64,000 bases of DNA from Candidatus Enterousia sp. (lineage in GTDB: Bacteria; Pseudomonadota; Alphaproteobacteria; Rs-D84): contig JAZRLB010000013.1 in the NCBI GenBank assembly GCA_045646625.1, positions 22,310 through 86,309 of the forward strand, read 5' to 3'. Each line of letters begins with the position of its first letter. The stretch's first letter is position 1. Below the pieces are notes generated by a model that made no database searches, had not been told where the DNA came from, and worked only from the letters and a program-made list of their open reading frames with translations. The translations under genes were made by a program, and so were the position numbers. Below, piece after piece: positions 1-64,000 of the stretch.

Positions 1-12
1 AGAGGTTATATT

Positions 13-555
13 ATGTCACTGGAAAAATTGGCGCCGGGAAAAACGCCACCAAGAAGAATGAATGCGATTATTGAAATCCCTGAAAACGGGCACGTTAAAT
101 ATGAAATCGATAAAGAAACAGGACTGTTAAAGGTGGACCGCATCTTGCACGCACCAATGGCATATCCTGCAAACTATGGTTATTTTCCAGGAACATTGGG
201 CGATGATGGCGATCCACTGGATTGCGTGGTTGTATGTAATGCACCACTGCGCCCAGGTGTATTAATCGAAGTTCGTCCAATCGGGGCACTGTTGATGGAA
301 GACCAGGCGGGTGGTGATGAAAAAATCATCTGTGTGCCACGTGGAAAAATTGACCCGTATTATGAAAAAATCAGTTATATTGACCAATTACCTGAAATTT
401 TGCGCTCGAAAATCGAATACTTTTTCCTGCATTACAAGGATTTACAGCCAAATTCTTGGTCCAAGATTCTGGGATGGGCCGACCGCGAAACGGCAGATAA
501 ACTGATTATGGACAGCATCGACAGATATTGGGCACATATGCGCGAAATGCACTAA
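13..555 (+). CDS. ppa: inorganic pyrophosphatase
   Basis: 180-aa ORF with a family I PPase-like translation (YPANYGYFPGT, DGDPLDCVV, EDQAGGDEKIICVP). AGAGG lies just upstream of the ATG. Confidence 0.93.
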   Translation: MSLEKLAPGKTPPRRMNAIIEIPENGHVKYEIDKETGLLKVDRILHAPMAYPANYGYFPGTLGDDGDPLDCVVVCNAPLRPGVLIEVRPIGALLMEDQAGGDEKIICVPRGKIDPYYEKISYIDQLPEILRSKIEYFFLHYKDLQPNSWSKILGWADRETADKLIMDSIDRYWAHMREMH

Positions 556-619
556 TTCCTTGCACGGGGGAATGGTTGCTTTTATAATCAAAACCGTTTT
601 TAGTAAAAGAGGTATTAAA

Positions 620-1189
620 ATGGCATCATATATTGCAAATGATATGCGTGTGGGTTGGGTTATTTCACATAATGGCAAACGTTATTCTGTGACATCTATT
701 ACCAAAGTTAAACCAGGCAAAGGCGGCGCGTTTGTTCAGGCAGACCTGCGCGATATTGATTCTGGAAACAAAGGTGGCGACCGTTGGCGCGCAGAAGATA
801 AAGTTGAAAAACTGATGGTCGAAGATTTCGATTGCCAGTATCTGTATGCAGATGGCACAGACGCGTTCTTTATGAATTTGTCCGATTATGAACAGTTTAC
901 AATGGCGGTGGATTCGCTGGGTGAAGCGATGAAATTCTTGGCACCAGAAATGGTTGTGAAGGCAAACTTTGTCGAAGGCCAGCCAGTGTCTATTTCCCTG
1001 CCCAAGACGGTTATCGCAGTGGTTGAAGAAACAGAACCTGCGTTAAAAGGACAAACGGTTTCATCCAGCGGCGGCAAACCTGCCATTCTGGATAATGGCG
1101 TGCGTGTTCAGGTTCCTTTGTTCATTGAACAGGGTGAAAAGATTGTGGTTAACACAGAAACACTGGAATACGTAGAACGTGCAAAATAA
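620..1189 (+). CDS. efp: translation elongation factor P
   Basis: Translation from the internal ATG at 620 (MASYIANDMRVG...VKPGKGGAFVQ...) matches the EF-P N-terminal KPGKG loop and overall length. AAAAGAGG Shine-Dalgarno upstream. The 560 start in the ORF track looks like an artefactual extension. Confidence 0.92.
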   Translation: MASYIANDMRVGWVISHNGKRYSVTSITKVKPGKGGAFVQADLRDIDSGNKGGDRWRAEDKVEKLMVEDFDCQYLYADGTDAFFMNLSDYEQFTMAVDSLGEAMKFLAPEMVVKANFVEGQPVSISLPKTVIAVVEETEPALKGQTVSSSGGKPAILDNGVRVQVPLFIEQGEKIVVNTETLEYVERAK

Positions 1190-1202
1190 ATACAAAAATA
1201 AA

Positions 1203-1226
1203 TATCCCCCGTTTGGGGGATTTTTA
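1203..1226. terminator. bidirectional intrinsic terminator between efp and the convergent 449-aa gene
   Basis: TCCCCC-GTTT-GGGGGA hairpin (1205-1220) flanked by an A-tract and a T-tract. Confidence 0.7.
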
Positions 1227-2573
1227 TTTCTCTTTGTTGCCAAATCGGCGCAGGATTTCCTGTTGCGTGGCGGTCGGTTTTATCGACTTTTTGATTTTAC
1301 CAAACGTTTCCTTGGTTGAAATAACCGCAAAATCGCGTTCCATTCCCAACTTGTAATCCAGAACAACAGCATCCGAAACAACTTCGCCCACGGCAATACG
1401 TTTTGCCGCCGCGCGTAATGATTCGCGAACCTTTTCCTTTTGTGGCTTTGGCGCGTCTTTAAGGCCGAATGTTTCGACTATGTGCTTGGCCAAACGCGCA
1501 TCCTTGACGTAAAAGTGCAGACGCGAAATAAATTCTGTTACCTTTTTATTATTCTTGAATTTATTATAATGCGGCGCCAATGCTTGAAACATAATGCGAA
1601 TAACCCCCTGGTTCACATATCCATCACCCAATGTTTTATTCAACTCTGTCATAAACGGCGTTATATCTCGGTTTGATTTAATAATTTGGTTGATGCGCCG
1701 AGATACCATAATTGCAGAACCATACTTTTGCATCGCATCCCAGCCAATGGTGTTAACAAAGTCATAATCAGACATTTTGTCCAGCTGATTGCGACCAGCG
1801 CGCGATATGAATATTTCATCATTGCCGGTCATCTTGTAATATTTGTATGCCAAGGCATCCGCCAGCAAATCGTCGGCCGCACGTGAAATAATTTTATCAA
1901 CACGTTCAGGAGAACGGTTGGCTTTTGGCCATTCCCGCAATATTGAATCTTTGTACGCCCTGCTTTCTATAATACAAGCTTCGTGTGATAAAATCCAGCT
2001 GCGCTGTTCTGCAAATTCGCGCATACGCTTTATAAGTTCCGGTGATATGCTGCGAATATCTGACCTAATTTTTTTATGCGATATACCACGGGCAAAATCG
2101 CGCATAGCCACAGAAAAAGGATAATTTGAACCAGTTAAAATCGAGTGCACACCCTCTGGTTCGAACTTAGTCAATGCCAATAATGCGCTTTTATAAGCCT
2201 CTGTTTCTTTCAGGATCTGAATATATTTTTCGTAGTCTGAAATATCTGTATAGATTGATTTATCAAGCGCAGAGTGCTGATGTTTTGCATCAATAAAATT
2301 TGAAATTTTGACCCGAGCCAGCGTAACTTCATCGCCCGAACGAAAATTCAGTTTTTTTGACTGCTTCTCAATAAAATCTTCAATATCAGCCAATACGTTT
2401 TTCATATTTTTATAGTCACGGGCAATGCCCTGGGACTGGTCCAATGAATAGACATATGTACCAAGTGGGCTTTTTGCAAAAACTTGCGTAACTTCAAGTG
2501 CACCACTGTTAATGTTCATAAAATATGATTTTCCGAACTTGTATGAAATTGTTTCTAGCATAGATTCCCCCAA
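1224..2573 (-). CDS. hypothetical protein (about 445-449 aa), no recognisable family
   Basis: Long uninterrupted ORF. The alternative start at 2561 is preceded by GGGGGA. I recognise no motifs. Confidence 0.6.
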   Translation of the reverse strand: MGESMLETISYKFGKSYFMNINSGALEVTQVFAKSPLGTYVYSLDQSQGIARDYKNMKNVLADIEDFIEKQSKKLNFRSGDEVTLARVKISNFIDAKHQHSALDKSIYTDISDYEKYIQILKETEAYKSALLALTKFEPEGVHSILTGSNYPFSVAMRDFARGISHKKIRSDIRSISPELIKRMREFAEQRSWILSHEACIIESRAYKDSILREWPKANRSPERVDKIISRAADDLLADALAYKYYKMTGNDEIFISRAGRNQLDKMSDYDFVNTIGWDAMQKYGSAIMVSRRINQIIKSNRDITPFMTELNKTLGDGYVNQGVIRIMFQALAPHYNKFKNNKKVTEFISRLHFYVKDARLAKHIVETFGLKDAPKPQKEKVRESLRAAAKRIAVGEVVSDAVVLDYKLGMERDFAVISTKETFGKIKKSIKPTATQQEILRRFGNKEK

Positions 2574-2621
2574 AAATTTATCTGATTAATTATAACATAA
2601 AATAAAAACATTTTTAATAAA

Positions 2622-2646
2622 TAAAAAAATCCCGCATCGCGAGATT
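2622..2646 (-). terminator. intrinsic terminator downstream of tRNA-Thr
   Basis: Minus strand reads ATCTCGC-GAT-GCGGGAT followed by TTTTTTT. Confidence 0.6.
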
Positions 2647-2652
2647 AATAAA

Positions 2653-2728
2653 TGGTGCCGGTGATAGGACTTGAACCTACGACCCCCTCATTACGAATGA
2701 GATGCTCTACCAGCTGAGCTACACCGGC
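2653..2728 (-). tRNA. tRNA-Thr (anticodon CGU)
   Basis: The reverse complement folds by hand into a cloverleaf: GCCGGTG acceptor, GCTC/GAGC D-stem, anticodon loop TTCGTAA, TTCAAGT T-loop, encoded CCA. Confidence 0.9.
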
Positions 2729-2776
2729 GTGCGAAAGTGACTATAACGCATTCATAGAATAAATTCCAGTGGTTTT

Positions 2777-4420
2777 TTAATTTTTTATTTTCCGTAATAC
2801 AACCATGATGCCTGCAGGCGTCATCCCCGGGATGCGCGTCAGGTCAGCGATATTTTCCGGGCGTGTTGCCGTTAATTTTTCAATCAATTCGTTCGTTAAT
2901 CCTGGCAGGCCAGTGTACACAAAATTAGATGGAATTTTTAATTCTGCTTCACGTTTATAGGCCGCAATTTCACGGTCATTGCGTGCGATATAGCCTGCAT
3001 AGAATTTATCATTTTCAGCAATTTTATCGGCACGCGCGGACAATTTCTGTTCGTATTTTTCGGGACTGATTAACCCTAAATCAACACCAATCGGTCCCAG
3101 GCGCGCAATTGCATTATCGGCACGCAATTTCAGGCGATATTCTGCACGGGATGTAAACATACGATACGGTTCATCCACCCCCAATGTTGTTATATCATCA
3201 ATCAGGACACCAATCATCGCGTTTGTGCGGTCTAATTCTAAATATGGTAAATCGCACGCATATGCCGCCGCATTTGCGCCTGCAACCAGTCCCTGGGCCG
3301 CCGCTTCTTCGTATCCAGACGTGCCATTGATTTGACCTGCAAAAAACAAGTGCGGATAATCTTTTGACTGCAATTTATCGTTCAAGGCGCGGGCGTCAAT
3401 CGCATCGTATTCAATCGCGTATCCATATCGCGCAATTTCGGCGTTTTCCAGCCCTGGAATTGTGCGAATCCATGCGTCCTGGATGTCTGCACCGAATGAT
3501 GTAGAAATGCCGTTGGGATAGATTAAATCGCTGTTCCAGCCTTCGGGTTCCAAGAACACGTGATGGGATGTGTGTTCAGGAAAACGCATTACTTTGTCTT
3601 CTAAACTGGGGCAATAGCGCGGACCTGTACCGCGAATATCGCCGTTGTACATTGGCGCATTTTGAATATTTTCACGAATTACATTATGTGTAGTTTCAGT
3701 TGTATGCGTGATATAGCAGACCGCGTCGTAATTATTATTTTCATCACCATCTGAGAACCAATCGTGGGGCGTATCACCAGGTTGAATTTCACAGACAGAA
3801 AAATCAATAGAATCACGCTTAATACGTGCCGGTGTTCCTGTTTTCAAACGCAATACGCGAAAACCAGCGTTCTGTAATATGCCCGATATGTTTTTGTCGG
3901 CGTCTTGGTATATGCCATCGTCCATTAAACGACCTGATGGAATTTTTTCCGCGCCACGTGTGACAATACCGTTCAAAAATGTTCCTGTTGTTAAAACAAT
4001 TGCACGGGCGTGATATTTATTGTTTACGGTCGCGTTTTCCAGGTCAACTTTTTCAACCGCTTCAAACACAACGTCTAAATTTTTATATTCAGACAAAATA
4101 TCAACAATTGCATTATGGTATAAATCGCGATCGATTTGTGCACGCAGAGCCTGGGTCGCTGCACCGTGAGTGGCGTTTAAAGTACGCCAATGAATACCAG
4201 CGCGGTCCGCAGCACGGGGCATCACACCGGCAAACGCATCCATTTCTGCAACCATCTGGGATTTGCCAGGACCGCCAATACTGGGGTTGCAAGATAAGGC
4301 CCCCAGGTCGGATTCCGCCATAGTCAACAACAAGGTTTTTGCACCACGACGGGCCGCGGCCGCAGCAGATTCCGTGCCTGCATGTCCACCACCGATAACA
4401 ATTACATCATAGTTTTGCAT
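2777..4420 (-). CDS. mnmG: tRNA uridine 5-carboxymethylaminomethyl modification enzyme MnmG/GidA
   Basis: N-terminal FAD fold YDVIVIGGGHAGTESA, then SCNPSIGGPGKSQMVAEMDA and a C-terminal TRIPGMTPAGI tail. At 547 aa it is somewhat shorter than typical. Confidence 0.9.
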   Translation of the reverse strand: MQNYDVIVIGGGHAGTESAAAAARRGAKTLLLTMAESDLGALSCNPSIGGPGKSQMVAEMDAFAGVMPRAADRAGIHWRTLNATHGAATQALRAQIDRDLYHNAIVDILSEYKNLDVVFEAVEKVDLENATVNNKYHARAIVLTTGTFLNGIVTRGAEKIPSGRLMDDGIYQDADKNISGILQNAGFRVLRLKTGTPARIKRDSIDFSVCEIQPGDTPHDWFSDGDENNNYDAVCYITHTTETTHNVIRENIQNAPMYNGDIRGTGPRYCPSLEDKVMRFPEHTSHHVFLEPEGWNSDLIYPNGISTSFGADIQDAWIRTIPGLENAEIARYGYAIEYDAIDARALNDKLQSKDYPHLFFAGQINGTSGYEEAAAQGLVAGANAAAYACDLPYLELDRTNAMIGVLIDDITTLGVDEPYRMFTSRAEYRLKLRADNAIARLGPIGVDLGLISPEKYEQKLSARADKIAENDKFYAGYIARNDREIAAYKREAELKIPSNFVYTGLPGLTNELIEKLTATRPENIADLTRIPGMTPAGIMVVLRKIKN

Positions 4421-4435
4421 TTTTATTCTTTGTTT

Positions 4436-4621
4436 TTGATTCTAAAATGCGATGCGTTTTAGCTTATGGTACATATCATTTTGGGCGACTGCGTCGCAAC
4501 CTATTTACCTGGATTCCGACCTGCGTCGGAATGACACGCCACTGCGTTCGCGTTCCGCTCATCCGTGGCTTTAAAATTGCCAGAGCAATTTTGATTCTAA
4601 AACGCGTTGCGTTTTAGAATC
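4436..4621. repeat. intergenic multi-palindrome element bounded by two copies of a roughly 28-nt palindromic motif (MITE/REP-like)
   Basis: TTGATTCTAAAATGCGATGCGTTTTAG (4436-) and TTGATTCTAAAACGCGTTGCGTTTTAGAATC (4591-4621) flank three further GC-rich palindromes (GCGAC-TGC-GTCGC, ATTCCGAC-CTGC-GTCGGAAT, GCCAC...GTGGC). Confidence 0.55.
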
Positions 4622-5342
4622 TACCCATTCCACCATTGATATGCAATGTTTGACCGTTAATATAAGACGCTTCGTCAGACGCCAAGAACACACACGCATT
4701 TGCAATATCATCTGGTTCACCAAAGCGCCCCGCTGGGATTTGCGCCAGATATGTTTTCTTTAATTCATCTGGCAAAACATCCGTCATTGGGGTCTGGATA
4801 AAGCCCGGCGCAATTGCGTTCGCGGTGATGCCACGGGATGCAACCTCGGCTGCGATAGATTTTGTCATAGCAATCATACCACCCTTGCTTGCTGCATAGT
4901 TTGCCTGACCTGGGCCACCGATTGCGCCGATAATTGACGCCATATTGATAATGCGACCAAAGCGATTCTTCATCATTGGCATAATTGCTGCACGGCACAT
5001 CTTGAAACAAGAACGCAGGTTAGTATTGATAACTTCGTCAAACTGTTCATCTGTCATACGCATTAACAATGTGTCGCGTGTGATGCCTGCGTTGTTAATC
5101 AGGATGTCAATCTTGCCCGCGCGTTCAATTGTATTCATAACCAATTCAACCGCACCGCCCTCAGCCGCCAAGTCGCACGGAATTTTGATATATTCATCGC
5201 CAAATTCTGCGTCCATTTTTGCCACATTACGACCAGACACAACAACTGTTGCGCCCGCATCCTTCATTTTACGTGCGATTGCACCACCAATACCACCGGT
5301 CGCGCCCGTAATCAATGCAACTTTACCTGTTAAATCAAACAT
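4614..5342 (-). CDS. fabG: 3-oxoacyl-[acyl-carrier-protein] reductase
   Basis: SDR signature TGATGGIGGAIA, NNAG, and YAASKGG catalytic Tyr/Lys. Lies immediately downstream of fabD. Confidence 0.92.
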   Translation of the reverse strand: MFDLTGKVALITGATGGIGGAIARKMKDAGATVVVSGRNVAKMDAEFGDEYIKIPCDLAAEGGAVELVMNTIERAGKIDILINNAGITRDTLLMRMTDEQFDEVINTNLRSCFKMCRAAIMPMMKNRFGRIINMASIIGAIGGPGQANYAASKGGMIAMTKSIAAEVASRGITANAIAPGFIQTPMTDVLPDELKKTYLAQIPAGRFGEPDDIANACVFLASDEASYINGQTLHINGGMGRF

Positions 5343-5344
5343 CT

Positions 5345-6220
5345 TTATATCTCCAATTTCTTTGCGGTTATTTTATCTGTTATGCGTGAACACAGACCTG
5401 TCAGGACAGAACCTGGCCCAACTTCTATCATTTCTGTAATTCCCAATTCGGCCATATTCAGAACACTTTCGCGCCAGCGCACGCCGTGTGTCATCTGATA
5501 AATCAGGGCTTCTTTGATTTCATCAATGTCCGTTGTTGGGGCGCACGTCTTGTTCAAAATAATTGGAACAATCGGTTTCTTAAATTCAACCGAATCCAAC
5601 GCTGCGCGCATAATATCTGCGGCCGGTGCCTGCACACGACAATGAACAGGCACAGACAACGCCAATGGCATTGCGCGTTTTGCACCCTGCTCTTTCGCGA
5701 TTGCCATCGCAGATTCCACCGCTTCACGTGTGCCGGAAATTACAACCTGGCCCGGGGAATTATCATTTGCAACGTCACAACCCGCCGTTTCACAAATTTT
5801 ATGCAGCACATCTATTTCCATTCCCAATATTACCGCAGTAAGGCCTGTGCCCGCAGGCGCAGCATTCTGCATGGCGTTTCCACGTACGCGTAATAACTTT
5901 GCCGCATCACCAACCGACAGCGCACCCGCTGCACACAAGGCGGTATATTCACCCAATGAATGACCCGCCACGTATTCTGGAACAGTTACCCCCGAGGCAC
6001 GCATCATTGCAATTGATGTCGCCATAATTGCAGGCTGGACATTTGCAGTTAACGTCAATGTGTCGGCCGGACCATTAAAGATTACGTCTGACAGTTTCTC
6101 CCCCAGCGCCGTGTCCACTGCGTCAAAGACCGCGCGGGCGTCCGCATTTGTTTCATATAAATCGTGCCCCATCCCGACGCTTTGTGCGCCCTGGCCTGGG
6201 AATACAAAAATTGATGACAT
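5345..6220 (-). CDS. fabD: malonyl CoA-ACP transacylase
   Basis: FVFPGQGAQSVGMG and the active-site GHSLGEYTAL motif. Confidence 0.93.
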   Translation of the reverse strand: MSSIFVFPGQGAQSVGMGHDLYETNADARAVFDAVDTALGEKLSDVIFNGPADTLTLTANVQPAIMATSIAMMRASGVTVPEYVAGHSLGEYTALCAAGALSVGDAAKLLRVRGNAMQNAAPAGTGLTAVILGMEIDVLHKICETAGCDVANDNSPGQVVISGTREAVESAMAIAKEQGAKRAMPLALSVPVHCRVQAPAADIMRAALDSVEFKKPIVPIILNKTCAPTTDIDEIKEALIYQMTHGVRWRESVLNMAELGITEMIEVGPGSVLTGLCSRITDKITAKKLEI

Positions 6221-6249
6221 TTATTGTCCTTTGTTAAATCACAGGGATA

Positions 6250-6795
6250 TTATACTTTGCGAATACTGAATTCGCAACCGCAATAATTCTGGCGGTAAAA
6301 ATCAGAATCGCGGTTTATTTGAATACGCAAATTTTCATCCCATTTGATTGGAATATAATCGATGTCGTCACACACTGATATGGCCGCAACATCAACCTGA
6401 TGCTGGTCCTTGTGACGGGACACACCCAGAACACTTGCAATCGCATTGTACCCATTCTCGCGCGCGAATTTTACAGCACGACGGAACCTATATTCAAAAC
6501 AAATACTGCAACGCGTACCGCGTTCTGGTGCATTCTCGAACCCGCGAACAACATCACGCCACGCGTCGTGATCATATTCCAAAACCGCGTATTTAACGCC
6601 CAGACTTTCACAATATTTAACCTGCTCGTGCATACGTTTGGTGTATTCTGTTTCTGGAAAAATATTCGGATTATAAAACAGCACAATAAAATCAGTCACG
6701 CCCGCAACACTACTTTGCGCCAATTGTTTTATGGCACCGGCACTGCACGGTGCGCAACACGACAATAAAACCAGCCTGATGCCTTTATCTGACAT
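6250..6795 (-). CDS. queH: epoxyqueuosine reductase QueH (DUF208)
   Basis: Characteristic cysteine motifs LLSCCAPCS, RCSICF and YRQNYCGCEFS. Confidence 0.85.
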   Translation of the reverse strand: MSDKGIRLVLLSCCAPCSAGAIKQLAQSSVAGVTDFIVLFYNPNIFPETEYTKRMHEQVKYCESLGVKYAVLEYDHDAWRDVVRGFENAPERGTRCSICFEYRFRRAVKFARENGYNAIASVLGVSRHKDQHQVDVAAISVCDDIDYIPIKWDENLRIQINRDSDFYRQNYCGCEFSIRKV

Positions 6796-7288
6796 GCTGC
6801 ATCAGGTCTGCCAAAACCACAGGTATTTCACCTGTTTTTTTTGGGAATATCTGTTTTAATTGACGATCAACAACAATATCCAACTCTCTGTCAACAGGTG
6901 TCCAGCACTTTAATGGACGCGCCCCCGTACAGTTTGAAGAAGTTGTTCTTACAGCGGGCACATCTTGATTTGCAGATGTGATTTCTGGTCTGAATCTTGC
7001 GCCAGGGTTATCCAGTTCAATCTGGGCCGGCGTCGTGATTTCATCAGACACCCACAAAGATACATTTTTAATATTTTGTATCGAACGAGTGTGACCAGTA
7101 TTTACATTGTACCATTCATCAACCAAATCCAGTTCAATGCGATATACATCCTGGAATTCATTTAACATTTTTTGAACTTCTTCTAATTTGTGCACGTGCC
7201 CCCAGGCCATTGAGCCCTGGGAAGACAGACGCAAACTGCATACACGGCGCAGCTTTAATTTTGCTTTGTTCGTATTTGTTATCATCAT
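6785..7288 (-). CDS. hypothetical protein (167 aa)
   Basis: ORF between metG and queH on the same strand. Its 3' end overlaps the queH start by 11 nt. No recognisable motif. Confidence 0.45.
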   Translation of the reverse strand: MMITNTNKAKLKLRRVCSLRLSSQGSMAWGHVHKLEEVQKMLNEFQDVYRIELDLVDEWYNVNTGHTRSIQNIKNVSLWVSDEITTPAQIELDNPGARFRPEITSANQDVPAVRTTSSNCTGARPLKCWTPVDRELDIVVDRQLKQIFPKKTGEIPVVLADLMQHVR

Positions 7289-7300
7289 TTGTACCTTTTA

Positions 7301-9289
7301 TTAAAATTTATAGCAAGACCCAATGGTGGTTTCAGCATCTAATTCAATAATATTATCACTTTCTGTACCAACCCCCAGTTCTTTTGCACTGCACATCATA
7401 CCATATGATTCAGTGCCCGCAACTGTTCTTTGAGCCATTGGTTTTTTTTGCCCCGGCAATTTTGACCCAACCGGCGCCAAGACGCCGCGCATTCCAACAC
7501 GCACATTTGGCGCACCACACACAACCTGAACCGTAGCTGCGCCGGTATTTACCGTCAAGATATGCAAATCATCGCGTGCGTTATGATTTTTTACTTCCAC
7601 GATTTCTGCAACAATTGGCACAGGAAGGTTTTCTTCTTTTTTAGGCACGTATTTTTCAGTCAACATAGCAACCTTTTCGTCATCTATGCGATTAAACAGA
7701 TTTTCAGGAACTATAAATTCCGCCCCATCCGCAATACGGTGTTCGTATTTAGTTGGCCACGTCAGGTCGTGCGTAGCCGCAAAAATATTCTGCATCTTAT
7801 CCGACGCCGTTGGGATAAATGGTGAGGATACGCGCGCATACAAGTCAATTAACTGAAAACATTCGTTCAGCACCATCGCCGCCGTGTCCATATCGCCATT
7901 TTTTACCAATGCCCACGGTTCCATCTTGGTCATATATTCATTACCAATCGCATACAAACCACGCAAGGATGCAATCGCATTACGAAACTCACACGCGTCC
8001 AGCGACGTTGTTAATTCCGCCAACTTTTCATTAATTTGCGCCGACAATTCTGGGTCTGTGTTGCCACCAGCCGGCACATTGTTTCCAAAATTTTTAGCCG
8101 TTAATTTACATACACGCGATACAAAGTTCCCCAACATTCCGTTCAAATCTTTGTTCACAACATCCGCAAAGCGCGCAATTGTAAAGTCGGTGTCGTCTGT
8201 TTCAGGTGCAGATGCAATTAATGCATACCGCCAATAATCCGCAGGTAATTCGCGAATCGCTTCATTCAAAAAAATACCATTGCCAGTCGACTTGGAAATT
8301 TTTGAACCATTAAAATTCAAGAAATTCATACCTTTTAACACGTCAACCGTTTTCCAGTTGTCATTCATTGCCAATTCTTGGGCAGGAAAGAATATAGAAT
8401 GAAACGATACATTGTCTTTGCCCATAAACTGGGTGTAATGCACATCGTCGCCACCATGCCACCAGTCAGCCCATTTGTCATTCGCCGCTTGGGAAATAGA
8501 AACATAACCCCATGGTGCATCAAACCAAACATAAAAAACTTTGTTTTCGTATCCAGGTTTATTTACAGGGATACCCCACTTTAAATCACGGGTAATTGGG
8601 CTGTCTTGCAAACCTTCGTCCAACCATTTATTTGCAATCGCCAAAGCCGTCTTGGACCACCCTTGGCGAGAATCAATCCATTTACGCAATGGTTCTTGCA
8701 TCGCACTGGTCTTGAAATACATATGTTTCGTTTCGCGCATTTCTACAGGTGAATCTGGGTTAACCGCACTATGTGGGTTTATCAGTTGTTCAGGTTCTAG
8801 AGCCGCACCGCATTTATCACATTCGTTTCCATATGCCTTGTCATGACCACATTTCGGACATGTGCCAATAACAAAACGGTCCGCCAAAAACATCTCATCT
8901 TTGACAGAATATGGTTGAACTGATGTTTTTTCAACCAACATGTCTTGTTCTTCTAGCCGGCGAAACAATTGATGAATTAACTTTTCTTGGCGTTCTGTGT
9001 GCGTGCGACCGTAAATATCAAAAGACAAATTAAAATCACGAACAGACTGTTCATGCGCAGCACGATATTTATCAACATATTCTTCAACAGACATACCTGC
9101 CTTCATTGCGCCAATTTCACTGGTCGTGCCATGCTCGTCAGAACCACAAACATATAAAACATCGCGACCACGCGCACGACAAAAACGCGCATAAACGTCC
9201 GACGGCAACCAACAGCCAACCAAATGCCCAATGTGCAAATTGTTGTTCACATACGGTAATGCAGATGTAATTAAATATTTCTTTGCCAT
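7301..9289 (-). CDS. metG: methionine--tRNA ligase with C-terminal tRNA-binding domain
   Basis: HIGH motif (NLHIGHLVG) and KMSKS motif (KISKSTGN). C-terminal EMAP/Trbp111-like domain (VCGAPNVR...MMCSAKELG). Start placed at MAKKYLITSALPY. Confidence 0.93.
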   Translation of the reverse strand: MAKKYLITSALPYVNNNLHIGHLVGCWLPSDVYARFCRARGRDVLYVCGSDEHGTTSEIGAMKAGMSVEEYVDKYRAAHEQSVRDFNLSFDIYGRTHTERQEKLIHQLFRRLEEQDMLVEKTSVQPYSVKDEMFLADRFVIGTCPKCGHDKAYGNECDKCGAALEPEQLINPHSAVNPDSPVEMRETKHMYFKTSAMQEPLRKWIDSRQGWSKTALAIANKWLDEGLQDSPITRDLKWGIPVNKPGYENKVFYVWFDAPWGYVSISQAANDKWADWWHGGDDVHYTQFMGKDNVSFHSIFFPAQELAMNDNWKTVDVLKGMNFLNFNGSKISKSTGNGIFLNEAIRELPADYWRYALIASAPETDDTDFTIARFADVVNKDLNGMLGNFVSRVCKLTAKNFGNNVPAGGNTDPELSAQINEKLAELTTSLDACEFRNAIASLRGLYAIGNEYMTKMEPWALVKNGDMDTAAMVLNECFQLIDLYARVSSPFIPTASDKMQNIFAATHDLTWPTKYEHRIADGAEFIVPENLFNRIDDEKVAMLTEKYVPKKEENLPVPIVAEIVEVKNHNARDDLHILTVNTGAATVQVVCGAPNVRVGMRGVLAPVGSKLPGQKKPMAQRTVAGTESYGMMCSAKELGVGTESDNIIELDAETTIGSCYKF

Positions 9290-9475
9290 GTTTATATGCC
9301 CCTTTGATAAAAAAACAGACGCCAACGGGGGCGTCATTTGATTCCCGTTGATTTGTTTGCTTTAAGATTTCTTTTGCATTCGCATAGCTGTATTATAATG
9401 CATAAATTTTATTAATCAACTTGAATTCAAAGGATTTTCTGATATTTTAGACACTGAAAACAAAAGGGTATTTAA

Positions 9476-10009
9476 ATGGACGATGTGGCAAAAATAAAAA
9501 AAGAAACACAATATCAAACGTTGCTGTATTTAATTAATCAAATTGTAGGACGCAAAAATCTGCGACTGTGCGACTATGTCCGTCACAGCAGATTGCTTTA
9601 TATGCTGATGTTGGAATATGCCTCGCTGTGCAAAGACCTTAAAATACCTGGCAAATCACCTATGGGGGAATTGGATTTTACACGATACGAACAGGGTCCA
9701 GGTGAAGAATTTTATTATGAAAACTATGATTTAATTTATCACGACATTAAATCTGGACACGTTCCTGTATTTAACAACACGCCCTTTTTGCCAAGCGAAC
9801 GCGTACCTTTGGATATGGCGTGCAAAAATACACGACGCCTTTACAGCAATGCCTCAACGGAAATGCTGAATTATTTCATTATGTCGGAATTACCATATTC
9901 AAGAAAATTGGAATTCCTGGAAACATATAAAATGCGATTTAATCGCCAGGAATTTTTGCGTGAACTGAATGCTTTTATGCGAAAGCGCGCAATGTTTTAT
10001 TCCAAATAA
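9476..10009 (+). CDS. hypothetical protein (177 aa), possibly Panacea/DUF4065-like
   Basis: AAAAGGG Shine-Dalgarno-like sequence upstream. The central segment SRLLYMLMLEY...FTRYEQGPGEEFY loosely resembles the KLxKLLY...GPV core of DUF4065. Weak call. Confidence 0.5.
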   Translation: MDDVAKIKKETQYQTLLYLINQIVGRKNLRLCDYVRHSRLLYMLMLEYASLCKDLKIPGKSPMGELDFTRYEQGPGEEFYYENYDLIYHDIKSGHVPVFNNTPFLPSERVPLDMACKNTRRLYSNASTEMLNYFIMSELPYSRKLEFLETYKMRFNRQEFLRELNAFMRKRAMFYSK

Positions 10010-10010
10010 A

Positions 10011-10036
10011 ATACCGGCAATTGCCGGTATTTTTAT
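10011..10036. terminator. bidirectional terminator (perfect 20-nt palindrome) between the 177-aa gene and the tRNA-Val 3' end
   Basis: ATACCGGCAATTGCCGGTAT followed by TTTTTAT, with an A-rich stretch on the other side. Confidence 0.7.
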
Positions 10037-10039
10037 ATC

Positions 10040-10116
10040 TGGTGGGTGGTATTGGACTCGAACCAACGACCTTTACGATGTCAACGTAACGCTCTAGCCA
10101 ACTGAGCTAACCACCC
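10040..10116 (-). tRNA. tRNA-Val (anticodon GAC)
   Basis: Reverse complement GGGTGGTTAGCTCAGTTGGCTAGAGCG-TTACG-TTGACAT-CGTAA...GTTCGAGTCCAAT-ACCACCC-ACCA. Hand-folded cloverleaf with encoded CCA. Confidence 0.92.
10075..10116. repeat. attL-type direct repeat, equal to positions 1-42 of the intact tRNA-Val
   Basis: ACGATGTCAACGTAACGCTCTAGCCAACTGAGCTAACCACCC. Confidence 0.85.
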
Positions 10117-10228
10117 AAAACTTTACACTGACAGGATTTTTTTAGATTTGTACTGTATTGGGCTTTTTTGGTGTTTGTATCTTTGTTGCTACATCCTGCT
10201 ATGAAACGTCCAAAGATGCTACATAGCC

Positions 10229-10249
10229 TGCTCCAAAAATGCTCCAAAA
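10229..10249 (+). promoter_or_regulatory. tandem TGCTCCAAAA repeats (candidate integrase arm-type sites), left end of island
   Basis: TGCTCCAAAA at 10229-10238 and 10240-10249, 11-bp register. The same decamer pair recurs at 20811-20831. Confidence 0.55.
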
Positions 10250-10404
10250 CCAAATCTGCTTACCCAAACCTGTTCTGTGCGTAGGCTATAATAGCAGAAA
10301 AAAGCAGTTTGTAAACATAAAAATGCAATTTTGCTTATCAAGGTTAGTTCTTACAAAAATAATTAGAAAATAACAAAGGCATAAAATAAACAAAGGAGAA
10401 AAAT

Positions 10405-10617
10405 ATGCCAAGAATGATAATCGGATATTATCCAGTAAAAGAAGTTATGGCCTTGGGGGCAAAATATTGGGAAGACATGGTATGTGTAGCGGAGTGCCTA
10501 AGGATGCCTGTAGACCCATCTGTCAAAAGAGTTATCGAAGATTTGAAACGTGGGAGAGAAATTACGTTAGGACAAGCGAATAAAATGTTCAAATTCAGAG
10601 AAACGACAGGATTGTGA
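10405..10617 (+). CDS. hypothetical small protein (70 aa), island-encoded
   Basis: Strong AAAGGAGAA Shine-Dalgarno 6 nt upstream of the ATG. Followed by two hairpins. Confidence 0.55.
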   Translation: MPRMIIGYYPVKEVMALGAKYWEDMVCVAECLRMPVDPSVKRVIEDLKRGREITLGQANKMFKFRETTGL

Positions 10618-10665
10618 TTATTGCTTAAGCAATAAGCTTTTCAAGGGCGCTTTATGGCGCTCTTG
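10618..10665 (+). terminator. two consecutive hairpins after the 70-aa ORF (terminator-like, no clear T-tract)
   Basis: TTATTGCTTAAGCAATAA palindrome (10618-10635) and a 9-bp stem CAAGGGCGC/GCGCTCTTG (10642-10665). Confidence 0.4.
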
Positions 10666-10886
10666 AGGTCATTGCGCATGAATTTGCAGTGTATGAAGAG
10701 GTATATAAAGAACTGACAGCGAGTTGTTTATATATCTTCGCGTTATGCATACATCTTATCAAGATACGCATGATAGTGAAAAACCGCTTTTGGGTATTGT
10801 GTGGTTCATCCCGCGGTCTCAAAAACGTGTATCAATACCAAAATCTGGTAAGTATATTTTTATACCCAAAACAAAATGGAGAAAAA

Positions 10887-11657
10887 ATGGAAAATCAAGA
10901 AGAAACAAAGATTGTAGAATGGTTAGAAAGTCTAGAATTTACTCATTCGATGTCTTTACAGTTACCATTTTGTATAAAAACACACAAGCTTGAAACAACA
11001 AAGACTTATATACGAAAATTTATGAAGGATTTTGAATTGGGGATTATTTATAAAAAGTACAATCAACAAAAAAATAATAAAATCAAAGATACAAATGACT
11101 GGCAAAGAAGACTTGTTGATTTTGTTGTGTTTTTTGAAAATCATGAAATTTATTATACACCATACCATTGTCATATATTGTTGAACATGAAAAAGAAAAA
11201 TGGTGTTATGTATTCTGAAGAAGAAATTCACTTAGCTTTGGAATACGCTAAGGAAAAATTCGCCAAAATGTTATCAAAAAAAGAAGGCTCTGTAACAGCT
11301 GAAGAGATAAAAAAGTTATTGGTGAATTATGATATCAGACAGATAAACCCTTTGGATAGCATTTTTCATTATGATATCAAAGAATTTGTTCAATGTAATA
11401 AGATTACTTCTATTGATAGATTAGAAGATGCTGTTACTTTGTTAGGTGTAACTAGACGTAAAAGGTCTGCAAAAGAACGGAAAAATCCAGAAAAAGAAGA
11501 AGTTGTAAAACCAGTCAAGAAGCCATTCTGCAGTGTGTTTAGGTTGTTGAAAAAAGCACTATGCCCAACGAAGCTTCTGAATGGCGTAGTTGGGCAGATG
11601 TGCCAATTATCAATTAGGTATTTTGAGTTTATAACGGAAAGATTATATAAAACCTAG
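10887..11657 (+). CDS. hypothetical protein (256 aa), possible HUH-type Rep/relaxase-like endonuclease
   Basis: Start chosen at MENQEE, with GGAG 7 nt upstream. YHCHILLN fits an HUH motif (H-hydrophobic-H plus hydrophobic run). FHYDIKEF about 60 aa downstream fits YxxK. Basic C-terminal tail. Confidence 0.5.
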   Translation: MENQEETKIVEWLESLEFTHSMSLQLPFCIKTHKLETTKTYIRKFMKDFELGIIYKKYNQQKNNKIKDTNDWQRRLVDFVVFFENHEIYYTPYHCHILLNMKKKNGVMYSEEEIHLALEYAKEKFAKMLSKKEGSVTAEEIKKLLVNYDIRQINPLDSIFHYDIKEFVQCNKITSIDRLEDAVTLLGVTRRKRSAKERKNPEKEEVVKPVKKPFCSVFRLLKKALCPTKLLNGVVGQMCQLSIRYFEFITERLYKT

Positions 11658-11660
11658 TGT

Positions 11661-11849
11661 TTACAACCAATGGCGATGTCCGTACTTGTCAATGCGTATT
11701 TGCTTTCCAAGAGAAGAAATTACCATGATTTCACCTTTTTTATGAAAAGCACCCAATGCTTTTGGGAATATCAAATTCTTTCCGCCATTGCGCTTCACGA
11801 TTAGGTTATCATCTTTCCAACGATAATGCAGGTTACTTTTTTGTGCCAT
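11661..11849 (-). CDS. hypothetical small protein (62 aa) downstream of hsdR
   Basis: ORF on the same strand as the R-M operon, convergent with the Rep-like gene; the two ORF ends are 3 nt apart. No family recognised. Confidence 0.4.
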   Translation of the reverse strand: MAQKSNLHYRWKDDNLIVKRNGGKNLIFPKALGAFHKKGEIMVISSLGKQIRIDKYGHRHWL

Positions 11850-11923
11850 TGAACGCCCTCTTGGTTACTGTTATTAGAACTCAAAATGACGAACGATAGT
11901 GACTTGGGTTGACTTTCTTAGAA

Positions 11924-11953
11924 GGACATTTAACGTGCCAACGTTAAATGTCC
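11924..11953 (-). terminator. 13-bp-stem hairpin immediately after hsdR
   Basis: GGACATTTAACGT-GCCA-ACGTTAAATGTCC. The T-tract is weak. Confidence 0.5.
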
Positions 11954-11976
11954 GCTCCAAGTATGATTTGCCATGA

Positions 11977-14900
11977 TTATTTCTTTCCCAAATTAGAAAA
12001 AGCAACCTGTACCAGCATATCTTTCAAGAAATCCAGTTTATCTTTGTCGGACAGAAGCTCTTTGAAAAATTCATCGTTTTTAGCGTGCCTATCCATCATT
12101 ACATCGGTGAACTTTGTATCAAATTGGGTATTGAAAGCAGTTTTGTCTTTGTTTTGTGCTGATATGACTAGGTATGGGTCTTTTCGCATATCGTCAATAA
12201 CCTGTTCCAACACTTTGTCTTCACCAGAAAAACTTGTGCCGAACCGTTCGTTGAACTTTTCGATAATGGCTGATAGGGGTTCGGTTTTCTTGGTGCTGCT
12301 GCCTGTTCCGCCTACTACAGGTTTAGCTTTCCCGACTTTGTCTTCCAGTACGATTGAACCCTCTTCTTGTTTGGTTTGTTTGATGTATTCCAGAACTAAC
12401 TTGTTTGATAAATCCACACGTTCTGATTTACCTTTTCTCAGACATTTGTGCAGGAACTTACCGTAAACAAAGAACTTCTGTAAATCTTTATCCATCAGTC
12501 GGACAATCTGAATAATAAAGTCGTACATTTTGATAAAGTTGCCCAGCGCCTTTCTGAATTTATCTTGGTCTTCTGGTGTTTTCACATTATATCTATCCAT
12601 GGCAGGTTTCAGAATGGATGATAATTTACCAAGGTCTTTTTCTGTTTCCTTGCCTGAATAATAAATGTCGGCAAACTGCTCAATTTCATTCGGATAACAT
12701 ATCTGCGCATCCATCAGAACATTTTGCAGTTTATACAATTCATTCGGGTCGATTTCCTTTTCAAGAATTGTCTGCTGGAAATACTTTTGGAATGAGTTTT
12801 TGATGTCTTCGCGTTCATTTACAAAGTCCAACACGAATGTATCAGTTTTGCCTTTGGTGGTGCGGTTCAATCGGGATAATGTCTGCACTGCTTTTACGTC
12901 ATTCAATTTCTTATCCACAAACATGGTATGCAGCAACGGTTCATCAAATCCCGTCTGATATTTGTCCGCCACAATCAGTATGTTGAAATCGTTTTTGAAG
13001 TATTCCGGCAACTGTGTTTCCTTGATGTGCGCACCGGTCTTGTCTACATTCAACATAGTTTCCGTATATGTTTCGTGCGCATCTTTCAATTCCCCAGAAA
13101 AAGCGACCAAAACATCCACACCCTTGATTTGGTTCTTTTCTATCTGCTTTTTGAATTCTTTTAGATAACGAACTGCATGCAATCTTGACGGGGTAACAAC
13201 CATTGCCTTTGCACGCCCATTGATTTTAGCTGCTGTAACATTCACAAAGTGGTTCAGCATAATGGTTGTCTTTTGTGAAATGTTTGTCGGATGCAGGGTT
13301 TGGAATTTGGTTATTTCCTTTGCACCCTTGGCAGATTCCAATTGCGGGTCATCTACGGTCTTTTTTATCAATTTGTAGTAAGTTTTGTATGTCGTATAGT
13401 TCTGCAACACGTCCAAGATAAATCCCTCTTCTATGGCCTGTTGCATTGAATATACGTGAAAGGCCTTGTATGTTCCGTCCGGCTGCCTTGTTCCAAAGCG
13501 GTTCAGTGTCTTTGCCTTTGGGGTCGCGGTAAATGCAAAGAAAGATAAATTATCATGCTGACCTTGGGATTTTAGCGTGTTTTCCAAGGTGTCCATTTCT
13601 TCATCTTGTTTTTCTTCGGTCTGTGCTTCTTGTTCAGCAAATTTGTTCAGTGTTTCTTCTTCTGTATCGCCTAAACCCTGAATAACACTTGCTGCAGCCT
13701 TACCGGATTGACTGCTGTGCCCCTCGTCCGCGATAATGGCAAAAGACCTGTTTTCAGATACCAATTCCTTGTAAACAATCGGGAACTTTTGGATAGTTGA
13801 AATAATAATTGCTTTCTTTTCGTTGATTGCATTCTTCAGCTGTTTTGAACCGTCTTTGATTGGCTCAACAAGGCCGGTTGTATGGTCAAATTGTGTAATC
13901 GTATCCTGCAGCTGTGAATCCAAAACACGTCTGTCTGTCAAAACGATAACCGAATTGAATATCTTCTCGTTCTGGTCATTATGCAGACTGGCCAAATGAT
14001 ATGCCAACCATGCAATAGAGTTTGATTTGCCACTACCCGCACTGTGCTGAATCAAATAGCTTTTTCCTGCCCCATTTTGCTTTACGTCATCCACCAATTT
14101 TGTAACAACATCCAACTGGTGATAGCGTGGGAAAATCATCGTTTCTTTTTCGATTGCCTTGGTCTTTTTGTTTCGTGTGATTTGGATGTGCAGATACTTT
14201 TGAATTATTTCCATCAACATATCTTTACATAACACTTTTTCCCACAAATAAGACGTTGTAAAGCCATCAGGGTTTGCTGGATTACCCTTGCCACCGATAT
14301 TGCCCGCACCATTTGAACCCTGATTGAACGGCAAGAAAAATGTCTTTACACCATCCAGTTTTGTTGTCATGTACGCTTCATACAGGTCAACCGCAAAGTG
14401 CACAAACACCCTGTTCTTGAATTCGAATATTGTGTCTTTGGAATTTCGGTCAAATTTGTATTGGTCGATTGCGTTTGATGTATCTTGGCCTGTGAATTGG
14501 TTTTTTAGCTCCATTGACACAACCGGTATACCGTTCAAGAATAAAACAATATCAATGCTGTTTTCATTGGATACCGAATAATGCAACTGGCGTGTGCAAT
14601 GCAGGATGTTTTTGTTATACAGTTCTACATCTGCTTCATTCATGCTGTTATCTGGCTTGAAATAACACAGCTTGAATTCAATTCCCCTGTCTTTGAATCC
14701 TGTGCGCAGAATTTGCAATAATCCCTTTGGCGCTTGCTTGATAACTGTGTGCACCCTGTCGATAAATACTTCTTCGGGATTTGTTGGATACGTCTGGGTA
14801 TAGCGTTCCCATGCCTTGGGTTGAGTGTTCTTTACAAATTCAATCAGCGTATCTTTATCCAGTGCCAATTTACGGTCAAATTTATCCGGATTACCCTTGG

Positions 14901-14979
14901 CATAGCCACCCATATCAGATGTCAAATATGCTTCTATTGCTGCTTCTAAATTGATTTCTTTCAGGTTATCGCCGGCCAT
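11977..14979 (-). CDS. hsdR: Type I restriction enzyme, R subunit
   Basis: 1000 aa. N-terminal PD-(D/E)xK-like nuclease segment (IDIVLFLNGIPVVSMELKN), SF2 helicase motifs (HSAGSGKS, IIADEGHSSQSG, TLSRLNR). Operon context with hsdM/hsdS. Confidence 0.93.
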   Translation of the reverse strand: MAGDNLKEINLEAAIEAYLTSDMGGYAKGNPDKFDRKLALDKDTLIEFVKNTQPKAWERYTQTYPTNPEEVFIDRVHTVIKQAPKGLLQILRTGFKDRGIEFKLCYFKPDNSMNEADVELYNKNILHCTRQLHYSVSNENSIDIVLFLNGIPVVSMELKNQFTGQDTSNAIDQYKFDRNSKDTIFEFKNRVFVHFAVDLYEAYMTTKLDGVKTFFLPFNQGSNGAGNIGGKGNPANPDGFTTSYLWEKVLCKDMLMEIIQKYLHIQITRNKKTKAIEKETMIFPRYHQLDVVTKLVDDVKQNGAGKSYLIQHSAGSGKSNSIAWLAYHLASLHNDQNEKIFNSVIVLTDRRVLDSQLQDTITQFDHTTGLVEPIKDGSKQLKNAINEKKAIIISTIQKFPIVYKELVSENRSFAIIADEGHSSQSGKAAASVIQGLGDTEEETLNKFAEQEAQTEEKQDEEMDTLENTLKSQGQHDNLSFFAFTATPKAKTLNRFGTRQPDGTYKAFHVYSMQQAIEEGFILDVLQNYTTYKTYYKLIKKTVDDPQLESAKGAKEITKFQTLHPTNISQKTTIMLNHFVNVTAAKINGRAKAMVVTPSRLHAVRYLKEFKKQIEKNQIKGVDVLVAFSGELKDAHETYTETMLNVDKTGAHIKETQLPEYFKNDFNILIVADKYQTGFDEPLLHTMFVDKKLNDVKAVQTLSRLNRTTKGKTDTFVLDFVNEREDIKNSFQKYFQQTILEKEIDPNELYKLQNVLMDAQICYPNEIEQFADIYYSGKETEKDLGKLSSILKPAMDRYNVKTPEDQDKFRKALGNFIKMYDFIIQIVRLMDKDLQKFFVYGKFLHKCLRKGKSERVDLSNKLVLEYIKQTKQEEGSIVLEDKVGKAKPVVGGTGSSTKKTEPLSAIIEKFNERFGTSFSGEDKVLEQVIDDMRKDPYLVISAQNKDKTAFNTQFDTKFTDVMMDRHAKNDEFFKELLSDKDKLDFLKDMLVQVAFSNLGKK

Positions 14980-15410
14980 TATAACACTCCTTTTATACCC
15001 AGTTCTATACGCATTTCTGATGCAAACGCCTCTACCTTGTCTGCGATTTGGTTTGACATTTCTTCACGTTGTTTCTTGGATTTCATTTTAGCATAAACAG
15101 AACAAATTTCAGTATCTAATGTATAATATTGTTTGTAAATCTTTTTGGATGCATATATCAGCATTTTGCCCTGTAATTCATTGAACATTTCTTTGCACTG
15201 TTTAGGCCATTCGTGGTCGCGACAGTATTTATCATGTTCCATCAACACATGACATGCTTGAATATATAATTCTTCGCGCTTTTGTTGAATATGTGCCTTG
15301 CGTTCGCGTTTGTATCGCAGGCAGTCCAACAACCACGTAAAACCGCCTGTCATCAGTGCCCCAATAACAACCCCAAACAACTGCGAAGAAAAGAAATCAT
15401 TCCACAACAT
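14979..15410 (-). CDS. small membrane-anchored protein of unknown function embedded in the Type I R-M operon
   Basis: 143 aa. N-terminal hydrophobic helix QLFGVVIGALMTGGFTWLL, then a charged helical region with a Cys/His cluster (CHVLMEHDKYCRDHEWPKQC). The start overlaps hsdS by 14 nt. The stop shares one nt with the hsdR ATG (TAATG). Confidence 0.7.
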   Translation of the reverse strand: MLWNDFFSSQLFGVVIGALMTGGFTWLLDCLRYKRERKAHIQQKREELYIQACHVLMEHDKYCRDHEWPKQCKEMFNELQGKMLIYASKKIYKQYYTLDTEICSVYAKMKSKKQREEMSNQIADKVEAFASEMRIELGIKGVL

Positions 15411-16668
15411 CGACTATTTCCTTTTTACCGGTAACACATTCGTATATCAGTGATTTTTTATATTCCGTCATCAGTTCTATCATACGCTCACGCTTTTCCA
15501 CAATGCCATCAATCCGCGCGCACTCTCCATCCAAATAATCCGCAATGGCTTGTTGTTCAGTCATGGATATTTTTGGCAGAGGTACTTCAAGTAAATCTTT
15601 TGCGTTCAATGCACTTCTAACTCCCTCCCCACCCATGTAGTTGAATATTTCTTGGTAATACATATTCATGTAATAGTAATAGAAGAAACGATTGTCTACT
15701 TGGGTATTCTTCAAAACAATATATGCGGGGGATACGATTCCTGTGTACGGAGATAACCCTACTCGACTTGTTTTTACGTTTTCCAAATCAATCAGTTTGA
15801 ACACCAATTGGTTTTCTTCTAGCACTTGGTAGCCTTCAAAACTTTCTGGTTGCAGCCCGTCTGCGTCATCTTTGTCTCGTTTTATTACCCCATTCATGGT
15901 AAGAGCAAGACGCTCATAATCACCTGCCTGTTTACCTGCAACTTGTTTGTTATTTTGGAAAACGCGTTTGGTTTTTATGATTTCCCAATGTTCCGGTATC
16001 TTGCCTATCCATTCAATGCCGCTGTCTTTCATTGGTGCATCGAGGTTCAGGCCACGTGTAACCGCCTCGGTAATAACTGATTTCTTGTATTCTTTCAGCT
16101 TTTCAATTATCTGGCGCTGCTTTTCCACAATGCCATCAATCCGCGCGCACTCTCCATCCAAATAATCCGCAATGGCTTGTTGTTCTGGCATAGATATGTT
16201 TGGCAAAGGGACTTCCAACAAATCTTTCGCATTCAAGGCGCTTCTAACTCCTTCTCCTCCCATGTAATTGAATATTTCCTGATAGTACATATTCATGTAA
16301 TAATAATAGAAGAAACGATTATCTGCTTGAGTATTTTTCAAAACGATATATGCGGGGGATACTATGCCCGTATAAGGAGATAGTCCTACTCGACTCGTTT
16401 TTACATTTTCCAAATCAATCAGCTTGAACACCAGTTGATTTTGTTCTAGTACTTGATATCCATCAAAGCTTTCTGGTTGTAAACCCTCAGCATCATCTTT
16501 ATTTCGTTTTATTACCCCATTCATGGTAAGAGCAAGACGTTCATAATCACCTGCCTGTTTACCTGCAACTTGTTTGTTATTTTGGAAAACGCGTTTGGTT
16601 TTTATGATTTCCCAATGTTCCGGTATCTTGCCTATCCATTCAATGCCGCTGTCTTTCATTTCTCTCAT
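15397..16668 (-). CDS. hsdS: Type I restriction enzyme, S (specificity) subunit with two near-identical target-recognition halves
   Basis: 423 aa. Residues 4-183 and 213-392 differ at 7 positions by my count. Each half ends in the conserved QQAIADYLDGECARIDGIVEK region. ATGA overlap with hsdM. Confidence 0.9.
   Translation of the reverse strand: MREMKDSGIEWIGKIPEHWEIIKTKRVFQNNKQVAGKQAGDYERLALTMNGVIKRNKDDAEGLQPESFDGYQVLEQNQLVFKLIDLENVKTSRVGLSPYTGIVSPAYIVLKNTQADNRFFYYYYMNMYYQEIFNYMGGEGVRSALNAKDLLEVPLPNISMPEQQAIADYLDGECARIDGIVEKQRQIIEKLKEYKKSVITEAVTRGLNLDAPMKDSGIEWIGKIPEHWEIIKTKRVFQNNKQVAGKQAGDYERLALTMNGVIKRDKDDADGLQPESFEGYQVLEENQLVFKLIDLENVKTSRVGLSPYTGIVSPAYIVLKNTQVDNRFFYYYYMNMYYQEIFNYMGGEGVRSALNAKDLLEVPLPKISMTEQQAIADYLDGECARIDGIVEKRERMIELMTEYKKSLIYECVTGKKEIVDVVE
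15493..16659. repeat. tandem direct duplication inside hsdS (two 540-nt units, 627-nt period)
   Basis: Units 15493-16032 and 16120-16659. The unit ends are nearly identical (about 150 nt with 1 mismatch, and about 66 nt identical). The middles diverge mostly at synonymous positions. Confidence 0.85.
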
Positions 16669-18386
16669 TTGGACACCCCTTTCAACAGTGCATCCAATTC
16701 AGATTCCAATGTCATTATTTCCGCCATAATGTCTTCGGATTTGCGTGGCGGGGTGTATTTATAGAAATAGCGCGTAAATGGTATTTCGTATCCGATTTTT
16801 GTCTTGGATTCATCTATCCACGCATCGGGGGCAAATGGCAAAACCTCGCGCTCAAAATACGTCTGAATATCTTCGGTCAATGGGATGTTTTCTGTGTCGC
16901 GTAACTTTGGGTCGGCAACCGGTTTACCTTTCTTCAAAACAATATCACCGTTTTCATCACGCAATGGACGTTCAACAACAACCTTGCGATATCCGAATTC
17001 ATCTGTATTGAATATTTTGCTGATTTCTGTTTCTTTGAATTCGCTGTATACACGTGTTATTTCTGCAATCGCACTTTCTGGAATGTCGTGTCTTTTGTCG
17101 CCTAATGCCTTTCTACGTTTTTCATACATCTCACTTGCATTGATAAGTATGACTTTGCCTTTACGCTGCGCAGGCTTTCTGGTTGATAATACCCAGATGT
17201 ATGTAGCAATGCCGGTGTTATAAAATATGTTGTTGGGCAGTCCGATAATCGCATCCAGATAATCATGTTCCAACAGGTATCTGCGTATTTCTGATGGGCC
17301 ACTGCCGGCATCGCCACTGAATAACGGCGAACCATTTTGAATAACACATGCCTTACCTTTATCCGGATTCAATTTGTTGATACAGATTTGCAGGAACAAC
17401 ATCTGACTGTCGCTGACCGGTGGCAGACCTGCACCAAAACGACCCGCAAACCCTAATTTTGCCTCGTTCTCAACGGCGGATTTTTCTTTCTTCCATTCAA
17501 TACCAAATGGTGGATTGGACAGAATGTACGAAAACTTGCTGTCTTCAAATTTATCATCCGCCAGTGTGTTGCCGTTCTTGATGTTGTCTGCGTTTTCACC
17601 CTTGATAAGCATGTCTGCCTTGCAGATTGCGAATGTCTTGTCGTTGATTTCTTGGCCATAGCATAACAACTTGGCATCCGGATTCATTTCTTTCAGATAT
17701 TCAGATGCCACAGACAACATTCCACCCGTTCCCACAGTCGGGTCATACATGGTTTTTACGGTTGTATCAGTCAAGATTTCATCATCGCTGTCAAACAAGA
17801 TATTTACCATCAACCGAATAACCTCTCGCGGGGTATAGTGTTGACCGGCTGCGCCATTATGTGCTTCTGAAAAACGTCTGATGATTTCTTCAAAGATATA
17901 CCCCATTTCCAGATTGCTTATCTTATCTGGGTGCAGGTCTGCTTTGGTTGAACAAAATTCTTGGATGATGATATATAACAGGTCTTTATCAACCAGTCGT
18001 GCAAGTTGCTTATCAAAGTCAAATTTTTCAATGATGTTTTGAACGTTTTCTGAAAAGCCCGCCAAATATGCCTTGAAATTACTTGCGATATTGTTTGGTG
18101 CATCCAACAGCTTTTCAAATGTAAATGGGCTGATGTTATAAAATTGAACCCCGCTGGCCTTTTTCAGCCTAACATCTATCAGTTCTTTGTTATCCAATCC
18201 TTGAACGGCCCTGTGTTCTTCTAAAACCTTGTCCTTGGTGTTGGCAAGTATACAATCAAAACGTTTTATCACCACAAATGGTAATATAACTTCGCCGTAT
18301 TCATGTGGTTCAAACGGGCCGACCAGTTTGTCTGCAATCGCCCAAATCAGATTTGCCTTTTCCTGTACGTTGGCACTCAAACTCAT
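16665..18386 (-). CDS. hsdM: Type I restriction enzyme, M subunit (N6-adenine DNA methyltransferase)
   Basis: 573 aa. AdoMet-binding region DPTVGTGGML and catalytic NPPF (ILSNPPFGIEW). Confidence 0.93.
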   Translation of the reverse strand: MSLSANVQEKANLIWAIADKLVGPFEPHEYGEVILPFVVIKRFDCILANTKDKVLEEHRAVQGLDNKELIDVRLKKASGVQFYNISPFTFEKLLDAPNNIASNFKAYLAGFSENVQNIIEKFDFDKQLARLVDKDLLYIIIQEFCSTKADLHPDKISNLEMGYIFEEIIRRFSEAHNGAAGQHYTPREVIRLMVNILFDSDDEILTDTTVKTMYDPTVGTGGMLSVASEYLKEMNPDAKLLCYGQEINDKTFAICKADMLIKGENADNIKNGNTLADDKFEDSKFSYILSNPPFGIEWKKEKSAVENEAKLGFAGRFGAGLPPVSDSQMLFLQICINKLNPDKGKACVIQNGSPLFSGDAGSGPSEIRRYLLEHDYLDAIIGLPNNIFYNTGIATYIWVLSTRKPAQRKGKVILINASEMYEKRRKALGDKRHDIPESAIAEITRVYSEFKETEISKIFNTDEFGYRKVVVERPLRDENGDIVLKKGKPVADPKLRDTENIPLTEDIQTYFEREVLPFAPDAWIDESKTKIGYEIPFTRYFYKYTPPRKSEDIMAEIMTLESELDALLKGVSK

Positions 18387-18501
18387 AACATCATCTCCTT
18401 TTATTCCTGATATTAGTAAAAAGAAAAAAATTGCACAATAACAAAAAACTAGGCCTATTTTTTTGGCAAGATATTATTGATGAAAAAAAGATTATAAAAA
18501 T

Positions 18502-18544
18502 ACTTTATAAACTTCTTGACAACTTTATAAACTTTCTTTATAAT
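18502..18544 (+). promoter_or_regulatory. consensus sigma70 promoter for the XRE gene, interleaved with ACTTTATAAACTT direct repeats (candidate operator)
   Basis: TTGACA (18516-18521), 17 nt spacer, TATAAT (18539-18544). ACTTTATAAACTT at 18502-18514 and 18522-18534, plus a third partial copy CTTTATAAT at 18536-18544. Confidence 0.7.
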
Positions 18545-18577
18545 GTCATCATCAGAACAAAACAAAAGGAATAAAAC

Positions 18578-19114
18578 ATGGCTGGATACAGAACGCGATT
18601 TGGAAAATGGCTGACAGTATTTTGCGCTGAGCGTGGAATGTGGATTGCCGACTTATCTGAATATTTGGGGGTAGCTCCTGCAACGCTTTCTTTGATAATT
18701 TCTGGTCAGCATCCTATCCCAACATTTTTGCGTGAAAACATTCTATCGGCATTTTGTTTACGTGCCAATGAAGTAAAAGAATTGGACGCAGCAATACAAG
18801 AAACTAAAACCGAGGCTGTTATTGTGGAGAGGGAATTTGAACAATGTGTCATGGTTCAAACGCCAAATCACGCAAAATGGACAAAGGAAATGATGGAACT
18901 GATGGCAAAAAAGGTCAACAGCATGACCGAAGAAGAGTATGTAAGAATAAGAAATAGTTTGATGACGGTATCTGAAAAAACAGAAGAAGAAACAGCAATG
19001 AATTTCAAACAGATGCCAGACGATATATTACATACACACATTCGTAGACGTTATACAAAAAGACCGGATGTCGCCGACAGAATCATGAATTATATAAAGG
19101 AAAATATGGAATAA
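18578..19114 (+). CDS. XRE-family helix-turn-helix transcriptional regulator with an unknown C-terminal domain
   Basis: The N-terminal about 65 aa (FGKWLTVFCAERGMWIADLSEYLGVAPATLSLIISGQ) has an HTH_XRE pattern. AAAAGGA Shine-Dalgarno upstream. Confidence 0.75.
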   Translation: MAGYRTRFGKWLTVFCAERGMWIADLSEYLGVAPATLSLIISGQHPIPTFLRENILSAFCLRANEVKELDAAIQETKTEAVIVEREFEQCVMVQTPNHAKWTKEMMELMAKKVNSMTEEEYVRIRNSLMTVSEKTEEETAMNFKQMPDDILHTHIRRRYTKRPDVADRIMNYIKENME

Positions 19115-19243
19115 AAACAAAATGGGATGAACAGGCGGCAACCTATTCACCCCAACAGAACCCTAAACAAGTTAGAGTTACTGCGACAAAAGTCATTTTA
19201 GCTTGTTTGGAATAAAAATCAAGAGAAACAAAAGTAGGCTAAA

Positions 19244-20545
19244 ATGGCAACCAAGGAAAACATTTCACAAACTTTAGTAAATAAAATCAATACAAAAATT
19301 GAAAAATGCCTACCTCAGGCAAATGTTATTTGGGACACAAAAACTAGCGGGTTCGGAATCCGTATTGGTAAAACAGGTGCAACATACATATTCAAATACA
19401 GAAACAAATGCAACCGTTGTCAAACCAAAACATTGGGCAAAACAAGCGATATGTCTGTAAATGAGGCGCGCGCCCTGCTGGACGAATTCAAACCAACAAT
19501 CAAATCTGACAGTCTGAGAATTTCCAAAAGGAACAGAAATTTTACAGTCAAAGATTTATGCGAAAAATATCAGGCAGAACATAGGGTTCGTGAAAGTACT
19601 AAAAGGGTAGACAAAAGCCGCATAATCCGACATGTCTTGCCAATCATAGGTGATATACGATTGTCAGATTTGACTACAGAAGATGTTCTGAAATTGCAGG
19701 CCGCGATTGCTACTGGCGACAAAAGAATTGTTATTGCAGGACATAAAAATCCAAATAATCCACATTCGTATACAAAGGTTACAGGTGGCACGGGATGTGC
19801 CAAGCGTGTTATGGAAATGTTGAACGCGATTTTGAATTTTGGTGAGGCGCATGACTTGCTTGAAAAAAATCCTATGAGTTCAAAAAAGTTTGAAAAAATC
19901 ATTCATAACAAAAAGGCGGCTGCATACCTTGATGAAGAATCTTTTGCACAATTTGGCTACGCAATAAGAAAATCTGAGTTGTCAAAAACCAAAGCTAGAA
20001 AAGATGCACAGGCAACAGACATCATAAAGCTATTGCTGTTGACTGGTTGTCGTAAAAGCGAGCTATTGGGGCTTACGTGGGATAGGGTGAATTTGAAACA
20101 ACAGTATTTCAATTTTGCACAAACCAAGACCACTGACGGCGAACAAATCAGGGTTTTTGGTTCTGCTGCGAAACGATTGTTAGAAGAAATGTATAAAAGC
20201 AAAAGTTCCAAATATCTGTTTCCAAGCATGGATAAAGACGGACAAGAAATACACCGGCAGGACTGTGGCAAAGCACTAAAAACAATTTGTGCATCTGTTG
20301 CTGGTCTGCAGGAAAAAATACATCCACACAGTTTACGGCATTCATTTGCGACCCAATGTAATGAATTGGATATCCCTGAATTGCAGATTGGTGGCTTATT
20401 AGGTCATAGCAACGGTGGTGTAACAGCGAAGTATACGCACAACAGAATGAAAAAATTGATAGCAAAGGCCGATATGGTGTCAGAAAGCATACAAAAACTA
20501 CTGAACAGCGGATATCAGAAAGCAGAAGCAGAAAATCTGAACTAA
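19244..20545 (+). CDS. int: tyrosine-type site-specific integrase (P4-like, with N-terminal arm-binding domain)
   Basis: N-terminus WDTKTSGFGIRIGKTGATYIFKYR (DUF4102-like). Catalytic region TGCRKSELLGLTW, HPHSLRHSFAT, LLGHSNGGVTAKYTH (R..H-x-x-R..Y). Confidence 0.92.
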   Translation: MATKENISQTLVNKINTKIEKCLPQANVIWDTKTSGFGIRIGKTGATYIFKYRNKCNRCQTKTLGKTSDMSVNEARALLDEFKPTIKSDSLRISKRNRNFTVKDLCEKYQAEHRVRESTKRVDKSRIIRHVLPIIGDIRLSDLTTEDVLKLQAAIATGDKRIVIAGHKNPNNPHSYTKVTGGTGCAKRVMEMLNAILNFGEAHDLLEKNPMSSKKFEKIIHNKKAAAYLDEESFAQFGYAIRKSELSKTKARKDAQATDIIKLLLLTGCRKSELLGLTWDRVNLKQQYFNFAQTKTTDGEQIRVFGSAAKRLLEEMYKSKSSKYLFPSMDKDGQEIHRQDCGKALKTICASVAGLQEKIHPHSLRHSFATQCNELDIPELQIGGLLGHSNGGVTAKYTHNRMKKLIAKADMVSESIQKLLNSGYQKAEAENLN

Positions 20546-20558
20546 AGGGGGCGTAATT

Positions 20559-20792
20559 ATGAGCATTGCAACAGAATACATTACAGAAAAAGACTTATCG
20601 GTGTATCTTACAAAGGAATGTGGATTGCCGACTTCAAAAAAGTTATTAGAAAAACTGAGGGCTCAAGGTAAATCACCTGCGTTCAGAAAATGGGGACGAA
20701 CAACAGTCTACGCGCGTAACGATGTTGATGAATGGGTTAGCAATAAGATGGCACACCTGTACAAATACACCATGTCAAACTATGCAAAATAA
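20559..20792 (+). CDS. AlpA/excisionase-family DNA-binding protein
   Basis: 77 aa, immediately after int. The pattern ITEKDLSVYL...TVYARNDVDEWV is typical of MerR-like Xis/AlpA HTH proteins. Confidence 0.7.
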   Translation: MSIATEYITEKDLSVYLTKECGLPTSKKLLEKLRAQGKSPAFRKWGRTTVYARNDVDEWVSNKMAHLYKYTMSNYAK

Positions 20793-20810
20793 GCATCAAA
20801 ATCTACAAAG

Positions 20811-20831
20811 TGCTCCAAAATTGCTCCAAAA
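20811..20831 (+). promoter_or_regulatory. tandem TGCTCCAAAA repeats (candidate integrase arm-type sites), right end of island
   Basis: TGCTCCAAAA at 20811-20820 and 20822-20831. Same orientation and 11-bp register as the left-end pair. Confidence 0.55.
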
Positions 20832-20926
20832 CACAAGAAAATGCGACAAAACAAAAGGAATAAAAAATGAGTGTATACAGCAGAAATCTAGGAAAAATTC
20901 AAAAAACAAATAATCAAGGGAGAATA

Positions 20927-20968
20927 ACGATGTCAACGTAACGCTCTAACCAACTGAGCTAACCACCC
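20927..20968 (-). pseudogene. attR-type repeat: orphan 5' fragment (positions 1-42) of tRNA-Val(GAC)
   Basis: ACGATGTCAACGTAACGCTCTAACCAACTGAGCTAACCACCC. One mismatch to 10075-10116. No 3' half follows. Confidence 0.85.
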
Positions 20969-20982
20969 GATTAATCCAAGCG

Positions 20983-21010
20983 ATTATAACAAGTTTTTTA
21001 TCAATTGCAA
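20983..21010 (-). promoter_or_regulatory. near-consensus sigma70 promoter (probably the native tRNA-Val promoter), now upstream of the orphan tRNA fragment
   Basis: Minus strand: TTGCAA (21010-21005), 16 nt spacer, TGT-TATAAT (extended -10; TATAAT at 20988-20983), 14 nt before the fragment 5' end. Confidence 0.65.
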
Positions 21011-21026
21011 ATTTTATTTGTCTTTT

Positions 21027-22307
21027 TTATTTGTATTCAGATACCAGCTGCTGAATCTGGGCCGATAACACCAGGTCAGATGCCAACTGTTTTTCAATTT
21101 GTTTGATTGCGTACAATACTGTTGCATGATCGCGACCGCCAACAAAGTTTCCAATTTCTGATAATGACAACTGGGTCGCCTGCTTCAATACAACCATCAT
21201 TGTCTGACGTGCTAATACCAATGCACGGGAACGACCTGAACCACATACTGCATCGTATGACACACCCAATTTTTCGCACATTTCACGAACCATTACAACA
21301 GGCGTTTTTGTCGTTGTCAATGTATCCGCCAATAAACGCTGGGCAACATCCATAGTCACGTCCGCACCCATCAGATCAACATATGCGCGAATCTTTTTCG
21401 CAACACCTGCAATCATATGACCATCGTTAGCAACGCGCGCACACAAGGCGTCTGCAACATCAAATTTTACACCCGCGCGACGCAACATAACAGATTTTAC
21501 ATGCGCATTCGGCGCAACAACATCCGCAACCAGACCAGACGCCATCAAAGACTGGGCATGACGATCAAAACCAGTCAGATTGTTTGGTGACGCATTGGCA
21601 GTCAAAACAACATTCTTGCCCGCGTTGCGCAAATCTACAATCAGTTGCATAAATTCATCTGTGGACGCACGTTTGCCGGACAGCGCCTGGACGTCATCCA
21701 AAATGAATGTGTCACATTTGCGACAGAAGTCTTTGAATGCAAAAACATTGTGTTCTTTCAGGCTGCGAGTGAATTCAGATACAAATTGCGCGCCAGACAT
21801 TTTTACAACACGACCATTCGATGCGCCAGATATGCATTCTGTCAGTAATGTTTTACCGCAACCAGCCACACCATAAATAAATAATGGTGAAAATGGAACT
21901 GAACCAGATGCAACCTTTTTGCAGGCAGAAACAACAAACAAATTATCATCGCATGTGACAAAAGAATCAAATGCAATATTTGATGATGCAGGCGCAGTTG
22001 CAGGCGCATAAGACTGGGCACGATTGTCGTTCGCAACAGGTGCAGATACAGGTGCCGCAGAACTGCGTACAACAATCTTTAATGACAATCCAAAAGAAGA
22101 TGCAACAGACGACAATGTGCCAAAATGTACGCCATTAATAAAGTTTGCAGAAAACTGATTTTGCGCACCCAAAACCAAAGTAGAATTTTCAATGTCAATC
22201 GTCAGTGGTGCAATCCAAGATGTATATGTCGCAGTATCAAATTTCGCAGCAATGGCCCCCTTGATTGTTTCCAAATTTGCGTTCATTGTTTCTGCCACTG
22301 TTTGCAT
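21027..22307 (-). CDS. dnaA: chromosomal replication initiator protein DnaA
   Basis: AAA+ Walker A GVAGCGKTLL, Walker B FILDDVQ. C-terminal DNA-binding domain (LSLSEIGNFVGGRDHATVLYAIKQIE). Start at MQTVAE with AGGAGAA Shine-Dalgarno. Confidence 0.93.
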   Translation of the reverse strand: MQTVAETMNANLETIKGAIAAKFDTATYTSWIAPLTIDIENSTLVLGAQNQFSANFINGVHFGTLSSVASSFGLSLKIVVRSSAAPVSAPVANDNRAQSYAPATAPASSNIAFDSFVTCDDNLFVVSACKKVASGSVPFSPLFIYGVAGCGKTLLTECISGASNGRVVKMSGAQFVSEFTRSLKEHNVFAFKDFCRKCDTFILDDVQALSGKRASTDEFMQLIVDLRNAGKNVVLTANASPNNLTGFDRHAQSLMASGLVADVVAPNAHVKSVMLRRAGVKFDVADALCARVANDGHMIAGVAKKIRAYVDLMGADVTMDVAQRLLADTLTTTKTPVVMVREMCEKLGVSYDAVCGSGRSRALVLARQTMMVVLKQATQLSLSEIGNFVGGRDHATVLYAIKQIEKQLASDLVLSAQIQQLVSEYK

Positions 22308-22587
22308 TCTTTTTCTCCTTTCCTTCCCTGGGGTGGGTTGTAAAAGACACCTGCACAAAAACACCTTTTAAGGATATTTCTTGTTGCCTTTTCTTCCCTG
22401 TGTTGGTTTTTTCAAACCCGTTTTTTTTGATTAACCTTTCGTTTTGGATACGTCAAATAAGTTATAAGATAAAAATCAATTTGCAACAAAAGGATGACTC
22501 TTTTTTGCGGAATGTTTGTTTGACAACGATTCGGTTTTTTGGCTGATTTTCGCACGTTGTATATACACTGTATAGACATAAAAACTT

Positions 22588-23610
22588 TTACGCACGAACG
22601 TATCCACCATCAACTTTTCTCACAAGTCCGCCCAATTCCAATACAACTAATTCACTTTTGATTTCCGAAATCGATTTTTTGACAATTTCTGCCAATACAG
22701 ATTCTGACACAGGAATTGTTCCCAACGCGTCAATCAGATTATTTTCCCCATCATTTTTTTTTGATTTTTTTTCATTTGATGTCTCTTTTTTTGATACTCC
22801 AAAAAAATCTGACACCCCCATACATAATTTTGCCACCCCGGACCGAATCAATGAATTGGGCCCAAAAGCCCGTAAATCCGATGGATGCGACGGTATTGCC
22901 CAAATTTGGCGATTTAATTCCGAGGCGAATCGGGCCGTTGTCATTGAACCTGACTTTATGTCCGCTTCGCCAAGAATTAAACGAGGTGACAAACCAGCCA
23001 CGATTCGATTACGCTGAACAAAGTTTGTCGCAACTGGTGTAAAGCCCACAGGCATTTCACTGATTACTGCACCGTGCGAGATAATATCCCAATACAAAAC
23101 TTCATTTTCCAACGGCCAAATATAATCCGCACCACCCGCAAGAACCGCAATCGTTCCTGCCCCACCTTTTGCGCGCAGCGCCCCACGATGCGCAGCTGTA
23201 TCTGTGCCAATTGCCATACCAGAAACAACCGAGATGCCGTTTTCAGCAAAAGCATGCGAAATATCCGCAACTAATTCCATGCCAGCTGCCGTTGCATGAC
23301 GTGTGCCAACAATGGACACCATATCACGACGCAATATATCCAGATTGCCACGCACCGTAATAACAGGTGGATGATTTTTTGTTTCACGCAGAGCAGATGG
23401 ATATAAATCATCATCATCACTTATATAATATATATGTAATTGTGATGCGCGCGCCATTTCAGATGATACTGTGTCACGCAACTGGGTCGTCGGATTCAAT
23501 GCACGCACCGCGTCATCCAAATTGCCAAAACGTGAAATCAAGGCATTATATTTTGCCGCACCAATCCCAGGTGTACGCATAATAAGTAATTTATTAAATA
23601 TGTCTGACAT
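22588..23610 (-). CDS. dprA: DNA processing protein DprA/Smf
   Basis: VSGMAIGTDTAAHRGAL Rossmann-like core, an N-terminal SAM-like region and a C-terminal winged-helix tail. Confidence 0.88.
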   Translation of the reverse strand: MSDIFNKLLIMRTPGIGAAKYNALISRFGNLDDAVRALNPTTQLRDTVSSEMARASQLHIYYISDDDDLYPSALRETKNHPPVITVRGNLDILRRDMVSIVGTRHATAAGMELVADISHAFAENGISVVSGMAIGTDTAAHRGALRAKGGAGTIAVLAGGADYIWPLENEVLYWDIISHGAVISEMPVGFTPVATNFVQRNRIVAGLSPRLILGEADIKSGSMTTARFASELNRQIWAIPSHPSDLRAFGPNSLIRSGVAKLCMGVSDFFGVSKKETSNEKKSKKNDGENNLIDALGTIPVSESVLAEIVKKSISEIKSELVVLELGGLVRKVDGGYVRA

Positions 23611-23651
23611 AGTTCCTATCTTATTAAAATATAATATATAAATAAAGTGCT

Positions 23652-23676
23652 AATAAAAATCCCCCAACGGGGGATG
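23652..23676 (-). terminator. intrinsic terminator of the secreted-protein gene
   Basis: Minus strand TCCCCC-GTT-GGGGGA followed by TTTTTATTA. Confidence 0.65.
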
Positions 23677-23682
23677 TTTATT

Positions 23683-24585
23683 TTATTTCTCTTTTGCACA
23701 CGTCGTTTCACTTAAACTGAACGCGTATTCGTATTCTTTACAAGCTGGAAACTTATCATCGCCGCTGGTCCAACCAGAATTTTCACACGCACATTTCAAA
23801 TCACCCAGATATTTAATAAAGCGATTATATTCATTTTCATTATCCTTTTTCAATACGGCCAATTGAGATTGCAACAGTTCCAGACCGTCTAAATCTTTTT
23901 GCCCCTCGACCGCACCACCAATCAGTTTATTACCAAATAATTCCATTGAACCAACACCAATGGCCGCGCCACCAACGACCCCACCAACGGTAGCCCAGGT
24001 ACGTGCAGACTTTTTAGCATCCAAAATACGAGACTTTAATGTATCATATTCCGCCCATTCACCACATGTAATATTGTTCCCCATTTCATAATATTTACTT
24101 GGGATATCAGAAACATTGATTTTTGCGTCGTCTGATTTCAGCTCAACCTTGACAAAACAGGTGTTGTTATCCGGTTCTTCTAGGTCTTCTATCATAGTTG
24201 AATAATTACCTAAATTACTATAACGAGACGCCCAAACAAATGTGTTGCCAATTCCAATATTGTTCTGCAGACAGGCACGCTTTTCCCGTTCACGTAAATC
24301 TTTTTCGGCGGGTTTCATTTCCGGCGGAGTGACCGCCAATTTATCGTCATCAGTCGCATCCTGGTCCGGCTTTGCGACCGTGCCAGCGTTATCAGATGCG
24401 ACCTTTTCATTCTGGTATGCCATGTTTGAAATCTGCCCCTTGGATGCAACTGTGCGTGGCGCCGCCATCATCTGGTTTGACATAGATGCACGACCGCGAC
24501 CCGTTGCAGGCGCCATACTGGGCGCTGCTGCAATGGCAGATGTAGCCGCCATAAACACTGTTAAGATTGGCAGTATCGATTTCAT
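23683..24585 (-). CDS. secreted or membrane protein of unknown function (300 aa, signal peptide, 7 Cys)
   Basis: Start at MKSILPILTVFMAATSAIAAAP (signal-peptide-like) with AGGAAAGAGA Shine-Dalgarno. Gly-rich hydrophobic segment WATVGGVVGGAAIGVGS. The upstream extension in the ORF track is unlikely. Confidence 0.65.
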   Translation of the reverse strand: MKSILPILTVFMAATSAIAAAPSMAPATGRGRASMSNQMMAAPRTVASKGQISNMAYQNEKVASDNAGTVAKPDQDATDDDKLAVTPPEMKPAEKDLREREKRACLQNNIGIGNTFVWASRYSNLGNYSTMIEDLEEPDNNTCFVKVELKSDDAKINVSDIPSKYYEMGNNITCGEWAEYDTLKSRILDAKKSARTWATVGGVVGGAAIGVGSMELFGNKLIGGAVEGQKDLDGLELLQSQLAVLKKDNENEYNRFIKYLGDLKCACENSGWTSGDDKFPACKEYEYAFSLSETTCAKEK

Positions 24586-24682
24586 ATTCTCTTTCCTTTG
24601 TACTAAATACTTTATGGGTACATTGTACCATAAAATGCCTAAAAAAACAATAAAAAAAACAGGGAAACATCCCCGTTTTTTC

Positions 24683-25270
24683 TTATTTTTTCCATTTCCA
24701 TTCAATCTTGGATTCAGATCCGGTCATCAAACGTTTTATATTTGCACGATGGCGCCACATACACAGCAGACCAATTGCCAAGAACGCAAAGCCCGTCTGA
24801 ATACTGATCGCAAACCCCAAAACTGGAATCAAGCAAAATACAATCACCGCACCCAAAGACGAAATTCCCGATGTTAACGCAACCAACAACCATTCAATAC
24901 CACATACTGCAAAGGAAACTGGACTGACCGCCAGCAATGTACCAAACAATGATGAAATACCCTTGCCACCTTTGAATTTTAACCAAACCGGATAACAATG
25001 CCCAACAATCGCCGCAAAGCCACACCAGGCGCCAAATGCATCGCCCCCTATATATTTACCAATGAACACAGCCGCAATGGCCTTGACCATATCAAGAACC
25101 CAAACCAGGCCCGCCATACGCAGCCCGCCAACACGCATAACGTTGGTTGCGCCGATATTTCCACTGCCAACCTTTCTTAAATCGCCCTTGCCCGCAAGCT
25201 TGGTCAGAATCAATCCCATTGGAATCGAACCAAAAAAATAAGACACAATTAATGCAATAAAGTACAACAT
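24683..25270 (-). CDS. plsY: glycerol-3-phosphate acyltransferase PlsY
   Basis: FGSIPMG...GSGNIGATNVMR motif. Polytopic membrane protein of typical length. Confidence 0.92.
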   Translation of the reverse strand: MLYFIALIVSYFFGSIPMGLILTKLAGKGDLRKVGSGNIGATNVMRVGGLRMAGLVWVLDMVKAIAAVFIGKYIGGDAFGAWCGFAAIVGHCYPVWLKFKGGKGISSLFGTLLAVSPVSFAVCGIEWLLVALTSGISSLGAVIVFCLIPVLGFAISIQTGFAFLAIGLLCMWRHRANIKRLMTGSESKIEWKWKK

Positions 25271-25343
25271 ATTATTTTCCCTTGATTTTATGATTATTTA
25301 TTATAAAATACCAAAATCAAAACAAAAATAAAAGGAAAATAAC

Positions 25344-25604
25344 GTGGCAAATCATAAGTCATCTGAAAAAAGAATTTTGGTAACAGCCAAGAAAAACGCG
25401 ATCAACACAGCACGTCGCAGCGCAGTGAAAACAGCGACTAAAAAAGCTTTGGTTGCAATCGAGTCTGGCGATAAAGCGGCGGCGACAACAGCGGCACGCA
25501 ACGCAGAAAGCAAAATTATGAAGTCTGCGGGCAAAATTATGCCAAAGAAACGCGCAGCACGTAAGATTTCAAGATTGGCAAAGAAAGTTTCCAAAATGGC
25601 TTAA
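25344..25604 (+). CDS. rpsT: 30S ribosomal protein S20
   Basis: MANHKSSEKRILVTAKKNAINTARRS. GTG start. Basic 86-aa protein. Confidence 0.93.
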   Translation: MANHKSSEKRILVTAKKNAINTARRSAVKTATKKALVAIESGDKAAATTAARNAESKIMKSAGKIMPKKRAARKISRLAKKVSKMA

Positions 25605-25620
25605 TGTTGTTTCAGAAATA

Positions 25621-25647
25621 AAAAATCCCCCGATTGGGGGTTTTTTT
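25621..25647 (+). terminator. rpsT intrinsic terminator
   Basis: CCCCC-GATT-GGGGG followed by TTTTTTT. Confidence 0.8.
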
Positions 25648-25670
25648 CATCTATAAATAAAATAAAACCT

Positions 25671-25695
25671 AAAAAAAAATCCCCCAGTCGGGGGA
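25671..25695 (-). terminator. rpsO intrinsic terminator
   Basis: Minus strand TCCCCC-GACT-GGGGGA followed by a T9 run. Confidence 0.8.
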
Positions 25696-25700
25696 TTAAC

Positions 25701-25973
25701 TTATTTACGCAGACCTAATTTCTTAATCAGAGCTTCGTAGTCAGATGCATTGCGCTTTTTGATATAAGCCAACAATTTCTTGCGGCGGTTAACCATCAAC
25801 AACAAACCACGTTTTGAATGGTTGTCTTTGTGATTAGCCTTCATATGTTCAGTCAAGTTGCGAATGCGTTCTGTCAAAACTGCAACCTGGGATTCAACGG
25901 AACCACCATTGTCAACGTCAGACACTTTGTATTCCTGAATCAATTCAGATTTTTTTGCCTTTGTTACGGACAT
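25701..25973 (-). CDS. rpsO: 30S ribosomal protein S15
   Basis: 90 aa. [35 protein letters not shown] is the S15 signature region. Confidence 0.94.
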
Positions 25974-25994
25974 TACTTTTTCCTTTTGTTATTT

Positions 25995-26867
25995 TTATAA
26001 AGTTCGTTTTGGTCGCAACACGCCGCCATCAACCGCGCCAATGCCAATGAACACATCACCCGCATATACACGACACAAGCCGCACGCCACGCCCGTTTCA
26101 ATAAAGCCACCGTTTTTATAAAATTCGGCGTCTTTATCAGGCAAATTCAGAACCGGAATGTCCCCCAGTCCAAAATCCACCGGCTTCAGGTTTTCACCCA
26201 AATTTCCACTATTATTAAACACTTTTTCCAAAAAATCAAGTTTTACAGCATCTTTTATGTCAAAGCCGTTTGTTTGCGTGCGACGTATCATATCAACCGT
26301 CGCAACCGTACCACAGGCCGCCGCAATATCACGTGCAACACTGCGCACATATGTGCCGGGGCTGCATCGCATACGAAAATACCATGACGTGCCACGGATT
26401 TCCGTCAGTTCCAGCGCAAAAATTTCAACATTGCGTGGCGGCACATTAACCGCCCGTCCACGACGCGCCAATTCATAAGCGCGTGCGCCAGATACGTGAA
26501 CCGCAGAATAAATTGGCGGAACCTGGGATATGCATCCTATAAAATTCGGTATTGCGGCACGAACCGCAGATTCACCTGGTACGATGTCTGTGCGCGCGAT
26601 TTCCGTGCCGGTTATGTCCAACGTGTCCGTTTCAAAGCCAAACTGACATGAAAACAAGTATTCTTTGGTATGATTGCCCGCGTCTTCTACAAACGGTATC
26701 ATCTTGGTTGCGTCGCCAATCGCAATTGGCAAAACCCCCGTGGCCATCGGATCCAAGGTGCCGATATGCCCAAACTTTTTCGTCCCCAGCATACGTGCAA
26801 TGCGCCCACCCGCCGTTCGCGAAAACAGACCTGAATCTTTGTCTAAGATTATCCAACCAGATGTCAT
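25995..26867 (-). CDS. truB: tRNA pseudouridine(55) synthase
   Basis: GHIGTLDPMATGVLPIAIG catalytic-Asp motif. Conserved truB-rpsO synteny. Confidence 0.92.
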   Translation of the reverse strand: MTSGWIILDKDSGLFSRTAGGRIARMLGTKKFGHIGTLDPMATGVLPIAIGDATKMIPFVEDAGNHTKEYLFSCQFGFETDTLDITGTEIARTDIVPGESAVRAAIPNFIGCISQVPPIYSAVHVSGARAYELARRGRAVNVPPRNVEIFALELTEIRGTSWYFRMRCSPGTYVRSVARDIAAACGTVATVDMIRRTQTNGFDIKDAVKLDFLEKVFNNSGNLGENLKPVDFGLGDIPVLNLPDKDAEFYKNGGFIETGVACGLCRVYAGDVFIGIGAVDGGVLRPKRTL

Positions 26868-27364
26868 TAACGTGTCTTTTCAATGCTATATTTCTGTTTT
26901 TCAATCGCCTGAATAAATTTGGTCAACTCATTTTTTTTGCCGTCGCATGGCGGATAAACCTGGCGCATACGAACCGGGTCAAAAACCATGTCACCATTGG
27001 CAATAGTCTTTTTATATTCTTCATAATACCGGTTGCCATACAGTATCCCAGGATGAACCGGCATTTCTACCCTTAATATATTGTTGTTACAATTGGCAGA
27101 ACGACCAACATAATATTTCGGCCCCCAGATAATATTTGATTTTGCCTGGTATCCATCAATATCAATTACCAGACGCGCACCAACCTTGAATTGGTTATCG
27201 CGAAACCCACGTGTAATTCCGAATGTTGGTTTACCATTTGAGTCATACAGACTTCTGAAATCAAACGAGTGTATAAAGTTTAACAATTCTTGCTTGGTTG
27301 AAAATTCTTGCCGAACAAAATTAAACGAATCTGCCTGAAAAACATATATCGGTTTTATAATCAT
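26867..27364 (-). CDS. hypothetical protein (about 165 aa) translationally coupled to truB
   Basis: ORF between mutS and truB. Its stop overlaps the truB ATG (TAATG). No family recognised. The alternative start at 27385 would overlap mutS. Confidence 0.5.
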   Translation of the reverse strand: MIIKPIYVFQADSFNFVRQEFSTKQELLNFIHSFDFRSLYDSNGKPTFGITRGFRDNQFKVGARLVIDIDGYQAKSNIIWGPKYYVGRSANCNNNILRVEMPVHPGILYGNRYYEEYKKTIANGDMVFDPVRMRQVYPPCDGKKNELTKFIQAIEKQKYSIEKTR

Positions 27365-27377
27365 ACAAAATCCCTTT

Positions 27378-29906
27378 TTACCCAAATAAACTTAACTGTG
27401 GCGATACATTATCCGCAACACTTGTTTTTTTCGGCGACGGTGTGGGCACAGGCTTTGGTGCGCAATCTTGTGATGGCATCACAGGCTCGTTCGATTCCAG
27501 CGCACTTAATACACATTCCGCACGCGCAACAACCGATTTCGGCATACCCGCCATCCGCGCAACGTGAATACCATATGACCGATTGGCAACACCTGTGACA
27601 ATTTTATGCATAAAGATTATTTCGTTGTTGTGTTCGCGAACATCAATCGTCAGGCACGATACGTGATTCAAACCACCGTTTGTCGCCAACGCTGTCAATT
27701 CGTGATAATGGGTTGCAAACAATGTACGGGGCTGCATTTCATCCAGGTATTCCAACACCGCCTGAGCAATCGCCATACCATCATAGGTCGCGGTACCCCG
27801 CCCTATTTCATCAAAAATAATAAACGAACGATTTGTCGCACGGTTTAGGATGTTGGCAGTCTCGCTCATTTCTACCATAAATGTAGACTGGCCAGCCGCC
27901 AAATTGTCCGATGCGCCGACACGACTGAATAACTGGTCACAGATGCCAATGTTCGCGCGTTCGGCCGGAACATATGAACCCAGATGTGCTAAAACAACAA
28001 TCAATGCATTCTGGCGCAGGTATGTTGACTTACCCGCCATATTTGGCCCTGTCAGCAACGCAATTGCGTGCGCGTTCAAATTACAATCGTTCTTAACAAA
28101 GTTATCACCACGGGCACGCAGAACTGATTCAATCACTGGGTGCCGGCCGCCAACAATATCAAATGCACAATCGTCCGATATTGTCGGGCGCGTCCAAGAA
28201 TATTTGTCGGCTACGCGTGTAAGTGATACCCATACATCCGCATCCGCCAACAAGTCCGCCGCAGACAACAAATCATCCGAGACACTGCGGATTTGTTCAA
28301 TCAGTTCTTTGATTATTTCATCTTCGATTGCGGACGCTTTTTCCGCCGCGCTGCGAACGTCGTTATCCAAATCAATCAGACGCGACGTGGTAAAGCGCAT
28401 ATTGCCCGCCATTGTTTGACGATGAATAAAACCAGATTCAGGCGACATCATCACATCGGCACGAGCGGATGGCACCTCGATAAAATACCCAAGTATATTG
28501 TTGTATTTAATTTTCAGTGTGTTGATGCCTGTCTGGGTTATGTATTGGGTCTGCAGGCCCGCAATCGTTTCACGCGCACCATTTGATAACTCACGCATAT
28601 TATCAAGCGACGCATCAAACCCCGTACGTATCACACCACCATCGCGGAAAAACGTCGGTAAATCATCAGATAATGCACGCACTAATTTTGCACATAGTTC
28701 ACCGTGGGGGTTTATGTCAGAAAAACGCGACGCAAAACCTGCATCCAGGCGTGACGATAACAACTGGGCCCGTGGCAGTGCGATAATAAAATCCGTTATA
28801 TTGCGCATATCACGTGGTGTGCCACGACCCGATAACAGGCGCGACAAAGAACGACCAACATCTGGGACAGAGGACAAGATGTTTTCAACCATCGCACAAA
28901 CATCTGGATTTAACATAAAGTGTGAAATATGCGATTGGCGCATTATAATTTCATCTGTGTCCGCAGACAAATTACGCAAATATGCACGCAATTTGCGCGC
29001 GCCCGCCGCCGTGCGCGTTTCATCCAACACATCTATCAAGCACGCGCCACCGTCGTTTATCGGCGCGTCGATTTCAAGACTGTGCCAGGTGGCGGAATCA
29101 ATTAATAACTGACGACCCGATTTGAATGTATATGGCGCACGAAACGTTATTGTCGCGTCACGCTGGGTATTAAACAAATAACCCGCCAGCAAACATATTG
29201 CGCCATCGTTATTTTTTGCAACCGTCCCCGCATCCACTGCACCACCAAACACACGCGACACAACCATATCTATGTCCGCGCGGTGATACAGTTTTTCGTA
29301 AACCGGGGCTGATTTAAATAATTCACGTAATTTAGAAATCGTTTTTTCTTCGGCGGTATGAAATGGAAATATAACCTCGGCTGGGTTTATACGAACCAGA
29401 TCGTCAATCGGTTCGGCGGTCGTACCAATAAAAAATTCACCCGTTGAAATATCACAACCCGCAATATCATATTTACCACCACCAATTGGTGAAATCGCAA
29501 CCAAGAAGTTTGAATTTTTCGGACTTAATAAATTTTCATCGGTCAATGTGCCAGGTGTCAAAACACGAACAACACGACGTTCAATAAACTTGTGCCCGCG
29601 GGCCTTGGCCTGGGCGGGGGTTTCCATTTGTTCAACCAATGCAACCTTGTATCCCGCACGTACCAGACGACCAAAGTAATTATCTGCCGCGTGCCACGGA
29701 ATGCCACACATTGGAATATCATCACCGTTGCCGTCGGTGCCACGCGCCGTTAATACAAGTCCCAACGTCGCGCTGATTGTGCGCGCATCTTCAAAAAAAG
29801 ATTCATAAAAATCCCCCAAACGAAACATTAATAACGCGTCTGGATTTTCAGACTTCATATCAACGTATTGTTGCATAACCGGGGTTAATTTACCTTTGTC
29901 CGCCAC
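27378..29906 (-). CDS. mutS: DNA mismatch repair protein MutS
   Basis: 842 aa. N-terminal TPVMQQY...FYE mismatch-binding motif and Walker A GPNMAGKSTYLRQ. Confidence 0.94.
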   Translation of the reverse strand: MADKGKLTPVMQQYVDMKSENPDALLMFRLGDFYESFFEDARTISATLGLVLTARGTDGNGDDIPMCGIPWHAADNYFGRLVRAGYKVALVEQMETPAQAKARGHKFIERRVVRVLTPGTLTDENLLSPKNSNFLVAISPIGGGKYDIAGCDISTGEFFIGTTAEPIDDLVRINPAEVIFPFHTAEEKTISKLRELFKSAPVYEKLYHRADIDMVVSRVFGGAVDAGTVAKNNDGAICLLAGYLFNTQRDATITFRAPYTFKSGRQLLIDSATWHSLEIDAPINDGGACLIDVLDETRTAAGARKLRAYLRNLSADTDEIIMRQSHISHFMLNPDVCAMVENILSSVPDVGRSLSRLLSGRGTPRDMRNITDFIIALPRAQLLSSRLDAGFASRFSDINPHGELCAKLVRALSDDLPTFFRDGGVIRTGFDASLDNMRELSNGARETIAGLQTQYITQTGINTLKIKYNNILGYFIEVPSARADVMMSPESGFIHRQTMAGNMRFTTSRLIDLDNDVRSAAEKASAIEDEIIKELIEQIRSVSDDLLSAADLLADADVWVSLTRVADKYSWTRPTISDDCAFDIVGGRHPVIESVLRARGDNFVKNDCNLNAHAIALLTGPNMAGKSTYLRQNALIVVLAHLGSYVPAERANIGICDQLFSRVGASDNLAAGQSTFMVEMSETANILNRATNRSFIIFDEIGRGTATYDGMAIAQAVLEYLDEMQPRTLFATHYHELTALATNGGLNHVSCLTIDVREHNNEIIFMHKIVTGVANRSYGIHVARMAGMPKSVVARAECVLSALESNEPVMPSQDCAPKPVPTPSPKKTSVADNVSPQLSLFG

Positions 29907-29930
29907 GATAAAATCCGTTTATTTTTGTAT

Positions 29931-30137
29931 TTATGCACCTACTTTCAGCGTTTCGATTTTCAATTCTGCTTCCTTTAACAATTGTTCACAATACGCCTTT
30001 AACTTAATACCCTGTTCGTATGCAGCGACAGAATCCGCCAAGGGCAATTCGCCAGATTCCATTTTTTTTACCAATTCCATTAATTGCTTGTACGCTTCTT
30101 CGAATGATAATTTGTTTTCTTCCATAACTTTCCCCAT
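29931..30137 (-). CDS. xseB: exodeoxyribonuclease VII small subunit
   Basis: LSFEEAYKQLMELVKKMESGELPLADSVAAYEQG is a typical XseB pattern. The start could be the internal MEENK at 30125. Confidence 0.85.
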   Translation of the reverse strand: MGKVMEENKLSFEEAYKQLMELVKKMESGELPLADSVAAYEQGIKLKAYCEQLLKEAELKIETLKVGA

Positions 30138-30214
30138 GGTTTTATTGATATGTTCAGACTACTAAAACAAATGCCAATTTTCAATTTATTTTTTGAAAGA
30201 ACATAAAAGCAACA

Positions 30215-30234
30215 AAAAAGCCGGCAAAAGCCGG
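30215..30234 (-). terminator. parB terminator hairpin
   Basis: Minus strand CCGGC-TTTT-GCCGG followed by CTTTTTT. Confidence 0.6.
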
Positions 30235-30280
30235 TGAATAATTAACAATTTTATTTATATTTATTTATTATGCAATAACG

Positions 30281-30300
30281 CCGGCTTTTGCCGGCTTTTT
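30281..30300 (+). terminator. mirror-image copy of the parB terminator hairpin, oriented for the plus strand
   Basis: CCGGC-TTTT-GCCGG followed by CTTTTT on the plus strand. Inverted repeat of 30215-30234. Confidence 0.45.
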
Positions 30301-30311
30301 CTTAACTTTTT

Positions 30312-31190
30312 TTACTTAGTCAAACTGTCTACCAGTTCATACAACTGGGTTCGGGTGGAAAAACTTAACGTTATTTGCCCTGCCCCACCACGACGCTCTG
30401 TTAATTTCACAGGAACACCCAAAGCAGCCTTGATACGTGATTCTATTTCACGAACGGACGATGCATCAATTGTTTTCTGGGAGTGTGCACGTGTTGTCTT
30501 GGCACGCGGGACCGCCTTTACAATCTTATCCGTTTCTGCAACCGATAATTTTTCCGATATAATTTTATGTGCCAAACTTTCTGGATTTTCTGCAACCGCA
30601 ATTGTGCGCGCGTGTGATGCAGATAACTCGCCCTGCTCTACCAGACTCTGGACAGATTCTGGCAATGATGTCAGGCGCAGCATATTACGAATATAACTGG
30701 CCGATTTGCCGATAAGGCGTGACACATCGTCCAATTCATAATCACAACATTCCATTAAATTCTTGTAAGCACAAGCCTCCTCGATTGGATTCAGGTTTTC
30801 ACGCTGGACATTTTCTATCAAGGCTATTTCCATCGCATTGTTGTCATCCATAGTTTTTACCAAAGCTGGAATTTCAGTCAATCCCGCCATTTTAGATGCA
30901 CGATATCGACGTTCGCCCGCAACAATTTCATACATATAAGGACGGTTTTGAACACTGCGCAATAATATTGGCTGCAATACGCCCTTTTCACGAATAGATG
31001 CCGATAATTCAGCCAATTCTGATTCAGAAAAAGTTTTACGCGGCTGGTCCGGGTTCGCCCCAATCTGTGCCAGCGGAATCTGTTTTACAACAACACGCTC
31101 GTTCTGGGTCAACAATGATATATCAGGTATCGCACCGCGTGATACACTGATATCCGCCAAACCGCGCCCCAATCCAAATTTATTCGCCAT
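30312..31190 (-). CDS. parB: chromosome partitioning protein ParB
   Basis: Start at MANKFGLGRGLADI. GERRYRASKMAGL box and an HTH region. Confidence 0.92.
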   Translation of the reverse strand: MANKFGLGRGLADISVSRGAIPDISLLTQNERVVVKQIPLAQIGANPDQPRKTFSESELAELSASIREKGVLQPILLRSVQNRPYMYEIVAGERRYRASKMAGLTEIPALVKTMDDNNAMEIALIENVQRENLNPIEEACAYKNLMECCDYELDDVSRLIGKSASYIRNMLRLTSLPESVQSLVEQGELSASHARTIAVAENPESLAHKIISEKLSVAETDKIVKAVPRAKTTRAHSQKTIDASSVREIESRIKAALGVPVKLTERRGGAGQITLSFSTRTQLYELVDSLTK

Positions 31191-31962
31191 ATTCTTCCCC
31201 TGTGGTTCGTTGTACAACCTCGGTCGCGACACGCAAGTATGCCTGGGCACCGGTTGAGTTAAAATCATAGAATAATGCAGGTTTACCGTGAGACGGCGCC
31301 TCGGACACACGAACATTGCGCGGAACAACCGTTTTAAACACGGTATCGCCAAATGTTTTACGCACATCTTCGTCAACAGCACGCGTCAAACCATAACGAC
31401 GGTCATACATAGTCAACAACACACCCAAAATCTTTAATTCTGGGTTCCACTTTTCACGTACTATGTTGATTGTGTCCGTTAATTGTTGAACCCCTTCAAG
31501 CGCAAAAAATTCGCACTGCAATGGGATTATTACAGAATCTGCCGTCGTTAAAGCATTAATTGTTAAATACCCTAACGCCGGCGGGCAATCCAGTAATATA
31601 TAATCATAATATTCCATTATTGGGCACAAGGCATCACGCAGGCGAAATTCACGATTTTCCATATCCAACAAATCAACGTCTGCACCGGCCAAAGCCTGGG
31701 ATGACGGCAACAGATGTAACCCCGGCACCGCTGTGGACAAGATATTATCCGCCGCGTTTGCAGTCCCCATAATTACACCATAAACGCTTTGACGATGAGA
31801 TGCGCGTTCAAACCCCAGCCCCGTGCCTGCATTACCCTGCTGATCTAAATCAACCAACAAGACACGCTTTTTAATTGCAGCCAAAGATGCACCAATATTA
31901 ATCGCCGTCGTGGTTTTTCCCACCCCACCCTTTTGATTCGCAAATGCTATTATTTGTACCAT
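31180..31962 (-). CDS. parA: chromosome partitioning ATPase ParA/Soj
   Basis: Deviant Walker A NQKGGVGKTTTAINIGASLA. 11-nt overlap with parB. Confidence 0.93.
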   Translation of the reverse strand: MVQIIAFANQKGGVGKTTTAINIGASLAAIKKRVLLVDLDQQGNAGTGLGFERASHRQSVYGVIMGTANAADNILSTAVPGLHLLPSSQALAGADVDLLDMENREFRLRDALCPIMEYYDYILLDCPPALGYLTINALTTADSVIIPLQCEFFALEGVQQLTDTINIVREKWNPELKILGVLLTMYDRRYGLTRAVDEDVRKTFGDTVFKTVVPRNVRVSEAPSHGKPALFYDFNSTGAQAYLRVATEVVQRTTGEEYGE

Positions 31963-32095
31963 AATCCTTTCCGTATTTTCCAAGCACAGGTTATAAAATA
32001 CGTACGATTCGGTCAAGTTTTTATATTTTTTTCGGCAAAAACATTAAAAATCAATATGTTATTAATAATTTCATATGAAACAAAAGCAATCACAC

Positions 32096-32123
32096 TTGAC
32101 AAAGCGTGTTTTTGTATTATAAT
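32096..32123 (+). promoter_or_regulatory. consensus sigma70 promoter placed for a leaderless transcript of the HExxH gene
   Basis: TTGACA (32096-32101), 16 nt spacer, TATAAT (32118-32123). The ATG at 32130 is 6 nt after the -10. No Shine-Dalgarno. Confidence 0.6.
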
Positions 32124-32129
32124 AACAGT

Positions 32130-33038
32130 ATGAAGTTTAAGAAATACACATCTTGGTCACTGCCTTTGATTTTTGGCGCTGTTGCGCTGTTTTCTGCATG
32201 GACAGAAGAAAAACCCGCCACCACAGAAAAAAAGCCAGAATCAACAAAAATAAATGCCCCAGATTTAAAATATAAAATGGACACAATAAAAATAAAATCA
32301 ACTAAGGATTTTAACAAAAGGGCAAAAGGTGTGTTTTATATAAAATCAAACACTATCTGCCTGAATCATTTCGTGCCCGACAGTGATGAAAAGCACGTAA
32401 TTGATTTCTGCAACAAAAACAACACCCAAATTAGATTCACATTGCGACACGAACGCGAACATGCCCGCAAAGCAATCTTGACAAGAAAAACAGAAAATTA
32501 CACCCCTTATGTGCGCGCACAAATTGCCGCACTTAACGAAATCATGGCACCTGCCGCAGAAATCATCGAAGGAATAGAATACTGTATAGAAAACAACAAC
32601 AATATACCACAAGCAAAAAAATTTATTATTGATGCATGCCAAGAAATCATTGCATATAAACAAAACACAAAAACATTTACAGGCATAATGTTTTACGATT
32701 CTGCAGTATCAGACATAATAATAAAGCACGCAACAAAAGACTTTTTGTCATCTGTAAAGCGTGGTTTTTATGTAAACACCATAGCAAAAGCATATAAAAA
32801 CAAACCAATAGACTATACCCCTAACAAAGAATGCTATAAATTCAACCGCTGTTTCTTTTTACCACAACTTAACATGTGGGACCCGCTGTGGGAATTTGAA
32901 ACGAAAAACGGCCCGATAAACCCATGGCGCAGCGCAAGCGAAAAAACAAGACAAGAAACAATTAACACAGTAAACAAACTTGTTTGCGAAACATTAGCAA
33001 AGCACAAAATCACATTATCACTACTTCACACAAGATAA
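32130..33038 (+). CDS. exported protein with an HExxH motif (putative zinc metallopeptidase-like), unknown family
   Basis: 302 aa from MKFKKYTSWSLPLIFGAVALFSA (signal/anchor). FTLRHEREHARKA contains H-E-x-x-H. Opposite strand to the flanking parA and rsmG. Confidence 0.6.
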   Translation: MKFKKYTSWSLPLIFGAVALFSAWTEEKPATTEKKPESTKINAPDLKYKMDTIKIKSTKDFNKRAKGVFYIKSNTICLNHFVPDSDEKHVIDFCNKNNTQIRFTLRHEREHARKAILTRKTENYTPYVRAQIAALNEIMAPAAEIIEGIEYCIENNNNIPQAKKFIIDACQEIIAYKQNTKTFTGIMFYDSAVSDIIIKHATKDFLSSVKRGFYVNTIAKAYKNKPIDYTPNKECYKFNRCFFLPQLNMWDPLWEFETKNGPINPWRSASEKTRQETINTVNKLVCETLAKHKITLSLLHTR

Positions 33039-33040
33039 AA

Positions 33041-33066
33041 AAGCCGGCAAACGCCGGTATTTTTAT
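33041..33066 (+). terminator. intrinsic terminator of the HExxH gene
   Basis: CCGGC-AAAC-GCCGG followed by TATTTTTAT. Confidence 0.65.
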
Positions 33067-33111
33067 AAATAGCGTGTTTTTTCAACACGTTAATTTGTAT
33101 TTCACATGAAA

Positions 33112-33672
33112 TTACCGGCAAAAACGCACAGAAATTATATAACCGTCACCTGTCTTGGATGGCGTTAAATCGTATTCGAATTCATACTTGTTTTTTGCCA
33201 CTTCGATTTCCCCGGCAATTTCGCGACCTTTTAACAGAAAAAGCCGGTATTTTGTATGTGCAACATAGTCCATAATCTTGGTCAAAGACGCAAATGCGCG
33301 CGCAGTAAACACAAAATCATTCGATTTTGCCGGTAAATGCCGGACATAATCTTCGACACGACCGTGATATATAGTCAAATTTTCCAGCCCAAGTTCATTT
33401 TTAACCGCGGTTAAAAACGCAACCTTTTTGCCAATCGATTCGATACACGTCACACGCCACCCCAGAATCGCCAAAACAATTCCCGGAAAACCAGCACCGC
33501 TGCCCAAATCGATTATATTCACATTTTTCGGCAAAACATCCGCCAATTGCGCAGAATCCGCAATATGGCGGTTTTCTATGTCATTAAGCGTACTGGGCGC
33601 AACCAGATTCATACGACCAGACCATTCACGCAACATTTGCGCATAACGTTCAAACTTGATTTTATTACTCAT
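33112..33672 (-). CDS. rsmG: 16S rRNA (guanine527-N7)-methyltransferase RsmG/GidB
   Basis: Start at MSNKIKFERY. NLVAPSTLNDIENRHIADS and the SAM motif IDLGSGAGFPGIVLAI. Confidence 0.9.
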   Translation of the reverse strand: MSNKIKFERYAQMLREWSGRMNLVAPSTLNDIENRHIADSAQLADVLPKNVNIIDLGSGAGFPGIVLAILGWRVTCIESIGKKVAFLTAVKNELGLENLTIYHGRVEDYVRHLPAKSNDFVFTARAFASLTKIMDYVAHTKYRLFLLKGREIAGEIEVAKNKYEFEYDLTPSKTGDGYIISVRFCR

Positions 33673-33693
33673 AAGCGCTATTCTAACATAACC

Positions 33694-35310
33694 ATGAGAA
33701 AAATAGAAAGAATATTTATCACAATCAGTTTGTTTGCAGTTGTTACGGTCACAGCATCGGCAATTTGGCACAATCTGAACAAACCAGAGCAGGGAGCTGT
33801 TCAATCAATCCCAACAACTAAATACGGTGCTTTTTTGGCCACCCAACACGCTGTGTACGTAAATGATTTTGACACAGCAACACAATTGACCAAAAACCTG
33901 CGCGATGTAGAACACCCCATTGTTCAAAACACTGTTTATTTGTCAGATTTTCTGGGCGGAAAAATGCCACTTGATGCACACTTGTTAAAAAGTGAAAAAA
34001 GCGTGCCCGCACGTCTGATTTATGACGCATATTTAATTCAAAATGACAACTGGAAAGAATTGTACAATCGACACAAATCTGACGATTCTGCGTTGTCGGC
34101 ACCATTGCGCATTTGGTCCGCAGTTGCGAACGACAAACAGGCAGAGGCACTTAATTTCATTGAAAAATTGCCAACTAATTCATCTTGGAAATCATTTGTA
34201 CGTGGCCAGATTTATGCAGAAAAAGGCGATAGTAAAAAGGCAGCAGAAAGCTTTGATGCAATCAATCCTGATTTCCTGAATATAAATGATTATCTGTACA
34301 TAATGTCTTTTTATGTGTATCACGATATGGCAGATAAAGCGTCCGAACTGTTCAAGAGCTTTACTTCGACACCCGGCGGAATGTTTATGCTGGGGTACGA
34401 CAATATTCCAGAATGGTCTGTATTCAGTGGATATAAAAACCAACTGGCATTCAGTCTGGTGCAAAATGTTTCGCACACCCAGATTATGATGTATTCTGAT
34501 TTGGCTATGTTGCTGCTGCGATTTGCACAGATTACCGCGCCAGAATTAGCGAACAGTAATAATGTTATAGATTATTATTTGGGAAATTTCTTTTATCACA
34601 ACACAGGTAATTGGCAAAAGCATTTTGATAACATCAGCGAAGACAGTCCGTATTATTTGTTTGGACTGCTGCGTAGTGCAGAAAAAACTGGAAAAATCGA
34701 AAAACTGCAAGAAGCACAAAAAGAACACCCATTGTTTGTGCCGGCTGTTAATAAATTGGTCGCCCACCATATTCAACACGGCAATAAAAGCGACGCAATG
34801 CGCATTATTCGTCGCGCGATGAATAATAAACACCTGAATGAAGCGGGCAGGGCGTTCTTTGCCAAGGGAAGCGCGCAGATTAACTTCGCGTTTGGTGATC
34901 TGGATGCAGCACAATCAGACCTGCACAAGGTTTCAAAATCATTGGCACTGGATGGAGAAATATTGTCTTTGCAGGCGAAAATCTGGGCAATGCAAAAGCG
35001 CGAACTGGATAACGCATATGATTACGCAATGAAATTGGTAAAAATTAATCCAGCGGATGTATTGGCGTGGGATACGTTAGGACTGGTGGTGGCAAAACGC
35101 GAAGGGACAGATGCCGCACTGGATGTATTAGAACGCGTAGGCGAAGTATCTGCAACGTGTTCTTCACTGTTTGAACATTTAGGGGACATATATGCAAGCA
35201 AAGGCGAGGTTGATAAAGCCGTTGATTCATATATGCGCGCAATTGAATTATCTGATGATGGATTGACTGTTGTTCCCCTGATAGAAAAGAAAATAAGGAA
35301 GTTAAAATGA
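33694..35310 (+). CDS. membrane-anchored TPR-like repeat protein
   Basis: Start at MRKIERIFITISLFAVVTVTA (TM anchor). The helical-repeat C-terminus (GDIYASKGEVDKAVDSYMRAIEL) is typical of TPR. Confidence 0.65.
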   Translation: MRKIERIFITISLFAVVTVTASAIWHNLNKPEQGAVQSIPTTKYGAFLATQHAVYVNDFDTATQLTKNLRDVEHPIVQNTVYLSDFLGGKMPLDAHLLKSEKSVPARLIYDAYLIQNDNWKELYNRHKSDDSALSAPLRIWSAVANDKQAEALNFIEKLPTNSSWKSFVRGQIYAEKGDSKKAAESFDAINPDFLNINDYLYIMSFYVYHDMADKASELFKSFTSTPGGMFMLGYDNIPEWSVFSGYKNQLAFSLVQNVSHTQIMMYSDLAMLLLRFAQITAPELANSNNVIDYYLGNFFYHNTGNWQKHFDNISEDSPYYLFGLLRSAEKTGKIEKLQEAQKEHPLFVPAVNKLVAHHIQHGNKSDAMRIIRRAMNNKHLNEAGRAFFAKGSAQINFAFGDLDAAQSDLHKVSKSLALDGEILSLQAKIWAMQKRELDNAYDYAMKLVKINPADVLAWDTLGLVVAKREGTDAALDVLERVGEVSATCSSLFEHLGDIYASKGEVDKAVDSYMRAIELSDDGLTVVPLIEKKIRKLK

Positions 35311-36170
35311 AAGTTGGTGTAATTGGGGCAGGTGCTTGGGGTACCGCACTGGCAATAACCGCTGCACGGGGCGGCGCAGACGTCGTTCTGTGGTCTTATG
35401 ATGGGGCGCACCATAATTTTGAAGACGTTGAATTGCCGTCACATATTCGTATAACATCGCAGATAACAGATGTGCGCGATACAGATGTGTGGCTGGTGGT
35501 GACACCGGGGGCTTTTTTCCGCGAAACTATGCGCAAAGCACGTGATACATATAACGGTCAACCTGTGATTATCTGCACAAAAGGTGCTGAATGCAGCAGC
35601 GGCCAATTTATGTCTGAAATTTTACAGACTGAAATCCCAGAATGTGTGGATTTTGGTGTACTGTCGGGACCACAATTCGCAGCCGAGGTTGCGCGCGGCG
35701 TACCAACAGGTTCAACACTGGCCGGAACAAACAGCGCAATTGTCGCGGGGCAGGGCGCATTAAACAAACTGTATCTGGAAATCAGTTCCGATATTATCGG
35801 CACCCAGGTTTGTGGCGTTGGAAAAAATGCCGTTGCGTTGATTTGCGGTTATAACAGTATCGCAGCACGCGGTGAAAACGAACGCGCAATGATTTTTACA
35901 CGCGCTTGGAATGAAGTCGCAAGCATCGGATTGGCAATGGGGGCACAGCTGCAAACATTTTTAGGACTGTGTGGAATTGGGGATTTATTCCTGTCCGCAA
36001 CCAGCGCAACCAGCCGTAATTTTTCAGGCGGTTTGGCAATTGCCCAGGGAAATCCACCCCAAGGTACAGTCGAGGGTATTTTTGCACTGTGCGGTTTAAT
36101 TGCACGTGCACGTGATTTGGGAATCGATACCCCAACACTGAATGAAATGCAGGAAAAATTAAGTAAATAA
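35307..36170 (+). CDS. gpsA: NAD(P)H-dependent glycerol-3-phosphate dehydrogenase
   Basis: MKVGVIGAGAWGTALA dinucleotide fold, GPQFAAEVARGVPT and a NRNFSGG-like motif. 4-nt overlap with the upstream gene. Confidence 0.88.
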   Translation: MKVGVIGAGAWGTALAITAARGGADVVLWSYDGAHHNFEDVELPSHIRITSQITDVRDTDVWLVVTPGAFFRETMRKARDTYNGQPVIICTKGAECSSGQFMSEILQTEIPECVDFGVLSGPQFAAEVARGVPTGSTLAGTNSAIVAGQGALNKLYLEISSDIIGTQVCGVGKNAVALICGYNSIAARGENERAMIFTRAWNEVASIGLAMGAQLQTFLGLCGIGDLFLSATSATSRNFSGGLAIAQGNPPQGTVEGIFALCGLIARARDLGIDTPTLNEMQEKLSK

Positions 36171-36199
36171 AAAACCCGCCAAATGGCGGGATTTTTTTA
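36171..36199. terminator. bidirectional terminator (gpsA / ompA-like)
   Basis: CCCGCC-AAAT-GGCGGG flanked by an A-tract and T7. Confidence 0.75.
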
Positions 36200-36835
36200 T
36201 TTGTTTGGAATAATTTTAATTTCAACACGACGGTTTTGAGCACGACCATTGGCATTGGCATTTGACGCAATTGGATTCGAAGACCCTAAACCCAGAACTT
36301 CAAAACGTGATGATTTTACACCCTGGCCTTGGAGATACGCCGCAACAGAACCCGCACGTTCACGTGACAAATTCAGATTGTATTCTGCAGAACCAGTGCT
36401 GTCCGTATGACCAGACACCATAACAGTTGAATTTGAATATTTATTTAATACTTTGGCCACAGAGTTTAACACTGGATAGAAAGACGAATTAATATCCGCG
36501 GAATCTGTCTTGAACGTAATGTTGCCAGGCATAATTAAACGAATGCTGTCAGAATCTTCGATAACCTGGACACCAGTCGACACCAGTTCCGCACGCAATT
36601 CCGCAGCCTGGGCGTCAAGATAATAACCAACACCACCGCCAACCGCAGCACCAGCCAGGCCACCAATCAGGGCACCTTCGCTGCTTTGTGTTGAACCAAT
36701 CAGTGCACCAGTCGCCGCCCCAATAGCGGCCCCCCACGTTGATTTAGATGTTTGTGTCTGACCCGTGTATGGGTTGACAGTTGTACAACCCGCAACCAAT
36801 GCCAACACAGCTAAAATAGATACTGTTTTTTTCAT
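36197..36835 (-). CDS. OmpA-family lipoprotein with an N-terminal Gly-zipper region (YiaD-like)
   Basis: Lipobox LVAGC, Gly-rich GAAIGAATGALIG. C-terminal OmpA domain (GHTDSTGSAEYNLNLSRERA...NRRVEI). Confidence 0.85.
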   Translation of the reverse strand: MKKTVSILAVLALVAGCTTVNPYTGQTQTSKSTWGAAIGAATGALIGSTQSSEGALIGGLAGAAVGGGVGYYLDAQAAELRAELVSTGVQVIEDSDSIRLIMPGNITFKTDSADINSSFYPVLNSVAKVLNKYSNSTVMVSGHTDSTGSAEYNLNLSRERAGSVAAYLQGQGVKSSRFEVLGLGSSNPIASNANANGRAQNRRVEIKIIPNK

Positions 36836-36909
36836 TTTATCTCCCTTGCTGTTAATCAATGCGAGTATTTTATACTATAATTTTTGAAAACACAAAATAT
36901 TTATAACCC

Positions 36910-37116
36910 TTATCGGGTTTTGCTTTTTTGGCTTATTGCAAATGTAATCGCCTTGCTTTTAATAGTATCTGTTTTAAACTGATCGGTTTTGTTTGCAGGT
37001 TCAACAGTCGTTGAGTTCGTTTTTTGCGCAAATTTAGAATTTAAACTGAATACAAGAATAATAGAGACGGCACAAATACCCGCGTCTTCAAAAAATTCCT
37101 TTATATTATTTTTCAT
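36910..37116 (-). CDS. possible small membrane protein (68 aa)
   Basis: ORF from MKNNIKEFFEDAGICAVSIILVF. The longer form in the ORF track overlaps the tRNA and its terminator. Weak. Confidence 0.25.
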   Translation of the reverse strand: MKNNIKEFFEDAGICAVSIILVFSLNSKFAQKTNSTTVEPANKTDQFKTDTIKSKAITFAISQKSKTR

Positions 37117-37140
37117 TAAAAATCCCCATAGAATCGCGAA

Positions 37141-37162
37141 TAAAAAACCGCCAATGGCGGTT
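37141..37162 (-). terminator. terminator after tRNA-Val(UAC)
   Basis: Minus strand AACCGCC-ATT-GGCGGTT followed by TTTTTA. Confidence 0.6.
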
Positions 37163-37169
37163 GAATTTC

Positions 37170-37246
37170 TGGTGGGTGTTGAGGGACTCAAACCCCCGAC
37201 CCTCTCGGTGTAAACGAGATGCTCTAATCAACTGAGCTAAACACCC
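37170..37246 (-). tRNA. tRNA-Val (anticodon UAC)
   Basis: Reverse complement GGGTGTTTAGCTCAGTTGATTAGAGCA-TCTCG-TTTACAC-CGAGA...GTTTGAGTCCCTC-AACACCC-ACCA. Confidence 0.9.
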
Positions 37247-37283
37247 AAAGCTTTATAGCGGACGAATAATATAACATCTTTTT

Positions 37284-38024
37284 CTATTTGTCCAGTGTTT
37301 TTTTACCGTTTTCAACATTAAATGCTTCGCCGCCAACATTTATGCGCCCCGCGACGTATTCAGGGGCCGCGATACGCTTAACAGGCGAACGCCAGAAAAC
37401 AGCCCCATCCAACAAGGATATCGCATAAAGATTATTGTCAGTCGATACCACAAATGCATAATTTCCAGCAATCACAAATGAATTGGCGGTCGCAATGTTT
37501 ATGCACCACTTTTTATTACCAGATGTGGCGTTTACACGACAAAACGCGTCCCCCAGACCACCTGCATAGACGGAATCACCATAGGGAACAATCGGTGCAA
37601 CAATATCAACAACAGATGCACCACCGGTCATATTACTGGCCCGATAAATGTCTGCAATCCAGATAATCTGGCGATTCTTGGGGTTAATTTTTACCAATTC
37701 GCCCGTTGTCAGACCTGCGTATACGTATTTACCACTGCACACCGGGGTATGTGTGGCCGATACTGTGTTGTTTGTTGGAAAACCACTGAAAATTTTTCGT
37801 GTGCCGTCCCAGACAATATTGTTTGAATCCTGGGTGTATGAACAATTCGAATTGTCAACTGCGTGCGCGAATTCCGGAATATCTGTGATGGTTTTATTCT
37901 GGACATTAATGTTATCTGTTTCAAAAACAGGTGTGCGAACACCAGGTAATATAGGGTCGTGCTTGTCACACGCGCTTAAACCCACAACACAACAAATAAT
38001 CGCAATTATTCGACGCATATTCAT
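37284..38024 (-). CDS. PQQ-like beta-propeller lipoprotein (short BamB-like)
   Basis: Lipobox GLSAC. Repeated motifs of the type VYAG...G.L.A....G...W. Sits downstream of a YfgM-like gene, as in yfgM-bamB synteny. Only 246 aa. Confidence 0.6.
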   Translation of the reverse strand: MNMRRIIAIICCVVGLSACDKHDPILPGVRTPVFETDNINVQNKTITDIPEFAHAVDNSNCSYTQDSNNIVWDGTRKIFSGFPTNNTVSATHTPVCSGKYVYAGLTTGELVKINPKNRQIIWIADIYRASNMTGGASVVDIVAPIVPYGDSVYAGGLGDAFCRVNATSGNKKWCINIATANSFVIAGNYAFVVSTDNNLYAISLLDGAVFWRSPVKRIAAPEYVAGRINVGGEAFNVENGKKTLDK

Positions 38025-38030
38025 TCCCCA

Positions 38031-38681
38031 TTAACGCAATGTTGCCGCAGTTGCCGCTATTGTCGATGGCGCTTTTTTGTCCGCAATTATTTTATCCAAT
38101 ATTTTATTTGCAGCATCCGTTTCACCCGACGACAAATATTTCTGGGCCAGGGTTATTTGTGCAGTGTAATAAAATGGTGAACTTTTTGTGTTCAAATCAG
38201 ACAGGTATTTTTTCATATCGTCCAATGACATTTCATCGCCACGAATTCCAACAATGTGCAAACGCGCCAAATCACGGAAATCGCGCGTATTGCCACTGTT
38301 TGCTAATTTTTCCAGTTTGTTTACGTCTTTGTCTAGCAAATACGATTGAAACAGCGCCAAATCCGCAGTCGCACCAGACGCATTTTCAGACAAAGCCGCC
38401 AAGGCATTCGCATCCATATTTTCAATCGCCATTTCATAGGCTGTTGCTGTTGCAATTTTATTCGCACGATATGTACGCACGCCAATCTGGACAGATGTCG
38501 CGATAATCATTATCACAAACGCAGCAACCATCATATGTTTTGAATACTTTTTAATGAACTGCATTGTTTTTTCGTTGTTCACATCTTCCCAGACTTCACG
38601 ATACAGGGCGTCCTGCATATGTTCTGCGCGTGTCTTTTTAGGGGCTTTGGTGTTTTTGTTTCTTTCCAGCATGGTTGCCAT
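38031..38681 (-). CDS. membrane-anchored helical-repeat protein (YfgM/DUF2659-like)
   Basis: Single TM helix (HMMVAAFVIMIIATSVQIG), then a helical-repeat domain. AGGAGA Shine-Dalgarno. Confidence 0.55.
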   Translation of the reverse strand: MATMLERNKNTKAPKKTRAEHMQDALYREVWEDVNNEKTMQFIKKYSKHMMVAAFVIMIIATSVQIGVRTYRANKIATATAYEMAIENMDANALAALSENASGATADLALFQSYLLDKDVNKLEKLANSGNTRDFRDLARLHIVGIRGDEMSLDDMKKYLSDLNTKSSPFYYTAQITLAQKYLSSGETDAANKILDKIIADKKAPSTIAATAATLR

Positions 38682-38735
38682 AATACTATTCTCCTGTGCT
38701 TGATAATTATTTATTTATGGTATACTATAAAAGTT

Positions 38736-39650
38736 ATGAGCAAGGAAATCAAGACTACTTTACCAGCAAATAATGCAAACAGCATTGTGGCTGCACGCGG
38801 CGTCAGTGATGACGCGTCACTGTCCCAGTATATTCAAAATGTTCAAAAAATACCCGTTCTGACCGCTGAACAAGAATATGAATATGCAACAAAATGGGTG
38901 CAAAATCAGGATAAATTTGCGGCTGAAAAACTGGTCGCCAGTCATTTGCGACTGGTCGTGTCGGTGGCATACGACTATAAGAACTATGGTATTCCGGTCG
39001 GCGAACTGATTGCCAGTGGAAATATGGGACTGATGCAGGCGTTGCAAAAATTTGACCCAGACAAAGGATTTCGATTTTCTACATACGCAATGTTCTGGAT
39101 CAAGGCTGAGATTTATGAAACTATTCTTAACAACTGGTCAATTGTGCGAATTGGAACAAGTGCAAACCAAAAACGTGTTTTCTTTAATCTGGCACGGGCA
39201 AAGCGGGCGCTGGGGATCATGGACAACAATCTGTCCGAAGAACAAACAAAACAAATCGCCGAATATCTGGATGTGCCAGAACGCGACGTAGAACGTATGG
39301 CAACCCGCGTCGGGGCACGCGATGTGTCACTGAACGCGCCAATGAATTCAGATGATGGTGCAACAGATATTTTATCAAATATGACAGATGGACATGATAC
39401 AATCGAAGAAACACTGGAACAAATCGAATTCCGTCGTCGTGGATATGATTTGCTGAAAAAACATTTGAAAAAAATGTCTGAACGCGACCGGGCAATTTTA
39501 ACGGCACGACGCCTGACTCAGCCGGTCGCAACGTTAGAGTCATTGTCACAAAAATACGGAATTTCACGCGAACGCGTCCGTCAAATAGAAGAACGCGCAT
39601 ATAACAAACTGCGCGATGCGATTTTAAAGGAAACAGGGGAACAAAATTAA
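38736..39650 (+). CDS. rpoH: RNA polymerase sigma-32 factor RpoH
   Basis: Sigma-70 regions 2 and 4 plus an RpoH-box-like segment (NQKRVFFNLARAKRAL). Start at MSKEIK. Confidence 0.9.
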   Translation: MSKEIKTTLPANNANSIVAARGVSDDASLSQYIQNVQKIPVLTAEQEYEYATKWVQNQDKFAAEKLVASHLRLVVSVAYDYKNYGIPVGELIASGNMGLMQALQKFDPDKGFRFSTYAMFWIKAEIYETILNNWSIVRIGTSANQKRVFFNLARAKRALGIMDNNLSEEQTKQIAEYLDVPERDVERMATRVGARDVSLNAPMNSDDGATDILSNMTDGHDTIEETLEQIEFRRRGYDLLKKHLKKMSERDRAILTARRLTQPVATLESLSQKYGISRERVRQIEERAYNKLRDAILKETGEQN

Positions 39651-40676
39651 ATGTCTGGCATAGGGAAATTATATGCCGTATTGGCTGTGATGCTTTTCGC
39701 GCCAAATGCGGCAAATGCGTTGCAATATGATTTAGGAAAATTTTCTGCAAAACTTACAGGGTATGCAACAGGCGGGATTATAAATCCTGATTTTGAAACA
39801 CCGCTGTCAATCGGTGATTGGCGGGGGCGCACACAATTAACGTATGATTTGAATGATGAATATAAATTCGGGGCGGTTTATGCACTGGACAAGGCTGCAC
39901 TGGACAAAGGAAATCTTTACCGTGAAACATTTGGGTATATAGAATCGCGCAGTTATGGACGAATTGAATTTGGTTTGACAGATTCTATTGCACGAAAACT
40001 GGGGGTTGGATTGCCAGATGTTGGTGGGCTGCGTATTAATGACAGACCGTTATACAATGAAAAAATTATCCCAGACGGACCAATTATCGCAGACACAACC
40101 CTGACATCGGGACGTAGTGACCCACGTATCAATATTGTATCAGCCCCTAAAAACGGTGCGCAATACGGCGTATCTGCATCTGGTTTTGCAGGAAATTATG
40201 ACTTTGCGGTGGACGCAGGAATAAAAATTCGACGCCCATCAGGCAAAGTTAAGACAGCGTACTCGGCAGGATTTTCATTTATGGATAATCCACACGACTT
40301 TGATGTCGAGGTTTATACACCAGGCGTCACCGCCGATTGGCGTGGACAAATGTCACTGGGGATGAATTTACAATACAACAGCTGGATTTGGGGAACGACC
40401 GCACGTATTATCTATGACAATAACCCAGTTGACAAAGTTTCTGATGGATTCGTCGTCGGAACAGGTGTCAGTTATGATTTGCTAAAATACAGCGTGTCTT
40501 TGACTTATATGCTATCAGATACAGGCGTTTGGCAATCTGATATAGATGATTTTATTGACCATATGGCAATCGCATCTTTCCGATACAAATACAGCGAAAA
40601 TGTCGACGGATGGATGTCGGGCGGTATAACATCAAAAACACCGTTTATTTCGGCGGGACTAAGATTGACTTTTTAA
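39651..40676 (+). CDS. outer-membrane beta-barrel (porin-like) protein
   Basis: Signal peptide AVLAVMLFAPNAANA, alternating-hydrophobicity strands, and a C-terminal ...GLRLTF ending in aromatic Phe. Confidence 0.6.
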   Translation: MSGIGKLYAVLAVMLFAPNAANALQYDLGKFSAKLTGYATGGIINPDFETPLSIGDWRGRTQLTYDLNDEYKFGAVYALDKAALDKGNLYRETFGYIESRSYGRIEFGLTDSIARKLGVGLPDVGGLRINDRPLYNEKIIPDGPIIADTTLTSGRSDPRINIVSAPKNGAQYGVSASGFAGNYDFAVDAGIKIRRPSGKVKTAYSAGFSFMDNPHDFDVEVYTPGVTADWRGQMSLGMNLQYNSWIWGTTARIIYDNNPVDKVSDGFVVGTGVSYDLLKYSVSLTYMLSDTGVWQSDIDDFIDHMAIASFRYKYSENVDGWMSGGITSKTPFISAGLRLTF

Positions 40677-40716
40677 TGACTTAATTGTTTTTTTATGATA
40701 TAATTCGCGCAAGAGA

Positions 40717-42915
40717 ATGAAAAAACTGCTGACGTGTTTTTTTGCGATTATGGCTGTTGCGCCGGGTACTGTTATTGCCAAGGCGGCTGTTTCGCGTGCA
40801 ATCCCGACAACGAATGATGCGGCAACGGCGGACACCACTGGACGTGGTGACGCAACATACACAACTACAAACACCGCAACACGGGCGGCTGTGTCACGTG
40901 TTTTTTCAGGCGAAGTTGAAAAATCCACAGGCGCGGCCCGAACGGGTGTAATTTCACGCGCACTGTCATCAGATCAGACAGATACGAATTCTGCACGTTC
41001 AAATTTAGAAGCAGCGGTAAATACAGTTGGACGCAACACACGCGTTTCCAAAGCCAGCATTAACAATAATCCCGCCGTGCGACGCGCAGGTTTGACACTG
41101 CGCCCATCCACGGCCGAGGTAGGGGGACGTGCGACAATTGGTGATACAGGTATTCAAACGGGTTCTAATATAGACGAAGTTGTTCGGGGGGTTAAATCAC
41201 GTTCCGCAGCAACCGCAACAGCTGAATCCATTGCAGACGCAACAACACGACTGGAACAAACCGCGACCCTGAATAAATCGTGCCAGGAACAGTATAACGA
41301 ATGTATGGATCAATTCTGTGCGGTAGTTGACGCAAATCAAAAACGGTGTTCTTGTTCCGCGAACTTGAGCCAGTATACCAAGGTAGAACAGGCCGTCAAA
41401 GATGCAAACACACAATTAAACGAAGTTGCACAACGAATTCGTTATGTCGGATTGTCGGCCGATGAAATTCGCGCAATTATGACCGAAACCGAAGCTGAAG
41501 AAGCTTTGTCAGGCACGGTTGATACATCTGAAACACGAAATATGCTGGAAGAAATCGAAGATTTAATTCGCGACCCGGTATCTAATACTTCATACACATC
41601 GGATACGTTTACAAGCCTGGATATGGATTTAGATTTTTCGTCAGATACACTGGATATTTTCAGTCTGGATTTTCTGGGCGGCGACACAAGCGGCAGTTTT
41701 TCAAACCTGCGCGGACGTGATTTGTATAATGCTGCAAAAAAAAGATGCAATTCTGTTTTGACACAATGCAAGAATGCAGGCGCAACATCTGGCCAAATAA
41801 CAGGCAATTATGATTTGGCAATCGATAAAGACTGTATCGCATATGAACAGGGATTGGTCAAAATGAATGAAACACTAGTTTCAAATGTGCGCAGCGCAAA
41901 TCGTATGTTGCAAAAAGCACGACTGGCCGTGTTGCAAAACAAAAACCAGTATGATGCCAAGGGTTGTATTGGTGCACTGGAAACCTGTATGAAAGATGAT
42001 ATGGTTTGCGGCGAAGACTATCTGAAATGTGTCGATCCAACCAAACGATATATCGACGAAAATGGCGAAGTTGTTCTGGGACAGAAAATTTCAGATATTT
42101 TGGATTTTATGACAAATTACAACAATGCAAATATTAATGACACGTTTTTGGAAAATGCGTACAGCAAACAAATAATCAATACACAAAATTGTAAATCAGA
42201 TGCAACTGGCGCTTCTGCTTTGGGCGGGAACGACGGGTCGTGTGTTGCGAAATATTTATTGCAAAAAATCGGCACCAAGCAAAACATCACAGACGAGGGG
42301 TTATGTCGTGCCGTTCTGGACAAATGTCAGCGCGTGACATACGACACATCCGGTAATTACAAACCGTACAATGATGTTGTTGTAAATTATGTTCAACGTG
42401 CAATGGTCAATATTCGCGCCGCCCAGCAACGTGCGATTTCGGAATATGCGTCAAAATGTATGCTTGATATTGCACAATGCTATAACCAACAGGTGAACCA
42501 GGTAAATGCCTGGTCAACATCGGCGAGTGTTGGCAGTATATATAATGTTATGCGGGGTGCGTGCCGCAACGTTGCATTAACGTGCGCATACGCAGTGTTT
42601 TATAAAGACAAGGACAGTTGCCCAACAACAAACGATGATATGTGTATAAACAGCATATCTGAAATGTTCTATCAGTCTTTGCTGTGCCCAGAAAATTCAA
42701 CATATACCGCAACAGCAGCAGGTTCAACAAGTTATAGTTATAATTATGTTAACGCACATTGCGTATGCAACGATGGATACGAACCATGGGGCAGTGCCTG
42801 TGTCGTGAAATGTGGTGATGAAAAAATGACAAGAAATACATACGGCACGTGCGTGTGCAATTCTGGGTTAACATTGGTTGGCGGTGTTTGCATGACTCCA
42901 GTAATAGAAAATTAA
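40717..42915 (+). CDS. large secreted cysteine-rich protein with C-terminal EGF-like modules, unknown family
   Basis: 732 aa. Signal peptide, degenerate xVSRx repeats at the N-terminus, and about 30 Cys in the mature part by my count. CVCNDGYEPWGSAC fits C-x-C-x2-G-Y-x6-C. Confidence 0.7.
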   Translation: MKKLLTCFFAIMAVAPGTVIAKAAVSRAIPTTNDAATADTTGRGDATYTTTNTATRAAVSRVFSGEVEKSTGAARTGVISRALSSDQTDTNSARSNLEAAVNTVGRNTRVSKASINNNPAVRRAGLTLRPSTAEVGGRATIGDTGIQTGSNIDEVVRGVKSRSAATATAESIADATTRLEQTATLNKSCQEQYNECMDQFCAVVDANQKRCSCSANLSQYTKVEQAVKDANTQLNEVAQRIRYVGLSADEIRAIMTETEAEEALSGTVDTSETRNMLEEIEDLIRDPVSNTSYTSDTFTSLDMDLDFSSDTLDIFSLDFLGGDTSGSFSNLRGRDLYNAAKKRCNSVLTQCKNAGATSGQITGNYDLAIDKDCIAYEQGLVKMNETLVSNVRSANRMLQKARLAVLQNKNQYDAKGCIGALETCMKDDMVCGEDYLKCVDPTKRYIDENGEVVLGQKISDILDFMTNYNNANINDTFLENAYSKQIINTQNCKSDATGASALGGNDGSCVAKYLLQKIGTKQNITDEGLCRAVLDKCQRVTYDTSGNYKPYNDVVVNYVQRAMVNIRAAQQRAISEYASKCMLDIAQCYNQQVNQVNAWSTSASVGSIYNVMRGACRNVALTCAYAVFYKDKDSCPTTNDDMCINSISEMFYQSLLCPENSTYTATAAGSTSYSYNYVNAHCVCNDGYEPWGSACVVKCGDEKMTRNTYGTCVCNSGLTLVGGVCMTPVIEN

Positions 42916-42919
42916 CATA

Positions 42920-42950
42920 AAAAATACATCCCGCAAATGCGGGATTTTTT

Positions 42951-42953
<3 letters not shown>
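42920..42953. terminator. bidirectional terminator (Cys-rich gene / mreB)
   Basis: ATCCCGC-AAAT-GCGGGAT followed by T8, with an A-tract on the other side. Confidence 0.75.
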
Positions 42954-44015
<1,062 letters not shown>

Positions 44016-44105
44016 TTATGATTTTTTTGAACTATAATTCACGATATTCAAAAAATCAAGCAAGCCCAATAAATTTATTTGACTTGTCAGATATTGTGAT
44101 ATGAT

Positions 44106-44462
44106 ATGTCCACTATGAAACGAGATACAATTAAAAATCATAGCGACTTTGCAATGGGTGAAAATGCCCCAGTGGCAAAGTGCGCATATTTCCTGGCGCG
44201 TGCAAAAAAGGCTAAATTCCCAGACGATGCGCGATATGGTATGATTGTGACTAAAAAGACTTTTAAACACGCCGTTGATCGTAATCGCGCAAAACGTTTG
44301 TTGCGTGACTGGATTGCGTTCAACGAACATATGATGCGACCTGAATGGGATTATGTGTTCATAATTCGTCGCGCAATTATTGATGCAGACCGTACTTCGG
44401 GTCGCGTTGCAATGAAAAAAGCGCTGCATTATCTGCGTAAACAGGAAATTAATGCCGATTAA
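44106..44462 (+). CDS. rnpA: ribonuclease P protein component
   Basis: Basic 118-aa protein. [20 protein letters not shown] is the RNR motif region. Followed by yidD with an 11-nt overlap. Confidence 0.8.
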
Positions 44463-44688
44463 AATGTCCCCAGTACAAAATGTTGCGATTGCTTTGGTGC
44501 GCGTGTATCAATGCGCAATTTCACCATTCACTGGGGGCAGGGCGGCGTGCAGATTTACCCCAACCTGCAGTGAATATACAAAACAAGCAATCCAAAAATA
44601 CGGCGCCTTTCGTGGGGGATGGATGGGTGTAAAACGTATTTTTCGTTGTCGCCCGGGCGGCGGGTATGGATACGACCCTGTGCCTTGA
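44452..44688 (+). CDS. yidD: membrane protein insertion efficiency factor YidD
   Basis: [32 protein letters not shown]...[13 protein letters not shown]. Confidence 0.9.
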
Positions 44689-44755
44689 CAATGGGCGCAT
44701 ATGTGGTACAATTTAAGTCTGTGCATGACAGTAAATTATACATAAAGGATTAAAT

Positions 44756-45196
44756 ATGTCATTTCGTGCAACCGTTGAATCTATGTCAAAAATCATGGAC
44801 GATATGGGAATTACTGAATTGGATTTAGAACGCCAATTCTTGTTCGGCGTATATCGCAAACATATTCATTTGTCTAAACAACAGGCCGTGGCGCTGGCTT
44901 CTGCACCAGCAACAGGGGACACTAAAATCACCAAGACAGACACGCCAAAAGCAACTCTTGATGGATATGCGTTAAAGTCACCAATGGTTGGGGTTGTGTA
45001 TCTGGCACCAGAACCTGGCGCAGACGCTTTTGTTTCTGTCGGTAAACAGATTAAGGCAGGTGAAACTGTTGCACTGGTCGAAGCAATGAAAACATTTAAC
45101 CCAATAAAATCTGATAAAGATGGTGTTGTCAAAGAAATACTGGTGTCTGATGGGGCGGCGGTTGAATTTGACCAGCCTTTGATTGTAATTGAATAA
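44756..45196 (+). CDS. accB: acetyl-CoA carboxylase biotin carboxyl carrier protein
   Basis: C-terminal biotinyl domain with VEAMKTFN (biotin-Lys). Confidence 0.9.
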   Translation: MSFRATVESMSKIMDDMGITELDLERQFLFGVYRKHIHLSKQQAVALASAPATGDTKITKTDTPKATLDGYALKSPMVGVVYLAPEPGADAFVSVGKQIKAGETVALVEAMKTFNPIKSDKDGVVKEILVSDGAAVEFDQPLIVIE

Positions 45197-45207
45197 AAAA
45201 TTTCAAA

Positions 45208-46554
45208 ATGCCACAAATTAAAAAAGTTTTAATCGCAAATCGTGGGGAAATCGCCCTGCGTATTATTCGTGCATGTCGCGATATGGGAATTCGTACAGTG
45301 GCGGTTTATTCAACCGTAGACCGCAACGCAATGCACGTACAACTGGCTGATGAGTCTGTGTGTATTGGACCGGCGGCGGCACGTGATTCTTATCTGAATG
45401 AATCTGCAATTCTGACGGCGGCACTGTTAACCAATTCTGACGCAATTCACCCAGGTTATGGTTTCTTGTCAGAACGTGCTGACTTTGCGCGCAAGGTTGA
45501 ACAACACGGTATGATTTGGGTCGGACCTTCGCCAGATATGATTGTTAAAATGGGTGACAAGGTTAATGCAAAGCGTACTGCAATTGAATGTGGTTTGCCC
45601 GTTGTGCCGGGGTCTGATGGGGCGGTAGAAACACTGGAAAGCGCATTGGATGTGGCTAAAAAAATCGGGTATCCAGTTATGTTAAAGGCGTCGGCCGGTG
45701 GTGGCGGACGCGGTATGCGACCTGTGAACAATGCAGATGAAATGGCAGAGGCTTTTCAACTGACCAAAAACGAAGCAAAATCTGCGTTCGGTGATGATAC
45801 ACTTTATATGGAAAAGTTATTAACGCATCCACGCCATATAGAATTCCAGGTTCTGGGCGACAAACACGGTAATGTCGTTATATTCGGTGAACGCGATTGT
45901 TCGCTGCAACGCCGTAATCAAAAGGTTATGGAAGAATGTCCGGCCGCAATTTTAACCCAAAAACAGCGCGACGATATGATTGAAATTTGCAAGTCTGCCG
46001 CAAAAAAAATGGGTTATACGAATGCTGGGACTTTTGAATTTATGTTCCAAGACGGCAAGTTTTATTTCCTGGAAATGAATACGCGTCTGCAGGTGGAACA
46101 TCCGGTCACAGAAATGGTGTATGGCGTTGATTTGGTTCGCGAACAAATTCGTGTGGCGGCAGGTGAAAAACTGGGGTACACACAGTCAAATGTTATTCCA
46201 AATGGACATGCAATTGAATTCCGTATCAATGCAGAAGATCCAGAAAACTTTATACCAAACCCAGGACAGATTACACTGTATGCGCCGTCGGGCGGTATGG
46301 GTGTGCGCGTGGACAGCGCGGTTTATACAGGATACACTATTCCGCCAACATATGATTCTATGATTGCAAAATTAATTGTGCACGCACAGAATCGACCGGC
46401 CTGTATTATGCGCGCATCACGTGCGTTGGATGAATTTGTTATCGAAGGTGTAAAAACAACTATTCCGTTGCAACAAAAATTGTTAAAAAACAAAGATGTT
46501 AAACAATTAAACTTTGATAATAAATGGTTGGAAAAATTCCTGAAAAATGATTAA
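45208..46554 (+). CDS. accC: acetyl-CoA carboxylase biotin carboxylase subunit
   Basis: KVLIANRGEIALRIIRAC, ATP-grasp GGGGRGMR and EMNTRLQVEHPVTE. Confidence 0.95.
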   Translation: MPQIKKVLIANRGEIALRIIRACRDMGIRTVAVYSTVDRNAMHVQLADESVCIGPAAARDSYLNESAILTAALLTNSDAIHPGYGFLSERADFARKVEQHGMIWVGPSPDMIVKMGDKVNAKRTAIECGLPVVPGSDGAVETLESALDVAKKIGYPVMLKASAGGGGRGMRPVNNADEMAEAFQLTKNEAKSAFGDDTLYMEKLLTHPRHIEFQVLGDKHGNVVIFGERDCSLQRRNQKVMEECPAAILTQKQRDDMIEICKSAAKKMGYTNAGTFEFMFQDGKFYFLEMNTRLQVEHPVTEMVYGVDLVREQIRVAAGEKLGYTQSNVIPNGHAIEFRINAEDPENFIPNPGQITLYAPSGGMGVRVDSAVYTGYTIPPTYDSMIAKLIVHAQNRPACIMRASRALDEFVIEGVKTTIPLQQKLLKNKDVKQLNFDNKWLEKFLKND

Positions 46555-46555
46555 G

Positions 46556-46585
46556 AAAACGCCGGCAAATGCCGGTGTTTTTATT
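46556..46585. terminator. bidirectional terminator (accC / uvrD)
   Basis: ACGCCGGC-AAAT-GCCGGTGT followed by TTTTTATT. Confidence 0.7.
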
Positions 46586-48635
46586 CAGATATTTTTACAA
46601 AATCACGGGCGACTTTTTTTATACCCCGCGTTTTGAATGCAATGGTTAAAATGACGCCTGAATCTTCGATCACAACGCCCGCACCCAGTTCAGAGTGCGA
46701 GACCAATTTACCAACCATCGATTTGGGGCGCGTAATTTTAGGCTTTTGTGGGGCCGGATTATAACTGTGCACGGGCGCATATGTGCGTGGTGTGCCACCC
46801 TGAAAATCCAGATAACGATTGTCCATTTCTGTGATAAAACGACTGGGCGAATTATAGGTGCGCGACCCAAACACAAATCTTGTCATTGCATTCGATATTA
46901 CACAGCGACGGCGTGCACGCGTAATCGCAACGTATGCCAGACGACGTTCTTCTTCGATTGCACCTTCGTTGATTGCTTTGTCGTTTGGGAACAGACCTTC
47001 TTCCCAGGCGGGCAGAAATACCGTATCGAATTCTAGGCCCTTGGCTGCATGAATTGTCATAATACTGACACAGTTTGTATTCTGGGGCGTATCATTGGCA
47101 TCGTTGTCATCGGTCATCATCAATGCAGCTTGTTCTAAAAATTCAGGCAAACTGTCGTATTTGGATATCACCGATGTCAACAGTTCACGGATATTTGTCA
47201 GACGCTCTGGCGCATCGGCATCACGGGATTCAGTCCACATTTTCATATAGCCCGTACGTTCCAACAATTCCCGGGCCGCGTCACGCGGGGCCATAGACGA
47301 CCAATCAAAATCAAACGCCGACAAGAATTCGTCTGCAGCCGCACGCAGTTTTGGTGCCAGTTTTGCGGCAGTTAATCCAGACATTAATGTACCACCCATC
47401 GAACGCAGATTTGCAATTGCTTTATCACCAAAACCACGACGCGGCTTTGTAATCACACGCAGAAACGACATATCGTCAAATGGATATACCAACAGACGCA
47501 GATATGCAATACAGTCGCGTATTTCCATACGGTCATAGAACTTGGTCGCACCAATCAATTTGTACGGTATGCCGCGTTGCGTAAATTCTTCTTCGAATAT
47601 GCGGGACAGACTGCCCGCGCGAATTAACAGGGCAAACTTTGTAAAATCAGTTGTGTTTTCACGAATAATCGCGTCGGCGATTATGCGTGCTTCGTCCCGG
47701 TCGGTGGGCAAGGTTAAAATATATACAGGCTCGCCCAAGTTTGTGGTGTTTTCTGCACGCAGGTCTTTGCCCAAGCGGCCCTGGTTATGACGTATCAATG
47801 AATTTGCAGCATTCAATATGTTCGAAGTACTGCGATAATTTGTTTCCAGGCGGATAATCTGGGCATTTGGAAATGTTTTTTCAAAATTCAAAATGTGTTT
47901 TATTTCCGCACCGCGCCACGAATAGATAGATTGATCATCATCGCCAACACAACAAATGTTTGGCGCATCCATACCGCGCGTTAGAAAACATAAAAATTCC
48001 ATCTGGGCGTTATTGGTGTCCTGAAATTCATCAACCAAGATATACTTAAATTGATTTTGATATCGCGACAGAATGTCTGGGTTTTTATCAAATAATTTCA
48101 ACACATACAAAATAATATCACCAAAATCCACCGCATTCAGACGCAACAATTCTGCGTTATATGCGTTGAATAATTTGTCCTGATTTTTTAATGCGATCAA
48201 CCCACGGTCCTTAATCGCGGAAAATTCTTCGACATAATCGCCAGGTGTTTTTGTGGATGATGTCAGTAATGATTTTACAACTGCCTTTTGGTCATCCTCG
48301 CCGTATATGATAAAGTCGCGACGCAATCCAACACGTTCTGCATTCGCACGCAATATACGCAAACACATTGAATGAAATGTACCACACCAGATATCGCCCG
48401 GATACCACACACCATTGGAAAATGATTCCAGACGTTTTTTCATTTCATTAGCAGCCTTGTTCGTAAAGGTCAGGGCCATAACCTGCCACGCCTGGGCCAG
48501 GTGATTATTCAATATATATGCAATTCTGGTGGTCAAAACACTGGTCTTGCCTGTACCTGCACCAGACAGTACCAACAGGGGACCGTCTGTTGTTTCGACG
48601 GCCAGACGCTGTTCTTTGTTAAGATTTTCTAGCAT
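46581..48635 (-). CDS. uvrD: ATP-dependent DNA helicase, UvrD/Rep/PcrA family
   Basis: Start at MLENLNKEQRLAV. Walker A SGAGTGKTS, motif II VDEFQDTN, and a C-terminal H..LG.G.V tail. The ORF-track N-terminal 146 aa overlap dnaQ and are rejected. Confidence 0.9.
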   Translation of the reverse strand: MLENLNKEQRLAVETTDGPLLVLSGAGTGKTSVLTTRIAYILNNHLAQAWQVMALTFTNKAANEMKKRLESFSNGVWYPGDIWCGTFHSMCLRILRANAERVGLRRDFIIYGEDDQKAVVKSLLTSSTKTPGDYVEEFSAIKDRGLIALKNQDKLFNAYNAELLRLNAVDFGDIILYVLKLFDKNPDILSRYQNQFKYILVDEFQDTNNAQMEFLCFLTRGMDAPNICCVGDDDQSIYSWRGAEIKHILNFEKTFPNAQIIRLETNYRSTSNILNAANSLIRHNQGRLGKDLRAENTTNLGEPVYILTLPTDRDEARIIADAIIRENTTDFTKFALLIRAGSLSRIFEEEFTQRGIPYKLIGATKFYDRMEIRDCIAYLRLLVYPFDDMSFLRVITKPRRGFGDKAIANLRSMGGTLMSGLTAAKLAPKLRAAADEFLSAFDFDWSSMAPRDAARELLERTGYMKMWTESRDADAPERLTNIRELLTSVISKYDSLPEFLEQAALMMTDDNDANDTPQNTNCVSIMTIHAAKGLEFDTVFLPAWEEGLFPNDKAINEGAIEEERRLAYVAITRARRRCVISNAMTRFVFGSRTYNSPSRFITEMDNRYLDFQGGTPRTYAPVHSYNPAPQKPKITRPKSMVGKLVSHSELGAGVVIEDSGVILTIAFKTRGIKKVARDFVKISE

Positions 48636-48693
48636 TGATTCCACCTTTGCATTATAATACCCACAACAATTATTATCAAGAGTGGGATTTATT

Positions 48694-49371
48694 ATGAAAC
48701 GCGTTATTTGCTTTGATATTGAAACAACTGGGTTTGAATTTATGCGCGGTGACCGCATTATTGAAATCGGCGCGGTAGAGGTAATAGACGGTAAAATTAC
48801 CGATAATAATTTCCACGAATATATCAATCCAGAAGGTAAAATTATTCCACCTGATACATATATGGTGCACAAGATTTCAAATGCATTTCTGGAAGACAAA
48901 CCAAAAATGAGTGAGATTGCACCACGCTTTCTGGAATATATCGGCGACAGTCCAATTGTTGCACATAATGGGTTGGACTTTGACTTTCCATTTGTGAATT
49001 TTGAATTAAAGAAATTGGGATTGAATCCAATTCCACGTGAACAAATGATGGATACACTGGTTATCGCGCGCAATCGTGTGTTTGGACCAAAAAGTTATAC
49101 GTTGGATGCGTTGGCAAAGTGGTATGGAATATCACTGACGGCGCGTGCAGATGCGCACGGGGCATTAATCGACTCGGAAATTCTGGCCAAGGTTTATTTA
49201 GAATTGGAAAATACTGCGCCTGCACCAGACGTGTCAGAAATTATTGAAAAACAGCACGCTGCAATGTTGGCACATCCCAAGGTTGGTGGGGGGTTCCCGT
49301 ACAGAAAATTTGAAGTGCCCGCAGCAGATTTGGAAAATCACAGGGCTTTTATGGAAAAAATTAACAAATAA
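48694..49371 (+). CDS. dnaQ: DNA polymerase III epsilon subunit (3'-5' exonuclease)
   Basis: DEDDh motifs: ICFDIETTG (ExoI), VAHNGLDFDFPF (ExoII), HGALIDSEILAKVY (ExoIII). Confidence 0.88.
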   Translation: MKRVICFDIETTGFEFMRGDRIIEIGAVEVIDGKITDNNFHEYINPEGKIIPPDTYMVHKISNAFLEDKPKMSEIAPRFLEYIGDSPIVAHNGLDFDFPFVNFELKKLGLNPIPREQMMDTLVIARNRVFGPKSYTLDALAKWYGISLTARADAHGALIDSEILAKVYLELENTAPAPDVSEIIEKQHAAMLAHPKVGGGFPYRKFEVPAADLENHRAFMEKINK

Positions 49372-49400
49372 AAAAAACCGCCAACCGGCGGTTTATTTTT
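49372..49400. terminator. bidirectional terminator (dnaQ / macA-like)
   Basis: AACCGCC-AACC-GGCGGTT flanked by A8 and TATTTTT. Confidence 0.75.
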
Positions 49401-50601
49401 ACATTCGCGGACCACGCATTGGACGCATCTGTTGTGACGGATTTGTGGACGCCATACCAACGCGACCAACAATGATTTTGTCGCCCATTTGGATTTCTTC
49501 GGAAATAACCTCTGTTTCAGTGGCAGTGGTCAAACCCTTGCTGAATGGAATCAAGATAACGTTGCCATCACGCAATATGGCAATGTGTGATACAGGGGTT
49601 GCACCGTTGATTATTTCTGAATCTAAAAAGTTTGAAAAACTGCGTACCAAAAATGCAGAATTTGCCGCACGCCATACATTTTGTTTTTCTGATATGATAA
49701 TCGTGACAAATGCGGTCATTCCAGGCATCAGACGCAATTGTGAATTATCAACATCAATTACAACTGTATAAACAACCACATTTGATGTCGTTGTCGGAGA
49801 CAGACGGATTTGGCGAACAGTGCCTTCAAATGTTTCCGACGGATATGCGTCAACTGTAAATGTGACAGATTGGCCTTCTTTGATGACACCTATGTCCGCC
49901 TCGGATACGGCGGTTTCAATTTGCATTTTTGTTAAGTCTTCGGCAATTTCAAACAAGTCAGGTGTTTGGAATGATGCCGCAACCGTTTGACCAATATCAA
50001 CTTTGCGTGAAATTACAGTACCGTCAACCGGGGAAACAATTGTTGCATACCCAAGGTTTGTTACCGCGCGGTCGTATGTAGATTGAGCACGTTTTACAGA
50101 CTGTTCAGATTGTTCGTATTGTGTTTGAGATTGTTCCATTTCAGCACGTGAAATAAAACCTTCGCTGTACAAGGTTTTATTGCGTTCGTATTCACTTTTT
50201 GCAAAGTTGCGCTGGGACATTGCACTGTCCAGTGATGCTTTGGACTCGTCAACGGTCGCCTGTAATACAGATGGTTCAATAGTCAAAAGAATATCGCCTT
50301 TTTTAACCTTGGTATTAAAGTCAACATACAGATTGTCAATTGTACCAGATACCTGGGAACCAACGTTTACAGTGTTAACTGGACGTATTTCGCCGGTGGC
50401 GGTCACAACCTGGCGCAGATCACCACGTGTAATATTCATTGTAATAAATTCACCAGGCTTTTTAGTTTTTTCTGCAAATATATACCACGCGCCAACCGAA
50501 ACCAGCGTAATCATTAACAACCACCACTTTTTACGCCACAGCCAACCAAATGCACGACGCAGAAATGATTTTTTTTCAAGCTGGGTTTTAGTTTTCTTCA
50601 T
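49399..50601 (-). CDS. efflux periplasmic adaptor subunit (HlyD/MacA-like membrane fusion protein)
   Basis: N-terminal TM anchor. Lipoyl/hairpin/beta-barrel pattern (TGEIRPVNTVNVGSQVSGTI...GDILLTIEP...TIVSPVDGTVISR). Confidence 0.85.
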   Translation of the reverse strand: MKKTKTQLEKKSFLRRAFGWLWRKKWWLLMITLVSVGAWYIFAEKTKKPGEFITMNITRGDLRQVVTATGEIRPVNTVNVGSQVSGTIDNLYVDFNTKVKKGDILLTIEPSVLQATVDESKASLDSAMSQRNFAKSEYERNKTLYSEGFISRAEMEQSQTQYEQSEQSVKRAQSTYDRAVTNLGYATIVSPVDGTVISRKVDIGQTVAASFQTPDLFEIAEDLTKMQIETAVSEADIGVIKEGQSVTFTVDAYPSETFEGTVRQIRLSPTTTSNVVVYTVVIDVDNSQLRLMPGMTAFVTIIISEKQNVWRAANSAFLVRSFSNFLDSEIINGATPVSHIAILRDGNVILIPFSKGLTTATETEVISEEIQMGDKIIVGRVGMASTNPSQQMRPMRGPRM

Positions 50602-51925
50602 TTTCGTTTCCTTTGTCTAGTTCTGATTTTATTTCACCAACCGCCAATGCTACTGCAGCACGCTTGGTAAACAAATCATATCTTGCCGCGTTGTTTTGTT
50701 TTTTCGCACTTAATAATTCAGACTGGGCGGTTTGCCAATCCAACATTGTCGCACGACCAACACGGTACATTCCCGCCGTCACGCGTTCTGATTCAGTCGC
50801 AGATTTTAACAATGTTTCCGTTTGTTTTAATACAGTCTGGGCAGTTTTGTAATTATGATATGCGGTAAATATATCCAGTGCTGCATTGTCGTTTGTTTGA
50901 CGTTCCTGTTCAACCGCACGTTCATAGTTAGCAGATGCTGCACGTGCATTGTACAGGTTTGCAAAACCCGCAAACAGTGGCATTGAAGCACGGATTCCAA
51001 TACTGCCACTGATGTTATCAGACCCCGCACCAAATGTTTCAGATGGGGTATCATTCCATGATAGTGAACCAGATGCAGATATAGATGGCAGATTACTTAG
51101 AAATACACTGTTGCGGCGATGCCAGGCAGCGTCTTTATTCGCCGTTGCACGCAATAAATCAGGGCGTGTTTTTTGTGCCTGGACAAACAGTTCATCCAAT
51201 GACTTGGTTTCTTGGGGGCTGCCGATTTCAGATGGCAGGTCCGCAATTTTTATTTCCTGGTTGGCAGAAAATGACAACTTGCTAAGCAATGTTCCCTTGG
51301 CAATTTCGCGATTGTTTTTTGCACGTTCTAAGTCCAAATCACGACTGGCCAACGTGGTGTCCGCCTTTAGTACATCAGCCTTGGCGACGGAACCGGCCTG
51401 GAATTTCTTTTGTGCGGTGTCACGTGCAGTTTTTGCAACGTCGCGCAGCATCTGGGCTGATTCTACGTCGGCATCCGCATTTAACAGAGAATAATAAGAA
51501 CCAATCAGGCCATAGACATAGTTTTGTACACTGTCATCATAATCAAAGCCAGCCGCACGCCACGCATAGATAGACTGTTTTACATCTGAAAAACGTTTAC
51601 CAAAATCAAATAGTAAATACGATGCCGACAGTGATACGCCATACGACCAATCACCCCATTGTGAATTTCTGTACGGCAAAGACGCATTCGCAGATGCGTT
51701 TAGTTTTGGCAAATAATCAGCATAGCCTGCATTTTTAGAAAAACGCGCCGATTCATACGCAAGGTACGAAGCCGCAGTCTGAGGATTTCGACATAGTCCC
51801 AGTTCGATTATCTGGGGCAGAGTCAATTCGCCCGCAGGAACATCCGTGCGTGTCATACAATCGTCTGTTGATGCAAACGCAGAAAATGGCGCCAAAACCA
51901 GCAGGATAAGTGACAGTTTTTTCAT
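50588..51925 (-). CDS. tolC: TolC-family outer membrane efflux protein
   Basis: Signal peptide LAPFSAFAST and a two-fold repeated OEP helical/barrel pattern. 14-nt overlap with the adaptor gene. Confidence 0.85.
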   Translation of the reverse strand: MKKLSLILLVLAPFSAFASTDDCMTRTDVPAGELTLPQIIELGLCRNPQTAASYLAYESARFSKNAGYADYLPKLNASANASLPYRNSQWGDWSYGVSLSASYLLFDFGKRFSDVKQSIYAWRAAGFDYDDSVQNYVYGLIGSYYSLLNADADVESAQMLRDVAKTARDTAQKKFQAGSVAKADVLKADTTLASRDLDLERAKNNREIAKGTLLSKLSFSANQEIKIADLPSEIGSPQETKSLDELFVQAQKTRPDLLRATANKDAAWHRRNSVFLSNLPSISASGSLSWNDTPSETFGAGSDNISGSIGIRASMPLFAGFANLYNARAASANYERAVEQERQTNDNAALDIFTAYHNYKTAQTVLKQTETLLKSATESERVTAGMYRVGRATMLDWQTAQSELLSAKKQNNAARYDLFTKRAAVALAVGEIKSELDKGNENEEN

Positions 51926-52020
51926 AAAAATTCTCTCTCGTTAGTAATAATATTTTAAATTATACAATTTTTATGTTGAATTACAATTTTTTTTTGCTTA
52001 ATATGAACAAGCAAAGTTTA

Positions 52021-52094
52021 GGCCTGGTGGCAGAGTGGTTATGCAGAGGACTGCAAATCCTTGGATGCCGGTTCGATTCCGACCCAGGCCTCCA
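52021..52094 (+). tRNA. tRNA-Cys (anticodon GCA)
   Basis: GGCCTGG acceptor, anticodon loop CTGCAAA, GTTCGATTCC T-arm, encoded CCA. Confidence 0.9.
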
Positions 52095-52096
52095 CT

Positions 52097-52129
52097 AAAA
52101 AAACACCCCGTGCGGGTGATTTTTTTTTA
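52097..52129 (+). terminator. terminator after tRNA-Cys
   Basis: CACCC-CGTGC-GGGTG followed by a T9 run. Confidence 0.7.
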
Positions 52130-52192
52130 TGTTTTAAATGTTGACAAATTATAATAATGTGATATCTTGGATACGTAAAAAAGGGTTTATAT

Positions 52193-52663
52193 ATGAGCAA
52201 AAACTATTCAAAGCAAGATATTGAAAAATTCTTTTACGATACAGTCAGTAAATGTTCAGACGTCCCGGTGACAGAATTGAAAGCTCAGGCAAATTCCGAC
52301 GTTTTTTTAGGTTCTGTGGCAGGATATGATTCGCTGGACGTAATAGAATTGGCAACAGAAATTGAAAATAAATTTGATTGCAGATTTAGTGATAAAGATG
52401 TGGCCTATATGGAAAAAATGTCTGCCAATCAAATTCTGGAAGATTTATATATGCGTTTTGCGTCAGATTTGACAAAGAAAAATCTGAAGGCAGTGACCGT
52501 AAATCCATTCAGTGGTATGCGTGTAAAAAAAGACGGTGTGCCTTTCTGTAAATTAACAGAACAGCCCTGTACAAAAATAATTGACACAGCAGTAAGAACA
52601 AAATCAACTGCGTGCGATGTAGCAAAGTGCGTGCTGTATAAAAATTTTGTGAAATATCGTTAA
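52193..52663 (+). CDS. acyl/peptidyl carrier protein-like domain fused to a Cys4 C-terminal extension
   Basis: GYDSLDVIELATEIENKF matches the phosphopantetheine-attachment DSL motif. The C-terminal 65 aa carry C-x8-C ... C-x4-C. Confidence 0.6.
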   Translation: MSKNYSKQDIEKFFYDTVSKCSDVPVTELKAQANSDVFLGSVAGYDSLDVIELATEIENKFDCRFSDKDVAYMEKMSANQILEDLYMRFASDLTKKNLKAVTVNPFSGMRVKKDGVPFCKLTEQPCTKIIDTAVRTKSTACDVAKCVLYKNFVKYR

Positions 52664-52693
52664 AAAAATTCCCGCCATACGGCGGGTTTTTTA
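52664..52693. terminator. bidirectional terminator (ACP-like / pheT)
   Basis: CCCGCC-ATAC-GGCGGG flanked by A7 and T6. Confidence 0.75.
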
Positions 52694-54994
52694 TTTATCA
52701 CGTATTTGTGCATTACACTTTTTTTCAACCGAACTTATAACAGCATTCTGCAACGCCATTAAGTCTGCGTCAGACATATTTTCCGTTGGCTGAATTGTGA
52801 TTGTAAATGCAATCGATTTTTTACCGTCTGACAATTCAAACGCGTCAAAGACAACAACGTCTGTGATACGATTGTCAGCCGCACGGGCGGTGGCGGTCAA
52901 TTTTTCTGCCATTGTGTCCGTATCAACTATAAACGCAAAATCACGTTTTATTGGCTGAAAATCAGACAGAACAGGAGACACACCACGACGACGCGCCGGC
53001 AGGTTTTTAACATCGTCTACAATTGCGATAACTGTGTTTGTTTTTATACGCAGTTTTTTCGCAACCGATGGATGCAATTCACCAAATTCTGCGATTTTCT
53101 TTTTACCCTGCATCAGCGCCGCATAGCGATATGGATGTGCCCAAAGCGGTGCGTTATCAGTCGTAATCGTAAAACGCTGGCCCTGCATCAATGCAATCAG
53201 ATCTGATTTGATATCATATACATCAACGTTGCGATTGCGCGACGCCCAATGCCGTGGTGATGTTGTGCCGGTACGAACAATACACAAAGATGTGTGTTGT
53301 TCACCTGGCATATCACCATCAAACACAGTGCCTAATTCAAACAAATTCAGGTCTGGATATCCACGCTTTTCATTATTAGATACCGCCGTCAATAATCCCC
53401 CCAACAGACCATTGCGCATCGTGTCATAGTCCGATGTGATTGGGTTGGAAATTTTTACATTTGATTTGTCTGATAACAACTGTTCGGTTGCAAAATTACC
53501 AAAACCAAATGAACGGCATTCGTTTAATCCACGTGACGCTAATAATGTCTTAATATCCATTTCGTGTGTATCGTGCGGACGCGCGTCGCCAACAGTATGC
53601 GCCGCAGATGTCGCTATTTTTTCATAGCCATAGATACGGATTAAATCTGCAACAACTGTTTCTGGGATTTCAACATCTACGCGGGATGCATGTGGCGTTA
53701 ATGTCCAATTATCACCAGATGTTTTGATTTTATATCCCAGGCGCGTCAAGATTTCACGTTGCGTATCTGCATCAATATCAAAGCCTGTCTTTTTCTTGAA
53801 ATAAGAAGGTGTGTATTTAATATTAACTTCTGGTGCTGCGTCTGTGCCGGCCGCATACGCACAAACAATCGTACCACCACAAGATGACATAATTATGTCC
53901 GCAGCGCACATCGCCGCAGCGCCCGTTATTGTTGGGTCAATGCCGCGTTCATATCTGTATGACGCATCGGTCGAGATGCCCAATCTTTTCGCAGTTTTAC
54001 GGACGGATACCGGATCAAAGTATGCAGATTCCAGAATGATATTTTTTGTTTTGTCTGTTGTCGAGCCACGTGCACCACCAATTACGCCCGCCAATGCTAA
54101 TATGCCGGACGCGTCCGCGATAACCATATCATTTTCAGACAATTCGTGAACGTTGCCAAACAGATCTGTGAATTTTTCGCCGGCATATGCATTGCGAACA
54201 ATAATGTCACCATTGATTTCGTCCGCGTCAAAACAATGCATAGGCTGCGCCATATCATAACAAATATAGTTCGTAGCATCAATCGGGGCATTTTTTGGAT
54301 TGATTCCAATTGCCGCCAGACGTGATGCAATTTTCTTATTACTGGGGGCAATATTTACATCGTGGATTTCAATCATTTTATATGCACGGCATTTTTCAGT
54401 TTCCAGTTTTACAGCGCGCGCACCCGAAACAGATTTGAACGCGATGTCTTTTGGTGCAATATATTCACCAAGACCCGCCGCAGATAAATCACGCGCAATA
54501 CCGCGTACAGATAAATAATCTGGACGGTTTGGGGTAATACCTGCATCAAAGACAGTTTTTGCATCAACAACCGGTGTACCAATTTTGGTATCAGCCGGTA
54601 ATTCAATAATACCACTGTGGTCGTCACCAATACCCAATTCACGCGCAGAACACATCATACCGTTTGATACAACACCACGCAATTTGCCCGATGTAATTTC
54701 ATGACCGTCAATTACACACCCCGGCACCGCCAACGCGGAAACCAAGCCCACGCGTGCATTCGGCGCACCACACACAACCTGACGCAGGGTACCTGTGCCA
54801 TCATCAACCATCAGTACGTGTAAATGGTCGCTGTTTTCGTGTGGTTTGCATTCCACAATTTTTGCTGCAATTGGTGGAACAGGGGATTGCAGGTCTTCTA
54901 CCTCTAGCCCTATGCGGGTCAGAGTGTCGGCAACCGTGGATGCGTCCGAGTCCGTTTTCAAATATTCAATTAACCAATCATATGTCCATTTCAT
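52691..54994 (-). CDS. pheT: phenylalanine--tRNA ligase beta subunit
   Basis: 767 aa. N-terminal tRNA-binding domain (VVCGAPNARVG...MMCSARELG), B3/4, B5 and FDX-ACB regions. Adjacent to pheS. Confidence 0.93.
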   Translation of the reverse strand: MKWTYDWLIEYLKTDSDASTVADTLTRIGLEVEDLQSPVPPIAAKIVECKPHENSDHLHVLMVDDGTGTLRQVVCGAPNARVGLVSALAVPGCVIDGHEITSGKLRGVVSNGMMCSARELGIGDDHSGIIELPADTKIGTPVVDAKTVFDAGITPNRPDYLSVRGIARDLSAAGLGEYIAPKDIAFKSVSGARAVKLETEKCRAYKMIEIHDVNIAPSNKKIASRLAAIGINPKNAPIDATNYICYDMAQPMHCFDADEINGDIIVRNAYAGEKFTDLFGNVHELSENDMVIADASGILALAGVIGGARGSTTDKTKNIILESAYFDPVSVRKTAKRLGISTDASYRYERGIDPTITGAAAMCAADIIMSSCGGTIVCAYAAGTDAAPEVNIKYTPSYFKKKTGFDIDADTQREILTRLGYKIKTSGDNWTLTPHASRVDVEIPETVVADLIRIYGYEKIATSAAHTVGDARPHDTHEMDIKTLLASRGLNECRSFGFGNFATEQLLSDKSNVKISNPITSDYDTMRNGLLGGLLTAVSNNEKRGYPDLNLFELGTVFDGDMPGEQHTSLCIVRTGTTSPRHWASRNRNVDVYDIKSDLIALMQGQRFTITTDNAPLWAHPYRYAALMQGKKKIAEFGELHPSVAKKLRIKTNTVIAIVDDVKNLPARRRGVSPVLSDFQPIKRDFAFIVDTDTMAEKLTATARAADNRITDVVVFDAFELSDGKKSIAFTITIQPTENMSDADLMALQNAVISSVEKKCNAQIRDK

Positions 54995-55007
54995 TTTTGC
55001 CCCCGTA

Positions 55008-55955
55008 TTAGAATCCTGCCTTGTTCAACCAGCGCACATCACTGTCATAAAACTGGCGAATGTCGTTCAAACCATACTTTAACATCGCCAATCGATCCCA
55101 ACCAAAACCAAATGCAAAACCCTGGTATTCGTCTGGGTTCACACCACAGTTGCGCAATACGTTCGGATGTACCATCCCAGCCCCCATAATTTCTAACCAT
55201 TTGCCACCCTGCCATTTCATATCAATTTCAATTGATGGGTCGGTAAATGGGAAATATGACGGACGAATGCGCAGTTCCACATTATCAATGCCAAAATAAC
55301 GCGACAAAAATGCACGAACATCCGCGATTAAATCAGACATAGTAATGTTTTTATCAATATATAACCCTTCTATTTGATGGAACATAGGACTGTGAGTCGC
55401 GTCCATTTCTTTGCGATAAGTCGATCCAATGCCGAACATTTTAATAGGAACAGATTCTGATTCCATCGCACGAATTTGAATCGCAGATGTCTGGGTGCGC
55501 AACACATTGCCATTGTCCAAGAAAAACGAATCCTGCATATCGCGGGCAGGGTGGTGCAATGGCGTATTCAATGCAGTAAAGTTATGCCAGTCATCTTCGA
55601 TTTCAGGGCCTGTGTGCATTGTATAACCAAAAGATTCCAGTATAGCCGATATTTCAGACAGACTTTGTGTCAATGGGTGCAATGTACCACGATTTTGTGG
55701 TTCTGGATTTAACGACATATCCAGTTTCTGTTTCTGCAGGCCCGCCATCAACACCGCGTTTTCAATTTCAGCCTGGCGCGTTTTGAATAATTCGCGCAGG
55801 GCAGCATTTTCTGTATTCAATGCCGCACGTGCGTCATTGTCCAGGTTTTTCATATCACGCAGGCGCGCGGTCATTGTGCCGTTTTTACCGTATGTTGCGG
55901 TGTACAGGGCCTGCAACTCTTCTAGTGTATTAATATTCTTTATTTGTTCGTGCAT
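55008..55955 (-). CDS. pheS: phenylalanine--tRNA ligase alpha subunit
   Basis: Class II motifs (HPARDMQDSFF, FRIRPSYFPFTDPS, GFAFGFGWDRLAML). Confidence 0.94.
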   Translation of the reverse strand: MHEQIKNINTLEELQALYTATYGKNGTMTARLRDMKNLDNDARAALNTENAALRELFKTRQAEIENAVLMAGLQKQKLDMSLNPEPQNRGTLHPLTQSLSEISAILESFGYTMHTGPEIEDDWHNFTALNTPLHHPARDMQDSFFLDNGNVLRTQTSAIQIRAMESESVPIKMFGIGSTYRKEMDATHSPMFHQIEGLYIDKNITMSDLIADVRAFLSRYFGIDNVELRIRPSYFPFTDPSIEIDMKWQGGKWLEIMGAGMVHPNVLRNCGVNPDEYQGFAFGFGWDRLAMLKYGLNDIRQFYDSDVRWLNKAGF

Positions 55956-55975
55956 TGTTTCTTACCTTAAAACTT

Positions 55976-56003
55976 AAAAAAAGCCGTCATACGACGGCTT
56001 TTA
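55976..56003 (-). terminator. terminator/attenuator-like hairpin between rplT and pheS
   Basis: Minus strand AGCCGTC-GTAT-GACGGCT followed by TTTTTTT, 40-odd nt upstream of the pheS ATG. Confidence 0.7.
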
Positions 56004-56036
56004 TTATTACAAAACAGATACCCCGCCGACAAGGTA

Positions 56037-56405
56037 TTATTTACTTTCGGCGTTGTTAAATCGTTTTGCTGTGTCAACCAATTTGACGAAGTTTGCATCA
56101 CCTGCATACGCCATTTCGGCCAAAACCTTGCGGTCCAGGGCGATGCCAGCCTTTTTAAGACCATTCATAAACTGGCTGTAAGTCATACCATTTGCGCGTA
56201 CCGCTGCATTGATACGGACAATCCACAAACCGCGGAATTCACGTTTTTTAACGCGACGGTCGCGATATGCATACTGACCCGCCTTTTCCGTTTTTTCACG
56301 GGCAGCGCGATATGTTGAATGATGACGGCCCAGGTAACCCTTGGCACGTGCTAAGATTTTATTGTGCTTTTGTTTAACGGTTGTACCGCGTTTTACTCTT
56401 GCCAT
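56037..56405 (-). CDS. rplT: 50S ribosomal protein L20
   Basis: [24 protein letters not shown]... Confidence 0.95.
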
Positions 56406-56419
56406 GACCTGTTACCCCC

Positions 56420-56623
56420 TTATTTCAAACCGTATGGCGCCAGGATTTTTGCCTGCCCCACCATGTTTTCATTCAAATACTGTGGCTTTGCACCTGCCTT
56501 GTTTGCACGGGCAGATTTCTTGCGCAACAGTTTCTTGTGAGAGTTGCGTGCAACACGGATTTTACCGGTCGCGGTCATAGACGCACGTTTTTTCAAGTAC
56601 GACTTTGTCTTTAATTTTGGCAT
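56420..56623 (-). CDS. rpmI: 50S ribosomal protein L35
   Basis: Start at MPKLKTKSYLKKRASMTATGKIRVARN. 67 aa and basic. The ORF-track upstream extension is rejected. Confidence 0.9.
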   Translation of the reverse strand: MPKLKTKSYLKKRASMTATGKIRVARNSHKKLLRKKSARANKAGAKPQYLNENMVGQAKILAPYGLK

Positions 56624-56762
56624 TTTATATCCTTTTATTTTTAGATAGTTTTTTTGTCTGGTGGCAATGCCTGCCACTTTGACTGATTGACATTTTGGCA
56701 GATTTATTTCAAAAATCAAGTTTTTATTGAATATCTGACTTTTTAGGATTAAAGTAGGCCCG

Positions 56763-57587
56763 ATGAAACAGAACAAGATATCTTCCAAAATATATCCCCT
56801 TATTCGGGCAGTGGCAACGGCGGCCGTGTTGCCAGTGCTGTTCATCTATATTATGATTGCAAAGCCTGATTATGCGATTATGAATGCGTTGGGACATGTG
56901 GTCGTGCCGGTCGCACGCGGCATTGGCGATGTTATTACCTGGCCTTTTCGGGTCGTAGGAAATACAATTGGCGGAATTGCGGAGTTATCTGCACTGCGTG
57001 AAGAAAATAAAGAACTGAGGGCACGGTTAGACGACGCAATGATTAACAAAGATATGTGCGACGTCGCAATCAAGGAAAATCAGAAGTTAAATAATGAATT
57101 AGGACTGATCAAAACACAACCACGTGACGCCGTTATCGCAGATGTTATTCGTGACAACCGCGCAATGGGACATAATACATTTATAATTAATCGGGGTGCG
57201 CGTGACGGGGTTGAAACAGGTATGGTTGTCGCAACAACCGATATGAGACTGGCCGGAATTATAGTTGACAGTGCAAATAACTTTTCACGTGTGCGCGCCC
57301 TGACGGACGCAGATACAAATATCGCCGTGCGTGTCGTCGGTTCCGAAGTATATGGTTTTATGGCAGGTAATGGTTCTAAACATCCAACAATGGGTTTTTT
57401 CAGTAATCCTGAATTTCAACCTGTGCGCGGTATCAAGTTGGTATCCAGTAATATATCCGGGGTATTGCCAGCAGGACTGATTGTTGGTGAAATGATCGAC
57501 GATACAGACGTAAAGGTTGCAGACCCAGAACAAATGTCACGGGTAATGGTGCTGAAATTCGATACACCGAAAAACGAATACAGATGA
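56763..57587 (+). CDS. mreC: rod shape-determining protein MreC
   Basis: TM anchor, coiled coil (LREENKELRARL), then beta-rich domains (GMVVATTDMRLAGIIV...GLIVGEM). mreC-mreD-mrdA-rodA order. Confidence 0.88.
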   Translation: MKQNKISSKIYPLIRAVATAAVLPVLFIYIMIAKPDYAIMNALGHVVVPVARGIGDVITWPFRVVGNTIGGIAELSALREENKELRARLDDAMINKDMCDVAIKENQKLNNELGLIKTQPRDAVIADVIRDNRAMGHNTFIINRGARDGVETGMVVATTDMRLAGIIVDSANNFSRVRALTDADTNIAVRVVGSEVYGFMAGNGSKHPTMGFFSNPEFQPVRGIKLVSSNISGVLPAGLIVGEMIDDTDVKVADPEQMSRVMVLKFDTPKNEYR

Positions 57588-58039
57588 AAGAAAATATAAT
57601 TCATTTTTTACGCGTCGCATTTCCGTTTTTATTAACAATCGGATTGTGGCGGTTGTCGTCACCGTTCTGGAATCCGGCAGGGGTGTTGGCAATTGTACCT
57701 ATTTTTATTTGTTCCTTTGTGCGGCCAACACACTGGTTTCCACTGTTTTCTGTTTTAATGTGCGTATGTCTGGATTATAATTTCGAAACGGTTTGTTTCT
57801 GGATTGCGATGTATTGTTTATTCTTTTCTATCACCAGTTTTCAGACATATATAGATATCACACGTATGGATAATTTTGGACTGTTTGCATTTATGGTGTT
57901 TTTTGGACTGGCTATATTCATTCAAATGGTTGCGAATTTTTCATTCGCCAATATTCTGCGCGGAATGTGGATTTTTGCAGTCGCCTGTGCTGTGTATATT
58001 CCAACGGCAAAACTGATTCAAAGGGTTGAAAATGATTGA
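57584..58039 (+). CDS. mreD: rod shape-determining protein MreD
   Basis: 151-aa polytopic membrane protein with an ATGA overlap with mreC. Assigned by position. Confidence 0.7.
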   Translation: MKENIIHFLRVAFPFLLTIGLWRLSSPFWNPAGVLAIVPIFICSFVRPTHWFPLFSVLMCVCLDYNFETVCFWIAMYCLFFSITSFQTYIDITRMDNFGLFAFMVFFGLAIFIQMVANFSFANILRGMWIFAVACAVYIPTAKLIQRVEND

Positions 58040-59807
58040 TACAGAAGTTTCACGTACCTTTGACAGACGCAGTGCTTTGTTCCTGACCGCAGGCGCGGTG
58101 ATGACATCTGCACTGGTTTTGCGTATGCTGCAAATGCAATTATTTAGTTATCGCGACTATAAAAAGAAAAGTGAAAGCAATTCTTATCGCATCCAAATTG
58201 ATATGCCTGAACGCGGGAAAATATTGACTAGAAATGGTACACCAATTTCGCGCGATGCACCAATTTACAGAATCTATATCGTACCAGAAGAAGCACACGA
58301 TGTGGATAACCTGATTAATACCGTAGCACGCGAATTAAATTTGCGGGCAAAACGTGTTGAAAAAATTCGCGCAAAAATAAAGAAACAATTAAAGTTTCAA
58401 CCAGTATTGGTCAGTGAAAATACAGACTGGAATATGTTGGCAAAATTACAGGCGAAAAATTTGCCAGGACTGCACGTAGAAAGCGGATATGCACGAATAT
58501 ATGAAATGGGGCCGGCAGGTGCACAGATTTTTGGTTATGTCGGTGAACCAAAAAATGCAGTTCCAAATGCACCATTTTTAACGACCGGTATCACAGGTCT
58601 GGAAAAAAGATTTAACGATGAAATGAAGGGTGATGCAGGTCAGACCGTATTAATAACAAATGCAGTTGGACGTATCACAGGCGAAGATAAATCACAATAT
58701 ATCGCACCAGTGACAGGTAAAAATATTAAAACAACAATTAACGATAACGCCCAACGCACATTGTATGATGCTTTGAGTAAGCATAATTCTGGATGTGGGG
58801 TGGCACTGGATATAAAAACAGGCGATATTTTGGCAATGGTTTCAACCCCCAGTTTCGATGCAAATATGTTCCGCGAAGATGATGCAGATGAATATTTGCA
58901 AACACTGCGTGAAGATATTACTAAGCCTTTTATGAACAAAACAATCGAGGGATTGTATCCACCAGGATCAACTTTTAAAATTGTTGTGGCGTTGGCGGCA
59001 CTGGAATCAGGTGCAATAAACCCCAAAGAAAAAATTTTTTGTCCGGGATATTGGGACTATGGTGACCGCAGATATCACTGCTGGGAAGAAAAAGGGCACG
59101 GCAAAGTTGATTTGGCAGGGGCACTGAAACATTCCTGTGACATTTACTTTTATCAAATTGCGTTGCGTATTGGGATTGACGCAATCAAAGATATGGCTGT
59201 TCGATTAGGGCTGACCGAAAAGTTTATGGATGATATTTTATCACGTGAAATGAGTGGGGTTATGCCTGATAGATACTGGAAAGAAAAGCAGATTGGTGCA
59301 CGTTGGGTGCACGGTGATACTATTATTTCTGGTATCGGCCAGGGATTTGTTCTGGCAAATTGTCTGCAACTGGCGGTGATGATGGCGCGCGCTTCATCTA
59401 ATAAACGCGTTGTGCCGCGACTGATTGCGGATGAAGCGCAACCACAATTTGAAAGTATGAAACTGCAACCACAAAATATCCAGTATGTGTTAAATGGTCT
59501 GGAACAGGTTTTAAAACAGGGCGGAACTGCGTCCGGCAGCGCAATAAATGTTAATGGTATGCGGATGGGCGGAAAAACAGGAACATCACAGGTGCGCAGC
59601 ATTTCTAAAAAAGAACGTTTAAACGGTGTTCTGACCAACGAGCAACTGCAGTGGCGTATGCGAAATCACGGATTGTTTGTCGGTTATGCACCAACAGATA
59701 ACCCAAAGTACGCCGTGTGCGTCGTGACAGAACATTCTGGTTCCAGTGGTCCTGCCGCACGCGGCGCCGCCGCCGTTATGAAAGAATTATTAAAAGGATT
59801 AAAATAA
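58026..59807 (+). CDS. mrdA: penicillin-binding protein 2 (elongasome transpeptidase)
   Basis: STFK (PPGSTFKIV) and KTGT (GGKTGTSQV) motifs. N-terminal TM anchor and dimerisation domain. Confidence 0.92.
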   Translation: MKMIDTEVSRTFDRRSALFLTAGAVMTSALVLRMLQMQLFSYRDYKKKSESNSYRIQIDMPERGKILTRNGTPISRDAPIYRIYIVPEEAHDVDNLINTVARELNLRAKRVEKIRAKIKKQLKFQPVLVSENTDWNMLAKLQAKNLPGLHVESGYARIYEMGPAGAQIFGYVGEPKNAVPNAPFLTTGITGLEKRFNDEMKGDAGQTVLITNAVGRITGEDKSQYIAPVTGKNIKTTINDNAQRTLYDALSKHNSGCGVALDIKTGDILAMVSTPSFDANMFREDDADEYLQTLREDITKPFMNKTIEGLYPPGSTFKIVVALAALESGAINPKEKIFCPGYWDYGDRRYHCWEEKGHGKVDLAGALKHSCDIYFYQIALRIGIDAIKDMAVRLGLTEKFMDDILSREMSGVMPDRYWKEKQIGARWVHGDTIISGIGQGFVLANCLQLAVMMARASSNKRVVPRLIADEAQPQFESMKLQPQNIQYVLNGLEQVLKQGGTASGSAINVNGMRMGGKTGTSQVRSISKKERLNGVLTNEQLQWRMRNHGLFVGYAPTDNPKYAVCVVTEHSGSSGPAARGAAAVMKELLKGLK

Positions 59808-59811
59808 CACA

Positions 59812-60957
59812 ATGGTACGACAGACACGTGTTTCAAATGCAAATATGATGACGTTGCCAGAAAAGTTAAGCCGCTTTTCCTGGGGACTGTTTGTGCCTAT
59901 GTGTATGGTATTGGCAATTTCTATTGTGGTATTATATTCGGCGGGTGGTGGAAACTGGAAACCGTTTGCACTGTCACAACTGATGAAGATTTTGCTGGGG
60001 GTTGGGGTTTTCTTTGTGGTGGCTTTTACAAATATTAAAACCTGGGTGAAATCTGCATATCTGATTTATGCAGTGGCACTGATTATGATTGTATTGGTGA
60101 CATTTGTCGGGCATACAGGTATGGGAGCACAAAGATGGTTAAACCTGGGATTTATTCATATACAACCATCGGAACTGATTAAAATTGCGCTGGTGCTGGC
60201 GCTGGCACGATATTTTGCGTGGTTTAATTCGGTGGAACTGGGGCAATTTAAGAACTATATAGCGCCTATGATGATGTTGTTGGTGCCGTTCGGATTGATT
60301 GTAGCCCAGCCTGATTTAGGTACTGCCCTGTCGCTGGGAATGATTACAGTTGGCGTATTCTATATAGTCGGGGCAAATAAAAAATGGTTTATTATTGCAG
60401 CAATTTTAGGATGTATGGCAGCACCCGCGATTTGGTTCGGTGGACTGCACGATTATCAGAGGGGGCGCATTATTACACTGTTTAATCCAGACGGTGATTT
60501 GCAGGGTGCAGGATATCAAATCAATCAGGCAAAGATTGCATTTGGCAGTGGCGGTATGACCGGTAAAGGATATATGGCAGGAACACAATCACAACAATCG
60601 TTCCTGCCGGAAAAGCAGACCGACTTTATTTTCACAATGCTGGGGGAAGAGTTTGGATTCCTGGGGGCATTCAGTCTGTTGATGATTTATACTTGGATTG
60701 TGGTCGCACTGTTTTGGACCGCAAAAACATGCAGAAACAGATTTGGCCAATTGGTGTGCTTTGGATTTATGTTGAACTTTTTTGTTTATTACTTTATAAA
60801 TATTTCCATGGTTTTAGGATTGTTGCCAACCGTTGGGGTGCCGTTGCCGTTGATGTCGTTCGGTGGCAGCAGCCTGTTATCACTGATGTTTGGTTTCGGT
60901 CTGTGTCAAAGTGCACATATTCACAAAGACCAACAATTATCTGCAAAGGGGAGTTAA
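59812..60957 (+). CDS. rodA: peptidoglycan glycosyltransferase RodA (SEDS family)
   Basis: Polytopic membrane protein. QPSELIKIALVLALARY, TDFIFTMLGEEFGFLG, PTVGVPLPLMSFGGSS. Confidence 0.93.
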   Translation: MVRQTRVSNANMMTLPEKLSRFSWGLFVPMCMVLAISIVVLYSAGGGNWKPFALSQLMKILLGVGVFFVVAFTNIKTWVKSAYLIYAVALIMIVLVTFVGHTGMGAQRWLNLGFIHIQPSELIKIALVLALARYFAWFNSVELGQFKNYIAPMMMLLVPFGLIVAQPDLGTALSLGMITVGVFYIVGANKKWFIIAAILGCMAAPAIWFGGLHDYQRGRIITLFNPDGDLQGAGYQINQAKIAFGSGGMTGKGYMAGTQSQQSFLPEKQTDFIFTMLGEEFGFLGAFSLLMIYTWIVVALFWTAKTCRNRFGQLVCFGFMLNFFVYYFINISMVLGLLPTVGVPLPLMSFGGSSLLSLMFGFGLCQSAHIHKDQQLSAKGS

Positions 60958-60961
60958 AGGT

Positions 60962-63202
60962 ATGAAGTTATTAATTGTGGAATCACCGTCCAAGGCAAAA
61001 ACAATTGAAAAATATCTGGGAGCAGGGTGGCGCGTTATCGCGTCTGTTGGACATGTGCGCGATTTGGTGCCTGAAAACGGCAGTGTGGATACTGAAAATA
61101 ATTTCAAAATGAAATGGCAGATTATGCCAGGTAAGGAAAAACAAATTAAACTGATTACCGATGAACTGAAAAAAGCAGACGCTGTTTATTTGGCAAGCGA
61201 CCCTGACCGCGAAGGTGAGGCAATAGCGTGGCATTTGCTGGATATATTAAAGGCAAAAAGATTATTAAAAGATAAAAAAGTTTATCGCGTGGCGTTCCAC
61301 GAAATTACTAAAAAAGCCGTACACGCAGCAATCGAAGAGCCGCGCGAAATTGATACAAATCTGGTGGATGCATATTTAGTTAGACGCGCATTAGATTATC
61401 TGATTGGGTTTGGTATTTCACCGTTGCTGTGGCGCAGAAATCTGGGTAAATCCGCAGGACGTGTACAATCAGTTGCAGTAAAATTAGTTGTTGACCGCGA
61501 AAAAGAAATTGAAGCATTTAAGCCGGTTGAATATTGGAGTGTTGAATCGTTGTGCAAGGTGCAAGATGCGCAGTTCAAAGCAAATCTTAATAAGTTTAAT
61601 GGCGAAAAAGTAGAAAAGATGACCATTGAAAATAAATCAATGGTTGATGATATTTTAAACAAAATTGGAACGCCTGAGATTGGTGCGTCTGTTATAAATA
61701 TTGAACGCAAGAAAACCCAGCGAAAACCAGCAGCGCCGTTTACAACGTCAACCCTGCAACAGGAAGCAGCACGAAAATTATACTTTGCTTCTAAACGCAC
61801 GATGAGCGCCGCACAACACCTGTATGAACAAGGGTTAATCACGTATATGCGTACGGACGCAACAAATCTGAATGCAGATGCGGTAAATGAAATTCGTGGA
61901 TTTATAGCGCGTGAATATGGTGAAAAATTTGTGCCAAGTGCACCAAATATCTATGCAACAAAATCTAAAAATGCCCAGGAAGCACACGAAGCAATTCGTC
62001 CAACACACTTTGATGCGCCGGCAAAAAATCTGTCCGGGGACGAGGCAAAACTATACGACCTGATTTGGAAACGTACAATCGCGTGTCAGATGACAAATGC
62101 TGAATTTGATTCAGTTGCCGCAGATATTGAAACAGACAATAACGCAGCGGTATTTCACGCGGTTGGAACAACACGTACGTTTGACGGATTTATGAAGGTC
62201 TATACCGAAGATAAAGATGATGATGATGATAAAAAGGAAGCCAAATTGCCACCATTAAACATTGGTGACAAGGTTGCTATTTCTGAAATTATCCCAGAAC
62301 AGCACTTTACCCAGGCACCACCTAGATATACAGAAGCATCGCTGGTAAAAAAATTAGAAGAACTGGGTATCGGACGTCCGTCAACTTATGCAACAATTAT
62401 GTCAACAATTGTTGATCGCGCATATGTGGAACAAGATAAACAACGTCGTTTCCATCCTACAAATGGCGGTTGGGTAATTGCATCATACTTAAATAAATAT
62501 TTTACTGATTTGGTCGATGTCAATTTTACCGCAAAAACAGAAGATACTTTGGACGATGTTTCAAACGGAAAGCAAGACAAGATTACAGCACTAAAAAACT
62601 TCTGGGGGCCGACAGACGCAATGATTGACGGCGCACGTGGAATTAAGACATCTGAAATTATCGATGAAATAAACGACTTTATGCATCATCATTTATTCTG
62701 TGACACCGGTGACGTATGTCCAGAATGTGGCGCAAAATTGGGAATTAAATTATCTAAGTTTGGACCGTTTATTGGTTGCGCAAAATACCCAGATTGTAAA
62801 TACACAAAACAGTTAAAAGGCACTGAACAGAATGCACAAACAGCAGAATCCGCCGTACAGGGCGTAAAAAATGACGCGATCGAACTGGGCGATGGAATCG
62901 AATTCCGTGTTGGTAAATTTGGTCCTTATGTGACAGATGGTGCAAAAAATGTTGCCGCCAAACAATATACGTCTGAAACAATCACCCTGGAAATTGCACG
63001 CGAATTATTGGCAAATGCCGGCAAAAAGGCAGAACCAATTAAAATTGGTGAAAATCCAGAGACTAAAAAAATTATTTACTATTACCCAACTGGGCGGTAT
63101 GGTGCATATATATCTTCTAATCGGGTCAATGTTTCTGTGCGTGAACAACCAGATTTGGAAACCGCAATTCAACTGATTAATAACAAGGCAAAGAAAAAAT
63201 AA
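60962..63202 (+). CDS. topA: DNA topoisomerase I
   Basis: Start at MKLLIVESPSKAKTIEKYLG (Toprim). The active-site region contains GLITYMRTD. C-terminal zinc ribbon CPECG...CAKYPDCKY. Confidence 0.94.
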   Translation: MKLLIVESPSKAKTIEKYLGAGWRVIASVGHVRDLVPENGSVDTENNFKMKWQIMPGKEKQIKLITDELKKADAVYLASDPDREGEAIAWHLLDILKAKRLLKDKKVYRVAFHEITKKAVHAAIEEPREIDTNLVDAYLVRRALDYLIGFGISPLLWRRNLGKSAGRVQSVAVKLVVDREKEIEAFKPVEYWSVESLCKVQDAQFKANLNKFNGEKVEKMTIENKSMVDDILNKIGTPEIGASVINIERKKTQRKPAAPFTTSTLQQEAARKLYFASKRTMSAAQHLYEQGLITYMRTDATNLNADAVNEIRGFIAREYGEKFVPSAPNIYATKSKNAQEAHEAIRPTHFDAPAKNLSGDEAKLYDLIWKRTIACQMTNAEFDSVAADIETDNNAAVFHAVGTTRTFDGFMKVYTEDKDDDDDKKEAKLPPLNIGDKVAISEIIPEQHFTQAPPRYTEASLVKKLEELGIGRPSTYATIMSTIVDRAYVEQDKQRRFHPTNGGWVIASYLNKYFTDLVDVNFTAKTEDTLDDVSNGKQDKITALKNFWGPTDAMIDGARGIKTSEIIDEINDFMHHHLFCDTGDVCPECGAKLGIKLSKFGPFIGCAKYPDCKYTKQLKGTEQNAQTAESAVQGVKNDAIELGDGIEFRVGKFGPYVTDGAKNVAAKQYTSETITLEIARELLANAGKKAEPIKIGENPETKKIIYYYPTGRYGAYISSNRVNVSVREQPDLETAIQLINNKAKKK

Positions 63203-64000
63203 TGGCGCCAACACGACACAATTATTCCAATTTTACAGATGAACTGCGTGCGCGGTTGTCGGTTGTGGATGTTGTGGGACGTGTGGTACCTTTGACGCGC
63301 AAAGGGCAAAATTACTGGGGTTGTTGCCCGTTTCATAACGAAAAAACACCCAGTTTTTCTGTGAACGAAGAAAAGGGATTTTATCACTGTTTCGGATGTG
63401 GCGAACACGGCGATATTATATCGTTCACGATGAAGCATAATAATATGGATTTCAAATCGGCGATTGTGGAACTGGCCAATATGGCAGGACTGAAAATGCC
63501 GGACTATAAACCGCGTGACCCAAATGTTGTTAAACGCGAAGATGCACTGTTTGATATTTGCGAACGCGCCGCACAGACGTACGCTGAAAAATTATTTACA
63601 CCAGACGCGGCACACGCATTGGAATATGTGCGCAGACGCGGATTCACAGACGAAGAAATAAAAAAATATCGTATCGGGTATGCACCAAAAAATAACATTA
63701 TTGCGAATAAATTTGCAGAATCAAAATTTTTAATCCCATCAGGTTTGTGTAGGCGTGGGGATTATGGAATGTATGACTTTTTCCGCGATAAGTTAATGTT
63801 TCCAATTTTCAATGCACACGGCAAAGTTGTTGCTTTTTCAGGGCGTTCACTGGATGGGTCAGAACCAAAATATATAAATACAACAGATACTGATATTTTC
63901 CATAAACGTCAGACGGTGTTTGGTTTTAACTTTGCGCGTGAATCAATTCATCGCGCGAACCGCAGCATTGTGGTCGAAGGACAAATTGATGCAATAAAAA
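63202..64000 (+). CDS. dnaG: DNA primase (5' part; runs off the window)
   Basis: Not in the ORF track because no stop codon is reached. Hand translation MAPTRHNYSNFTDELRARLSVVDVVGRVVPLTRKGQNYWGCCPFHNEKTPSFSVNEEKGFYHCFGCGEHGD gives the CHC2 zinc finger. Later IVVEGQIDAI marks the Toprim start. The ATG overlaps the topA stop (TAATG). Confidence 0.9.
   Translation, partial: MAPTRHNYSNFTDELRARLSVVDVVGRVVPLTRKGQNYWGCCPFHNEKTPSFSVNEEKGFYHCFGCGEHGDIISFTMKHNNMDFKSAIVELANMAGLKMPDYKPRDPNVVKREDALFDICERAAQTYAEKLFTPDAAHALEYVRRRGFTDEEIKKYRIGYAPKNNIIANKFAESKFLIPSGLCRRGDYGMYDFFRDKLMFPIFNAHGKVVAFSGRSLDGSEPKYINTTDTDIFHKRQTVFGFNFARESIHRANRSIVVEGQIDAIK

Follow-up and report, generated by a model that had tools for sequence, protein, structure and literature searches.

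A family of small membrane-anchored proteins encoded between hsdS and hsdR and beside other R-M types

What does a small membrane protein do inside a restriction operon? Several times, genes nested as accessories in R-M operons have proved to be new immune mechanisms (PrrC, DarTG2, the 'guilt-by-embedding' candidates), and the 64,000-nucleotide stretch of DNA analysed here (the window) holds a nested gene of this kind, called X below, between hsdS and hsdR. X stands out because the PrrC slot is kept across deep divergence, because the gene accompanies three other R-M types and because its product is membrane-anchored; no membrane-anchored R-M partner was found in the literature searched. These features therefore make X a testable handle on restriction-membrane coupling and on the second-line functions of mobile R-M islands.

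The operon and its island

The X open reading frame starts with ATG and comes third in an hsdM-hsdS-X-hsdR operon whose genes are translationally coupled (Table 1). This arrangement had been proposed in a sequence-only reading of the window and was confirmed when coordinates, start codon and Shine-Dalgarno sequences were read from the DNA, all three overlaps of 4 nt (ATGA), 14 nt and 1 nt (TAATG) being as it described. The flanking genes it had named hsdS and hsdR were also correctly identified, and the neighbours of X are true Type I subunits. HsdM and HsdS matched the PADLOC models MTase_I (835 bits) and Specificity_I (312 bits), and HsdR matched HSDR_N, ResIII, SWI2_SNF2 and T1R_D3. The closest solved relatives of these subunits are those of EcoR124I, and the gene order is Type IC-like. 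The two target-recognition halves of HsdS are 91.5% identical to each other. For its part, X gave no match at all to the HsdM, HsdS or HsdR domain models, the Type I models that its neighbours match strongly. No internal promoter for X-hsdR was found, promoter-like matches in the region not exceeding the shuffled expectation.

Table 1. Features of the operon, of gene X and of the island (positions in the window)
Feature	Position	Strand	Remarks
att repeat, copy 1	10075..10116	.	Within tRNA-Val (10040-10116, minus strand)
hsdR	11977..14979	-	Start codon overlaps the X stop by one base: TAATG, 14977-14981
Recently exchanged cassette	14945..15484	-	Last ~85 nt of hsdS, whole of X and first ~35 nt of hsdR
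Gene X, four-helix-bundle protein of 143 aa with a membrane anchor	14979..15410	-	ORF and translation; stop codon included
Conserved C-terminal tail ELGIK(D/G), residues 136-143	14982..15005	-	After last helix
Shine-Dalgarno AAGGAG for hsdR	14987-14992	-	Inside X; read from sequence
Cytoplasmic stalk and four-helix bundle (predicted), residues 30-136	15003..15323	-	AF2 helices
Basic juxtamembrane stretch RYKRERK and family motif K-R-E-E-x-Y, residues 30-49	15264..15323	-	Conservation
Single TM helix with Gly-zipper G13xxxG17xxxxG22G23, residues ~10-29	15324..15383	-	Sole hydrophobic 19-mer
hsdS	15397..16668	-	Last 14 nt overlap the X start (15397-15410)
Shine-Dalgarno AAGGA for X	15419..15423	-	8 nt 5' of the X start, within the hsdS 3' end; read from sequence
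hsdM	16665..18386	-	4-nt ATGA overlap onto hsdS at 16665-16668
Divergently transcribed 178-aa gene	18578..19114	+	Weak, sub-threshold HTH match
Tyrosine integrase-like gene	19244..20545	+	tblastn matches to Pfam Phage_integrase-annotated genes in loci L001, L008 and L042
att repeat, copy 2	20927..20968	.	42 bp, one mismatch; other end of the ~10.9-kb island

An island of ~10.9 kb, inserted at tRNA-Val in the genome of a Candidatus Enterousia-like alphaproteobacterium, carries the operon. As in the family definition, which places members in or beside an R-M module on a mobile island, X lies inside the hsd operon, between att repeats and with an integrase adjoining; the integrase-like gene has a counterpart of 87-96% identity in loci L014 and L016-18. 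Between the repeats, hsd-X is the only recognisable defence cargo, and orf322 and a 70-aa ORF, which have no assigned function, are also present. The divergent 178-aa gene is a possible island regulator, and a perfect TTGACA-17-TATAAT promoter match was observed near it, at 18516-18544.

The protein and its family

Homologues of X were recovered as 64 clusters in a single-sequence search and as 159 clusters in a profile search, with constant length and common motifs. Because of this homology, and because its dN/dS values of 0.05-0.17 (unsaturated pairs) indicate purifying selection, X is a genuine gene and did not arise as an ORF by chance. The family was defined by a length of 120-155 aa, one N-terminal Gly-rich transmembrane (TM) helix, K-R-E-E-x-Y after a basic flank, a turn with Y-A-S, and R-K-E-L-G-I-K-D at the C-terminus; it is compact and well defined, with a confident fold. 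Against the HMM of this family, X itself scored 183.6 bits (E, 2e-55), and it contains all the family motifs.

The AF2 model of X (pLDDT of 92.9) shows helices at residues 3-64, 70-86, 89-108 and 112-136 and only one TM segment, in agreement with the N-terminal hydrophobic helix and helical remainder anticipated earlier. A Gly/small-xxx-small motif was present in the TM helix of 133 of 160 family members, with G17 invariant, and the Gly-zipper of X probably drives oligomerisation. The C-terminal flank of the TM helix was more positive than the N-terminal one in 148 of the 160 members, and an N-out/C-in topology is therefore predicted. Across the family only G17, E46 and Y49 were invariant or nearly so (E46 and Y49 in at least 90% of the members), while the tail consensus RKELGIKD was retained down to ~25% identity. 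The conserved residues (K-R-E-E-x-Y, Y-A-S and R-K-E-L-G-I-K-D) are expected to come together at the end of the bundle nearest the membrane.

A Cys/His cluster had also been pointed out in X. The cluster is present, but its invariant residues are limited to C53, H59 and C72 and to the close subfamily (at least 49% identity); all three are missing from the more distant members. Thus, a zinc or metal site at the family level was rejected, since the Cys/His residues are not conserved beyond that subfamily. An HEPN-like RNase was discarded as well, given that neither R-x(4-6)-H nor any other conserved His was found.

The earlier statement that X belongs to no recognised family held in all the libraries searched. 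With X plus all 60 alignment members as queries, no significant match was obtained in Pfam, NCBIfam, PADLOC or PHROGs, nor was there one for X in PDB, including a profile search. Weak matches were limited to LapA_dom, PetG, holins, phrog_36022 and PDC-S67, and those with coordinates shown corresponded to the TM region. The PADLOC model PDC-S67 was matched by 3 of the 60 members, and in the alignment inspected (member P0108; E, 0.002) residues 1-35 were aligned with profile positions 1-35. Membership in PDC-S67 was rejected, as the match inspected was a 35-residue TM segment and not the full length of the 203-position profile. PHROG holin matches appeared in 4 of the 60 members, with E values of at least 4e-5; the one alignment shown spans residues 12-48 of X, and these matches probably cover the TM region only. 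The 213- and 225-aa TM proteins encoded between hsdM and hsdS in related loci showed no homology to X (hhalign probability below 1%). No family member was detected in INPHARED or PLSDB with three members as queries, nor in IMG/VR with three subfamily pattern sets, and a phage or plasmid origin of X was accordingly rejected.

At the structural level, Foldseek searches against PDB and BFVD returned generic four-helix bundles and a few uncharacterised Siphoviridae proteins, all with E of at least 0.035; no catalytic or pore-forming signature was recognisable in the fold. Within PDB, the sensor domains of NarX/NarQ, McpN and QseE are nearest to X because they share the direct continuation of a TM helix into a four-helix bundle, although the match is not significant (E of at least 0.6; TM-score of at most 0.46). 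Their bundles are located in the periplasm, flanked by two TM helices, whereas that of X is predicted to be cytoplasmic, with no second TM helix or output domain. X is the founding member of a previously undescribed family of small, membrane-anchored proteins with a helical bundle, which accompany several R-M types.

Linkage to R-M genes and cassette exchange

The linkage of the family to R-M genes was analysed in 20 distinct contexts, drawn mostly from gut metagenome bins of few lineages. The hsdS-X-hsdR slot was filled in six sequence-diverse groups, with overlapping stop and start codons and with identities to X as low as 26-30%, which answers affirmatively the question whether homologues recur at this position. 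In three other contexts the gene immediately preceded, in the same orientation, other R-M genes: an MmeI-type enzyme in one, a Type III mod-res pair in another and an N6-MTase system in the third. In total, X was immediately 5' of a restriction gene or of an entire R-M unit in 9 contexts and within 6.5 kb of R-M genes in 9 more. Thus, 18 of the 20 are R-M or defence neighbourhoods, the kind of location on which the sequence-only reading had made its case depend. Sequence similarity among X proteins did not track the type of the adjoining R-M system. Other neighbours included CBASS, GmrSD, OLD/AAA_21, HEPN_AbiU2, HipA and T5orf172, and all copies were on integrative islands or transposon cargo. 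A metagenome scan for close hsdR relatives lacking X returned distant matches only.

X also behaves as a unit of exchange. The DNA of the 540-bp cassette (Table 1) is 97-100% identical to that of loci L013 and L015 and only ~60% identical immediately outside, and the operons that share the near-identical cassette encode HsdR and HsdM proteins that are 63% and 77% identical, respectively. When stand-alone loci were compared, homology was limited to X and its upstream region, which contains -35/-10-like hexamers and a Shine-Dalgarno sequence; these copies are separated from any R-M gene or convergent to one. The possibility that they are relics of decayed hsd operons was rejected, since no hsdS or hsdR remnants flank them. 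Often the stand-alone copies form heterotypic tandem pairs; tandem paralogues were found in six contexts, each pairing two different TM types, and TM modules and bundles have recombined among members. Such diversification, by module shuffling and heterotypic pairs, is typical of arms-race genes. The association with several R-M types, the stand-alone copies and the cassette exchange therefore identify X as an R-M-linked mobile accessory and not as a dedicated Type I subunit.

Candidate functions

What this accessory does can be proposed with varying confidence. As the best explanation, we tentatively suggest that X may be a generic membrane-resident second layer of defence, putatively of the abortive-infection or exclusion type. 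X itself is a 16-kDa bitopic inner-membrane protein, with a short N-terminus outside, a Gly-zipper TM helix and a cytoplasmic four-helix bundle. The genes of the family would move and be expressed together with R-M modules, and X would be co-selected and co-expressed with restriction without having to recognise any single restriction enzyme. Its defence role and its action at the membrane are what we infer; the defence-island neighbourhood is circumstantial evidence for such a role. Single-TM superinfection-exclusion and abortive-infection proteins and holins, such as lactococcal Sie2009, AbiP and class III holins, are similarly small proteins of mobile elements, diversified and composed of an N-terminal anchor and a soluble helical remainder. 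In contrast to them, X is not encoded in a lysis cassette (none occurs in the 20 contexts) or in a prophage immunity region, and it has no sequence or significant structural match to them. Against a second defence layer stand the lack of a match to any characterised defence protein and the generic nature of a bundle with neither catalytic nor pore-forming signature. In addition, the tight and deeply conserved coupling in Type I operons would be equally expected of a true subunit or regulator. Given its association with several R-M types, X is a promising candidate for a novel restriction partner.

A rather unlikely alternative is a non-toxic R-M accessory, either a membrane tether that holds restriction complexes at the site of DNA entry or a limiter of restriction activity or of HsdR translation (through TAATG) while the island becomes established in a new host. 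The coupling of HsdR translation to the termination of X would fit such a limiter, as would the carriage of these modules by integrative islands and transposons, which have to enter hosts that are naive, and, as regards the tether, Holubova et al. in 2000 are said to have found EcoKI associated with the cytoplasmic membrane. Moreover, the 9 contexts in which X immediately precedes a restriction gene or R-M unit recall the controller (C) genes of Type II systems, which are likewise small, located immediately upstream of the restriction gene, co-transcribed with it and part of mobile R-M units. C proteins, however, are soluble HTH transcription factors, whereas X is membrane-anchored, has no DNA-binding feature or HTH family match and is modelled by AF2 with a four-helix bundle joined to a TM helix. 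Moreover, four types of enzyme with different mechanisms would all have to be recognised by the tether or regulator, and stand-alone copies lie apart from R-M genes or convergent to them. Nor are heterotypic tandem pairs and shuffled modules readily explained if X is a housekeeping tether.

The second-layer proposal differs from a guard of the PrrC type, in which a putative membrane-damaging effector would be kept latent on the Type I complex and freed when phage anti-restriction proteins attack it. Although suggested by the position of X, this reading is improbable. PrrC, from the E. coli prr/EcoprrI locus, is the paradigm of an R-M 'guardian', and EcoprrI is a Type IC system (PMC1484252, PMC12707154). 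PrrC occupies, like X, an hsdM-hsdS-X-hsdR slot in a Type IC-like gene order and is an accessory dispensable for restriction chemistry; the conservation of that slot in six divergent lineages and the relationship to EcoR124I subunits speak for a guard, the overlapping codons favour co-assembly, and a Gly-zipper would suit an oligomerising membrane effector. Nevertheless, PrrC is a soluble protein of ~400 aa, in which an ABC-type NTPase domain is combined with an RNase domain at the C-terminus. X, with a TM anchor and a bundle in 143 aa, shares with PrrC/RloC the location between hsdS and hsdR, though not exclusively, and has neither their NTPase domain (Walker A/B; no Pfam, NCBIfam or PADLOC match) nor their C-terminal ribonuclease domain (HEPN-like, Arg/His), as judged from conservation across the family. 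The prrC gene is invariably linked to its silencing R-M locus (PMC3458546) and nearly exclusively embedded in Type I systems (bioRxiv 10.1101/2024.01.29.577857). X is not tied to Type I enzymes in the same way, as it also occurs beside Type IIG (MmeI-type), Type III, Type II and other R-M systems, and alone. Similarly, near-identical X proteins are paired with HsdR proteins of 63% identity, and X similarity does not follow R-M type.

Equally doubtful is that X merely hitch-hikes, as a membrane protein that would serve the mobile element (by exclusion of related elements or by stabilisation) and would land in the hsdS-hsdR hotspot and at island ends. That site is a recombination and insertion hotspot for embedded defence systems (PMC12255303; bioRxiv 10.1101/2024.01.29.577857), X moves as its own cassette, and it is always found on integrative islands or transposon cargo. 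DarTG2 in EPEC and the PADLOC PDC candidates, known by 'guilt by embedding', are also unrelated cargo between hsd genes. X differs from most of them in being a lone small membrane protein with translational coupling to both neighbours. Beyond the 35-residue TM segment, it matches no PADLOC v2 model. The retention of slot and overlapping codons at 26-30% identity, together with four adjoining R-M types, far exceeds what a hotspot would produce by chance, and the island carries no recognisable defence cargo other than hsd-X. Even if X were only a passenger, it would document a hotspot of cassette exchange at the hsdS/hsdR junction.

An equally long shot is that X may act as a universal membrane partner of restriction enzymes. 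It would be either a generic guard, able to detect that Type I, IIG or III enzymes have failed or been inhibited and then to collapse the membrane, or a docking subunit that brings restriction complexes to the point of DNA entry. If so, restriction would be coupled to the membrane through a small, exchangeable and diversifying adaptor, a new principle.

Finally, a non-functional spacer ORF whose translation merely relays ribosomes from hsdS to hsdR, an idea suggested by the coupled stop and start codons on both sides of X, is effectively refuted by the strong purifying selection on the protein, its conserved motifs and AF2 fold, and the expression signals that stand-alone copies carry of their own.

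The X family and its predicted structure

X, the 143-aa protein encoded between hsdS and hsdR, is a genuine conserved gene product. Its ORF (143 codons) starts with ATG and is preceded by AAGGA 8 nt 5' of the start codon. Homologues formed 64 clusters in a single-sequence search, 61 representatives in an exhaustive phmmer search and 159 clusters in a profile search, nearly all being unannotated proteins of 120 to 155 aa found in metagenome bins of the gut and rumen, among them Candidatus Enterousia, other Alphaproteobacteria and Gastranaerophilales. Values of dN/dS were 0.05 to 0.17 (Nei-Gojobori; pairs with unsaturated dS). The sequence-only reading had recognised no family, in agreement with the lack of matches for the window protein in Pfam, NCBIfam, PADLOC, PHROG and a PDB profile search. 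Scanning all 60 members of the family alignment against family libraries rendered only scattered weak matches, and the three with coordinates, LapA_dom, holin phrog_1350 and PDC-S67 (residues 1-35), all lay over the transmembrane (TM) helix. Because domain-level tests placed X in none of PrrC, C proteins, holins or PADLOC candidates, it constitutes a new protein family.

The AlphaFold2 model built with this alignment (pLDDT 92.9, pTM 0.75) showed a long helix 1 (residues 3-64), comprising the TM segment and a stalk, on which helices 70-86, 89-108 and 112-136 fold back to give a four-helix bundle. The model and the presence of one hydrophobic segment in each family member bear out the N-terminal hydrophobic helix and helical remainder described earlier, whereas the Cys/His cluster noted with them held only in part: C53, H59 and C72 are invariant in close relatives and missing from all other members. 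In the alignment, a Gly-rich hydrophobic helix with an invariant G17 is followed by a basic flank, K-R-E-E-x-Y (E46 and Y49 kept in at least 90% of members), a Y-A-S turn and a C-terminal R-K-E-L-G-I-K-D; judging by the helix lengths, the last three of these elements should cluster where the bundle is nearest the membrane. The single hydrophobic segment and the flank charge, more positive on the C-terminal side in 148 of 160 members, predict an N-out/C-in topology in which the bundle is cytoplasmic. Motifs of the small-xxx-small or GxxxG kind in the TM helices (133/160) suggest oligomerisation through this helix. Foldseek retrieved only generic four-helix bundles from the PDB (best E, 0.59) and a few uncharacterised gut Siphoviridae proteins from BFVD (best E, 0.035; best TM-score, 0.68 at E 0.054).

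Operon, island and genomic contexts

The genes hsdM, hsdS and hsdR encode bona fide Type I subunits (Pfam, PADLOC, NCBIfam), whose nearest solved relatives, distant only, are the Type IC EcoR124I proteins. The junctions read from the sequence (see table) were those already described, and nothing resembling a promoter or terminator rose above chance between the four cistrons, so that they most likely form a single operon. The halves of HsdS (aa 4-204 and 213-413) were 91.5% identical (88% in DNA), which suggests recent duplication or gene conversion; the two target-recognition domains being near-duplicates, a symmetric recognition sequence is predicted.

The operon is the only recognisable defence cargo of a ~10.9-kb island (about 10.1-21.0 kb of the window) bracketed by an integrase and a direct repeat of the tRNA-Val(gac) 5' half. 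The island also contains orf322, a weak-HTH gene and a 77-aa Xis-like gene; orf322 and a 70-aa ORF, both of unknown function, lie inside the same boundaries. Four other Enterousia-like genomes carry this island at 86-99% identity (loci L014 and L016-18). orf322, convergent to hsdR and without a family match, is conserved with the island (98-99% in L014 and L017; 57-58% in L016 and L018). The 178-aa gene with the weak HTH match, divergent from hsdM and preceded by a perfect sigma-70 consensus, may be an island regulator by analogy with RptR or BrxR.

Features of the window and of related loci (L numbers; P numbers are X sequence groups)
Feature	Location	Strand	Remark
hsdM	16665-18386	-	ATGA overlap with hsdS
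hsdS	15397-16668	-	14-nt overlap with X
X	14979-15410	-	
hsdR	11977-14979	-	start shares one base with X stop (TAATG)
orf322	10689-11657	+	
tRNA-Val(gac)	10040-10116		contains repeat copy 1
42-bp direct repeat	10075-10116, 20927-20968		one mismatch
TTGACA-17-TATAAT	18516-18544	+	
178-aa gene	18578-19114	+	
hsdS-X-hsdR, window group	L013-L018		
hsdS-X-hsdR, P0049 group	L001-4, L025		
hsdS-X-hsdR, P0122 group	L036-39		
hsdS-X-hsdR, P0132 group	L044-47		
hsdS-X-hsdR, P0165 group	L048-52		
hsdS-X-hsdR, P0171 group	L053-57		
X before 1042-aa MmeI-like enzyme			83-nt gap
X before N6_N4-MTase + ResIII Type III pair			60-nt gap
X before N6_Mtase/Eco57I + D12-MTase system			92-nt gap
Tandem X pairs	L001 7559-8432; L002 7598-8432; L012 8001-8829; L022 2552-3428; L024 9557-10435; L027 745-1619		overlapping codons
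213-225-aa protein	L001 5626-6267; L003 2135-2776; L002 5674-6351		between hsdM and hsdS
~97-nt tRNA-Asn(GTT) repeat	L022 67-163, 2109-2205, 6995-7094, 11194-11291; L024 8618-8714, 9114-9265, 15565-15664; L020 15769-15920; L001 14795-14894		

All 20 distinct X contexts surveyed were integrative islands or transposon cargo, and searches of INPHARED phages, PLSDB plasmids and IMG/VR recovered no family member. Recurrence between hsdS and hsdR, proposed earlier as a check, was observed for six sequence groups. Those of P0122, P0132, P0165 and P0171 are 26-37% identical to the window X, and each of the four has a one-base overlap between the hsdS stop and the X start; HsdR identity was 38-50% for the P0122 and P0132 loci, the only ones measured. 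Three more lineages lie directly upstream of other restriction-modification (R-M) types, co-oriented with them. In nine additional contexts R-M genes lie no more than 6.5 kb away, often adjoined by other defence genes (CBASS, GmrSD, OLD-type ATPases, HEPN_AbiU2, HipA, T5orf172). No R-M gene was present in L027 or in L007, the latter on a contig that stops 1.3 kb away. Since no more than a few percent of a genome consists of R-M genes, 18 of 20 contexts represents a very strong association.

Exchange and diversification of X

Between the window and L013 or L015, DNA identity was 97-100% over 14945-15484, a stretch spanning the last ~85 nt of hsdS, the whole of X and the first ~35 nt of hsdR, and ~60% on either side; outside this cassette, HsdR and HsdM showed 63% and 77% protein identity, respectively. 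This pattern indicates recent exchange of the X cassette between divergent hsd operons. In the stand-alone loci compared, homology covered X plus up to ~350 nt upstream and ended at the X stop codon; the upstream regions had a Shine-Dalgarno sequence and hexamers resembling -35 and -10 elements, and lacked any remnant of hsdS. Similarity does not track R-M type, identity to the window X being 60% for the Type I-linked P0049, 64% for the Type III-linked copy and 60% for the MmeI-linked copy.

Three TM types were found recombined with near-identical bundles, and the reverse was also seen. Tandem paralogs occurred as well, with a small ORF before X in L001-4/L025, L002, L022, L024 and L027, and a pair in L012. 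By hmmsearch, these ORFs belong to the family (E, 1e-16 to 1e-46), and the two partners of a pair always differ in TM type, pointing to hetero-oligomers or split specificities. Judged from these comparisons, X behaves as a module that is autonomous, can be exchanged and diversifies.

Possible roles of X and further features of related loci

Conserved coupling in Type I operons and adjacency to four R-M types argue for a functional tie to restriction. Together with this tie, autonomy, exchange, shuffling and heterotypic duplication, the last two expected of arms-race genes, favour X as a generic, membrane-resident second defence layer co-expressed with restriction, a role that we put forward tentatively. 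Oligomerisation, toxicity and a trigger are the proposed steps of its mechanism. X could also be a non-toxic tether or regulator of restriction, which we consider unlikely.

The PrrC-like guard of the Type I enzyme proposed from the sequence fared less well. The coupled hsdS-X-hsdR slot does recur, and its translational coupling is conserved in Type I operons; however, X is autonomous, has been exchanged as a cassette between operons with divergent HsdR proteins and does not co-vary with R-M type, all of which disfavours a lock-and-key partnership of the PrrC-EcoprrI style, and a true guard seems improbable. While prrC invariably accompanies the Type I locus that silences it (PMC3458546; bioRxiv 10.1101/2024.01.29.577857), X lies next to several R-M types and also stands alone. 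That X is an island passenger unrelated to restriction is doubtful to a similar degree, and a mere translational relay is ruled out by the selection (dN/dS) and fold evidence.

It is an established concept that hsd operons host accessory defence genes, the hsdS-hsdR junction being a hotspot, with precedents in PrrC (PMC1484252, PMC12707154), DarTG2 (PMC12255303) and guilt-by-embedding (bioRxiv 10.1101/2024.01.29.577857). Many such candidates are already known; X is a clean, testable and recurrent one, new in its membrane anchor, its linkage to several R-M types and its exchange as a cassette.

Some related Type I operons encode a 213-225-aa protein, unrelated to X (hhalign probability against the X family, <1%), with an N-terminal hydrophobic segment that is probably TM-anchoring, so that up to three small, apparently membrane-anchored proteins would occur per operon. 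A ~97-nt repeat scattered in related loci is a tRNA-Asn(GTT) fragment; its copies are probably att scars of several tandemly integrated islands, bounding variable R-M cargo beside X. In L019 (10689-13008), X precedes an unknown gene of 206 aa, Peptidase_M78 (IrrE-like), a PF14350 'Beta_protein' gene and then a Type II R-M system, which may be another defence-type cassette.
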